The translations under genes were made by a program, and so were the position numbers. The notes beneath the pieces are model-generated. The model saw only the letters and a list, made by a program, of their open reading frames with translations. It did not search any database and had not been told where the DNA came from. Positions 1 through 64,000 of a DNA stretch of 64,000 nt are shown one piece after another. This DNA comes from Podarcis pityusensis (taxonomy: Eukaryota). The stretch lies in the NCBI GenBank assembly GCA_964106645.2, contig OZ067046.1; one strand, given 5' to 3'. Every line of letters starts with the position of its first letter. Within the stretch, counting starts at the first letter, position 1.

Positions 1-65
1 TGAGCCCAGGACAGAACCCTGTGGCACCCCACTTGTCACTTTTTTCCAGGATGCTGAGGAACCAT
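1..65 (-). mobile_element. CR1-type LINE ORF2 (RT) fragment, cut by the window edge
   Basis: Reverse complement translates to about GSSASWKKVTSGVPQGSVLG, the GVPQGSVLG RT motif of CR1 LINEs. Confidence 0.8.
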
Positions 66-336
66 GAAGATCAGGTCCTTATAATTTAGTAACAAAAATG
101 TAAACACTAGAACTGTGGGGGAAATGGATTTCTCAAAGCACTTTCCATGTTACAGCTACTCTGCTTTCTCCCTTCCTAAATCTGCTTCGCACATATTCAC
201 AATTAAATATGAAAACAGTACAGAGTTCCTGTCAAATTGTGTGTGTCCACTTCCACTTACTAAGTAGTGCTAAACATAAAACTTACTTTATGAAAGAAAA
301 TTCCACTTTAAGTCAGCCCTCTACATTTTGGCTTAT

Positions 337-854
337 TGTCTTAGGCATCCCCAGCCAAGGAAGGCACAGGTCTGATAATTATTTATTGAGAAAAATCACA
401 CAATTACAGCAACTCTCATGGTGTTCCCAGATACTCATGCACAAATGTTGCTACCCTCTTGGCAGCTGTCCTCTGGTCAGTGTCCTGCAGAGCAGTTGCA
501 GTAACAGTGGGACAAGCCCCATGCACCAACTAATGTACTCTCATCTGATGGGGTGCATGTGTGCAACTTGAGGCTTTTCCTACATGGAAGCCATTGCTGC
601 TTTTCCCTCTGCAAGCCTGTCCTGGTTCTAGGAGACAGTGGGGCAGGGGATGGCAGGTATTTGACTGGCCCTCACCTGAACTTCCTCCAGGTGCACAAGC
701 TGCACACCCTGGCTCTGAACATTCCACTTCCTCCTGCCCTGGCTCCTGCCTTGCAGGCATCACTAAATCCCATAAATTGCTGGGCCCCCTCTCCTGGGTT
801 AATTCCCTGGCCTCTGGCCCCTGCCACACACTTGCAACAGCCCTCTCACTGACA
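337..854 (-). mobile_element. Solo LTR, probably Gypsy-type, 518 bp
   Basis: TGTC...TGACA termini; identical 5-bp TSD CTTAT at 332-336 and 855-859; AATAAA on the minus strand at 382-387; GC-richer than flanks; explains the overlapping ORFs at 530-863. Confidence 0.65.
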
Positions 855-2065
855 CTTATCTAGGGCATTAATCACCTGGAAATTCTCTTGTACAAACTTT
901 GCTGAAATGAAAAACACAGTAATACTCGTGCAGAGCATCCTTTTTGTCTCAATCTATCTTGTGTAGACCAACGTCCTATCCAACTGTAACCTTAATGTTC
1001 AGAGGTTTTGATTAACGAATGCAAATTTAGATTTTTTAAAATGACAGCTAACATTAATCAATGCACCCATCCTGCCTTACAGGCACATAAAAGAGCAGAA
1101 TGATAATAATTAGCATGTATATATGACTTAATTATCAGTAGGAAAAAGCTCTAATGTGTAATTTGATCTAAATAATAGAAATAATACGTGGCGTCAAACC
1201 GAACACCTAGATCTTGATCTTGAAAGCTGTACACCAGCTCAAGTCAAGCAGAATTAGCTTTCAGACCTGTATTGCTCCTGGCTTTTATGTATAAGTACTT
1301 TCCCTTTCTTTAATTAATGTCATCAAAAGAATTTTTTAGGATGAGCCCCATGCTGAGTTCTTTTGGGGATAAAATGCAGTACTTCTGATGTAGTATTAAA
1401 AATAAGGCAGGCTTTAAAAAACAACAACAACCCACCACTATTCATATGTAAATGTAATTATGTCCTTATAGCTACTGTTACAATTGGGCACGTGAATGCT
1501 ATTGGTGTGATTAACTGATTAATAACTTGATGATCAGAGATTCAAAACAGAGCTCAAAATAGAATAATAAAGATGGAATTGCTCTCTCTCAACAATATAT
1601 CTGGCCCTTCTTCAAGCACACTGGATCCTGACATCTCTTCAGGAAAGATAAACTGTTTGGATACAGAAATATGAGTAAGAGAGTTATGATTCCCAAGGCC
1701 TCTCAATACTAGAGGCTGCACCCTTGCTCTCACCTACCTCCTTATCAAAGCCACCCACCCACCCATCCCTTTAACCCCTCTCCATAGCCACCCCATCCCC
1801 ATATTCCTTGCCAATGCTACCCTCTTCCCTTTGCACCTCACCAAAGCTATCCCTCTGCACCTTCACTTGCTGGCCAAAGACACTAATCTGCCTGGGTGAC
1901 CCGGCAATTTGCTTGCCAGCCTGGGATACCCACTCACATTTTTGCTGGCCTCAGCTACAAAATGCTCACTGGCACTGAGTTGCCCTCTGGTTCCCTTCTC
2001 CTTACTCTGCTGTGATGACTCAGTGGCTTTGAGATCCCAGTTTGCTGTCACACTGTAGTTTGCAC

Positions 2066-2081
2066 CACCACCTGTTGGCAG
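2066..2081 (-). promoter_or_regulatory. CTCF-like motif
   Basis: Minus strand CTGCCAACAGGTGGTG resembles the CTCF core CCASYAGRKGGC; motif match only. Confidence 0.25.
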
Positions 2082-3469
2082 CCCTGTGAACTGCAACCTG
2101 ATGACATGCTTAGGAAAATCTATATTAGGAGCCATTTCTCCTTAACATTCTACAATCATATGAATGTAATGAATGTATGATCAGGTACACATGTAACTAA
2201 AAAGGAGATGTTGGTGCATATGTGGCTGAGGAGGGGATATGCTAATATATAGGACAAATTGTTGGGGACAAACACACACATGCAACACAAATCCCATCTC
2301 TAAGCTGTCAGGGGAGCATATGATTCAGGGATTTCTTTCTTCAGCAGACTTGATCATAGGAAGAATGAGTAGAGACCAGAGGACAGATTTTATGGCGATC
2401 TGATACTCTTGCTATAAAGGAATTGGAATCCCCAGGGTAGGATATTGGTGGCAGAAGCTCCTATGGATTTGAAGGACTCAGTTTATACTCAATTCCTATG
2501 AACCTGTGAAGAATCTCTGCAATAAAAACATGATTGTAGATTTTAGTAAAGGTGTAAAATGTCATTTCACTCTCCACATCACTTCTTTTTTTGAAAAAAC
2601 CCATTGAAATTATTCTAATCAGTGTAATTATTACTTAGATGAAAGGAGGGGAGGAATCAGCTGATGGTAGGACTCAGGGAACAGAGTCTCCACGGACCTT
2701 TATTGTACCAGTCATAAATGGAGAAAGTATTCTACACTAAGATTGGATTAGGTCTATAATAATGCACACTGCCTTAGGGAGAAAATTAGTTTTGCAACAC
2801 AATGCTTTAATTTCAAAACCCACTACAGGGCAATGAGATGGGGTAGCGGTGTAGTAGGAATTGCATCTTAATATAGGCTGGAAAAGTGAATAGTATCAAG
2901 GGAACTTTGTTAATGTATTCTAAATTATGAAGGGCAACTGGTCAGTGCCATTGTTTCATTCTGTCTCATAATACAGGAGCAGAGAAAGCAGTATTTAATA
3001 CATTTAAAAGCCAGTAAATTCAGATCCAATTCCCAGATCAAGAATGAATGTTAAACTGGAGTCAGATTTGCTCAGGCCACCAAGCTTGTTAGTCATAAAA
3101 GAATCCCTATGCTGCTAAATGTATAGAGTTCCGAGTTTGAATTTATAAAGTAACAGTATGGAGGGAAAGGTAGTTAAGTAAAGGGTTCCTGTTTCTGCCT
3201 GAGGTGCTCAGAGCAAGTCAGATACAAAGGGCTTAAAAACTCTTAACAATGTTAATCCTTTACTGTATTCCCTATACATGCTGGGTAAGATAACATGGCA
3301 AAAGGGGAAGAAAAGTTACTGAGGATGTCCACGGTACATCAAATTTTATCTGGGAATGCAACTAAACTGTCAGGTAGCTAGTATTAATTGCTAATTTCAC
3401 AATGAAAACAAGGCACCCACCAAATAGAGAATGGAAAGCTTTGGACAACTATAAAGGTAACTGACTTAC

Positions 3470-3575
3470 AAATCCATTGCAGATGACCGCAGCACCTAGA
3501 GACAGTTTTTGTATCCACAACAGTGGCAGGCGGAAAAAGAACCGCTGTGAGGAGTACAGGAAGAAGAAATGCCAT
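3470..3575 (-). CDS. Candidate first coding exon segment with a signal-peptide-like N-terminus (MAFLLPVLLTAVLFPPATVVDTKTVSRCCGHLQWI); gene unknown
   Basis: ACCATGG Kozak context, hydrophobic N-terminus, GTAAGT donor immediately below 3470, possible acceptor near 3727; no homolog recognised. Confidence 0.25.
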
Positions 3576-4590
3576 GGTACACCTGCATCAGCACACTTTA
3601 TCTGCCCCACAACATCTGCAGCAAAACATGTCTCTCCCATATCAGTCTCTACAACAACATCAGGTGCTGTAACTCCTGTTTGACTTCATCCCTGAAGGCA
3701 CACTCTTCCATTGTCTCCCGAGACCCTGTATATCCGTATAAGAACTGAATAGTATAGTTTTATTGAAATGAGGGTTCATTAGCATATCAAATATAAAATG
3801 GAACTTAAAGTAAACTGATATGGATAAAAACTGGGACTATTGGCAGGCTATAGGCACTACTGATTTTCTTGGCAGAGATTCTCCATAGCTTAGGAACCAC
3901 CACTTCCTAGGTCCTGCCTGGCTTATGTTTTCCCTCCCTCTCCTTTTTGTACTTCCTTGTATCTTTCATTTTAAAAAATAAATAAATAAATCCCCTCCTA
4001 TTGGTTTCAAAATCTGGTGCCTACATGCCATGAAAGTATGAAGTTAATCATTGCAGGCAAAGCAAAGTTTTACTTTAGCCTTGAAATGCACAAATTGAAA
4101 AAAGTTGCTCCTCCAAAGACCAGATCTAAACGTTCTTTTGCTGTCCCTTATGCTCTTTGAAACAGATTAGATACGTTCATATTCAAGCACTAGAACGGCT
4201 TTCAGCAGGCTAGCAGACAGTTTCTTGTTAGTAATTGGGTGAAATCTACATTAAAAACCACCCAAACAGCTGTTTACTTGGCAGCATCAATTTTAACAGG
4301 GCTGTCTGTGGAAGGTTGTCAGTGTAGTCAGTTTAAATACAATCTACAAGGGCAAAGAGCTAGCTAACTGGCTCATTGTACCATAACATTTAAGGCACTG
4401 AGACATGAGGAAAATGTAAGCTGTCTTTTTTATAGCACCTGCAATGCATTAAGGGTATGCTACCTACACAGAATTATTCTTTGCCGTTTCATACTTCATT
4501 GAGATTCTTCATGTATGAATGCTTGTGAATGTCTCTGAAGATGGCACATACCTAGAAAAGGTTAACAAGTTCACAAGGAATAATTTATAT

Positions 4591-4674
4591 AATGAATTTA
4601 GCCTCTCTTTCTGTACATGTAAGCTGACTGCAGCAATCATTTTTAAAAATGAATTTAGCCTCTTTTTCTGTACA
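4591..4674. repeat. 27-bp direct repeat pair with a 30-bp spacer
   Basis: aatgaatttagcctct(c/t)tttctgtaca at 4591-4617 and 4648-4674. Confidence 0.9.
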
Positions 4675-5609
4675 CGGGCATTGATAAAAGCATAGATAGT
4701 TTAAGGGGCTATGTTGTGATAGTATCAGTACCGGTGATCAAATCTTTATTTTTAATGACCACTGTTTCTTGTTATCTGAGGAACTGCTATGAGTGACAAA
4801 TGAACTAGCTGAATAGAGAGCACTGTGAGAACTGGGAAAATACAATTCACATATCCATCCTGGAACTCCATTAGATAATATTATTGAGGAAGTTGGCCAT
4901 CCAAATACTAGTGGCTGGACTTTTAACAGTTTGATACAGTTCGTACCACATAACACTAGTCTAGACATGCAGTTCTCTTCTCAATATCCATGGGTTCCAC
5001 ACAAATCTCTCTTAATCTCTCTCATTCACAGACGAAGATACAGGTGAGATCGGGAGTGAGATAGTGAGATCGGGAGTGGGTTTTAGGCATGTGCATTCTG
5101 CACAACTCTACTAACAGTCCATCTCACAATATGAAGGTAATATCTGAAGTATCAGTTTCATTTGAAAATAAGATCACCCCAACCCTACCAACAGAAATGT
5201 AGGAAGGATTGAGCTTATGAGGCCAGGGAGATGCCATATTCAAATAAACATTGTTCTTCCCAATTTGGACACTTAATGAAGGGGAGTCAACCACCCTAAG
5301 AATTGTGCTTGATCTCACCTTACATACAGAGTTATGAGAATAGAGTAAGTATTATCTGAAGATGCCCACATAGAATGAGATGTTTGGCATGCCACCATTT
5401 TTCTGAAGTTCATCTGTTTTCTGCTTTAATTGCAGAAATTTCCAGTGGAGGGAAAACCACACCTGCAGAGACTCCATTTGTTTTATCTCAACATCTAGCA
5501 TCACTTCAGATACTAGATGGAACTGATTGTGGTTTGTTGTTGGGTAGCCATTTTGACCCAAGAAGATTGTAAAGAAGCCTGGCAATGCAAGTGGTTCCCT
5601 TTTTCTAAT

Positions 5610-6266
5610 CAAGTTAGTTAAAATGTAGATTAGAAATTGCATTTACAGTGGTACCTCGGGTTAAGTACGTAATTTGTTCCGGAGGTCCATTCTTAACCTG
5701 AAACTGTTCTTAACCTGAAGCACCACTTTAGCTAATGGGGCCTCCTGCTGCCGCCGCACTGCCGGAACATGACTTCTGTTCTTATCCTGAAGCAAAGTTC
5801 TTAACCCGAGGTACTATTTCTGGGTTAGCGGAGTCTGTAACCTGAAGCGTATGTAACCTGAAGCATATGTAACCCGAGGTACCACTGTAAAGGCAAACCA
5901 ACCTAATGAACACTTTCTGAAACAATATGCAAATGAAAACATGGCTGTCTTTTGAAATTTGCACTGCTCTGAATTTTGCAGAGGTTCGGCAGCCAAGTAA
6001 TATGTACAAAAATGCATAAATTAGTGAAAGTAGCATATAAAATAATTTATGGGAGGAGAAAATGCTTTGCAAAAATATGTATGGTAGGCAAAATTGCATA
6101 TATTAGGAGTGTATCTTAGGAAATACACTAAAATGCTACTGAATTTTCATTAAAACCTATTGTTAAAAAAATAAAAACTGATGTGGAAATGTGGAGAAAT
6201 GTGAATTTAAGAGTGGAAAAATGAGAAACCAAAAGGAACTGAAACTGACAGCTTTGCCTATCCCTT
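5610..6266. mobile_element. Old AT-rich non-autonomous DNA element (hAT-Ac-like), interrupted by a Tigger-like MITE
   Basis: Right end ...gcctatccctta resembles a TAGGGATG-type TIR; similar diverged body at 30120-30686; left boundary approximate. Confidence 0.4.
5646..5887 (+). mobile_element. Tc1/mariner (Tigger/pogo-like) MITE, family A, 242 bp
   Basis: TIRs CAGTGGTACCTCGGGTTA / TAACCCGAGGTACCACTG with TA TSD; near-identical copies at 6806-7047 and 26738-26979. Confidence 0.92.
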
Positions 6267-6797
6267 ATATAGCTAATATACTAGTCTAGCATATTTAAAA
6301 ATTGTGTAAATAGGATGGATTGTCGATGCTTACTTCTAGCACAATATATATGAGCCAAACTAGACTGGACCTAATAGCTGCATTGGTTTGCTGTACTAAA
6401 AAAAAATTCACAACTGTATGCTTATTTGAAAGTAACCCCATAGACTTCATTGGGACTTACTTCTGAGTAAATCTGAATCAAATTATGAATTCTAATCTGA
6501 GATAGTCATGGAGAAAATTAAGGCACACAGATTTTATTTCAGATTAATTAACCCACAAGTGCTGTTTTCTCTGGCTCTGCTCATCTTTGGTTTTAGCACC
6601 GCCTACCGCTACCCAGCAGGTTATTCCCCAAGGAAATACAATCCTCAACAAGAACAAAAAACAACGTATTTCTCCTGTGACAGGCAAAAACCACTCTATA
6701 ACAAGCCAGATGACTACCAAAAGAAGAGGCCCCCACACCCCATCAACATCAGCATGCTGTATGTGGTGATTTATAGCAGCACAGAATAAAGGAATTA

Positions 6798-7226
6798 CAG
6801 TAGTAAAGTGGTACCTCGGGTTAAGTACTTAATTCGTTCCGGAACTCCGTTCTTAACCTGAAACTGTTCTTAACCTGAAGCACCAATTTAGCTAATGGAG
6901 CCTCCTGCTGCTGCTGCGCTGCCGGAGCACAATTTCTGTTCTCATCCTGAAGCAAAGTTATTAACCCGAGGTACTATTTCTGGGTTAGCAGAGACTGTAA
7001 CCTGAAGTGTATGAAACCTGAAGTGTATGTAACCCAAGGTACCACTGTACCTCCGGTTATGTAACCCTGTGGTTGCGTAAACTTCGGGATGCGAAAACGG
7101 CAAACCCGGAAGTATTTTACCAGGTTTGCTGTGTGTGCATTTGCGGAAGCGGTTCTCAAGTTGCAGAAACCTCGGGATCCCACTGGACCTCCAGAACGGA
7201 TCCATCCGCAACTGGAGGTACCACTG
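6798..7226 (+). mobile_element. Tigger-like MITE, family B (outer), split by an inserted family A MITE
   Basis: TA-CAGTAG[TA insert TA]CCTCCGGTT ... AACTGGAGGTACCACTG-TA; internal CAAACCCGGAAGTA shared with 41640-41830. Confidence 0.85.
6806..7047 (+). mobile_element. Tigger-like MITE, family A (nested copy)
   Basis: Same sequence family as 5646-5887; flanked by TA at 6804-6805 and 7048-7049. Confidence 0.92.
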
Positions 7227-7265
7227 TAATCGCTTTCACAAAGCGATTCATTTAAGAAAAATAGA

Positions 7266-7567
7266 CAGCGGTCATCGAACTTTTTCAGCAGGGGGCCAGT
7301 CCACTGTCCCTCAGACCTTTTGGGGGGGGGGGGAACAAACGAATTCCTATGTCCCACAAATAACCCAGAGATGCATTTTAAATAAAGGCACACATTCTAC
7401 TCATGTAAAAACACCAGGCAGGCCCCACAAATAACCTAGAGATGCATTTTAAATAAAAGGAAACATTCTACTAATGTAAAAACGCTGATTACTGGACCGT
7501 CCGTGGGCCGGATTTAGAGGGGGATTTGGCCAGATCCAGCCCCCAGGCCTTAGTTTGCCTACCCATG
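7266..7567. mobile_element. hAT-Charlie-like MITE with an internal duplication of about 60 bp
   Basis: CAGCGGTC...GTTTGCCTACCCATG termini; AAATAGA on both flanks; duplicated ccacaaataacc(c/t)agagatgcattttaaataaa block. Confidence 0.7.
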
Positions 7568-10226
7568 AAATAGAATATCCAGAACGGGAACTGAACAAAG
7601 AATATCTAGAAAGGTAATTTCCATTAAAGAGGAGGGATAACAGAATGCTTGCCAGGCTAGGTTGACTCATGAGGGTAAACACTATGCTTAGCAGTACTGT
7701 TAGGGCATCACTATCAGACACCAGTGGTGGCTCTGAAGCAGACCTTGCCTCAAGCAGCTTGTACCATAAGAATATAAGCAATCCATCACAGCTACTCAAT
7801 TAGGTAGAATGCTGCATTATCTAGATTCTTTGTGCTACACTATGGACTTATTGACTAAAAAAGAAAGGAGAGCTTTACTTCATAAGAGAAGGCTGAATAT
7901 GCAGCATGGCCTGTCAGTATTCTCCATCATACGCTACACTTTTGCAATAGTTTCTGCTTTAGGAGAATGCTATCTGGTATCAAAAGCACAGACCTCTGGT
8001 GTGCAACAAAATAAAAAGGCAAACAAGAAAATAATGAAGAAAAATAAGAGGGTAAGGCACTCAGAAACCAGGAGGGAAAACAAAAACAACCCTCTAGTGG
8101 AATGCGGTATGTCTCTCCCCCTCCCCCAACCCCAACCGAGCCATTCATTCAATGCTTCTCTTCCCATCTTTTTCGTTTTAAATATAAATACACCAAGTCC
8201 AAACAACTCTAAATTTAGTGCCAGGTTTTGTTTTGTTTTTGTTGCTCACAGACCAGCAACTATGAGGCTAGAAGGGCAAAAGTTAGATTCATTTAAGATT
8301 TATTCTGCTGCACTCCAAGAGGTGAAAAAAAGGTGAAGACAAGTCAAGAAAAGGGAATGTTTATAGCAAACACATTCTCACAAGGGTTAGAAAATTCTGC
8401 AGCGCATTTGCCTTTTTGTACAGGAAGTCTCATGGGCAAAAGGGAATGGCCTATAGCAGGATTAGACAAGAAAATAAATGATAGCTGTTGAAGATTACAA
8501 GAGCTTTAGATATGAAAACACACACACACAAAGCTAACTTTTGCAATACTGCTTCTTCCAAGTATAGATAGACCAAACTAAATCTTCTTCAAGGTTTAAC
8601 AGCACATGCAATTTTAAAATTGATATATTTCTCACTTGCCACATACTGCTTATGAACAAGGAAAAGGTCTATCAGGGGTCAAATTAAAATTATTACTAAC
8701 CGACCAAAAATAAATAAAATGAGTTTGATCTTCACTATGGTCAGTGAAGTCTGTTGGTAGTATAAAGATTTTATGCTGCTGCCTTTCAGTTGCAGCTTCT
8801 TGTGCAACCTGAAAAGCTGTTTGAGGCCTGAAAGTTGTGTATTGTTTAACAACTCTTTGAGGTAAAGGGAGCTGGGAATAGAGATGTCAAGTTCATCCTC
8901 AGCAGCCATGGGCCCACAAATTGGCAAATCCATTCAGGTATGGGACAACACCAGGGTGTTGTATTATACCTATGTAAGGTACCAGTGGAGGGAACATCTT
9001 GAACCAGGACCTCCAATAGCCAGTCTACAGTGTTTTCACTCCTGCATCACCAGTACTTTGGACCAACACATGGTCAGCAGTCCAAGCAACAAAGGAAAGA
9101 GTGGCCTCAGAGCTGCAGCTCCATCCTGAGGGCAGTCAACTAACTTTCCAGGTTTGAATACAGTGAGATGACTCCTTAAACTGATCAGGACATGTCAGAT
9201 TCTAAAAAACTCATTGCGGTCAAGTTAGTTAGAGCAATGTATTCTTGACCCTGGCATCTACCAGTCCGTGTAGACATCTACTGAGCTAGATGGACAATGG
9301 TTTCCTGTGTCTACCTGTGCCTTCACAACACCATAGTTTATATTGGGGAAAATACTTCAAGAAGCACAGCTGTGCTAAGGAAGGGGATCTACTGCAATTT
9401 AATTCTAATATCCTTTTAGAAAATAGAATGAAGTCAGAGATCTTGAGCAGATTTCTTGTTCCCTTTTTGCCTACACTCTCTGTTAATAGCTCTCAATAAC
9501 TCAGAAGAAACTTCCTTACTGTAGAAAAGAAAAATAAATATATTATTCGTAGTAAACTTTGATTTTGGGCCCATACAATAAAATTGGTGTCTCCGCCCCC
9601 CCCCCATCTTGATCCACACTACTGATATACTAAAAGCAACAAACAATTACTGCAGGGGACACAAGAAAGTAGAACACATCTGCTAATACCCTATAATAAC
9701 CAAAATAAGTGTGATTTAGCAACTCCACGGGACTGGGGTTTATATCCCACTTGGAAATTTCCAAGCATAGCGGTGGTACAAAGCCATGCTCTTGCTGTGC
9801 AGAAACTTGTGTATTTTATTATATATTGAAACCTAGCTTTACCACAATTCCTATATTGCTTGTTTTAGCACCTTTTAATAAAAAATATGGGTTTTAATTT
9901 GATTGAATTGATAAGGATTATGAATCAAATTAAAGGGGGAAAAGAGCTTTTCCCCATATTATGTATGTCATTTTATCATTGCTGAGCATGCAATCTGGAT
10001 CCACAGAACGTGCTCTCAGTAACTTAAAATTTGGTTCAGAGCTTTCTTTTCACCACCCCATCCCACCTGAAATACTTTCAGACAAAGAAGGAAAGCATGT
10101 GATGACACACTGAATTATTAGATATTAGTAGCCATATAATAGTTGTCAACAGATTTCAGTTCCTCAGCAACAGTTCTACAGCAACAGCTATACTGATTCC
10201 CTTTAGTTTCTAGAATAAAGACAGAC

Positions 10227-10231
10227 AATCA

Positions 10232-10270
<39 letters not shown>
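10227..10270. repeat. (AATC)n microsatellite
   Basis: Direct reading. Confidence 0.95.
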
Positions 10271-11043
10271 TCTCATGCCTAAGATAGAGGTCAATGATCT
10301 ACTAGTAAATTTCTGTCTTAACATATTTAAATATTAAAGATGACAGCATTCCTTAATGTCAATACAAAACATATTGATATATTGATATTTTTTTTAGAAC
10401 ATTTAATTGCAGTAGTTTCTGTTTATCTCATCTCAGACATGTTGAGTCCCAAAACTGGGATGTGTGTCTTCCTGGCAGTGCTCCTGTGCAAGTCACATGA
10501 CCCGCACAAAATCACAGAGCCCAAAGAAGCACTTTTTGTGGGCCATGCTCTCATGCAAGAGCATGACACCTGAAAAATGTGCTTTGGGGCGCTGCACGAG
10601 ATCGCGGCCCCAAAAAACTGGTTTTCTGGTGTGACAGCTCAGTGCAAAATTGTGTGAGATCACGATATGCAAAACGACTGCCACGCTCTTGCATAAAAAA
10701 TGGAATGTCCCAGTTTTTTTATATGGGGTATGCCATATAAAATCCATGTATGTATGACATATAAAATTCTTAGCTATATTTACAAAGACATATGTTTATT
10801 TGATCATCACTCTTCAAGCATTCAGCTTGTTCTTAGACTGAAGATTCAGCTAGATAAGTTTATAGGAGATCTAGAATCAGTCAGATGACTCTGTCCACCA
10901 TCCCATGCCTATTCTTTGCAGGGTAAAGACAGCCATGCTTCATGCAGTTCCTTTGGAGAATCAAAAAACTAGGTCTAGGTTACATAAAGCATCAATTGAC
11001 AAAACTTTAGGCTTCATCTAATGTGCAGTGTCAAAACACGCTC

Positions 11044-11045
<2 letters not shown>

Positions 11046-11081
<36 letters not shown>
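11046..11081. repeat. (CA)n microsatellite
   Basis: Direct reading. Confidence 0.95.
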
Positions 11082-11084
<3 letters not shown>

Positions 11085-13386
11085 TCTCAACCTGGCTGCT
11101 TGTTTAAAACCAGAATCTTCAAGTGGAATCATGGTTTGTAAATCAAGAGAGCTAGAGGATAAGAGGAATATTGAGACCCTGGTGACTCCTTCAGATAATA
11201 TGGAAGTCCAAAACCATATCACTTTTCTTGATACTAGTGGGTCCTTTCCTCTAGGCCCATATGCTAGGACTACCACTCGCCATTTGCAATGAAGGTTATT
11301 TTGCATGAAGGAGATAGCATTTGAGAGAGTGATCTGGCCTTAGAGGTATAAAAGTCTTTAATTCACCATCACAATAGTTTATCAAGTTGCTCACCTGGAG
11401 CTTTTCTCACTGCCTAAGCCAATCATGTTCTGTGAGTTCCTTGTCCAGGACAGAATACCATCTCTAGTCAGTGCTGAATTTAGGGAAGCGTGGGTGGTTT
11501 CCCCACATAGGGTGCCGAGTTGAGGGGGTGCAAAATTGAGAAGATCTACAACTGAGAAGATCCAATTAGGGGCACCAGATTTTAGCCTCGCTCAGGGCAC
11601 CATACTACCAAAGATTACCAAAGTTTGCCCCTCCTCTAGTACTATGCAATTTCCTTTTTCCAGTCCCTCTTACTGGTTTCCTATGACTGTCTACCTGGTT
11701 GCAACTCTGGAAACTGCTGATCTTGGTTTTGCTTTGAGCCAGTCATATTGATAAAAAAGACTCTTTCTGAGCCTGATTTCCATCAGTTATACCCTTTTTT
11801 TCTTCCTACTCGCTTCCCTTCATAAATCTTATCCGATGCCTGAAGCCTGAGTGCTTTGCATTTTCTCTGGTGCTTTGATTCTGTAAAGATGTGGGGCTTA
11901 GGCATGGCATACATTTTGTATCAATACAAATTACCCAGAATACTTCAATCAAAACCTGGTTTCATTCCAGCTTTTAATTATTTGCCCAGGTAATTTTAAC
12001 CACTTTGACAATATTTATGCAAAGTACTTGCAGGAAAATTTAAACTGCAGTGCCATGTATGCTGCATAAAAAGATGTCTGAGCATATTCAATAAAAAGGT
12101 GGCACTCTGCTTTTTGGACATCTCTTACGAAAAGCAGAAAAGCAGCAAGTTGCAGCATATAAAGTTATATTTAATGTAACTTTAAATTGCTGTTCTGATA
12201 TTACACTGGACTGTCACAGTAATTTCATTTCTCCATTCCAAGTAACTTGTAGGCACCTTTGTTGGTACAGAATATAGCTTTGTGTCATATTTTTTAAACC
12301 CTCTCATTTCATGCAGAAAATGTCAATAAATATAATAGGATTTTCATTCATTTTTAAACCATATTTGAAATGCGTGCAGTAAAAGGGGTATAATAATAAG
12401 AGAGATTACCTGCTTATTTTTCAGATCATACCTAATAGTCTGTGTTATCATTTTCAGTCATAGTTCACTAGAGCTAAATAATAATAAAATAATAAAACTG
12501 GCCACCTTTGCATGTAATTAGACTTCAGGAACAAAGTTGGTAAACTCTGTGTTGTGTTAAGCATAACACAGATAAATCCTTGTGGGCAAGATGAAACAAT
12601 TTAACAAAATTAAATGGAAGGTAATACTTTGTAAAGGTATATAATAAAGCAAGTAAGCTACCATGATTTAACACTGTGAAAAAATGTGTTTCAGTTGTGG
12701 AAGAACATGCCACAGTGCAAATTGTCTTATTCTGCCTGAAACTGAGGACAAACATGGAATATTTTATGCACTGAAGCTTAACGCTTTGTAAATTATGCCA
12801 GGAAGTCAGGCAGTTCAATACCTCTCATTTAAGTATGGATGGCACTGTTGCAAATTGTGGCAGAGTCATTTATTTTCAGGAGCAGTGGGGAAAATATTTA
12901 AAGAATATTGTGCATATTCTTTGAAGGGGGAAAACACACAGAGACTGTGTAAGTCTTCATAATGTAGCAAAAAAGCTGATTATCATATTCTCCCAGGCCT
13001 GTCATTAGCAATGCCTCTGCTGCATAGCCCATGTCAGAAAGAAGGTTCACTGTAAAAAAAAAAAAAAAAGGATGAATTATCTTCTAAAACTAGACTAACC
13101 CAGACCCATAGTCGCAGTCATTTTTCAAGAAAGGTGTGGGGGTTTTTTGGTATGGGGGTGGGGTGTGTTGTATAGAATTTTGTTCAAATTAAACTGAACT
13201 GGTGAAGCAGACCAGAAAAGAAATCTTGTGGTCATGAATGGCAAAGAAAAAACATCAACCCAGTTGTGCGGCAACTGTTTATTTGAAAGAATAGAAAAAC
13301 TTGGTAAAATCATACCTAAGTACACACATGGAGTTACTGGATTGTGGCCAATATTCTTGAATAGCAGTACAGTACCGCTATACTGC

Positions 13387-13576
13387 ACCAAGGCCCTAAA
13401 CAGCCTCAGTCCAGTATACCTGAAGGAGTGTTTCCAACTCCATCGTTCTGCCCAGACACTGAGGTCCAGCACCGAGGGCCTTCTGGTGGTTCCCTGACTG
13501 AGAGAAGCGAAGTTACAGGGAACCAGGCAGAGGGCCTTCTTGATAGTGGTGCCCGCCCTGTGGAACACCCTCCCAC
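13387..13576 (+). mobile_element. L2 LINE ORF2 C-terminal fragment
   Basis: KALNSLSPVYLKE...TLRSSTEGLLVVP*...GTRQRAF..VVPALWNTLP matches the L2 ORF2 end (RAFSVxAPxLWNxLP). Confidence 0.85.
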
Positions 13577-13832
13577 CATGAACATGAAATTTATTATGGT
13601 CAGAGACCAGCTTGTGAAACACAAATGGAACTACAATCCCAAAAGCAAAACAAACATTTAAAACAATATATAACAATGGATTTTAAATTTAAAAATGTGG
13701 TAGGCATATAAACACATAAAAACTTTAAGATAGACTACCATAGAGAAATGACCCAGAGTCGCCCGTGGATCCGAGTTTGGCAATTTTCTTAACAAACTAT
13801 ATTGAATCGGGGGATGGTCTGCGCCTACAGAT

Positions 13833-14967
13833 CTGTGAGTGTTGCAAACTGGAAGACTTATTATGCAGTCTGAAACATAAGACAGATATTTCCGGTCACT
13901 GTCTCTTCTTGTCTGTGCCAACAGAAATTGCCTGACTACTAGGGAGCAGAGCCTGAGTGGTGGACTGGAGGCCCACTTGCAAAGCCATCTGCCCGAGAAG
14001 TGGCAAACAGACTTATTGGGGTAACTCCAAATAGTTTACATGTTTCTCCATCAGGCAACTTATAGTCTTGCTGTTGTCTTCTGACTCATCCACTTAAATG
14101 TTAAGCGTAAGTATTTATGCATAGACCAGCAGTTTATGAATCACAGCCATAGAAATCTATTGGCAAAGTAGCAAATCCTACCATTTATTCAAATATACCC
14201 TCTGACATTGCTTCAAGTCAGAAATAACAGATGTTAGTAAGACTCCCACATGTGCATTGCTTCTCTTACCATATTATAGGCCTATAAAGGATTTATTCTG
14301 CAGATTTCTTTACATCTTTAATACCGTGTTGTTACAAAACGCTCTGAGAACCCAGCATTTTTGCAATTATAACTGGCGTAGTGTATACCTTATGGAAGTA
14401 TTAACATCTGAGGCATCTACAGGCTGGAGCTATGTCTGACATATGAGAACAGGATACTGGTGAAAACATTCCCATATCTACTTATCCCAGTCCTCCCCAC
14501 AATTTAAAGAAATGCTCACGCTTGTGCCCACTACACCTCAACAGATGTGACTTGTGGGGCAGAGAGACTTGCAACATGATGTTAGGAGAGGGTGTTCCCA
14601 CACATTTCAGGAAAGAGGAACGTTAAGCATGAAGGTATTATTTTCAGCAGGATCCCACATATTTCCTTTAGTCATGTCCTCTGAGTTACATGTCAGTGCT
14701 ATCCAGCATAGACATATAAGGAAAGGGATCAGAGCCATGTGTGCCACTGTGACTCCAGAAATAAAATCAGAGGTGCTAGTAATGGAAAGATGAAGAAAGA
14801 TGAAGCGGAATGGAGTGGAGACTTATTCACTCCAGTCCACCACTTAGGCTCTGCCCCCTAGTAGTCAGACAATTTCTGTTGGCACAGACAAGAAGAGACA
14901 GTGACCAGAAATATCTGTCTTAAGTTTCAGACTGCATAATAAGTCTTCCATCTTGCAACACTCACAG
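13833..14967. repeat. 138-bp inverted repeat (13833-13970 / 14830-14967), 7 mismatches, 859-bp spacer
   Basis: Manual alignment of the left arm to the reverse complement of the right arm. Confidence 0.95.
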
Positions 14968-15562
14968 CTGTCACATTAGTAATATATTAGGATCCACTAC
15001 AATGGAGACTGCTAAACATGTGTATTGTTTAACAATTCTTCTTTAGCTATTGCAGCTCTGACTCTGAGCATCTCAGGCACTTTGCTTCAATGAAAATTCT
15101 GTAGACATTTCTTCTTTTGTTGCTGTATTTTAACATAAAACCTCAAGTGCAAATCCTGTGGGAAGTGTGAACTAAGGCACAAAATGCCAAATTATTATGT
15201 ATTTGAACATTAAACACAGATAAAAATATTTAACTATGAAACCTCTGTACCTATTCCCCAGCTGTCAAAACCTTCCTTTTATAATAATATTGCTACTCCT
15301 GAATAAAAGCCTACATTAATTCTAGAAAGTGTTTGGACTGGGGAACAGCTACTGCAAAGTCACTTCCAGGTGTTGTGGCTATATTGCATTGTCAAGTAGT
15401 ATATAGGAAGACTGAATTAACTGTTGTGGATCATCATGGGTTTCAGCGCCTCTAATGCATATCATGTTTGGGCCAGGGATGTATCCAAATTCTAGCCATT
15501 TTTATGTACACCAGCACAGTATTTATTCCTTGGCTGTCAGAAGAGTGCTTGAGACTGTATAG

Positions 15563-15700
15563 CAGGACTGGGGAACCTGCAGCCCTCTGGATTTTGTTGG
15601 ACTCCAAATCCCATCAGCCCCAACTAGCATGACCAGTGGTCAGGGATAATGGGAGTTGTAGTTCAGCAGCACTGAGCGAGCCAGTGTTTTCCCAGCCCTG
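15563..15700. mobile_element. Short hAT-Charlie-like MITE (about 135-bp family)
   Basis: CAGG...CCCTG termini; 8-bp TSD CTGTATAG/CTGTTTAG; internal palindrome; relatives at 26301, 33192 and 59929. Confidence 0.8.
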
Positions 15701-16204
15701 CTGTTTAGCCTATACCCATAACCACTAGATTAGTATACACTATTGTTAGTCAAGGGCAGTAGGATGGAGCATTGTGGACCGTTAGCTAGGGTTGTGAATA
15801 TGAAGGAGGACAGGTTGCCATTGCCATTAAAAAAGATGACAGTGGCTTCTTATAAAGTCATCATTTGCAAAGATGACAACTTCTCTTTTTAGGAAAGATG
15901 GCTTGAATATATGGTAGCAGAGTAGGCTGAATCATTTCTAGAGGTGGCATCTTTTTTCTAACTATTTCAATCAGGGTTTCAGTCTGCTAAGGAGACCAAG
16001 ACAGCTTTAAGCTTTCTGTAGATTTTGACATGAACATGGCAGGGAAACCATTTTAAGGTTAAAAGCTGCATCTCCTTATAGGTAACCTTTCATGACTCAC
16101 ATGGTAGTGGTGAACAGCTAAAAGAGGGTAGGAACAAAGCAACACTCCATTCGTATCTATGGATCCATACACACCACATTTATGTACAACTATTCACACA
16201 CACA

Positions 16205-16587
16205 GAGGGTGGTGCTGTGGTCTAAACCACTGAGCCTCTTGGGATTGCCGATCAGAAGGTTGGCGATTCGAATCCCTGCAACAGGGTGAGCTCCTGTTGC
16301 TCGGTCCCAGCTCCTGCCAACCTAGCAGTTCAAAAGCACATCAAAGTGCAAGTAGATAAATAGGTACCGCTCTGGCGGGAAGGTAAACGGCATTTCCGTG
16401 CACTACTCTGGTTTTGGTGTTCCGTTGCACCAGAAGCAGCTTAGTCATGCTGGCCACATGACCCGAAAAACTGTCTGCGGACAAATGCCGGCTCCCTTGG
16501 CCTGTAAAGCGAGATAAGCACCACAAACCCAGAGTCGTCTGCGACTAGACTTAACTGTCAGGGGTCCTTTACCTTTACCTTTACCTT
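16205..16587 (+). mobile_element. Sauria SINE, near full length
   Basis: tRNA-related head (GGTGGTGCTGTGG...GATTCGAATCC), AGTAGATAAATAGGTACC core, (ACCTTT)n tail, TSD TATTCACACACACA. Confidence 0.92.
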
Positions 16588-16588
16588 T

Positions 16589-16591
<3 letters not shown>

Positions 16592-16623
<32 letters not shown>
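16592..16623. repeat. (CA)n microsatellite within the SINE 3' TSD
   Basis: Direct reading. Confidence 0.9.
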
Positions 16624-16632
<9 letters not shown>

Positions 16633-16929
16633 TCTATATTCATCTAACCATCCATCCACACTCATACATACATTTATCTTCCAGCTATGCGGTCTTTTAA
16701 ACCTCATCTCTCTCTTTCTTTCTCCCCTAATTTCTCCCCTTATCTCTTTTCCCCTACTCTTATCTCCCATGGCAATTAGGCTTAGGAAAAAATTCCATTC
16801 ACATGAATAAAACCGTCAGTGCAATTGCTCAAAGTCAATACAATTGTTTCCCTGTGAAGGTTAGGATGAGCCTCTTCCTGGTGGTTTTCTTTAGGGGCTG
16901 CAAGGCCTCTGGTCCTGGATAGCTTATGG

Positions 16930-17175
16930 CAGAGGCACCAGGTTGCTCCCAAGATTGGGGGGGGGGGGTGCTGCGCGTGTGTAATGTCATGTGTGTCACA
17001 CACCTGTAATGACGCATGTGCAATGCGTGCCCAACGGAGGAAGCTGAGCACTGGAGGACCTGCAACACATAGAGCATGCTGTGCGCACAGGTCCATCTCA
17101 AGATTGAAGGGGCCTGGGGCCCTTAAAACAAATATTGAGGTGCTGAGGTCCCCTCCCCTAGAGTTGGTGCACCTG
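16930..17175. mobile_element. Non-autonomous hAT element
   Basis: CAG...CTG termini; 8-bp TSD GCTTATGG/GCCTATGG; GC-rich body. Confidence 0.6.
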
Positions 17176-18384
17176 GCCTATGGGAGGTGACGTGTGCTGC
17201 TGATTTGAGTTGTTGTTCACTGCCAAATTTTTTTTGGCTCATTGTTATTATGGTTTCATTGCATTCTGGTATGAACCTAGGCAATGCAGTATATCAATAT
17301 TTTAATTAAATATTTATGAATATCAAAGGAAGTAATATATATTGGTTGCACTTGTTCCACTATTCCATTGACATAGATGCACAATACTTGTACAAAGGCC
17401 TTTCATATAGCATGCAGAATGGATATGTCTGTATGTAGTATGCACATATTCTGCTGGGGTGCATGTTCTATTTTGACATTTCCCTCCTGGTCTACACATA
17501 TTCACCACTAACAACTACATTAAAATTCAACATTAAATACAAAAATAAAAATGTATGTGGATGACATTTGCTCACTGCAAAGCACCTGAGAGGTATTAAT
17601 GTTCAGGATTTCAATTAGAGGTGGGTGAACTTGCTTAGCTAAAGTAAAAAGCAGCATGAACATCTGGCCATTCTCTCAAAATGAAGTTAAGTATGCTTTT
17701 ATTTGGCAAGAGAGGAGAAGTTCAGATCCAGATCAGGTTTCAGGCTATATTTTAGTTTCCGGGCAAATCATATTTAAGCTTCTAGTTCAGATTAGATGAG
17801 TGACTTTTCAAAAGCAGCCTTACGCTGAAGAAAACTCACAACTTCATTTGTTCTTCTGTAATCTATTTTAACTTGGAACCCCCTTTGCCTAATTTTGGTA
17901 GTGTGAAGCTGAAAAATAGATTTCTTTCAATTTTAAATCCCTGTCAGAATGAAAATAACACAATCATATTTGAAAACAATTCTTCACATTCCGCACTTAA
18001 TTGTAAAACAGCATAATGAAAGAGAAGGGCAGAAAGCTGCCACTGAAACAAGAACATACTTTATATTAGAGAACAAACCCTCATGTGTAGCAGTGCAGCA
18101 TTCTTCAAAAATCACTATCTGTGGGGAGGGTTATTAAAGTTTCTGGCCATGATGCAATGGACATATATAGACAGTACGATGATTTGAATGTACTCAAGTG
18201 CATTTTTGTGTGCTCTTGATTAGACCTAACACATACCCTCACAATTCTCTCATCAGAAGGAATTTTCTCTTTTTATCGAAAGCTCATACTTAAAATTAGA
18301 AATTGCCAAAGCACTTTCATTTTGTGTTTGGGTTCTTCTCCAGCTCATATTTCAAGCTGATCCACAGAATTCTTTCCCCTCACC

Positions 18385-18498
18385 CAGGGCTTTTTTGCAG
18401 ATGGAACTCAGTTCCGACACCTCTCAGGTGGATGCCATCGTCATTATAAGAGAACAAGGGAGGCATTCATGGTGAGTTCTGGCACCTGCCCAGCACTG
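18385..18498. mobile_element. Short hAT MITE
   Basis: CAGGGCTTTT...AGCACTG termini; 8-bp TSD CCCTCACC/CTCTCACC. Confidence 0.7.
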
Positions 18499-19256
18499 CT
18501 CTCACCTATACTGAGCAACACCTTCCCCTCTTTACATTCCTTCTTGTTTTTGCTTTTAGCTCTGACACTGAGAAAAAAGTAAGCACAGCAGTTTCTCCCA
18601 CCCCTTTGCCTTCCGTTGGTGCCTGGTGCTGCCACAAAAGCAGGATGGATGCTAAGGGTAGGAAGGAGAAAAATTTCAATCCCTCTCCACTGGAGCCATA
18701 GTTCCAAGGTAAACTTGTTAACAGACGGTTGAAGAAAGTGGTTGAAGGCCAGTGAGTGGGTTGCAGAGTTTTAGCTTGATGGGAGGCAGGCAGGAGTACA
18801 ATTAAATGCTTAAGGATAGGATCAGAGAAGGATTGGTCTATGCCCTTGACTAGATGCACTACAGAGTCTGATTTAATTCAGATTGTCTCTGAATAGTCTA
18901 AGCAATTTCCCAGTTGGGAGAAAACCAGATTGATATGAACTAATTCAAGGAAAACTAGGGAAGGAGCAGTATTCACCTATCACTAGCCAGAACTCATGCA
19001 TCTTTCAATCTACCAGATGTTCTGCCCCAATTTAGTTACAAATTAAAAAGTGCTTGTTTGTAACTTCTGAAGCTACTCAAAGCAAACAGGCTGAAACTCT
19101 GCCATGGGAAAGTTGCACCAGCATCTGTGTCATGCATCCTGCACCATTGTTCCAAACTCATGCACACTGAGTTGCCTAGCTGCAACTAACAATAATAATT
19201 ATGCTTTTATTCTGAAGTATTTAAGTCCTTGTCCAGGAGGTTGGTTCTCAGAGTGG

Positions 19257-19345
19257 TAATAAACAACAACAACAAATTTCTTATACCTCACCCATCTGAC
19301 TGGTTTATCCCAGCCACTCTGGGTGGCTTCCAACAAAATATAAAG
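19257..19345 (-). mobile_element. LINE (L2-type) 3' end
   Basis: Reverse-complement match to 29828-29885 (gttggaagc..cccagagtg..ctggga..ccagtcagatgggt) with a simple-repeat tail. Confidence 0.6.
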
Positions 19346-19677
19346 GAACAAAACAAAGTTCTTATACAGGAACACCATACTAATATAATTGAAACACATT
19401 AAAACCAGTGTAAAACAACTTTAAATGGAGAGACGAATTCAAAAGTAGGAGGCAGCTGGGAGTGGTGTTGAAGGGTCATGGCGGAGTTATGGGAACAAAC
19501 TCTGAAAGCATCTACAGAATAACCAAATCTCTACAAAATTTAAACAAAGGATAAACTGCATCAGATATAAACTGGTTGGGTACACCAGAGTAGATAGAAG
19601 GTCCTGTGCTACTAAAGGCAGAGTTGCCTGCCAATCTAAGGTATATCAATGGAGGGAGGGATTCCCATCTCTGTATA

Positions 19678-19800
19678 TCGCAGATGGGAAAACCAGGCTG
19701 GTACAGCGGCTTGCTCACAACATCCAATGAGCTCAAATATGAGGTGAAATTTGAACCAGGGATTTCATGGCTTACAGCTCACAATGCTAGCAACTACCCC
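19678..19800 (-). mobile_element. Old MIR-like SINE fragment
   Basis: cagatgggaaaac..ggc and atttgaaccagg (B-box on the minus strand); heavily diverged. Confidence 0.4.
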
Positions 19801-21322
19801 TTACAACTTCTCTCAATAGAGGCCAAACTTAAAGAATAATATTTTTCAGTAGATTTTTCAAGGTTAACTTCTTTCCAACCTAATTATCAAACCATAATGG
19901 AAAACTCAAGTAGTGTTCAAAGTGTATGTCCTTGGATCTTCTTTGAGATTGCAACAAAATCCGGTTTTTAAGTAGCTATTGAAATGCTCTTTTCTGCAAT
20001 TATGACTCCACTACAATGCTTAAGTAATAAAAGTGAATCTATGCTTAAGTCAAGGACTTTATTCTCAATTTCTTTGTGAGTAAGTGGAGCAGGGAATTCT
20101 TTGGTGTTTTGCAAGGAGGCCTCTAGCATGCTGCTTGTGGTACTTCACCGAAATAAACAAAAACAAAAACACAAAAACAATGGTGCCCATCATTGAGAAA
20201 TACATAGTGAGTAAGTACTTGAAGCACTTGTTTTCCTGCACAGCAAAAATATCATCCTTTTACATGTTGCAAACTAATCAATATAGTAGAAGTGGAACTG
20301 TAATGTCAGAGCCATACAAATGAAGTGTCAGATGCATGTTCTTACAAGAATAATTCAAAAGCTGACATTGAAAGGGAAAGAATGAAGTAACCATTAGTGT
20401 TATGTGTATATCTGCCACCCACATCTTTTGCTAGTCCCTCTGGAATTCTTTTAACTTCACTCAACATTTCTCCGCTCATTCTTCCAAGCAAAAAGTTCAA
20501 CATTTGACTTCATTTCACTCTAAGTGAAATTCTATTGAAAATGTAGTCCCACTGCACAGGCAACTTCTTCACTAACCCACAAATCCTAATGTGAATATGA
20601 AAGGCAGGTGACAGTCTTGGCACACCTTCATTACAATTTTCTGTGGGTTCAAAATAGGAGACTTCCCCTATAGTTTTGTTAATCTTGGTGAAGCTCTTTC
20701 TCCGTTCCCCCAAATTCCTTAGATGTTTCACTGAGGTAGCAACCTCCAAGATTAACTCCAAAGTTCACCTTAGCTAAAATTTGATGGCCACTCTGATAAC
20801 AACGAACTGACAATTTCCTGTTGGAATACATTTGGATCGTCCAGTACAGCAGCATTCACACTCTCACAAACCACACAATCTGAAAAGAATAGAATGACGC
20901 TCCCATCAGGCCTAACCAGCATGGCCAACAGAAAGAGATGATGGGTGTTTCTTAGACAGTTCTATTACAAATAGGAATGCAAACTGCCAAGTTTCCAGTG
21001 CCACTAGTGCCTAAACAATTGGCCTTGGCATCTGGTTTCCTAAAGAGGGCAGAAAGTAGTCCGTAACCCCCCCCCCCCGGTGTTGGACCGGTCACTTTTT
21101 CCTATTTAGTTAGTTCCTAGTTGAAGCTAGCAGCCACTCACTGGGAGAGGGGCAGGGCTTCCATTTAAATTTCTGTAATTCCCAGGTACGTTTGAACCCG
21201 GAAACCTTACAATCAAGTATGGCCTGGAAGAAAGGAAAATGGGGAGATAAGGAGAAGAGAAACTCTCTTCTCTTCCTGGCAGTTGTGTTCTCTTTCTTCC
21301 AAGCTGACTTTTAAGTTTTGCG

Positions 21323-21326
<4 letters not shown>

Positions 21327-21354
<28 letters not shown>
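21327..21354. repeat. (CA)n microsatellite
   Basis: Direct reading. Confidence 0.95.
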
Positions 21355-22396
21355 GATTACATCCTGATCATAATCGTGAGCTATTGCCTTTTGGTAAGCA
21401 TGTAGGGTAATCATGTGCCAATCACAAAATTCACTATTAGTAAATGATATTTTGTGGTATAATTAATGTACTGAGAGGACATTAATCTGCGGTAATCTGC
21501 CATCTTCAATTTCCTAAAACCAGTATTATTCCATTGGTCTGGGCAATTTTTCTTATGTCCAGTTCATTAAAAGTTATTTTTCAGCAGGTAGAAAGAATGG
21601 CAGATGGGTGCCAACGTTCCATTCATGGGCATAAACTGCAACACACTCCACCTCTGTCTCAAGAAAGAGTATGGATTACTAGTGTATTAATGTCATAATG
21701 TTATTCCATACTCAGTCTATCTTGACTATATATGTCAGAGACATACTTCACAACACTTAACACTTTAACACATAAAAGTATTAACTCATACATGGTACCT
21801 TTGCTGCTCCAGCTTTTCAGATGAGAAAATCCCTAGTCCAATTACATTACAAAAGGGAGCTATTTAACTCACTGAATTTCCCTAATGACTCTCGGGAGCA
21901 ATGATCATATGGCTCTCGAAAATACACCAAGTTCTCCTGGTAATTTCAGTTGCATTAATATCCACTCTCACATGCTGTCCTGAGCTCTTGTGTGGTCCTG
22001 CTGTGGGCAATTAAAAAGTTGCCATGTTCTACCCCAGAGATCCGTGCTTTTTAGTGGTAATAATGAAATGTATTTATTTACACAATAATCTTTGGCATGT
22101 ATTTTCAAGTCTAAGCATAAAATAATTTCCAGACAACCCAGCTGTCATTTGCCTCATTTTATACATAAGGAAAATGTTTTGTGAAAAACACATAAGTGAT
22201 TACCCAATATGAAAACACATAACTAGCAGATTAAAGACAAAATCTGTGTATTTATTAGGCTGAAATTCAAAGATCTTCCTCTTGTGGTAGCTGACTACTG
22301 CTCGTGGAAGAGCCATTTCCCACAATTAAACAGCCTGTGTTTGAATTCTGCACAAAATAAAGCCTTTTCCAGATATTTTGTTTAGCCTACATAAAC

Positions 22397-22443
22397 TAAG
22401 GTTACCAGATTTTTTTCAATGAATCCGGGGACACTTTATATAA

Positions 22444-22477
<34 letters not shown>

Positions 22478-23898
22478 GTTATTTAAAAAAATTAAGAAGT
22501 AATATCTTCTCTTCTGTGGTCACCTCTGTTGCTTGGCCTTCCTCTGGGTCCCAGCCTGCTTTCTTGGAGCACTAGCCATGTTTCCACTCCCTCTCTCTCC
22601 CACCTTGCACTGCGATCCCTTACAGACTTACTCAGGAGTAAGCGTTAGCAGAAACCCCTTCCTTCTGCTGCTGCCCTGCCCACCTGTGGGTGTCTCCTGC
22701 ACAGGCATCAGCCGAGTTTGAGAATATGACTGTGGGATGATCACTGAATCACAGATTTGGAAAGGACCTCTGAGGGGCATCTAGGCCAACCCCCTGCAAT
22801 GGAGGTACCTCAACAAGAGCAGCCACAATTTAAAAGAACATAAGGCTTCCCTGCTCCATTTACACCTATTGTGACACAGAAGATACCCCCCCCAAGCCCC
22901 ATCCTACCAATCTCTCCCTTTTTATCAAAGGGAAGGGGAGGGAGGCAAGCAAGCAGAGGTAGCCTCTTTTAATTTTTTTAAAGGTTCGTTTTAATTTTTT
23001 TAAGGTTCATTCTTTAATAAGAAGGGAACAGGAAAGCTCTTTAGGGGGAACCAACATAAACACCCCCAAAATAAACATAAAACATTCCTCCCCTTTTATT
23101 TTTTGCTAGTGTAGCAGCAGCACATAATGATGTATAGGGTTGGGGAACCAAATGTGTGAAAAGACAAAGGGAGAATTTGGAAGAGTTTTATGGGTAAGGA
23201 GAAAAAAATGGGGAGACAGACAATAACACAGAGAGGAGGGAGGGAGGGAAGGCAGTCCAATATAGCTCACAAACATGCAGAATGGAGCAAATGAGGCAAG
23301 ACAATCCCCCCCCCCCTTAACTTTGAAGCAACAGCTTCTGTCTGGAAGAGCAAAGGGAAGGCTCAAGGCAGAATCCTGCTTTCTGCCAGCTTGGTAGCTC
23401 AGCTCACAAGCAGGCAGAATGCAGCAAAGGGGGCTTTAAAGGCATGAAAAGGTCTCCTTCTTTCTCATGAGCAAGCAGGAGAGACAGGGTGGCTTGCAGA
23501 GATGTCATGCAGGGAGGCTTCTTCCCTACACCTCAGCTCCGCAGGTCCAAAGAGCAGCCTTGCCTCTCTGGCTCAAGCAAGCAAGCAAGCAAGCAAGCGG
23601 GAGGAGCAGGGCTGTTTGCAGAGCTGACAGAGAGGGAGGTTTCTTTTTGAATGTCAGCTGATAGGTGGGAGAGTTGCAGCAAAGCCCAGCTGCACTTCCA
23701 TCTCCTGAGGAGACCCTCTCTGGAGCTGTAGTGGATGATTGCTTCTGGCTCTGGGGAGGGTCTGGAAGTGCCCAGGCATATGATTAATCCAGGGACATTA
23801 CTTTAAATCTGAGGACATTCTGGAGATGGATTTTGTCTGGGGACAGATTGGTAAATCCGGGGGCTGTCCCCGGGAACCGGGGACATCTGGTAACCGTA
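22397..23898. mobile_element. 1.5-kb non-autonomous hAT (Blackjack-like) element
   Basis: TIRs TAAGGTTACCAGAT / ATCTGGTAACCGTA; perfect 8-bp TSD ACATAAAC (22389-22396, 23899-23906); subterminal ATCCGGGGACA-like repeats at both ends. Confidence 0.88.
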
Positions 23899-26300
23899 AC
23901 ATAAACTAATGCAGATACAAAGTAGTGGCAAAGGCGATGGTGAATCAGGTATAGACTTCAGGGCTGATGGTAGAGAGCCTTGCTACCTGCACAGGAGTGC
24001 AAGAATGGAGCGTGGAAGCAAATGTAAGCACTTGCTGACATTGGGTGCTGGCTGAGAGCCACAAAGCAGAGTCTCCTCTAAATCACTGCTGAAGCAACGT
24101 CTTCCTGGGGGTGGGGTGAGAATGAAACCCAGCAAAGCCAAATTCTGCTAATTAATAAATACTAAGTCAGGACTGCATCCTCTGGTGCTATGAAATGAAT
24201 TTTCAAACATCCATCATATGCTTAACTCTTTTCTCACTGACTGACTGAAAAGTATTCTCATTGATTTAAGATCCAGGCCATGGCAACTTCCTTTAAAAAT
24301 CATATCCTATGTGCATAGTCAGAGGGGAAAAATCTTTCCTCTAACTTCCACAGCACAGGCATACACTCAGGAGGTCACTTGTGTCAGAACCACAGGAGGT
24401 AGCACTTTGAGGCAGGGACAGATATGAGGTGGTATAAGCTTAGAATCTTTAAGCATTTATACTGCCTGACCTGCTGACCTGGTGCTATGCATAGACTATT
24501 CCTGCCTGGGGCAGGAGTAATCTGCCCTGGGGGTTAGGTCTGGATCTACTGTCAGATGTCATATGTGCTTTTCTGACAGTATTATTTTGCATCCATTTCA
24601 GGACAAATAGTAATAGAATTTGAATTATTCTCTCTAAGAAGTAAGTGGCATGTATTTAATCATTTCATTTTGCAGAATTGTACCCTAAAAGCCATTAACA
24701 TACAAATGAACACTATAAACACAATATGAATTTGTACAGGATCACCTATTACTTACTGTAAACCATTAAGCCGGAGTGAGGTTTTGTGAACAATCTTTAA
24801 GCAATTGATATAATACTGTATAGCAAAGCAGCCACAGAAATTACCACCAGTTTCAATCACTTGTAATATTAATAACTTTAGTACTAAACCACCACACAAC
24901 TTTTTCTTTTTCTTTTTAAAGTGATGCATGGGTTCTAAGTAACACTCATTTTCATGCTCCCATCATATAATTTAAAGTGCATGTTTAAATTACATATTAA
25001 AGAGATATAAATGGCAAAACAATTAACTCATATGTTGAAAATGAGTTAAATGAAATGAATTTCCAAGCAATGGTCAACTATTTAAAACAGGAAGTGCCAG
25101 AATAGGGCAGAGAAAATGATAAGCTTAATTTACATTTGTGTGTTTGTGTGCATAATTTTTTCCAACTTATTTCAAAGGAATAGGAACTGTAGCCTCCTGG
25201 CAATCACTAATATATTGTTTGTATTCTGAGTTGAGATTATCCACTAGGGTGCTACACTGAAGTTGCCTATGCTATTTTGACACGGCAACCAGATGCTCCA
25301 ATTTTGCTTGACTGACTTTAAGCTGAGCCAGAATGCCTTAAAGCAACACTGAAAGGGGAAGGGTTCCATGAACAATTAACGCACTCTGGTGTCAAAAGAA
25401 GTGTTTCAAACACCTAGCACTGTTACTGAAATGACCTTTTTGTCAAGAGGTGGCCTTTTGCTGACACTCTGCAAGTTATGATTTAATGCAAGAGACAGGT
25501 AGCTTGAATCAGACAAGAGTTAATTCTATTTCATAAGTACTAAGTGCAATATAGGAGTGCCACTAACATGCAACATAAACCAAACGAAAAGTATATATTT
25601 CTGCTGAACGTACATCCAGAATATATATTGACTTGCTCATTTAATTGGTCTGTGTGTATAAAACTGACAATAGTACAGTGAGAAATACTGTCTCGATAAA
25701 GCAACTTCTGCTATGTGGTATCGGCTCTAGGGTTCATTACTTATCTGAGTTCTGTCTGAACAAATTAATTAATAGGTTAATTCTGTTTGTTTTCTCAAAC
25801 TTTTGATCACAAGGGAAATTGTTTTATTGTTTTAGCTGCTCCCTACTGGGCTGTTTGGTAAAGTTTTAATACATCTATTTTTGTATTATTTTAACGTTAT
25901 TTATATGTAAGCCATCTTGAACATTAATTGATGCAAAGGCAAGGGATAAATCTTTTAAAACAAATAGTATCCATCCATGTGCAGCTGGGCTGTGAGTTTC
26001 CTCAAGGAATTCAGTGCTACAAATTGTACAGGACACTCATCCCTAAAAATTAAGTTAGTACTTAATATGATATACATTATGTGGTCTAGCTGACTGCAAT
26101 AACAACATATTTGTTTTTGCAAAGTGTGGCTGTATGCATGCATTCCTTTCTTCAATAAGACAGGCAATTTAAGATAGCTAAAAAGAAAAGTGTTATCCAA
26201 GGCAATTGTGGGGGAGAAACATATTAAAGTGTGGGGGAAATGAGTAGAATTGATCTAGAGCAGGAAAAGTCTTATGGCAGATTTCTTACATAATTTAAAA

Positions 26301-26418
26301 CAGGGGTGGGAACTGTGCCTGTCATGTTTTGGACTCCAAATCCCATCAACCCCTGCATGGGTGGGGGGCAGGGATGATGGAAACCATAGTCCAGCAATAT
26401 CCTGGTGCCCCTTGCCTG
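26301..26418. mobile_element. Short hAT-Charlie-like MITE (about 135-bp family), diverged
   Basis: CAGGGGTGGGAAC start; ggactccaaatcccatca...gggatgatgg core shared with 15563-15700. Confidence 0.7.
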
Positions 26419-26737
26419 ACTTAACGTTTGATCTTATTGACAAAAGTATTAGGAATAATGATACATATCAATACAACATCATTTCATAATTACAAAGGGT
26501 TGTATCCAATGGCAGCTTTATCTTAGAAGATCAGGCTTCTGTTTGTTCAAACTGGAACACCCCCATGGGAAACCATGGGTTCATCCCAGATTCAAGCATC
26601 ACCAAAACGTCATCCTTTACCTAGATTTGACAACATTGCAGTCTTTGCTTTCCCATTGTGCTGCACTTTGTTAGCTATTGCTTGAAAAGACAGAGAACCT
26701 CAGAGTACAATGACATCACATCATATGCTTTGTATTA

Positions 26738-26979
26738 CAGAGGTACCTCGGGTTACATACGCTTCAGGTTACATACGCTTCAGGTTACAGACTCCGCTAA
26801 CCCAGAAATAGTACCTCGGGTTAAGAACTTTGCTTCAGGATGAGAACAGAAATCATACTCTGGCGGCGCGGGAGCAGCGGAAGGCCCCATTAGCTAAAAT
26901 GGTGCTTCAGGTTAAGAACAGTTTCAGGTTAAGAATGGACCTTTGGAACAAATTAAGTACTTAACCTGAGGTACCACTG
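26738..26979 (-). mobile_element. Tigger-like MITE, family A, opposite orientation
   Basis: Reverse complement of 5646-5887; TA TSD. Confidence 0.92.
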
Positions 26980-29333
26980 TATTAAAAGAAATGTTACTGA
27001 GCACCAGATAAGCATTAGGCTGAGCTGTAGTTTTCTGCAGCTGCCATGCGTTCTCTATAACATCTGTTTCTAGTCAAAGTAAACAGTATTGTCCTGCAAT
27101 CCTAAACATGTTTACTCATAAGTGACTCTCATTTATTTCAATGGGAGTTACTTCCCTGTAAGCTTATGCTTGCATCTTCAAATAATAAACAGTGTTATGA
27201 CATTGTAGTCAGGTTGAATAATATTCATATCGGCTATCTATAGAACCAGCTTGCATAAGAATCTATTTGGAATAAGTATTTTGAAAATGTCTCCAAGACA
27301 GGTTCAGACACATAAAAACCAGCAATCCATTTCAGAATAGAGCTCAGATGTGAAATGTTATACTTTTCTGACTTATTTAACATAACCAGTTTCCACTTGA
27401 AACATGAAATATACTCTTGTGTATTTGTGTGTGTTCAGAATAGGATTATATTTTCCTAAAATTATTATTCTTCATATACATTTGCACTCTGCCACAAAAC
27501 CACTTTACTGTGACTCTCTAACTCTAAAGACTCTGAAGTACGAATGGATAAAAGAGTCCTAATCCAGTCTGTGTTCCCTGCACATGAGTAGATCATCAAA
27601 TCCATCCCTGGTTCACGTGGATTTTTTAAAAGGAAATATCCTTAAAAGTCTGCATGCTTTTAACAAATTTAAATTGTTTTTGGAGAACTTATGAGGGTTT
27701 CCCTGGTTATTTATTTATTTTTAAAAAACTGTTATCAATCCAGGATATATGTCCAATATTCACTGTTGTTTCAGAGTAAAAGCAATATATAATTGATCTC
27801 TCCACCTCACCACAATTTGCATTGTGTTTCCTTTGCGTTGAAATAAATGGTGTTGAAGAATGTAATTTATTATGGAAAATTCCATAACAGGTCACAGTGA
27901 GACAAATAATGCAGTTTTTGTTGGAAGCTGAACGGCGGCAGAATGAAAACAGCAATGCATGTGAACAACACAGGTTGGAACAGAAATGATGTCTTCTTAC
28001 ATCCCTACCTGGATGATGGTATGGAGAAAATGATGGCATGTACCTTTGGGGGGGGGGGATCCATATATTTATCCATACAGGCTAGTAATGGTTGTATCTC
28101 AAAGTAGCTGAAAATGCCTTCCTTTAAAAAAAACAACAACAGAGAAGTTCTCAGGCCACCTTGTACTAATGTAAATTGGAACAAACCATGCTTTGGAACA
28201 GTGAATATACATGCAATCTAATCCACTTGTCTGTGCTTTGATCAGAGCATGATCTGTCAGATGTAGATTGGGGAGGGGGTTCACTCCAAATTGTGGATTG
28301 AACCAAAATTCTTCCCCATTCCTATTCTGAAGAGGTATGCCACAAATCTAGACACTGGCTAATGTTTTGTCACCAATTTCTTTAATTAAAAATATTTTTG
28401 TTTATGCCCTTAATAAAATGATACAGCACTGTTGTAACTCAGTGTGGTGTAAGATCATATTGATGCCTAAAAGGGTGGATTAATTTATATAAAAGATCAA
28501 GAAAGTAAGTTGTTTCTGGGTTATTGGCCTCTTAATCTTGTATATTAATTCAGGTAATGTACCACTACCACTATCTTCTATTTAATTATTTTTATTTATG
28601 TACCATTAAGCCCAGTTTTCATTACTTTTATTGTGGAAAGGGGATAAGTCCATTGTATTGGCGCAGCATTGTCATCTCATTTGCAATCCTCAAAAGACCC
28701 CTTTTCTTCCTGGAGAAATCAAATGACATAATCTCTGGCACTCTTTAGAAACCTTCTTTTTTATTTCTTTAATTAGGAGTTTTCACTAGGACCTCCTCCT
28801 TGAACTCTTAGCATTTTAATACACTTCTGCCTCACTAACCCGGCTGATTTTGTGCAGCACACATTCCTGATCTGCAAGAAAGCTGCTTTCTTCCAAGACT
28901 TTTCATATTCTGCCCTAATCCCTTGGTAATTACAAAGGCTCTCTCTGCAACAATAAGCAAGTCTGAGAGGAATTTCTGTTGCGGTGCTTCTCACAGAAAA
29001 ACTCTGCTTGAGCATCCCAGTTAAATTTTCTTCCCAGGAGTCTCAGACTCAGAATACAAGCCTGCAAAATGCCAAAAGAGAGGCACTCAAAGGTTATCGT
29101 GGAAACCTGGGTTGTAACAAAACTTTGGTTAAACAGGAGTGAGAAAAGAACGTCTCCTGACAAAAAATTGTTCAGTCAGGACGGGGTTAAATTCCAATTC
29201 TAAAAGCTTTGCCACAAAGATGACAGCGCTTCAAAACATTTATTTAATGGCTTATAACCATTTACCTCAGGGCTCTTTTGTAACTTTTTCTGTATTGGTT
29301 TATATATAATAGTGTTATTTGGTACATTTACCT

Positions 29334-29670
29334 CAGGAGTGGGAAAATATTTTCAGCTTGAAGGCCGCATCCCCTTCTGAGCAACCTTCCAAAGGTCACA
29401 TGCCAGAGTAGTAGGTGGGGCCAAAAGCAAAAGTAGGTGGAGCAACAAATTTAAATTTTACCTCAGCATAGTAGGCTAGTTTCTATTCACACAGTCTTCT
29501 TTATCCTCCATCTGGGCAGGCAAGAGGCATTACCAGAGTTCAAGGATACATTCCAGCCAACCAAAAACATTTGGGGAGTCCTTGATCTTGGGTGGGGAAG
29601 AGTAGAGAGGTCAGACAGAGAGACCGGCAGCTCTGTATTCTTCTCCTGTACCTGAGGGTCCTCACGCTTG
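29334..29670. mobile_element. Diverged hAT-Charlie-like non-autonomous element
   Basis: CAGGAGTGGGAAAA start with GGCCGCA subterminal motif; similar start at about 30055; right end approximate. Confidence 0.45.
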
Positions 29671-29754
29671 CATGATGTGTGACCTGGTTAAGTGGATGGA
29701 GAGATTCTGCTTCAAAAAGCCCACAGACAAACAGCTATGTAATTTTTAAAAGAA

Positions 29755-29918
29755 GCCATCTGAAAGCAGCCCTGCTCAAGGAAGTTTTTAGTGTATGATG
29801 TTGTGTTTTTGTTTTTTACTATTTTTTGTTGGAAGCTGCCCAGAGTGTCTGGGACAACCCAGTCAGATGGGTGGCATATAAATAATATATTATTGATTAT
29901 TGATTATTATTATTATTA
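29755..29918 (+). mobile_element. LINE (L2-type) 3' end with a (TTA)n-like tail
   Basis: Homologous to 19257-19345 in opposite orientation; ends in ttatt repeats. Confidence 0.6.
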
Positions 29919-30330
29919 CATGTTACACACACACACACACACACACATGTAAAAAGCCTTCATTTCCTTCTTTCTAAATATAGATGATAGTATGTACCTT
30001 TCTTTGAAAGGAAGGGCAACAGAAGGTGTCATAATTATATTTTTATGGGTATTTCAGGAGTGGGCAATGGTTTCCCCCCTCAGGGTCTACATTCCTTTGT
30101 AAACAAGCTGGCAGTGGGCTAGGAATGCTCAAGAAATTTGATTTCTGTGAATGTAAGGGGACCTGATCCACAATGACTAGTTCTAACATGCAAATAAACG
30201 TGATTATCCTTCAGATTTCTCACTTCTCTAAATTTAGCAAAATAGCTTTTGGCTAAAAAAATATACAAAATTCCCGAAACAATGTATGATAAAAAACATT
30301 TCAGATGTATTCAGTAACGGAATACGGCTG

Positions 30331-30563
30331 TATATATAAAAATAAATTTAAAAATTGTCCAGTAGCACCCTAGAGACCAACTAAGTTTGTTCTTGGTATA
30401 AGCTTTTGTGTGCATGCCAGAGGTATCTGAAGAAGTTTGCATGCACACGAAAGCTTATACCAAGAACAAACTTAGTTGGTCTCTAGGGTGCTACTGGACA
30501 ATTTTTTAATTTTTTTGTATATTTCAACTGTGTCAGACCAACATGGCTATCTACCTGAATCTA
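30331..30563 (+). mobile_element. Penelope-like retroelement terminal (pseudo-LTR) remnant with an inverted partial copy
   Basis: 68-bp inverted arms at 30350-30417 and 30439-30506 (1 mismatch); 11-bp direct repeat GAATACGGCTG at 30320-30330 and 30564-30574; carries a hammerhead motif. Confidence 0.75.
30422..30461 (+). ncRNA. Minimal type I hammerhead ribozyme motif
   Basis: Stem I GGTAT/ATACC; core CTGAAGA (30427-30433); stem II gtttgc/gcacac; GAAA (30449-30452); minimal stem III GC; predicted NUH cleavage after CUU at 30456. Confidence 0.65.
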
Positions 30564-33191
30564 GAATACGGCTGGAACTTTTTAAAAAATAAAATGCTGG
30601 TACATGTGATAACAGGACAGTATGGATTTAGGGATGAGCATATGAGAAATTGACATGGACCAGCATGATCTGTCCTCCCTGCCCTAAATATTACTACCCA
30701 GTCAGTATTACTCTTAAGAATCTGGGTGCTTTCTAAGACTTTTCTTTCTCTGCTCAGGCAAGAAGTGATGGCCCCCTAAGTTCCAGAAAAGGGGAAGGCT
30801 TGAAAGCCAGGTTTAGATGCATGTTCTCAAATGGCTGTTCTCTCTTCTTGGGCAGGCTTCTGAAAGACCAAGAAGTTGGTCACAGACATCTCTCTCCACT
30901 CCAGCCACCACACTCAGTGGCTTCTGTCTGAAAAATGGCATTCTTCGGAAAGAAAAAGAAAAAAGGTGCAGTGTGGGGCTTAGAGTGACAAAACTGTTCA
31001 TAGCCCGTCTCTTTCTATCTATCCACCAGCAAGGAATGTGTTACGCTTGGAGGGGAGCAGAGGTCACATTCAGGAAGACTGTGAGCTGCACAGTGGATTG
31101 TCCACCTCTGGTTTCGCCTTCCAATACCAGGTAAAATATAAAACACAAATCAGTAACACCTAGAGGGTTACCTTCCCTATCTCCTAAAATAATTTCTTGT
31201 GCTTTTTGTATATTTGGCATAGAAAAGAAATCACTTAATTGACCTGGCTCTTCTCCCTATGTTAATCCCCTTTGGCTGCCTATCTGCAAGGCTAAGTCTC
31301 GAAGCATGAAAATCTGAGTTTTTCTATTATCTCTAAACTCAAAACCTCTTATTTTATTTTTAATGTTTTCCCATTTGGGGGAATTGATTATCTTTCACCC
31401 TCTAGCCGCAAAGAACATTCTAAGGAGTGAAATGATTTTAGAGAGAGTTATGTTACTAGGCATGGCCTACTAAATAGGTAACCATTTCCTCCCAATTATA
31501 TTGTATGCTTGAATTCAACCAGTTCTGCCCTACACAATCTGATCAATTTTTAATCTTGGAATTCAAGCAGCCTAAGAACATAGTTCTTCGGCATCTGTGG
31601 CCTTGTTGGTGAGAGGGGAAAGGTCAAGCTTATTTAATTGTATACAGTTGTGTTAAGAACTGTGAAATAACCACAAACAGAGAGATACAAACACACACAT
31701 GATTGCTTCCAACCAATGCAACTAATTGTGGATACATAGGATTCAGGTTAAAACAGCGTACAAATTGTCAAATCACTTCATTTCTCTTATAGTGACTAGG
31801 CTGCTTCTTCTAATTTGCTGTGCTCTTGTGAAGCAGGAATCTGAAACCTTAGGGGAGGAAAGAAAACATACAAATGCTATTACAGTACACATTTCTAAGC
31901 AGCAGGAAGTCTGTAGTAAGTGTCAGATTGATCAGGATTTTACTCTCCATATAAACAACTGCTATCAAGTGTACCATGGGAAAAGGTCAGGCATTCATCT
32001 ATGCTATAATATTTTTACCAATTTAGACTTAGACAAGACTTGATGGGGAATAAATTATTGAAAACTTTAAACTTGAACCACAAGTAGCTTTAAAAGCAGA
32101 ACAGCCTTCTACTTTTACATCCTTTCCAAGGAACTTGGATTTGCCAATGTACATAAAAATATGATAGGCAAGCTTGAGAAAGATCCGCCGACATTCTGGA
32201 AGAAGTGTATTGGCAGCATATATACATTATAAACCTCAATATGCAAAAGTACATATGCATATAAAACCACATGTAAGGAAGGAAGTGTGGATACTTAATT
32301 GCTATGAATAATGTGTAGCTGTTCAGCTTAATAAACTACAGGTTTGTAGAGGCGGGCAAGACCAGAGCTCATTTTGCCCTACCTTTTATTCAGAAGTGTG
32401 AACATTCACTTATCAGTCCCCCAAATATGAGCTTGTTGAGTTTACATTACAAAACAATACAAGCAAAATGTAGCTTTATTGCAGAAAGGCCATTGCAGAC
32501 CAGTTACATAGTGTAGGTAAAGGTTTACAATAATATAATAGAAGGTGAGTAGTAGCATATGTAATGGAGCATAGAACAAATGATTAAGGTGCTGTAAATG
32601 GGGAGAGTTCAGAAATGCAGGATTTCACTTCCAATAAGAAACTGCCATCTAATGTGGTTATGTTGTTATTAAATTGCCCTATTGTATGGCACACTCTTAG
32701 CATTGTAATTAAGCATAGAGTGGTAAACGACATTGATACATCTTAAGAACACTCCAAAGGAGCATGATGCATTAAATCCTTTATAATCCACATGCATTAA
32801 GGTCCCAGGATATCATTTACACCAACTTGTTTAAACACTTAGAAAAATAAATGCACACAAATTGCACACGTTTCAACAATTACTGTGAAATAAGAGGCTT
32901 CTATGCATTACTGATAGGAAAACTTGCCTTTCCAAAACAATATCTGTCACTAAAAAGTACCTGGAGGTTTACTCAATATTTATATGTTTAAATTCCTCAG
33001 TCATTATGATTTAAGGAAGAATGATAAGCCATAAACGGCAGCAGGCAGCTTGTTTTAAAAATAATTGTATCCACTCAGAATGAATGAATCTGGGGATCAG
33101 TGATGTCAAAAAGACACTTCCACTTGCCACCATAAAAGGTTACAGCTGAATGCCACATTATCTGCATTGATTTTACACCATCACTTTAAAG

Positions 33192-33330
33192 TAGGAATGG
33201 GGAATCTGTGACCCTCCAGATTTTGCTAGACCCCCAACTCTCATCATCCCTGAGCACTGACCACACTGGCTGGGGCTGATGAGAGTTGGTGTCCAAGAAC
33301 ATATGGATGACCATAGGTTCCTTTCCCCTT
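33192..33330. mobile_element. Short hAT-Charlie-like MITE (about 135-bp family)
   Basis: TSD CTTTAAAG/CTTTACAG; shared ccctccaga...aactctcatcatccc...gatgagagttg core. Confidence 0.75.
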
Positions 33331-33710
33331 CTTTACAGAATACAAGAGTGCTATATCCTAGGACATTGCAACCTAAAATTCAACACTGCAAAATTATCAA
33401 AGTAGAGGTAAGTGGATCCAGGGATAAACACTGAAAAAATACGTGATTGTTTTAGACAAATTTATTTAAGCTTGGTCACAGGCTTAACTGCAGTGGGGCA
33501 TGGGACAAGAACTAGGGGGTTGGGAGCGAACAAGGTAGCTATTGAGAAGGGATTTGAAGTAAGGAAGCTTGTAATTCATGTTGATACAGAATTCTTAGCG
33601 TAGAGAAGAAATCAAAGGATATGTGTTATCAACATATGGTTAATTTTCTAATATTTTTGACTACGACTTTATCAACCGAGTGGTTGTTTATAGATATGTT
33701 TTTAACTCTG

Positions 33711-33712
<2 letters not shown>

Positions 33713-33744
<32 letters not shown>
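33713..33744. repeat. (AC)n microsatellite
   Basis: Direct reading. Confidence 0.95.
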
Positions 33745-33746
<2 letters not shown>

Positions 33747-34224
33747 TATTCCTGATTTATTTGTTTTTGGCCAACTTACATACAGCCCTTTCAGTTAATT
33801 CCACTTGTGTGAACTATTAATTGTCAGGACTCAAAACTGCATTATATACTAAACCTGGCATCTTGTTCACTTGCTGAATGTTACCACCAAATGCTGTTCA
33901 AAGGCAGGAATTAAATGTTCTAGTGCTGGCTTGCTTTTTTTTGTTTTTGTTTGTCTGGGGAGGTCGGTTTCCTGGTGGCCTCTACCACAGAATCACCTTA
34001 CTACTACTATCTGTGCTGTGCCTTCAATTGCTAACCTGCTCCTTTTGAATAGGGTGGTGCCAAATTGAGTCAGGTTCTGTCCCCTTGCAACATGTCCTGA
34101 TTCAAATTAGGGATTGCATCCTGCCTCCACAGCTTGCTCTCTCTTGCCTAAGCAAGAAACATATTTATCTTGGAAAAAGGGGAAGCCTCAACAAAGCATG
34201 CAGACTTACTAGCCAGTTGAATAT

Positions 34225-34410
34225 TGACTAAACATTGGGAGAAACATCTTGATGGTAAGAATAGTTTGGTAATGGAACCAATAACTTAATGCGGTGGTGG
34301 GTTCTCTCCAGTGGAAGGTTTTGAAGCAGAGGCTCAACCGTCATGTTGGGGCTATCTAGATCTGAATTTCCTGTACCAAGCAGAGAGTTAGACTAGATCC
34401 CTTCAAACTC
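34225..34410 (+). mobile_element. CR1 LINE 3' end fragment
   Basis: gtggtgggttctc...ggttttgaagcagaggct...gactagatcccttcaaactc resembles the CR1 ORF2 end and 3' UTR. Confidence 0.55.
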
Positions 34411-35819
34411 ATTTTACACCTGCCCACTATATCTCTTTCATTTCCTTCCACTGTCACTTCTTCCCTGTGCTGGCTGAAGAAAGTGGCTTATATATCCATG
34501 TGCTTCAGATGGAAGTAAAAGAGCCCCTTCCTTTATCACCAGGCTGTGGGCACTTTGCTAGCTTCTACCAGCTGGAAGAATATGATTATTGCAGTGGACC
34601 AACTGAATCTGATGCTCCTGAACTTGCTTGCAGAATGATTCACTTCTCCAAAAGTCCCCTCCAAGTTTTGGACTACTACTTCTTTCAGCTTCCACTGGCA
34701 TGGTCAATAAGCAAGGATAATTGGAGCTGCAGTACAACATAGCTGGCAAGTATATGCTTGGGGAAGACCTTCTTAGTAACTAAAGAGAATATATACAGAC
34801 ACAGCATAAACATGGGGTACTTAGCATTGCTAAAGCAAAGACTATACCCCAACAGCAAGCTTGATGCAGCACTCGCCAGTAGTATGAATATGCAAAGGAT
34901 TCTACACATTTACAATTTCTAGTCTGCTAAGTAACATGAATTCAGCCAAACAAATATTAAATAGAAAGGTTATGAGAATAATAGAGGTCTTTGCCTAAGG
35001 CACATTTCTAACTCACATTAATATGAATGAAAGTTAACCATGGGCCAGAAGAGAAAGAATACATTGCTGTGTGTGTATGGAGTCTCTGAATATTTCATTT
35101 AAATATATATATATTTAAAAACGTCTAGTTTATCAGAACAAAGACTTCAGATTCTGTTTTAGAATTACTGAGGCGCAAGATAGGACCAGGAAAGTTCACC
35201 CGGCCATGTATATTTTACTGCAAACATGTCATTTTAGACATCTTTCAAAGCTGTATGTGAATATGAAAAGCAATCCTACTGAGGTATTCTTTGCAACTCC
35301 TCATTGACATATTCATGCAATGTAAAATCAATCAAAAACTGAGGAAGCATTTTATGGAAGTGGAGTGGGGGTGGGGAGATGGCTCCAAAAAAGCCATCTC
35401 CAGGATTTAAACTGTATAAAATATCAGTGGAAGCTGGCTTTTCTCTCTTTAAAATCTCAGCTTTAGATGAAAATTGAAACAAATATTGATTTTTTTTATT
35501 ACAAAATCCTTAACTATTAATGGAACATTTCCCATGCCATGCTGATGGATCCAAATTAGTGTACCAATTCTTCATAATCAAAATAACATAAAATACACAA
35601 TGACTTTTTCTTCTGTGCTGCTAGGAAAAGGTTAAATCTAAACTGGATAAGGTCTGAGTCAAAATGTGGAACAGTACAAATCTGCCCAAAATCTAATGTC
35701 ATATTTCTAGAAATGTAATATTTTGCCTTCTTGCATGTAAGAGTTTGCATGCCAGCTTTGCACTTTAGCCAGGATTATAATATTAACATAATGTGAGTTC
35801 TGGGGTGCAAAATATTTTG

Positions 35820-35903
35820 TCATAGAATTGTAGAGTTGGGAGGGACCATGAGGATCATCTAATCCAACCCCCTGCAATGCAGGAATTTTTTGCCCAACAT
35901 GGG
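35820..35903 (-). mobile_element. 3' part of a tRNA-Lys-derived SINE with a CR1-like tail
   Basis: Reverse-complement match to 63758-63842. Confidence 0.75.
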
Positions 35904-36320
35904 AAATTGTCACTTCTCCATAATGAGGAGTCTTAATTCTAACTTTGTGTCAAACAAACTTTTTTCCTTCCACATACACAGCGCAGTGGGAGACCTTTTT
36001 TTGTGGTGCAATTACATGCAACTAGGAAAGTGTGTGTGAATACTGGTAGTCTGTTGGCAGCGTTGATTGCGCCAGTCATTCCAATCTGATTATCACTCTA
36101 CCTCCCAGAACAGTTTTGGTTGGTTTGGAAAGACACACATGATCAGCCCTGTCCACATAGCTAGAATATTTGTATACACTTCGTTGTTTGATTATATTTT
36201 CTTCGTGATTGACTATTATGAAAGCTTGCCTTGAGGTTGCTTTTGGGAATCAAAAGCAAGATAAATGGTTTTATAAAACAAAACAAACATGTTCCTGGAG
36301 GTGAAGTGAAAGAGTGCTTA

Positions 36321-36388
36321 TGTGGAAAGTCTGTGAATCTGGGATATAAGATTGTGTGGAAAGTCTGTGAATCTGGGATATAAGATTG
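36321..36388. repeat. Perfect 34-bp tandem duplication
   Basis: tgtggaaagtctgtgaatctgggatataagattg twice. Confidence 0.95.
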
Positions 36389-39300
36389 TGTTAAGGAAAG
36401 TAATTTTAAAAGAATTATGTATACTTTGAACATTGTTTGCAATTGTTGTTTTAAAGACTGCCTATTTTAAACTAATAAGTAACCAGCATGTTTTAAATTT
36501 CCACAATACAGTCAATATTTTATAGTACAGTCATGGCAACAGGAGTTAACTATCTGCTTGGTTGCACAATGTTTCATATAAGCATTTAAAAGTATGTGTT
36601 CGTAAATAATCTAAGGAGGCATACTATGAATTTTTTTTTTTTTTGCCTTTTCTTTCTGTCTAGGTATAGTACACTGTAAACCCCAGTGTAACAAACTTTA
36701 TAGCTTACCATATCAAAGTTTATCAAAGTTTACTTTCTTTATCATTTACTACTGTATTGGATCTAGCAATATTTTGGCAGCCTAAAATTACCCTAGTCTG
36801 ACCTTGACATTAGTATTCAACAGCACTGATGGAAGAATGACAGCTTCTCCATCCTAGTGGGTGATTTTGCAAGCTTTTACCTTCATGACTATGGAGTTTC
36901 TGTCAAACGTGCTTCCAGCTGAATGATCACATTCTTTTGAATTATGAAGTGGCTGCAAACTGTGCTAATTAGGTCCATATTGATGTCACTCATAAGGATT
37001 AAACAGCCTTAATAGCCTTAAAGTTATATAAATATGTCTAATCTTAATACACCATTATCTCTTGCTTGTATTTCATTTAGGAACACAATTAAATAGCTCA
37101 GAAAATGTATGCTCAAAGGTTTAAATTTGATTTTTTTTTTAAAAAAAGCTATTGAAGGAGAGATACTTTTTTAAAAAACAACTTGCATAAGTAACAAATA
37201 ACAGTATTATTAACATTGAGAATTTTTAATAATAGTTTAAATAGAATAAAGGCCAATGTATCTAATCAGCTACCATATATGATATTGTCTGGCATGTTCG
37301 TGGGGTTTAATTTTTTTGATATAGAAGTTTGGGGTGTGTGGTGCATGTATTGGTGGGAAAATATTTTCATGTATTCTTTCATGCCTTCGTTTCCTCTGTT
37401 TGATCCCTAAAAACCATTCATGAAGGCAAGTGGGCAGAAGAGGACCTTCCATCACCTCCTCCCCACTACAGCTCCTTTGGCTCCTGAAAAACCGTACCTG
37501 AGAGTTGGAGGAACCCACAGAAGGTGCCTAACAGATTTTGGACAATTCACCCCTTCCCACAAGCTTCCCCATACAACAACCCACCGTGTTCAAGATGGTC
37601 CCCTGATCCTCAGGATAAGCTTTTTGACAGCACAGGGATTTCAGATGGGAGGAAAGGTGAGAAAGTCTTATCTCACTTCAATGAGCATTGCTTAGGGTCC
37701 AACTGCTTCTCTGCCACTGCACTGACACCATTTTTCACAGCATGATCCCAGAGAATTTAAATAAGATGCATCATCAAAATCCAATGAAAAATAAGCTAAC
37801 ATTTTCTATCTTTCACAATAGATGTTGGCTAAACCTCAGAAGTTTAAAACTGGAATGTATCAAAAATATGTATTATTGCTCATTCTATGACCCATTCAAA
37901 TTGTGTACAGGGCTAAGGGACCATATGCTATGCTTTGAAGCCAAGAGGAATTGAGTGGTTCAGAACATTTTTGTGGAAGTAAGGAGCATGCAAATATCAC
38001 ACGGTTTGTTCAACATACCCAGATCCAAAACATTTTTGTCAGTCAACCACTAGATAGCTTTCTATAGGATTCTTCCTACAAAGGTATTTGCTTTAAATGT
38101 ATTATATATTGTGTTTGCTTCTGGATAGGATCCTATATTAAAGTGTTGCCACAAATAATTTAGCACAGTTGGTAGTTCATAGCTGAAAATGATAACAATA
38201 TATACTATACTTTTCACTGTAAAGAGAAACCAAGGCAAATATTATCCCAACCAATGTTTGTCACCCAGACACAGGAAGCAGGGCAAGACAGCAGTCACAA
38301 GGTTTAAAGGTTAGAGTATGCTCTATTTAGAACAAAGGGGTGTCTACTCAATCCTGATCAGCTGGCTACTCTAGGCATTTAAAGCTACCAGTGCTCTAGT
38401 GACTCCATCTGAAATAGTAATGAATGATGAAATGGTCACACCTCTCCTACAGTGATTCTAAGACAGCCTTGCTGGTAAGAACATCATGCCGCAATTTTGG
38501 TAAAGATAAATAAACCTTTTACCATGAATGTATTTAATGGCAAACTGCTTGGTCAAAGTCATAAAATCAATTTATTATGTAAAATCATGAGATAAAGATC
38601 ACTATTCCATCTCTAAACCACCTATATCAGCATAGCCCAGAGGATTCTAAGTTTGGTATGTTTTGGTTTTACTTTCTCCTTTAGGAGATACTTAGCTGCA
38701 TTTTAGTGTGCACATTATTCCAAAAGGCAGCATAATGGAATAATTAATCATTTCCTCAGACAAATGTGATCAAGTTCTACTCCCACCCACCCAATGCTAC
38801 TAGGGCCTTGTGTTCTTAATACAAATAAAATGGATATGTAAAAGAGGCACAGTGTAAACAGAAACAGCCACTTGCTTCTCTTCCTTACAATCTTTCTCAC
38901 ACATGAAACTTTAAATCCAGTTTCACTTGAAATTTAGGGATATGTGAAATCCCTTCCAACAACTCTATAGCTGAGTTTAAGGTTCAGTTTTCTGCCCCAA
39001 ATCCAACTGCCCTGAGCATGAAGCCATACTGGGATGAGTAGTGACAGAGTGATCATTAATAAAGTCTTAATAAAAGGTCAAAGATGTCAGAAGCCCAACA
39101 GTTACCTAGAAACTGAGATGGTGGCTACAGTGTAACTGACAGAGGATCTTGCCCTAGTTCCTGCCTCCGAGCTGATCCTGGTGATCACTGAAAGTGAGTG
39201 TGGCTGGAAACAGCCCACTGAAACAGATCTCATAGCACCCATAGCACACCCAACCAAAGTCAGGACCCTAATTGGTGATTTCTCCCAGCTCAAGAAACCA

Positions 39301-39684
39301 AATACCTCCCACATAACATCAGCAATCCAACAACAATTCAAGAGTTTGGAGGGAGACCATGAAGCATAGGAAAAGTGCCCATCTTTAGATGACAGTTGGC
39401 TCTTAAGAAATTCCAGCCTCAGTTCACTCCCAACCCTTTTTGATTCTATGGTTCTGTTATTACTGTTTGTCAGATTGTTATCCTGCCCTTCCTTCCAAAG
39501 GAGCCCAGGGCAGCGAATTAAAAATATCCAGAAAAAAGCATAGGACATGCAATCTAAACACACAACTAAAATAATTCCATGGTTAAATCCTGTCATCAAA
39601 ATGCCTGGTCAGAAGAAGGCATCTTACATTGACCCTGAAAGACTTTTGTGGATTGCCAAAGAAGGCTGGAACACAGTTAAAGCA

Positions 39685-39722
<38 letters not shown>
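39685..39722. repeat. (AAT)n microsatellite, probably the tail of a minus-strand LINE 3' end that extends to about 39840
   Basis: Direct reading; adjacent sequence resembles L2-type 3' ends. Confidence 0.85.
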
Positions 39723-39723
<1 letters not shown>

Positions 39724-40089
39724 CACCCTTCATCCGAAGATCACAGGGCAGTTTACACAACAAAAACACAAAAATATCTAGCACAGGAACAAACATAAAC
39801 AACCCCCCCCCCCCATGTAAAAGGCCATAGATTCTTTAATCTAATGGGAGAAGAGGAATGTTTAGCTACCACACAACCTTTTCCAAGAGGGGAACCTGGC
39901 TGTGCTCTTCAGTAATGACTCCACCAGTCTAGCGCTCCCATCCCTTTCACCCCATTGCCATTGAAATCACAGGAGTGACAGCTGCCATGGCAACCCTATA
40001 GCCTTTGAAGTCCTTCTGCTCTCTCCTCAAGTTCTGCTGCTCTTTCTTCTGCACATGCTTTGCAGAAATCTCCCTACTCAGTTCCAAGT

Positions 40090-40235
40090 ATCTTTGGTTA
40101 AAAGGATCTCAGATAGCAAGGCAGAGAAAGGACTTAGTATGAGACCTTGGAAAGACACAGCCAGGCAGTCAGAATAAACAGCACTGGTCAAGAAGGACCT
40201 GTGGTCTCAGCTGGTACAAGCCAGCTTTATATATT
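40090..40235 (+). mobile_element. Diverged squamate SINE body and tail (same family as 50560 and 61518)
   Basis: accttgga..cagtcag...ggtctcagctggtacaagccagcttt resembles 50560-50683. Confidence 0.45.
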
Positions 40236-40555
40236 CACTACCTGCAGAGACAAAGAAAAAAGAGAGAACTGTGTCTGTCATGACTTGCTTGAGGACTTCC
40301 TGGACAACATTGAACATCTGGCATGCTACAGTTGGAAACAAAATGTTGCACTAGATTAACCTGCATATTTCAAAGAATAGGATTCTCAGAGCTAGAGAGC
40401 AGTGAAAAGGAACCTCTCTTAAATATCTCTACTATCCAATTTGATATGAAGAGGGGACTGTTGAAACTGTATTTCTCAGCTGTATAAATTGCAGGCAGAA
40501 CATTTGGTTATATCCAGAAGGCTGTAAGCAGCTTTTTCAGAGCCTGAACCTCTAT

Positions 40556-40615
40556 AAAGGTATAGGTAAAGGGTAAAGGGACCCCTGACCGTTAGGTCCA
40601 GTCGCAGACGACTCT
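40556..40615 (-). mobile_element. 5'-truncated Sauria SINE 3' end
   Basis: ggtaaagggacccctgacc.tta.gtccagtcg..a.cgactct matches 53415-53458. Confidence 0.85.
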
Positions 40616-41010
40616 ATTAATTAACCACCCACATTAATAGCTGGGAGGCATTGTAATCTAAGACTGGATAGTCTTCAGAATACCTATATGTAGTGGGCAC
40701 TGTAACCTCAGCTCTTTAAAATCTAGGCATGCAATATAGGATTGCAAACCACTATAGGATTGCAAAAGATATCGAACATAGGACATATGAATCCTACTGC
40801 CCACACTCTGCCTCTATCAGGAAACAATAAACATAATTAATGCAGCAATATCTCATTTTCTAACATTTTCTTTAAGTAATTGGAAACAGCACCTTGTTAG
40901 TCCCCAGTGGTCCTATAGTTCTAAAGGTTAACTCTGTAAGATTCACTTCAATTAGCAAGATATTCCTCACATCACATCAGACTCTCTTTCAATTTCAATA
41001 ATCAGACAGT

Positions 41011-41630
41011 CTGTTGAGTGTGCCAGCCCTGACCAAGCGTGGCTTTAATGTAAATTTAAATCACAACAAATGTGCAGTTACCAAAGATGGAGTTTTGTAC
41101 GCACAAGGTTTTTGAAAATAATGGAGTCTTTGTGCTAGAAACAGTTCAAGAGTGAGCAAATATGGTAAAGAAGAATTCAAGTGCAACCTGTGTTCATCTG
41201 TGGCACAAAAGGCTTGGGCATAGAGGCTTTGGGATTATAGCAGACCTGCCAAAGAAAGGTTTGGTGAGAAGAATGGAAATTAAACCTAGCAAAGTTGACC
41301 TGAATAGTGAAATATGTGGAAGTTGTTTGTTGAGGAAGAGAACAAGACCTTCTATCCCCAAGCAAAGCCAGAAAAGTTCCACATAGCCTTTGCAACCTAT
41401 TCATACTGAAAAATGTGGTCCAATTCAACTGATGTCTCATGAGGAAAAACAACAAAATGTGAAAATGACTTTTCTGCTTGTATATGTTGATAACATGATT
41501 TTGGTTACTGTGAACAAAGATTGTACAAAAAAATTGAGATTTTTGAGAATTTACATGCTAGATTAAAATTGATTAATTCAAATTAGGCATATGGACTGTA
41601 AGAAAAACACTGGGGTCTAATTTGAATCTG
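41011..41630 (+). pseudogene. Ty1/Copia LTR-retrotransposon pol fossil (pre-integrase/HHCC region, integrase start, RT YVDD region)
   Basis: LLSVPALTKRGF; LWHKRLGH...CGSC; PLQPIHTEKCGP (cf. IHxDxCGP); FLLVYVDNMI (cf. YVDD); contains stops and frameshifts. Confidence 0.85.
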
Positions 41631-41639
41631 TTTATAGTA

Positions 41640-41830
41640 CAGTCAAACCTCTTCTTACGTCTGTCTCCACTTGCGTCCATTTCACCCAATGTCCGCAGCA
41701 AACCCGGAAGTAACCGGAGGGTTTGCCGCCGGTCGTGCATGCGCAGAAGCAGCACTCACCACCTGCGCCTCTCCCAGCAACCCGTTTCAACCTCCGAAAC
41801 AGATTATGGTTGCAGGTAGAGGTTTCACTG
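41640..41830. mobile_element. Tigger-like MITE related to family B, 191 bp
   Basis: TA-CAGTCAAACCTC...GAGGTTTCACTG-TA; CpG-rich; shares CAAACCCGGAAGTA with 7050-7226. Confidence 0.85.
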
Positions 41831-42427
41831 TAGTTTATAGGTGTATATAAACTATATATTGTAATATATTGTAAACTATATATTGTAATGGCACCACAGT
41901 CTCTGCTGCGCTTTGTTCCAAAGGAAACAGAAACTTGGGGTAAGCCCTTGGATTCTCGCACTGGGTGGAGATGGGGTGTTGTGTAACACTATTTTAGATG
42001 CATGGGATGCATTCTAAACATATAATATATAACATCGAGGCCATACTAAATGTGTGAGGCAATCAGCTGTAACCTTCCAATCCTCTTCTGGTTTTCTCTC
42101 ACCCAGCCCAGCTCTCATATCCAAAATGAACTAGGCAGACCAAAGCGAAATACACTAATTTCAGCAAATCTCTATGACATAAATCTGAAGCTCTCTTTTT
42201 AATATATTTATATATAGAGGGTAGGAGTTAATTGTTTCTTTTGATTTCAGAATGAACACATCCCATGCATCTTGGGGAACTGTGGCATATGGTATGATTA
42301 CTTTCCCCTGCAGAGTGACACCTTTTGTTTATATGGACGTAAATACAATGTATAACCCTCTCATGTGGTGTTGCCACAGCTAAACAGAAGACAGGCACAG
42401 GGAAGCTCACCAAAGCTTTCTTCCTGG

Positions 42428-43311
42428 CAGGGGTGTGGGAAGGGGTGTGTGGTGGGTGCGGCTACCCCGGGTGTCACCAGTGAGGGGGGTGACAAAATGA
42501 TAAAAATATGAGGTCGTTTTTTAAAAAAGAAATGGGCTCACGAAACTTTTTAGTTCAGTCCAGAAACATAACATAATGCGGCTGGCGCTAGGCGCCTGCC
42601 CAACGCCTCTCCCGCAGCTGCCCTACAGCTGAGGGGGAGGTTGTGGAGAGGCTCCACGCAGTGCCCCTGCCTTGGCTCGTCCCCAGTGGTGGAGCTTCAT
42701 GCTCCTGCACCAGGGGTCGGAGAGCAGGTGGGGGCAGGGCTGGCTTACGTGCTGGGGGCGTGGCGTACGTGCTGGGGGCGTGGCATGCCACTCTTCCCGC
42801 ATCCCTCTTCTTCTGCCAGTGCTCGCCCCGCCCCCATGGGTGGCTCTTCTTTCTCTGGCTTCATCCCCCTTCATTCTACCCTCTTGCCTGCCTACCATCT
42901 TCGCGTTGCTTCCATCTTCCCCCTAGTTGTCCTCCTTCCTTTGCTCTTGGATTTCTCCCCACTCCCTTCGCTGCTCCCCACCCCCACATCTCTTTGATCT
43001 TCTCTCCCCTCGCCCATCCCTCTGTGGCATGCCCCATCTGCTTTGCTGGAGGAAGGAAGTTGGAGGGCAGCTGCCCCGTCCAGTCAATTGCAGCAAGGGC
43101 TGCGTGCGGCTCTCTCCCTTCTGCCTCCTGCGTCCTCCTCCTTCTCCTCGCCCTAGGCTCCCTGCAACCTCAGCAGCAGCAGCGGGAGCAGCCGCTGCGG
43201 GGGCGTGACCAGGTAGGAGGGGCTGCGAAGGGGCGGATCTCCCAGCAGCACCACTTAATGAAGTGGAGCCCCAGCCGATGTGTGTACCACACTGGGCACC
43301 AAAGCAGCTAG
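42428..43311. mobile_element. GC-rich non-autonomous hAT element
   Basis: CAGGGGTGT start; GTGTCACC/GGTGACA subterminal motifs; flanks CTTCCTGG/CTTCCCGG; right TIR appears eroded; accounts for the 222-aa ORF and its overlapping ORFs. Confidence 0.6.
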
Positions 43312-46261
43312 CTTCCCGGAATTACCTATAGCACTTTGGCTACTTCCCAGGCTGTGTGGCAATACAGGAAATGGGACAACTGACATCATGGCTCATTCAA
43401 CACCAACATACCCTCTTCTGGAAACCTGAGCAATGGTGAGTGGAATGGAACACGAGATTTCTGGTGTCACTAAGTGGTGCAGGAAAAAGCCATGATAAAA
43501 GGCTCTCATCCGTTAACGGGTTTGCTGTGAAAAGTTTACTGGTTATGGGATGGAACATGTTGTTATCCTTTTTTAAAAAAAGTTAATATATTTCAAATTA
43601 CCTGTCTCATTCTACTTTGGAGGGCCCTCATAAGCATAAATGTCTGTGCTGCAAAGTGAGATGAGTAGTGATTAAGACTAAGTGGATCTTGTTAATTCAG
43701 CAACACTTTAGAATAATTGAACATGAATAAAATGGTAACATTAAAATGAACTTCTGGAGGAAGTACATACAAATCCACATTAGCTGCATATTAAGTTCAT
43801 CATGACTAACATTATTACAATTAAAACAAAGATGATAAAATAATGACTGGCTACTTATAATTGCGTTGTTACTATTTCTAATCTTGCCACTAAGTAGTAA
43901 AACGTTTTGGGGTTTTTTTAAGAGAGAGAGAATGGGAAGACAACTGTTGGAACTTTCCTTCATCAGGAGTCAAATTCTCATGAACCTGCTTGATTATCAA
44001 GGTCTTAATTAGAGGCACTGCTCAGAGTGTTTCCATTCTCTGAGGTAAGATTAATGGCAGACAAAGAAGAAAATGAACTTTCTGGTTGGGCTGTCTTGCG
44101 ACTCTTCTGTCTCCTCAATTTGCCAAGGAGAGTTAGCTGAAGACAATGAGTAGTGTTTCCAACTCCTTGATCAGATATTTGGCTTTTCTTATTTACTTGA
44201 AGCTGTTTTAAAACTGTTTTAAATTATGTTACATTTGTTTTGTCCCTTCTGGAGTTCTAGTGTATGAGTTTTTCATCAGGAAAGGAACGTGTGCCCTGGG
44301 TCTCGACGAAGCTAATTTCTTTAAATGAGGGAAATTAGCAATAAGCCAATTTCCCTTACCAATCCTAAGTGGGCTTGGCATAGTGATTTAATTGTGGGAT
44401 CATTTGATCAATATTTGACTTTTTGCAGTTTTACCTTGAAGTTGATTTTGTCTCTAGGAAGATGACTGGGTACAGATGCCCTCCTGCCTAGACTCTGCTG
44501 CAAATATTTGCAACAGTATTCATGCAAGCAGAACCAAGAGAAAGTCCACATGGTTTTGGGTGGAACCAGCAGGATATAATAGTTCTCTTAGTTCTGTTTA
44601 TGCGTACAACACTGTCTAGATCTTAACGGAGACGCTTCAAGAGCCTATTGCCACAACCACCAGCATGTTTAGGAAAGGAAAGGCAGTGAAGGTTCATGGT
44701 AGAGGAACATTTGCAGCTACTGCAAGTTGGAATAGATTTGAGAAGCAACTATTAAATTACATTTCCAAACTGTGAAAGTTGAGATTTGCCTCCTGCAGAA
44801 TCACAGCCATGGATCATAAGCAATGTAAGAAAGGAGGCACTCCCTACATTATTACTGAGTGCAAAGCCAAAACAGACTCTCATCCTTGTCAGCAGACAGA
44901 CCACAAAAGTATATACTAGCTGAAGCTTGAAAGATGATGTCTCCAAGGACAGCCCCACTTGGAGTGCATTGCATTAGTCTATTAGCAATGCATGGGTGAT
45001 GGCAGAAACTCATGCATCCATATTAATCTCTATTTAAAAGGTTTCCCTGTTGTAGTTTCTACCTGTAGTTTGGGAACTATTTCAGATTAGAATTACCTCA
45101 AGAATGTGCATACCTTGAGATATATAGGCAGATCTCACAAGAGTGGAAGCTGGGATTTTGCTGGATGAGAAGTTTTTTAGATTATGTCACAGCACAACAT
45201 TATTTGGAGGGGAAAAATAGTGGCAAGCGGGGCCAAGGCAGAAGTGAGCAAATGCAACAAACAAACAAACAAAGAAAGAAAGAAACACCTATATTCAAAG
45301 CCTTAAATGCTCCTACAGTCCTTGAAACAGTGATGGATTGAAATGTGAAGAGCTAAACATTATAAGAAAAGCCAATATTAATGTGATTTCAGATAAACAT
45401 GTATTTGTAGATTACTATATATCCGCGGTTCACATAAATGTCTGTTCTTTATATCTGCTTTATAAGTCAGTGATGGCAGAAATGTAGAAGTCAGTCTGTT
45501 AGTATAAAAGGTGACATTTTTACATGGCTTTTTCATGATACCCCAAGCCTATACACATCTACTTGGAAGTAAGTGTGCTTGGGAACTGCTAAAAAGATCA
45601 CTTGGGTATTGCTGAATAGCTAATGATGGAGATTCACAGCTTCTTTGTGTGAGATTTTTCCTCATCTGACATATTTGGGTCAAGAGCACTGAGAGCTAAA
45701 GTTCAAACACAGGTCAGCGCTGTTTGGTAAATCCTGGAAACTGACATAACCTGTTCTATCACTTTAACCTCTAAGACTTCTGGCTCGGCATATAGTTGTA
45801 CATTGTGTGTGGTATTAACAGTGTTTGACCCATGCTCTCAAAGCTGGACACTTTCAGGTGTCTTCATCATTAGTTTACACAGGTCACTGCTGAACCAAAA
45901 TTGATTTAACCTTAAATTGGCCTGTGGTGTCTGTCCTGAAAATGTAGGTGAATGGCTGGAGACACCCACAGGATGTTACGTTGAGTTGCAGTCAACTGAA
46001 GATGGCAGTCATGTCCAGTAAAATGTCTGAAGGCAGAGATCTATTTTAGATGCATACGACATATACTTGGCCATTGTTGTTTTGTGTTTGCCAAGCCAGT
46101 TTCCTTTGTCTGCCTGGGCTTCTGCTTGCCTTCTGCTCTCTTACATTTCTCCATCAGACAGGCAAGGTTATTTTTTAGCTTGTTTCTGACCTCTCTTGGT
46201 GGGTAGAAGGATAAATCTCACCCCGACTTCTCATTGAGTATACCTTGGTGTTATTCCTACT

Positions 46262-46411
46262 CAGTGCTTTTTTTTAAAAAAAAAAAAATGTTTAGAGGTA
46301 CTCTCATTTTCCTACTCATATTGAAATACTGCCGCTCAATGAGGCCAAATTTAGATTCACAAAATGTTTAGGGTTATGTGTACCCCTGCATCTCCCCAGA
46401 AAAAAGCACTG
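46262..46411. mobile_element. hAT MITE, 150 bp
   Basis: TIRs CAGTGCTTTTTT / AAAAAAGCACTG; TSD TTCCTACT/TTCATACT. Confidence 0.85.
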
Positions 46412-47621
46412 TTCATACTTATTTTACAGTGTTATGTGTGCACAGTCCCAGCTTTGGATCAGGCTGAGGAATTGTGTATACAACAACCAATTTTTATGTG
46501 TTACTCCCCAGTTAGAGCAGGAATATATAGCTCAAATTGCTCAGCAGACCACATTTCCATTTCATTAACTTGAAGGTCAGATAGCTCACTCAATCTTTTT
46601 TGGTACAATTTTAATGCAATGCTTAATTTTCTTTCTGGTATCATAATTAAATTTTGGGAATACTCTTGTTCTTCTATACAAACTATAGGGTTTTCTGTTT
46701 ACACCCTGCGTCCCCCAGGGATGTTCCCTCACTATTTGCCATTTTACTGTCCATTGGTCTTTGTAGCAATCACATTTACACCTTGCGAAAGTGTCATTGC
46801 AACAGATCACAACCATGGTACTTTTAGCAGCATGAGCTTCTGCCTAGTTTTTCCACTCTGCTCAGACATTAAGTACAGGTGTTTCTGGCAATCACTTTCA
46901 GAATGCTAACCTGCATAACAGCACATTTCAAATGCTGCAACAACACTACTAAAAGGCTGGCAGGAGATAAAGCCGAGGATGAGAGATGGGAAGGGAAAGC
47001 AGGCATGGGCAAACTATCACCAATGCAAGCCTCCTAAAAATCAAAGTATGCTCAACATTTAACAGAGCTCTGAGCTGCAGTGCATTAGTTGGGACTGCAA
47101 CAGTGTCTGAAGAAACAGACCAGACCATTCTCAATCATACATATTATGTTTGTATAGTGCAGGGGTTCCACATGGATGCCTGTCTAACTTTTTTGAGGTG
47201 GTTTAAGAACTGTAGGAATCAGGAATATATCTAATCTGGCATCTGTATGGGCTACCCATGCCGTACCTCACCCAAGTCCAAACCAGATGTGATGTAAATA
47301 GTAGCTACGAGGGGGTCCATGCAAGAGGCAGTGTCTGCAATGATGGAACATGAGAGTTTAACAGTTCCGCCACATCATGGTATCGCCAAATTTAGTCACT
47401 GATGCTGCTATTTGTGGACAGTTTGCCTCTGTTCGCAACAATGGTGCGTTACCTTTACCTTTCATGCATCCTTTTTAATACGTCTGGATAATGAATGAAG
47501 GGGAAAGTTGTACTTCTCCTCTGTGCATGCATTAACTGCATTGGCAACACAGTTTTTTAACTACATGGATGCAGCTCACATATTCTTTTTTATGCTTTTG
47601 ATTAGTATGTAAAAGGTGGGG

Positions 47622-48075
47622 CAGAAGTGTAGGAAGGTCAGGTGGTACCCGGTGCGAAAAATTTCTTGTCACCGCCCCCCAACATTGATTTTTTTTTTTT
47701 TGCCTGCAAAAATAGTTTTACATTATTTCATATTTTCTTACAAAGGAATGTGGATTATGCGCCTCTGATAACAAGGAGGTGACTGTGGACAGATACTTCA
47801 ATCTACAGGCTGGATTGTGTTTTGGCTTCACTGAATTGAAATTTCAGCCTTCACGACATAGGAAAACAGCCAAGTAAACAGTTATTTTCATGGAGGAGGG
47901 TCAAGATATTAACTGATATGCATGAAATTTCTGATATAGCTATATAATCCCTAGTGTAGTAAGATAAGACCTTTGGAGCAGGCATTTTCAAAAAAAGGTT
48001 TTTTTATGAAGCGCCCTAGTAGGGCAGTAATTGTTCCTTTTTGACCCCTCCCCCCGCCCCCTTACTACGCCCCTG
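47622..48075. mobile_element. Non-autonomous hAT element, 454 bp
   Basis: CAGAAGTGTAG...CTACGCCCCTG termini; TSD AGGTGGGG/GGGTGGGG. Confidence 0.7.
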
Positions 48076-50559
48076 GGGTGGGGAAGTTGAAAATCTTCCC
48101 TGTAGTGAATTCGATACATTTCTGATGCAGGGCCAGCACATGCTTTCTGCCAAAGAACACTTACCCATTTGTGCCCTTTTGCAAAACACAGGAAGAGAAG
48201 TTCAAGTCACACATCCTCCATTAGCACTTTCAAAGTAATGCGTGAACTTGCTCTAAAACTTTATTGTTACAGCCAGCTTTAGATGTCAAAGCGAAACCAG
48301 ATAGAGATAATTAAAGCTCATGGCATGCATTATATTTTTTAGTGGATACATTATTCTGTGGGTTTATCTGGTTTTGCTTTAAAAGCATTGTAAGTACCAA
48401 TCCAGAGCCTTCTAAATAAATACATACATAAGGATTGATTAAAACGAGTAATCAGTTTTGCAGCTGCGAGTGTGACATCAATGACTAATTTGCAAAGATT
48501 ATAACATTACATCTACTTAATTTTAGATCGTTGTTAACAATGCAGAAATCCAGTGAGAGCTGCCAAAGGGAACACTTTTAGTTTGGGCACTGAATTAGCA
48601 AATTTGGTGACCCAAATGCAACATCTGGGTTAAAGAGTGACAAATGTAATGATTCCTGGGGTTCTTAAATGTCAACATGACTCTTGGCAGTTATGTTTGA
48701 ATTGATATTTGAAGAGGCTGACCTTGTGAGCCAGGATAAGAAAGTAGGCGTTTTAGAAAGGGAAACACAATCTTTTATTATATAGGCTGGGATTTGCTGC
48801 TATTGTAGATGGTTAGCAATAAAACAATTCAAGATCTACAGTGGCGATTATTCCCTTATCATCATACAGAACCATTCTGAATTCTGGATTATAAATGACC
48901 TATATAATATTTAAAAAAGAGAAGGATGTGGCATTTATTGGGGGATGGTAAAAAATACATGCAACACTTACCGCAGAACCGAAGATTTTGCTTTATCTGA
49001 TCAAAGTAGTAAAGATTTTTGTGTGTGTGGGCAACATCCCTACCATCTCCAGAATAATTGCAATCATCTCACATCACTTGCCACTTTGCATTTGTCTGTA
49101 TTTCGTATTCATTGCTGAATGATCAGTGAATCAGTGTCCAAGGCATTTTTGTGGCAGATTTATTTAAATTTATTGAGCTCTTTAACATCTATCTAGCCTC
49201 AACTACAATAAGCTCTTTATGAATTCCACTTTCCTTGCTCATAACTAAAAGAGGACATTGCACAAGGAATAACAAAACTACAGGCTATGAAAAGTATTAG
49301 GAGAACCCTATGTCAAAACGGACAAAGAAAAGCTGGTATTATGCTATAAAAATAATGGCTTCTCTGTCTCATGGGCAAGGAGAAATAACTTTTCCGCCAC
49401 ATAATAAATTTATTAACCTTCCCGACCTCATCATTCCCACCTTAACTGAGATACAGCATCAAAGACAAGAACATCTGTTTGACAGCAGCATTTTCAAATC
49501 TATTCAGCTTGTTAACAGGCACAATGGCTACAAAGTCTGTAAAAGTTACTGCATCAGCACCACCTTGTGGGAGTTTTCAAAAACTGCTAAATCAAATTGT
49601 ACCACTTGGTTAATAGCGACAGCTAGATGCTGATGCCTACAGACTTTCATAAATGTATTGGAACTGATTATCGAAGGTGTTGATATTTTGAGCTCAGATA
49701 TGCAGCATTACTGAGCCACATGTAGAGTGCTAGGTGAGGACACAATTTATAATCATCTGCAAATAGCTCAAACCCACCCCCATCTTTCTTACTATCACTC
49801 ATTATCACAAGTGATCTTATCTTTTTTGATTTTATGCATCTATATTAAGAACATAATTGTTGCTTTGCTAGATCCTAGCCAAGGTCTATCTTGTCTAGCA
49901 TTCTGTTTTCTACAGAGAGATGACTCTGCCTGCTGAAGTAGAGGACTTGGAAGTGCTGGCTTTCCCCCATTGTTTCTCTGCAGCATCTGATAAGCAGAGA
50001 TATACTTATTCTGCACATGGAGGCTCAATTTAGCTATTATAACCTTGGTGAATCTGTCTAATCCACATACCTATCTGCCACTTTTAAAAAATCCATTGAC
50101 TTTCAAGGGGGGGGGGGAGGAACAGCTTTCATGAACCAGTTGCTGAATCTCGGTTGCCGTCAGAGTTTGATTTAGAGTATTGTACAAGTATATTCCTGTT
50201 ACCCGTCTGTGAGTCCCCTCTAGCCATTGTCTGAGTTTGCTGTCACATCATGGAATAATCATGAACATTTCAATTGTCAAGATGAGTGTGTCAGCAAAGT
50301 AGAACCAACACTGTAGCTTCTGCAAGGGAAGTGGACAGTCAGATTAACCAGCATTAAATCTGCACACAGGACCGGAGAATGGAGGACAATTACAGGAGAG
50401 AAGATCACAATGAGAAGCAGGGACCTGAAGGAAGGTGGGTGAATGGTCAGAAAATCAAGTGGCAGAACAAACAGGGAGGTTGGGGTGGGAAGATGAAGGA
50501 AATAAGAACAGTGGGGAAGGAGCATAGGAAGATCAGTGGTACAGCATCTGCCAGGTAGC

Positions 50560-50683
50560 CAATTTCCAGGTAGGGCTGGGAAAGAAACCTGCCTGAAGCA
50601 CCTGCAGCGTTGCTGCCAGTCAGTGTTAACAATGCTGAGGTAGGTATCCCAATGGTCTGACTCAGTATGAGGCAGCTTTATGC
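50560..50683 (+). mobile_element. Squamate SINE body and tail
   Basis: ccaggtagggctgggaaaga..ctgcctgaa...gctgccagtcagtgt...tggtctgactcagtatgaggcagc; reverse copy at 61518-61660. Confidence 0.65.
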
Positions 50684-51574
50684 TCCTGATAGCTGCAGCA
50701 AGCAGCTATGCTATAAAGCCAGAGGAGAGGAAAGGAAGAAAAATAGGTTTTACTTGTGGAGCCTACGAGGAAAAGTTCCTAAAATCAAATGGATGAAGGA
50801 AAAAGGGAGATTCCAGGACTTGACAACCAAGAGCCGAAACTAGGAATAAGACTGGTTGTGTAGTGCTGCCACGAAAGAGATCAACAAGTAAAGAATGTTT
50901 CAGTATCGGTGTCAAAAGCACAGTGAGCATATCTAGAATTCACATGCTGGTTCAGATGTCCATCTCCCTGCACATCGTGCAATTCAGGAGGCAAAGTATG
51001 ATTTCATAAACAATAACATTAGTTTTTGTGCCCATTTTTATACATCATATGGATGTACAGAAAGAGCTGTCGTTACTTAGCTCATTTAGTTAGTTTCTCT
51101 CTCATAGAACACACACACACCTGTTCTTGCCGACAGGATTAAAAGGCCAATACTGCTGCCATTGGATTATGAGTCTGCTAGAGCACAGGCTGTTTATAGA
51201 AGGTTTAATCAAAGCCAGAGTGTGAAGGAAATTGGTCAATGCGGGTTTTACCGCTCCTCTCGTTTTGGTGACTGACATTCCCCTTTTTGATGGATTTATT
51301 TTGTTTATAGCAAATGAGGCTGCCCTTTCTCCATGAGCTTTCTCAAAAAGCACCACAGAACAGCAAAACATAAAACCCAACGAATGCTTTAAAAAGGAAG
51401 ACAGAGATTTTATCAACAAGTACAATTATAACCACAAGATCTATACATCAAACCATTCCAAATCCATCTCTCACCAGATGCCTTTGAGCGGAAAAATGCA
51501 GATGTGGATAAAGCTTGCCAAAACCCAGACTTCTATAAAATAAGGAAGCTGCAGATTCCAAAGCTAGAAAATGT

Positions 51575-51576
<2 letters not shown>

Positions 51577-51610
<34 letters not shown>
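51577..51610. repeat. (AC)n microsatellite
   Basis: Direct reading. Confidence 0.95.
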
Positions 51611-51613
<3 letters not shown>

Positions 51614-53410
51614 TGTTAGAAATCTGCTTCCTATTTAAAACTGGGTAGGAAAAAGGGAGAAATGATCATATTTCTTCTGGTTTTCAATGCTGGAAAAGAA
51701 GTGGTCACACAGACAACCAAGTTAGAGATATCAGGTTTGCTGAACATAGAACAGCTGGTTCTATAGGAAAATGTAGCGAACTGGTACACATCAATTACTG
51801 CTTCAGCAGGCTTCTGACATCAGGAAAATATTATGAGCTCAAACTAGAGAAAGGTATGCACATGAAAATCACACTAAAATCATTTCCAGCAATGTGGATG
51901 ATATTTTATTGGTCGCAATCCTGCCTAGTTGGTTGTGTTTATATTTCATTGAATCTCGTGGGACAAAGGAATCTCTAACTTTTGAATGTGTGAAGTGTTA
52001 ATACACAAATCAAAGGGACACTTTAAAAACACATTTGCAGGGATAGCACACAGCTGTATACATGCCTAGGTTCGTAATGAAAGTATGTACTTGGAACACA
52101 ACCCGTTGTGTAGTCAAATATACTTCCACAGGCTGTAGAAGTGTGCTTAACTCTTGTGTTGGATTGTGACCTTGTTTCTCTACTAATCCTAAACAGGATT
52201 TCCAAAAAGATGGAATCATGAAGCACTTATTGACAAGGACACTGCAAAAGGAAATACAGTAGCATTGTTATTGGCTTAGTAACAGTTCCATAGACAGATC
52301 AAAATCAGGTATCAGACTGCCATTCTTACAGGCAGAGCAAAGGCATAACTTTAATAAATAACAGCTTCAAAGAAAGCACTTACTAGTTTTAGGTTCCAGA
52401 AACTATAGTTTTGGGCAATAGAGACTATATTGCAACTGTTAGATTGGGTCAGCAAACAACAGCTCAAGTGCAAACTCATGAAAATGTACTTTGCATTTTA
52501 CATTCATTCTGCCTAATTTTCCAAGCTTTATTCCACACGGATGGATTAGATCTTTTCTAAAACATTTCCCTAAGCTATTTAGGCTCTTAAACAAATCAAG
52601 TCATAAAACTACTGATCAGCTTCTTTGTTTAAAGTTAGCTTCAAATACTTATCAAGCATAAAAGAAATTGCAATAAAGAGTTTGCAGTGGTAAAATAACA
52701 TCCATTCTCCCTAGAGCAACGTAATTTCAATAGAACGTTTTTTGCCATTTTAGGGTGGACAGGGCAATCTATTTGCTGCTCTCCCGTTTTGCTGAAGCCA
52801 GATCATGCTATTAAAAAACTGCCGGAAAGTTTATTTCACTAATAAAGATACAAAGCCATCTGCAACTTTTCAGGTATTCTTATTTTGGTACAATGCAGTT
52901 GCACGCTCTCCCATTTATCCAAGAACTCTTTTTTTCAGTTATACTACAAAGGCACAATTATCAACACCCTGGCGCCCATGTTTATCTCTTGTGTATACTA
53001 CTTATCTCTCCTGTCTCCCAATTCATTTTGAAGAACAGCAACCTTTCTCTGCCCCTTCAGCATCACTTATGGCTATCATCATCTGACTAGACTGGTCTCT
53101 GTTGCTAACCAGAGTGAAGATCTTTATTTATGTTTTTGTTAATTGCCCCATATGGATTTTTTTTTTATAGAAGATCAAGTGCAGTTGAAAACATTTAAGT
53201 TATCTGCATACATTTAAGGCAGTTAAAAATTGACAATGAGTCCAACACTCCCCTCTCCAGGTACTGCACTTGTTTCTTCTTTTATTTGCTAATGAACACT
53301 TAATATACAGTGTCATCAGACATTCCCCTACAACTCCCAAGATTCCTTTCTCCATCAGTAATTTAGAATCTTCCTTGATATAATTACTCGTTTGGTTTTC
53401 TGTTGTGTTA

Positions 53411-53762
53411 AAAAGGTAAAGGGACCCCTGACCATTAAGTCCAGTCGTGACCGACTCTGGGGTTGCGGCACTCATCTCGCTTTATTGGCCGAGGGAGCCA
53501 GCGTACAGCTTCTGGGTCATGTGGTCAGTATGCCTAAGCCGCTTCTGGCGAACCAGAGCAGCACGTGGAAACGCTGTTTACCTTCCTGCCGGAGCGGTAC
53601 CTATTTATCTACTTGCACTTTGACATGCTTTCGAACTGCTAGGTTGGCAGGAGCAGGGACCGAGCAACGGGAGCTTACCCTGTTGCGGGGATTCAAACTG
53701 CCGACCTTCTGATCGGCAAGTCCTAGACTTTGTGGTTTAACCCACAGCACCACCTGCGTCCC
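53411..53762 (-). mobile_element. Sauria SINE, full length
   Basis: Minus strand begins GGGACGCAGGTGGTGCTGTGGGTTAAACC and ends in an ACCTTT tail; 13-bp TSD TTCTGTTGT(G/A)TTA. Confidence 0.93.
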
Positions 53763-55044
53763 TTCTGTTGTATTACCACTTTATATATACTTTCGTTTGC
53801 CATTTGACCACCCAATAATTACACATTATATGGAACATGGCTATTTTTAAAAATAAAAAATTGTATACTCTTTACATTTTAATTGTCTTCAACAATTCAT
53901 ATTATGACAAGCAGATCAGCGGTGGTGCTAATTGCAGAATTAAACCCAAGCAGACATACATCTGCACAGGATTGTGGCCTCTGAAAGCTAGCAAAAGTTT
54001 CAAGATAGTATGGTAGGCCAATAGTCACATCCAAGTAACTTGGTGGGAAAAAACCATTTCATCCAAAGAGCTGGAATGGACTTGGGCCAAAGTTGAAGCC
54101 AAGGAATGATGTTTCAAGAGACAATTATGAAGTAGGGACACAGGGGTGAGAAGACAGGGGCAAAATCAAATGAACAGACTGGAGCAGGTGAGAAGGACCA
54201 TGGACAAGTATCAGTGTCAGACAGGAACCAAGACAATACAGATATGTAGACCAGATAGGGATGATTCTTGCATTGATTAAAGGAGGAGGAAAAAATCAGG
54301 AACTTCAAAGGAAGAAGAGTTTTATTTTACAGTATTTGAATTCATCTCAGATACTGTGGAGACACATTCTCATTTATTTCCAAGATGTACCAGATTTTTC
54401 TTTTGAAGTAAAAGGCATATTAGGTAACCATGTTTCAGACTGATAATAGCAGGCCTGAAGCCTAAATATTCTGCTTGTCCTAGAGGGGATTTCCAGATAT
54501 ACAGCCTAAAATCCACTGAATTAACACAATACTACTGGAAACAAAAGAAGTTTATAAACTGAAAACTTTTTTCTGTACGAAATAAAAACTAAAAAGCAAG
54601 AACCGTATTCAAAAGCTGTGGTCAACCATTTCCCCTACCCCAAACAATGGGGAGACATCACTGTCACTTACAGCAATAGACGCTATTAAATTCCCTGTGA
54701 AATATTGCATCCAATGAAACCTCTGTATAGTTTTGCAATGAGAAATATAGTGCTAAAGCTGTTTGAAATTGAAGAATTAGAGCTGTCTGCACATAATTTT
54801 TTTTTAATTGGTTAAACTTAATTTAGCTAATTGATTTGCATAGACCACAGGAATATTACCAATAAATATTTTTTACTGAGATAATAAAAAATGTGACAGA
54901 CAGCTTACAAATTATCAGCCCTATGAGAGTGAAGTGACCACCTTTGTTGGCAGGTGTTGGTAGGAAGAGGCAGGAAAATGGCACTTGGGGCTCCCTCATC
55001 TTCCCATCCCCCACTTCCACAGGCCTAGTTCCATCCTCCTAAGC

Positions 55045-55060
55045 TGGCACCTGGTGGCAG
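55045..55060 (-). promoter_or_regulatory. CTCF-like motif
   Basis: Minus strand CTGCCACCAGGTGCCA, close to the CTCF core; motif match only. Confidence 0.25.
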
Positions 55061-56840
55061 AGAGACTGGCTTTTCGCAGACCTGGGTTGGTGCTGTGCTC
55101 TCTCCCCTAATCTGCTTCAACTAGAGCCTCACCAACAACACTTTTGAGAAAGGCCCCTGTCTGATAAAGCAGGCAAAGAGTCAGGCCATGTGTTCTAGCA
55201 GGCTCACATGATACATACTGGTGCTGCCACTGCTGTGCTGAAACCATTTTTGGGGGTAGGCAGCAAGCAGGCATCAACTGGAATGGTGCAGAGATAGCAG
55301 CAACATGTTGGATGGCAGTGCTGTGTGTTTCAAGGGACCTGCCTTAAGTGCCCTGTGCTAACCTGTTCTTCTTAGGTATGGTGGAGGGTGCACTGAAGCA
55401 AGATCAAACTCCCAGTGTATTTAGCTTCTGCACATGCATATTTGTAGACTATAAGTACAAGTCATCACAATGCATTATAAGAAAGCCACGCTTTTGGGGG
55501 GAAAATTCAAAATGACTACTAACTGAAATATTCTGTTTGATACTATTTTTTGGCAAATGCTTCTAAACCCAGGAAATCAAAGAGCAAATAAATGATTGGG
55601 CACTTCTTATCATACACAGTTCATAAAACATAAAAAAAATCATAAAACATAAAAAGAAGGGTGATATTTTCTTTTGCCAAATGACACCTTTTGATCTGCA
55701 AATCACACATCAAACTGTATAACAGGAAAGCATGAATAACTGAACTGTGTAACAAAATTGTTTAAAGTCACTCTGTTTTCAAATGAATGTGTCCACTTAT
55801 AAAGCACCCTTTATGATGCACTATGTTATTTAGTTTTAAGGAGGAACCCCAATTTTGTTATTTCCAGTCAAATAAGTGGCAGGTATTTCTGCATGAATCC
55901 AGCCTGCCTTGACATTGCTTTACAACTACAGTCTCAGGAAAATGTTATTCAAAGTATATTTATTAGAATAATTATTTCTACTAATACACTCTTCACATCT
56001 TTTTTTACTTATTAAATAAACCGAACCACCTCACCAGTACCTTGAATTTTACACATTGTAACATTCTAAACTCTTTAGATACATTTGTTCCACCACATTT
56101 TTTTTCCTAAAACTCAGTGAAGACAAGAGGATTCAGCCTTGCATAAATGCATTTATTCTCATGTTTTCCTTTCTTTATACATGTGATTAATCGATGTAGC
56201 CACTGTAGCATATTCATACTTGTTTTGTTCTTGTTCTTTTCTAGTTGGTATATAAATTGCTCAATATTAAAAAAAAATCAGGTGGCTCTTCTAATCACAA
56301 TAATAGTATTTTAAAATATTGAGGGAATGAAAAATTTTGTTCACAGGGAGTGCACGAAGTACAAAAAGCATGTCACTCTCATCTTCAAGCGAAGTACTGT
56401 TAGGGTGCTATAAGTGGAAGGGGATGCTCCTGCTGGTGGGTGGCGAGAGAAACCTTGATCCTGATGAAAATCATGCTGCAGAATATGGACTACTGATGTA
56501 TGAATCAAAAGTAATCTGAAGACAGAGGCCAAATTGAAGTCACCATTGTTTTCTAACAGTACAAGTGTAATATAAAACCAGTCGGTTCTCCCATGTGTTG
56601 GAAAGCCATGTCCCACTATAGGGACATATCACCACATGTTGTGGGAGTGTCAAAAAATAGAAACATTCTGGAAAAAATGTATGCACAGAAATATATTTGA
56701 TGACAAGGCAGACAGTCCCCATGACCCTAGGACTCACTGCACTTAACTTGCATGGTCAGGATATGTTGCAAATTTGAAATAAAGAACTAATGACACCTCT
56801 ATTAACCTATATTAACATAACACATCTATTAATCTATTAA

Positions 56841-57470
56841 TTCAGTGTGTGGTGGCCATGAAGAAGGCAAATACCATGCTAGGGATCATTAGTAAAAGAA
56901 ATGAAAATAAAATTGCTAATAGCACAATGACATTATACAAGTCTAATGTGCAACCACATTTGAAGTACATTTCTGGTCACCTCACCTCAAAAAGGATATT
57001 ATAGAGTTGGATATTATAGAGTCAGAAAAGGGCCACCAAAATGACCAAGGGGAAGCAGCGACTCCACTATGAAGAAAGGTAGCAGCATTTGGGACTTTTC
57101 AGTTTAGAGAAAAGGCAAGTAACAAGCAACATGATAGAAGTTTATAAAATTATGCATGGTATGGAGAAAGTGAATAGAGAAAAGCTTTCCTCCCTTTCTT
57201 ATAACACTAGAACTTGCACAGATCCAATGAATCTTAGAAAGATTCAGAACAGATGAAAGAAAGTACTTCTTCCTGGAGGAGGGGGCTATTGAAGGCTAAT
57301 AGCCTTGATGGCCATGCTCTACCTCCACAGTTGGAGGTGGCAATGTTTCTGAATACCAGTTGCTGGAAACCACAGGAGGGGACAGTGCCCAAATCCTGCT
57401 TGCAGATTTCCCACAGGCACTTGGTTGGCTCCTGTGAGAACAGGATGCTGGACGAGATGGGTCAATGGCT
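56841..57470 (+). mobile_element. CR1 LINE 3' fragment (ORF2 C-terminus plus 3' UTR)
   Basis: QCVVAMKKANTMLGII...LYKSNVQPHL..WSPHLKKDI...QKRATKM, then a 3' UTR ending aacaggatgctggac.agatgg. Confidence 0.88.
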
Positions 57471-58947
57471 CGGTGTACAACCATTTCACATGTTGGGCAC
57501 ATTTATGTTTGCAACCAGAACATATGCACTGCATGCAATTGAGTCAGGTGTAAACTTTCTCCTGAGAAAGGATTTCTGTGTTAAAGTCAGATTCTGCCTC
57601 ATTATATAGAAGGTGAAATTTTGGAAGTTTAATCATTCATCATCCTGCCGGTCATACACAGTGTTGGTACAGCCGATTCACAATATCTCTTTTGCCGCTA
57701 TTCTATAGGGTTCAATGTGAGCTGTTTAGTCATTTTCAGCAAATTTTAATGCATGTGTGTTCAGTGCTTTTATTGGCACTATCCTTCTGAAAACCAGTCT
57801 TTTATTAAACACCGTGGAACACAATCAGTCCTACGTCTTCGATGAAGAATGAGGGAGCAACCCCCCCCCAATATTAGCAATAACAGTTATTATCTTATTT
57901 TCCACACAAACCTTTCTGCTGCTAAACAAAAACAGTGTCAAGAAGCACTTTGCCACACTGCATGAAAAGCCCAAAAAGTATCAAACAACAATAACTTTTG
58001 ACAAAATGTGAACAAATACAAAAGCAGGGATGAAACAAACCTTCATGGCTTTCATTATCAGAAGTGAAACATCACTTACTTGCAACTGTGCCTTGAATGC
58101 AGCAACAGGTTATATTGAATTGTAATATTTTTAAAGGCTACCTGAAGTACGAGATACTGTGCAACTTGCACAATACCAAGCTAAGGATTTAAATGGGGCA
58201 CAAAGTCTGGCAATGGTATGGTACACTGTGTAAACAGCAAACACTTAAAAATAAATTAAGAAGAGGGAATTGGAAGGATGTGTCACCTGTGTGCCTATGT
58301 ACAAAATAAAAATAAGAAAATAGCACAAGGCTACCTGATCACCAGCAAGTCAGGAACAAATAAAGCAAAATTAAGCCAACTCTCTGTGCTTTTAATAGGA
58401 ACAATGCACAACAATTGCTAGGATCCAAACCAGCATGGGAAATAACTAGTCAGCAATTCCTACCCAACTTTTGTAGATATATATCGAAAAATGCAGCATT
58501 TTTTTCCCTCAGTGAGGCACAAATGTCTATGCAAACAAGAGTGAAGTTTTCATATGTCCCTAGTGAAAAGTAAATGCTATTAATCAATACTATGTATCTC
58601 TGCTAAACATACAAGCTCCAATAACTGCATGTTTCTAAAGAAGCAAGGGAAATAAATAAATAGAAAATTAAACCTAGATTTCAATTTGGCTTCTATTCAG
58701 TTTCTTTCGGATGAGTGTGCCCAAAAATCAAACCATGTCTGCCAGATGTTGAGAGAAATTGTGGGGCAGGGGTGGAATGCATATGCAAGCCCACAGTTCT
58801 GGCAAGGAGAAAAGAGGAGTATAGTGAGGCTGAAATGATTCTTAGAGGATAAAAGAGGTTAATCTGGTCACTTTGGCAGGAAGGTGTGGGGATGGGAACA
58901 TGCTAAGGCAGCTTGGTGACCCTTTTAGGCTCCCTTAGGGGTGATTG

Positions 58948-59045
58948 CAAGAGGCAGTGGAAGACAGAAGTGCCTGGCGTGCTCTGGTCCATGGGGTCAC
59001 GAAGAGTTGGACACAACTAAACGACGAAACAACAACAACAACAAC
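58948..59045 (+). mobile_element. BovB/RTE LINE extreme 3' end, 98 bp
   Basis: gcctggcgtgct..ggtccatggggtcac.aagagt.ggacac.act motif with a (CAA)n tail; perfect 11-bp TSD AGGGGTGATTG. Confidence 0.85.
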
Positions 59046-59928
59046 AGGGGTGATTGGTGGTGCGTGAGGTCTGCATCTAAGGGATGTATGGTCTGGGATG
59101 AGGATAAGGGCCGCTTCTGAGGTTGACCTGCCTCACCAATGCAGAGTTGCAGGTCCCTGGGGGGTAGTGATGAGAGAAGGTCTCCTTACTCACCTTCAGG
59201 GTGTGGCTGGGCTCAGGGGTAGCCAGATATGGTTCCCTGGGCCCAGCAGGGGTTTGGTTGCCCTTAATGCTGCAGCATTTTCAAAAAGACAAGCAGCTCC
59301 CACACCCATAGTTTTCCTCTGCTGGTTTGGTTTTATATAAATATTCCCTTATTCAACCCAGCTATACATCTCTGTGTGTTTATTTGGAAGCAATGCTGTT
59401 TTGCTATCAGACATGCACATACTTTGTCAAGAAGGAAGTCTTGTTCCGTAGACTATTCCATTTCTACAGTATTTTCAGAATATGAAAACTACCAACGTAT
59501 ACTTATTTGGAGATCAATTGAGTGACATATTTTGTCATAAGGAGATTCTTGCACAGTTCAAATGGCCAAGAGAATTAGCCCTCGGCATTGTTATCTGATC
59601 ATTCAGTTCAAGGTGACAAACATTTAACCACTGAGGAGTTTAATGACATTCACAACAAGTCAGACCAACAGCCTACACTTGCATGTCCTCTGCCTGCTAT
59701 TGGAGAATCAATTCTAGAATCAAGTTCAGCAGGGGAGGCACTTGGTAGCCACTTAAGGCCGGAGCTGATCTTGTAGTGTAATATCACTATAAATAATCCT
59801 GCAGTGCTACAGTTCCCACCAGTCTCTGTAATGGATAAAAGAGGTGAAGGGAGCCAGGAAGTCAGGAACTAGCCACATAGTCTAATCTAGATTAGGATAG
59901 ATTATTTAGTCTAATCTAGAGATTAGAC

Positions 59929-60064
59929 CAGGCTTCCTCAACCTCGGCCCTCCAGATGTTTTTGGCCTACAACTCCCATGATTTCTAGCTAGCAGGGCCA
60001 GTGGTCAGGGATGATGGGAATTGTAGTCTCAAAACATCTGGAGGTCCGAAGGTGAGGAAGCCTG
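59929..60064. mobile_element. Short hAT-Charlie-like MITE, young copy, 136 bp
   Basis: TIRs CAGGCTTCCTCA / TGAGGAAGCCTG; perfect 8-bp TSD GATTAGAC. Confidence 0.92.
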
Positions 60065-60699
60065 GATTAGACTAACTGTTACTGGAACAAATAAGTTAAA
60101 ACTATTCACTCTCTAAAGAGAATTGTTAAACAAACCCAAGAGACACAAAAATTCCCACATGGACAACAATGCTACAAACCAACTGAGGACTTTGACTTGG
60201 AGACTCTAATAATACAAGGCAACATTTATATGGCACCAGTAGAAATGACAGGAGGTAGGATCACAAAGCAGCATTTTGACAACTATGAGAAAGATAATTA
60301 TGCACCTTTCTGAACATCACTTTCCTTGTCGCCACAGCTGGCACAGGTTATATTATAGGCTCCATGGATATATTATAATTTATTTATCAAGGTTGTTCAA
60401 ATGTGCATGGGGATGCAGATTTGTCTCTGCACCACCAACAAAAACGCAACATTTCTGTTGCAAGGATATTGGTGGCATGTGTCAGACCCCCCCCCCCATC
60501 ACAAACACATGCCATGGCATTATTTAAACTTTTTATTTGTTTTATTTTATTTAGAAAGTGAGTGCTCCCAGTCTTTCCTTGACAGTCATTACCAAATGCA
60601 CCTTTATGTTCTGTTTATAGAATCTAGAGTACTTTGTGAATGAAAAATTATGTTCAAGCTCTGTAGTTTCATACCAGAAATGTTAGAAATACTGATACT

Positions 60700-61375
60700 G
60701 AGCAGACACACTCAAGAAACCATTTTCTGTTTTTAAGAGGTCTATAAAAGGGATGTAGTTTCCATTAAATAATTGGTTTTACAACAACAAAGAGCATCTA
60801 GTTTGCTAAGTAGGAAAATGACGCTTATTTCACTGTGTAAGAAAGTCATTGGGTCCTATCAGACACCAAAAAATACACTAAATCAAACAGCACTAAATGT
60901 CTTGCCATCCCAGATCCCTAGGATTCCAAACAACGATGCAAAGAGGATGGGGGAAGCAATAGTAGGACAAATGCACACTTCAGCGGCATAACCTTACACA
61001 CAGAAGTACAAAGGTGAAAGAAAGGACAGCTCTGAAAAGGAATCAAGATTTCCTTCAAGAAATATGCTAGGAATCTAGAGGTGAAAAGCACAAAGAACTC
61101 AATTATCTTCAGCAGCTGACTGATCTGCTTTTTCTTCCTTGACATCCAGAATTAATGACCTTAATTTTGAGCTTCAAGATGTGAGGAAAGGGGAACCTGA
61201 CAGAAACGTCTGGACCATTAAGTGCCTTCAAAATGAACTTATGTAGTCCTAGAAACACTCTTTTCATTACTTTTCTAGCACTGGAAGAAAACAATTGAGA
61301 GAATAAGTTGTGATTGGGGTGAATTCTTTCGAAAACCATGAAAGATTTTCCAAATTTACCAGTGTCAAAGCAATG
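60700..61375 (+). pseudogene. Decayed hAT transposase fragment (Charlie/SPIN/GTF2IRD2-like)
   Basis: Ordered motifs across frameshifts: ASSLLSRK..LISLCKK; LHTEVQR*KKGQ (cf. HTEVRWLSRG); LKRNQDFLQEI..ESRG; LTDL..FLDI; NDLNFELQ; AFKMNL; ERFSKF. Confidence 0.65.
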
Positions 61376-61383
61376 TGGTGTCT

Positions 61384-61386
<3 letters not shown>

Positions 61387-61449
<63 letters not shown>
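61387..61449. repeat. Compound (TC)n(AC)n microsatellite
   Basis: Direct reading. Confidence 0.95.
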
Positions 61450-61452
<3 letters not shown>

Positions 61453-61517
61453 TATGTGTAAGCACTCATTCATAATGTGCAAGTTCGAATCTTTAATCTA
61501 CATAGAAACACAGGGAT

Positions 61518-61660
61518 GCTGGTTTTTATTGAGTCAGACCAGTGGTGTACATCTAACTCAGTTATTGTCTACACTGACTGGTAATGACTTACCAGGGTTT
61601 TAGGCAGGTGCCTCTTCCAGTCCTGCCTGGGTATGAACCTGGGAAGATGCTCTTCCTTTG
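61518..61660 (-). mobile_element. Squamate SINE, diverged
   Basis: tgagtcagacca...tgtctacactgactgg...cagggttttaggcagg is a reverse copy of 50560-50683. Confidence 0.6.
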
Positions 61661-63700
61661 TGCTATGGGTTTCCTGCCATAACCAGAGATCTAGAAAACC
61701 TCTGTATGTGTGGTCTTGTGTTGAAAGTGGAGTATATTCAAGATGACATTGGAGAAAAAGCAACCACTGTTTTGATGGGATTGCTGGGAGCAGAATATTA
61801 AGAACCTTATTTAATATTCTCCGCTATAAATCCATAAATGCAACTCTTCCACTTTGCCTTCAGTATTCATTCAAGACAGAATTCAGCAGCAAGTTTGATT
61901 CATCAGACAATGAAATTCAAGTCAGATTGCAAATATGTTGAAAACAAATGTTGCTGACTTGGCAATGAAATGATAATATTTTCAAACAGCTATGCAGGAA
62001 TTAGAGATGTCATAGAATTCAAATGGAAATGGGAGTGAAAATGGCTGTATGTTCATCAGAGACCAGGGAAGGAAATCACACAAGTGAGAACAGTATTCAC
62101 TATTGTTTTTTTCTAATCTGCAAACATTATGCAAATTATTACGTTATTTACTCCACTGTTTTTGACATTTCTGCTCAGATTTCTCCTCAAGCCTTACTAA
62201 CTGAAACTCATCCAACACAACAGGACTGGACAGTTTTCTGGACAACTCTTTCGAGATTTATCTGCTATAACAGTGGAGTCAAGCTCCCCACTGATGCAAG
62301 TGATTTTATTCTCAAAATGCTCTGTAAATAATTCCTTTCGGAGAGTCTGTAAAAGGCCCCATACAGTCCAGAAAAGCTCTGCTAGACAGCACTGTGAGAA
62401 TGGATTTCTTCACATTTAGAAATGTCATACTGAACTCTGTCAGACTTACTTACAAGGATAGAATCAAGGTTGCATCGTTTATAGTTTAGGCTCATGTATG
62501 AAAATAATTACCCTGGCTACTGTTACATCTTCATTACCTTTATTTACTTTTGCTTATTCCAAAGGCCCTCTAAGCTGCAGGCCACGTTCCAGGGAATTTA
62601 TTCATATTGTAATGAGTATGCAGATAACATAAGCTATTATCCCAGTGTGTTCAAACTACTCCATTTGTTGTTTGCGTACAACACAACGCTCAGGGAAATG
62701 ACAGCACTGAGTACTCTCCTATAACTCACATATACGAGAAAATAAAGTAAACCAAAATCTGCCATACTATTTTCTTCTGAGATCATCTTGCTAACATGGG
62801 TGTTTTGAGAGAATAAACATGAAAAACCCCCAGAGATGAAGGACCAAACTTGGGAAAGTGATATGACAGTTAAGGATAGGCAGAACTAAACAGTTCAGCA
62901 TCTTCCATCTTGTGTCAGGGAAATTAACACACAAAGCCCCTGACAGTTCAGTTTGTAGCTTGTAACATACAGGAAACTATCTATTTTTCTGCCCTGTGAA
63001 AATGAGTGGTGCACAATGCTGTGAAAGAATTTCTTATTCCTTTGAAGCTAGAAGCTGCAAAGGTAACCACATTTCCTCAGTGGGAGTGATCCCCACAGGA
63101 ACTATAGCTGAAGCAAGGTGATTTTCAGCAGCAACAAATTCCCCCTACTTACTGAAACAGTAATACCAAAAATTAGTCACCATTAGGGCAAACTGTAACA
63201 GGCCAGCCTGTAGCACCCATGCTGTTAGCAGGTGTTGATCATGCTGGGAAAAGGTTAAGTGGATTCTGTTGACTCACTGAAGCAGGTAGAGTTTTATGTC
63301 CGTGGGATGCCAGAAAAGTAGGACTGGTCTAGCAAACAACAAAGCTTTATGCTGAGAATTGCTAAGGTGCGATAGCTACAGTCACGGTCTCCAAAGAAAT
63401 GTCAAGCCGCACAGCCAAGTTATAGCTATTCTCATCATTAAGCAATGAGGCTAAAGTTATGACATTGTCCCATGAAGATTGTGCACTGCACAATGAAGGG
63501 ATTTGTTTTAGAGCAAAGGTTGTGAGGAACAGTTCATTACTGTTCTGAAATCAAATTTTAGAATATCAGAGAGAAGAAATCACTGCTGACAAAGCAGACT
63601 TTCCACTGCATGGAAAGGTGCTGTCTAATACCGACAGACCACAGGTCGGCAATTTTTTTGGTACTCAAAGGCCACATGGAGATGTGCATGGACACTTTTG

Positions 63701-63842
63701 GCCAGGACAGGCTCAGTCAGAGCATGAGACTCTTAGTCTCGAAGCTGTGGGTTCAAGCCCCATGTTGGGCAAAAATATTCCTGCATCGCAAGGAATTGGA
63801 CTAGATGATCCTTGTGGTCCCTTCCAGCTCTACAATTCTATG
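63701..63842 (+). mobile_element. tRNA-Lys(CTT)-derived SINE with a CR1-like 3' tail
   Basis: gctcagtc..agagcatgagactctta.tctc...gtgggttcaagcccca.gttgggc matches tRNA-Lys; followed by ggactagatgatc...ggtcccttcca.ctctacaattctatg. Confidence 0.85.
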
Positions 63843-64000
63843 CTTTTTGACATGCCAGTAGCTGTGGAACACAAACACTCTTATTCAGTACATATGTCTC
63901 ATAGTTTTACATGCTTGTCTCACATTTAAGCACACACACACTCGCTTAGTCACATTCACACTCGCACAAACCCTACCCCCTTTCAAACACAGGATCGTGT

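Follow-up and report, generated by a model that had tools for sequence, protein, structure and literature searches.

A minimal type I hammerhead motif, predicted to be inactive, in a 233-bp fold-back insertion that is likely a Penelope-like remnant

The window analysed here, a 64-kb stretch of Podarcis pityusensis DNA, is approximately 40% G+C and has a CpG observed/expected ratio of 0.20, as in a vertebrate. Its plus strand carries a 40-letter hammerhead motif at positions 30422-30461, and both the letters and the coordinates given for it in the original prediction, which was made from the sequence by itself, proved right when we re-read the sequence. The setting of the motif had been missed at that stage. 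It sits in a 233-bp insertion (30331-30563) flanked by 11-bp direct repeats that match each other exactly (30320-30330 on the left and 30564-30574 on the right); allowing for 21x61 placements, the rough chance of such a repeat is 5e-4, and we read it as a target-site duplication. Within these bounds lie two copies of one element end. The left copy (30331-30417, minus strand), delimited by a fold-back alignment, is inverted and 5'-truncated, starts inside helix II of the hammerhead and is without the 5' arm of stem I, the first catalytic box and the tail. The right copy (30418-30563, plus strand), whose bounds are set by the direct repeat and the arm junction, is a direct copy that appears to be a pseudo-LTR fragment and holds the whole hammerhead motif together with a tail of 39-41 nt (30523-30563, plus strand). 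Alignment of the two copies places this tail in the direct copy only, in that the left copy, read from the minus strand of its arm, ends approximately 39-41 nt before the right one.

The two copies create inverted arms of 84 nt each (30334-30417 and 30439-30522) that are 95% complementary and separated by 21 nt, so that the motif occupies the turn of the fold-back. Of the 84 positions compared between the arms, 4 differ, and three of these fall in an outer T/A-rich run. The remaining difference is a CpG-type change at 30407, where the left copy's equivalent of G12 reads A; the same CpG is intact in the right copy, in which all catalytic-box letters are kept, and a single event of this kind says nothing on selection. 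By its sequence the insertion looks fairly young, with the qualification that the arms of a palindrome can be homogenised.

The hammerhead itself can be laid out in full on the plus strand, from the sequence and from a published descriptor. Stem I consists of five Watson-Crick pairs between its 5' arm (30422-30426) and its 3' arm (30457-30461). The first catalytic box runs from C3 at 30427 to A9 at 30433 and is followed by an extra A at 30434, ahead of helix II (30435-30448), whose closing pair is G10.1-C11.1. The GAAA box (G12-A15.1, 30449-30452), half of a palindromic helix III (30452-30455, ending in U16.1) and U17 together occupy 30449-30456, and cleavage is predicted between 30456 and 30457. 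Since the helix III half is self-complementary, it can pair only with a second copy. The 2-nt loop of the short helix II originally drawn cannot close; a workable helix II has five positions, comprising four pairs and a U.C mismatch at 30437/30446, and a self-complementary loop of 4 nt. Both boxes, CUGANGA and GAAANNUH, are intact in the right copy and every core position is kept. In addition, the marks of the minimal hammerhead class (min-HHR) are all present, namely an extra nucleotide between A9 and 10.1, a G10.1-C11.1 pair and palindromic positions 15.2-16.2, and the five pairs of helix I fall inside the min-HHR range of 3-7 bp.

We coded the supplementary descriptor of Cervera and De la Pena (2014, PMC4209133), which specifies an uninterrupted helix II of 3-7 bp and a loop of 3-10 nt, and ran it on both strands of the window. 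In its strict form it returned no match on either strand, which for this motif is because of the U.C mismatch in helix II. Relaxed to one mismatch in a helix II spanning five positions or more, the descriptor returned a single match in the window, which is the motif described here. Among 1000 dinucleotide-shuffled windows, 6 contained a strict match and 10 a one-mismatch match, and requiring at least five positions in both helices left a match in 3 of 1000. Searches of Rfam at E<=10 yielded 21 matches across 11 kb, with no hammerhead family among them, and 0 matches for a 64-nt segment containing the motif. The best of these matches is to a hairpin-shaped microRNA model at 60.4 bits, below its 95-bit threshold; we rejected the microRNA matches, which reflect hairpin shape only and are all under their family thresholds. 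Collectively, the one-mismatch descriptor match and the architecture of the insertion support the original identification of the motif as a minimal type I hammerhead such as Penelope-like elements carry. On sequence grounds we place it in the min-HHR class as a slightly decayed copy, with all tested sequence features of that class except an uninterrupted helix II.

A published min-HHR example from the turtle Chrysemys picta bellii, shown in Fig. S3 of PMC4209133, allows a more direct comparison. By eye, the two catalytic boxes of the turtle row are identical to those of our motif through the cut site, extra A included, and the two sequences share the type I layout, the G10.1-C11.1 pair, a two-base palindromic helix III, U17 and a helix II of five positions. 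Two of the differences between the rows are compensatory: at the third pair of helix I, C-G of the turtle corresponds to U-A of our motif, and at the fourth pair of helix II the turtle has G-C where our motif has U-A. Loop II has 7 nt in the turtle row and 4 nt, self-complementary, in our motif. The mismatched U.C position of helix II is G-C in the turtle row, and for this reason we provisionally read the mismatch as decay of this particular copy. The likeness, which concerns one sequence compared by eye, thus fits a real family motif with one pair decayed in the Podarcis copy. Unlike the turtle example, our motif adjoins an antisense arm that covers half of it.

The architecture of the insertion points in the same direction. 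Insertions of Penelope-like elements (PLEs) are described as having, next to their 5' end, a further copy that is inverted and 5'-truncated, together with a tail of 30-40 bp that is often at one end only (Craig et al. 2021, PMC8557442; such a one-ended tail is also described in PMC11167929), and rotifer PLEs as having inverted pseudo-LTRs, duplications of 8-10 bp and an optional 31-bp tail (Arkhipova et al. 2013, PMC3846280). The insertion resembles the PLE unit of the former study in joining an inverted truncated copy head to head with a direct copy, and its tail of 39-41 nt, restricted to the right copy, corresponds to the 30-40 bp tail at one end. Its duplication of 11 bp compares with the 8-10 bp of the rotifer elements. 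In contrast to a full PLE, it is extremely truncated, retaining 146 nt of the element end and no ORF. Among the 737 stop-to-stop ORFs of at least 40 aa in the window, we scanned the 237 of at least 62 aa against Pfam and found no reverse transcriptase (RT) or GIY-YIG match, nor any such ORF in or beside the insertion, as is expected for a 233-bp stub. The case for a Penelope origin therefore draws on architecture and motif likeness, not on protein, and the insertion is not assignable to a clade such as Poseidon or Neptune. With that basis, we consider it likely to be the tail-end remnant of a Penelope-like retroelement.

A useful point of reference is PAc, a Poseidon element of the lizard Anolis carolinensis described by Frangieh et al. 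(2024, PMC11167929). As reported there, the PAc protein cuts and extends both target strands, reverse transcription starts at two sites that bound the tail, the PAc hammerhead cleaves only when the element protein is added, and the Anolis RNA-seq data contained no reads starting or ending at the hammerhead cut site. PAc and the insertion have in common a hammerhead located approximately 100-130 nt from the insertion end and two end points bounding a tail, and the extension of both target strands that PAc performs in vitro would yield the head-to-head layout seen here. The two also differ, PAc being complete and having a hammerhead that cleaves when assisted by protein, and the insertion being a stub without an ORF; the likeness drawn between them is one of described features.

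These comparisons suggest how the insertion may have arisen. The endonuclease of the element would have cut both target strands 11 nt apart, after which the element end would have been copied twice, head to head, the right copy with its tail of approximately 40 nt and the whole motif, and the left copy tailless and stopping inside helix II. Each of the two target 3' ends, 11 nt apart, would then lead into an antisense copy of the element end, with the start of one copy at the tail and that of the other inside it, and this arrangement fits priming from both strands. Two routes could lead to it: both target ends may have primed cDNA, or one cDNA may have folded back on itself, the latter being discussed in PMC3846280. 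The junction at 30417/30418 has no clear microhomology and does not decide between these routes. Within the parent element, a double hammerhead formed through the palindromic helix III was likely the working state of the motif, probably assisted by the element's own protein, as is known for other families.

The motif stands alone in its surroundings. Neither the element nor its hammerhead core recurs in the 64-kb window, and a search for family copies with a 26-nt motif had no match in either viral contigs or prokaryote genomes. A further 86 metagenome loci that match a 16-nt motif were dropped as chance, given that none extends past 25 aligned bases. According to PMC4209133, most min-HHR copies are likewise single and tied to truncated elements. 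Animal non-LTR retrozymes resemble the insertion in being small and non-coding, in carrying hammerheads and in their relation to Penelope pseudo-LTRs (bioRxiv 10.64898/2026.07.22.740005, a 2026 preprint). They are defined by tandem units that each carry a complete motif, whereas the insertion is a fold-back that holds a single motif and no tandem units, and this motif is the only one in 64 kb.

We then considered whether RNA from this locus could adopt the fold required for cleavage. The whole insert folds at -147.5 kcal/mol, with a z-score of -18.9 against 200 shuffles, and the 84-bp hairpin predicted from this fold covers half of helix II, the GAAA box and the cut site and pairs the 3' arm of stem I with the inverted arm. 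By constraining stem I, helix II and the unpaired core and comparing ensembles, we obtained the cost of a cleavage-compatible layout, which amounts to 2.3 kcal/mol for the bare motif without the left arm, 4.2 kcal/mol for the right copy alone and 36.2 kcal/mol for the whole insert, whether 200-nt flanks are added or not, the last figure corresponding to approximately 3e-26 of the ensemble. Closing helix II in silico lowers this cost only to 30.0 kcal/mol, indicating that the block comes mainly from the arm and not from the mismatch. The order of synthesis would work against cleavage as well. In plus-strand RNA that enters from upstream, the antisense arm would be made first and 30439-30522 would zip into the 84-bp helix as it emerges; as a result, a transcript computed only as far as 30450, where the cut site is still to be made, has already zipped up, and by the point at which the last base of the motif is added the cleavage-compatible layout costs 27.4 kcal/mol. 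In this model there is no evident cleavage window during transcription. Minus-strand RNA carries a partial core only, and a hybrid ribozyme that uses the left arm was rejected because the minus strand is without the first box and has A in place of G12.

Pairing between two motifs, which the class needs, is not predicted to improve matters. The min-HHRs of PMC4209133 are described as showing no cleavage as monomers and low cleavage as dimers, such that a dimer is required, and a review (PMC6765202) agrees that monomers of this class are inactive and dimers weak. For two bare motifs, the double hammerhead is computed at -5.1 kcal/mol, two monomers at -10.8 kcal/mol and an inactive duplex at -25.4 kcal/mol, figures that are indicative only, as nearest-neighbour energies ignore proteins and tertiary contacts and underrate such junctions. 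The duplex forms through helix II (30435-30448) and its loop, which are self-complementary apart from one mismatch. The CUU triplet ahead of the cut site is allowed, if not optimal, GUC being best by the general rule (PMC2238771).

Taken together, we conclude with good confidence that the locus holds a minimal type I hammerhead in a 233-bp fold-back insertion, likely a Penelope-like tail-end remnant, and that the motif is predicted to be inactive because the inverted arm of the insertion pairs over it. The suggestion that it could cut any plus-strand transcript passing through the locus is consequently not supported, given how small a share of the ensemble is cleavage-compatible when the arm is present; the broken helix II, the missing partner copy in the window and the inactivity of monomers of the class reported in PMC4209133 likewise speak against it.

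Three other readings of the insertion deserve to be weighed against this one. A working cleavage site, at which plus-strand RNA is cut at 30456/30457 by a dimer formed in trans with another copy and helped by the element protein or a chaperone, could draw on the intact core, on the Anolis precedent of cleavage only with protein (PMC11167929), by which weak folding alone does not exclude activity, and on the fact that an RNA starting at approximately 30418 escapes the blocking arm at a cost of 4.2 kcal/mol. These points have to be set against the 36.2 kcal/mol incurred once the left arm is present, the preference of two isolated motifs for the inactive duplex over the double hammerhead (-25.4 versus -5.1 kcal/mol), the lack of a partner copy in 64 kb and the record of the class, in which monomers are inactive and dimers weak (PMC4209133) and no product was seen for 8 of 9 Xenopus dimer elements (a 2026 preprint); the Anolis RNA-seq described in PMC11167929, with no read ends at the cut site, also runs counter to it. 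We therefore regard such a site as very improbable. A somewhat better, though still small, chance attaches to the reading in which the ribozyme is dead and the hairpin is what matters, so that, if the locus is transcribed, its 84-bp stem would be edited or diced into small RNAs directed against the family. A near-perfect stem would form on either strand and the best Rfam match is to a microRNA model, but that match concerns shape only and lies under the family threshold (60.4 versus 95 bits), and we identified no transcript through the locus.

Least probable in our estimate is that the insertion is a fold-back DNA element of MITE-like type whose resemblance to a hammerhead arose by chance. A long inverted repeat between direct repeats, the occurrence of other fold-back elements in the window, the failure of the strict descriptor and the lack of a hammerhead match in Rfam would all be in keeping with it. 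By contrast, the arms are unequal by the tail of approximately 40 nt, such that the ends of the insertion are not terminal inverted repeats; only 10 of 1000 shuffled windows contain a one-mismatch motif; and the motif is positioned where the fold-back turns, with both boxes matching the turtle row of PMC4209133. The balance of this evidence leaves the inert Penelope-like remnant as our preferred reading.

The motif is thus real and of a kind already known from Penelope-like elements, and by our folding calculations it is probably inert at this locus. The 233-bp insertion is valuable as a clean worked example in which a target duplication, head-to-head copies and a one-sided tail occur together, and it cautions that the folding of a ribozyme motif has to be computed together with its surrounding sequence before any function is put forward. 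As a long shot, the stub might act as a conditional cut site in host RNA that is normally locked by its own antisense arm, that is opened by a transcript start in the 21-nt loop, by editing or by a Penelope protein, and that then cleaves at 30456/30457 through helix III pairing with a copy from another locus. Were this true, solo Penelope stubs would constitute retroelement-switched breakpoints in host transcripts. The account in PMC4209133 gives no in vivo evidence for a role of minimal hammerheads, and the cutting of host transcripts by solo copies would answer this open point.

Regarding the remainder of the window, no host transcript or exon was identified in the Pfam scan of the 237 of 737 ORFs noted above, a scan by which short exons would be missed. 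It gave three matches, none of them a host exon, and only a gag-pre-integrase match exceeded the cut-off. Two weak matches below it, PRC2_EED_ins (E 1.7e-4) and HYR_4C (E 2.8e-3), at 39544-39795 and 16508-16807 on the plus strand, respectively, were treated as chance. At least half of the words of 29000-32000 are contained in 20 of 24 listed sequencing runs, which span four organism codes; none of these runs is recorded as RNA and they have no bearing on expression.

Several other repeats were observed along the way. The match above the cut-off, to Gag-pre-integrase (PF13976, E 6e-12), covers 41156-41383 on the plus strand within a region of approximately 41000-42000; its frame is broken by stops, and from its sequence we take it to be a piece of a decayed LTR retrotransposon. 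A MITE-like DNA element of approximately 247 bp is present in three copies that are 89-93% alike (5644-5890, 6804-7049 and 26735-26981), the first of which was seen to have terminal inverted repeats of approximately 27 bp. A short fold-back element without a hammerhead core, 78% self-inverted, lies at 59928-60065, and weaker pieces of this sort occur at 15574-15662 and at 33213-33307, the latter with a sub-threshold Rfam microRNA match at 33220-33302. An inverted pair of 138 bp (13833-13970 and 14830-14967), 95% alike and approximately 860 bp apart, has no other copy in the window. Finally, two dispersed repeat pairs were noted, one at 16208-16576 and 53412-53754 (79% alike, and also represented at 40554-40615) and the other at 35821-35903 and 63759-63842 (88% alike).
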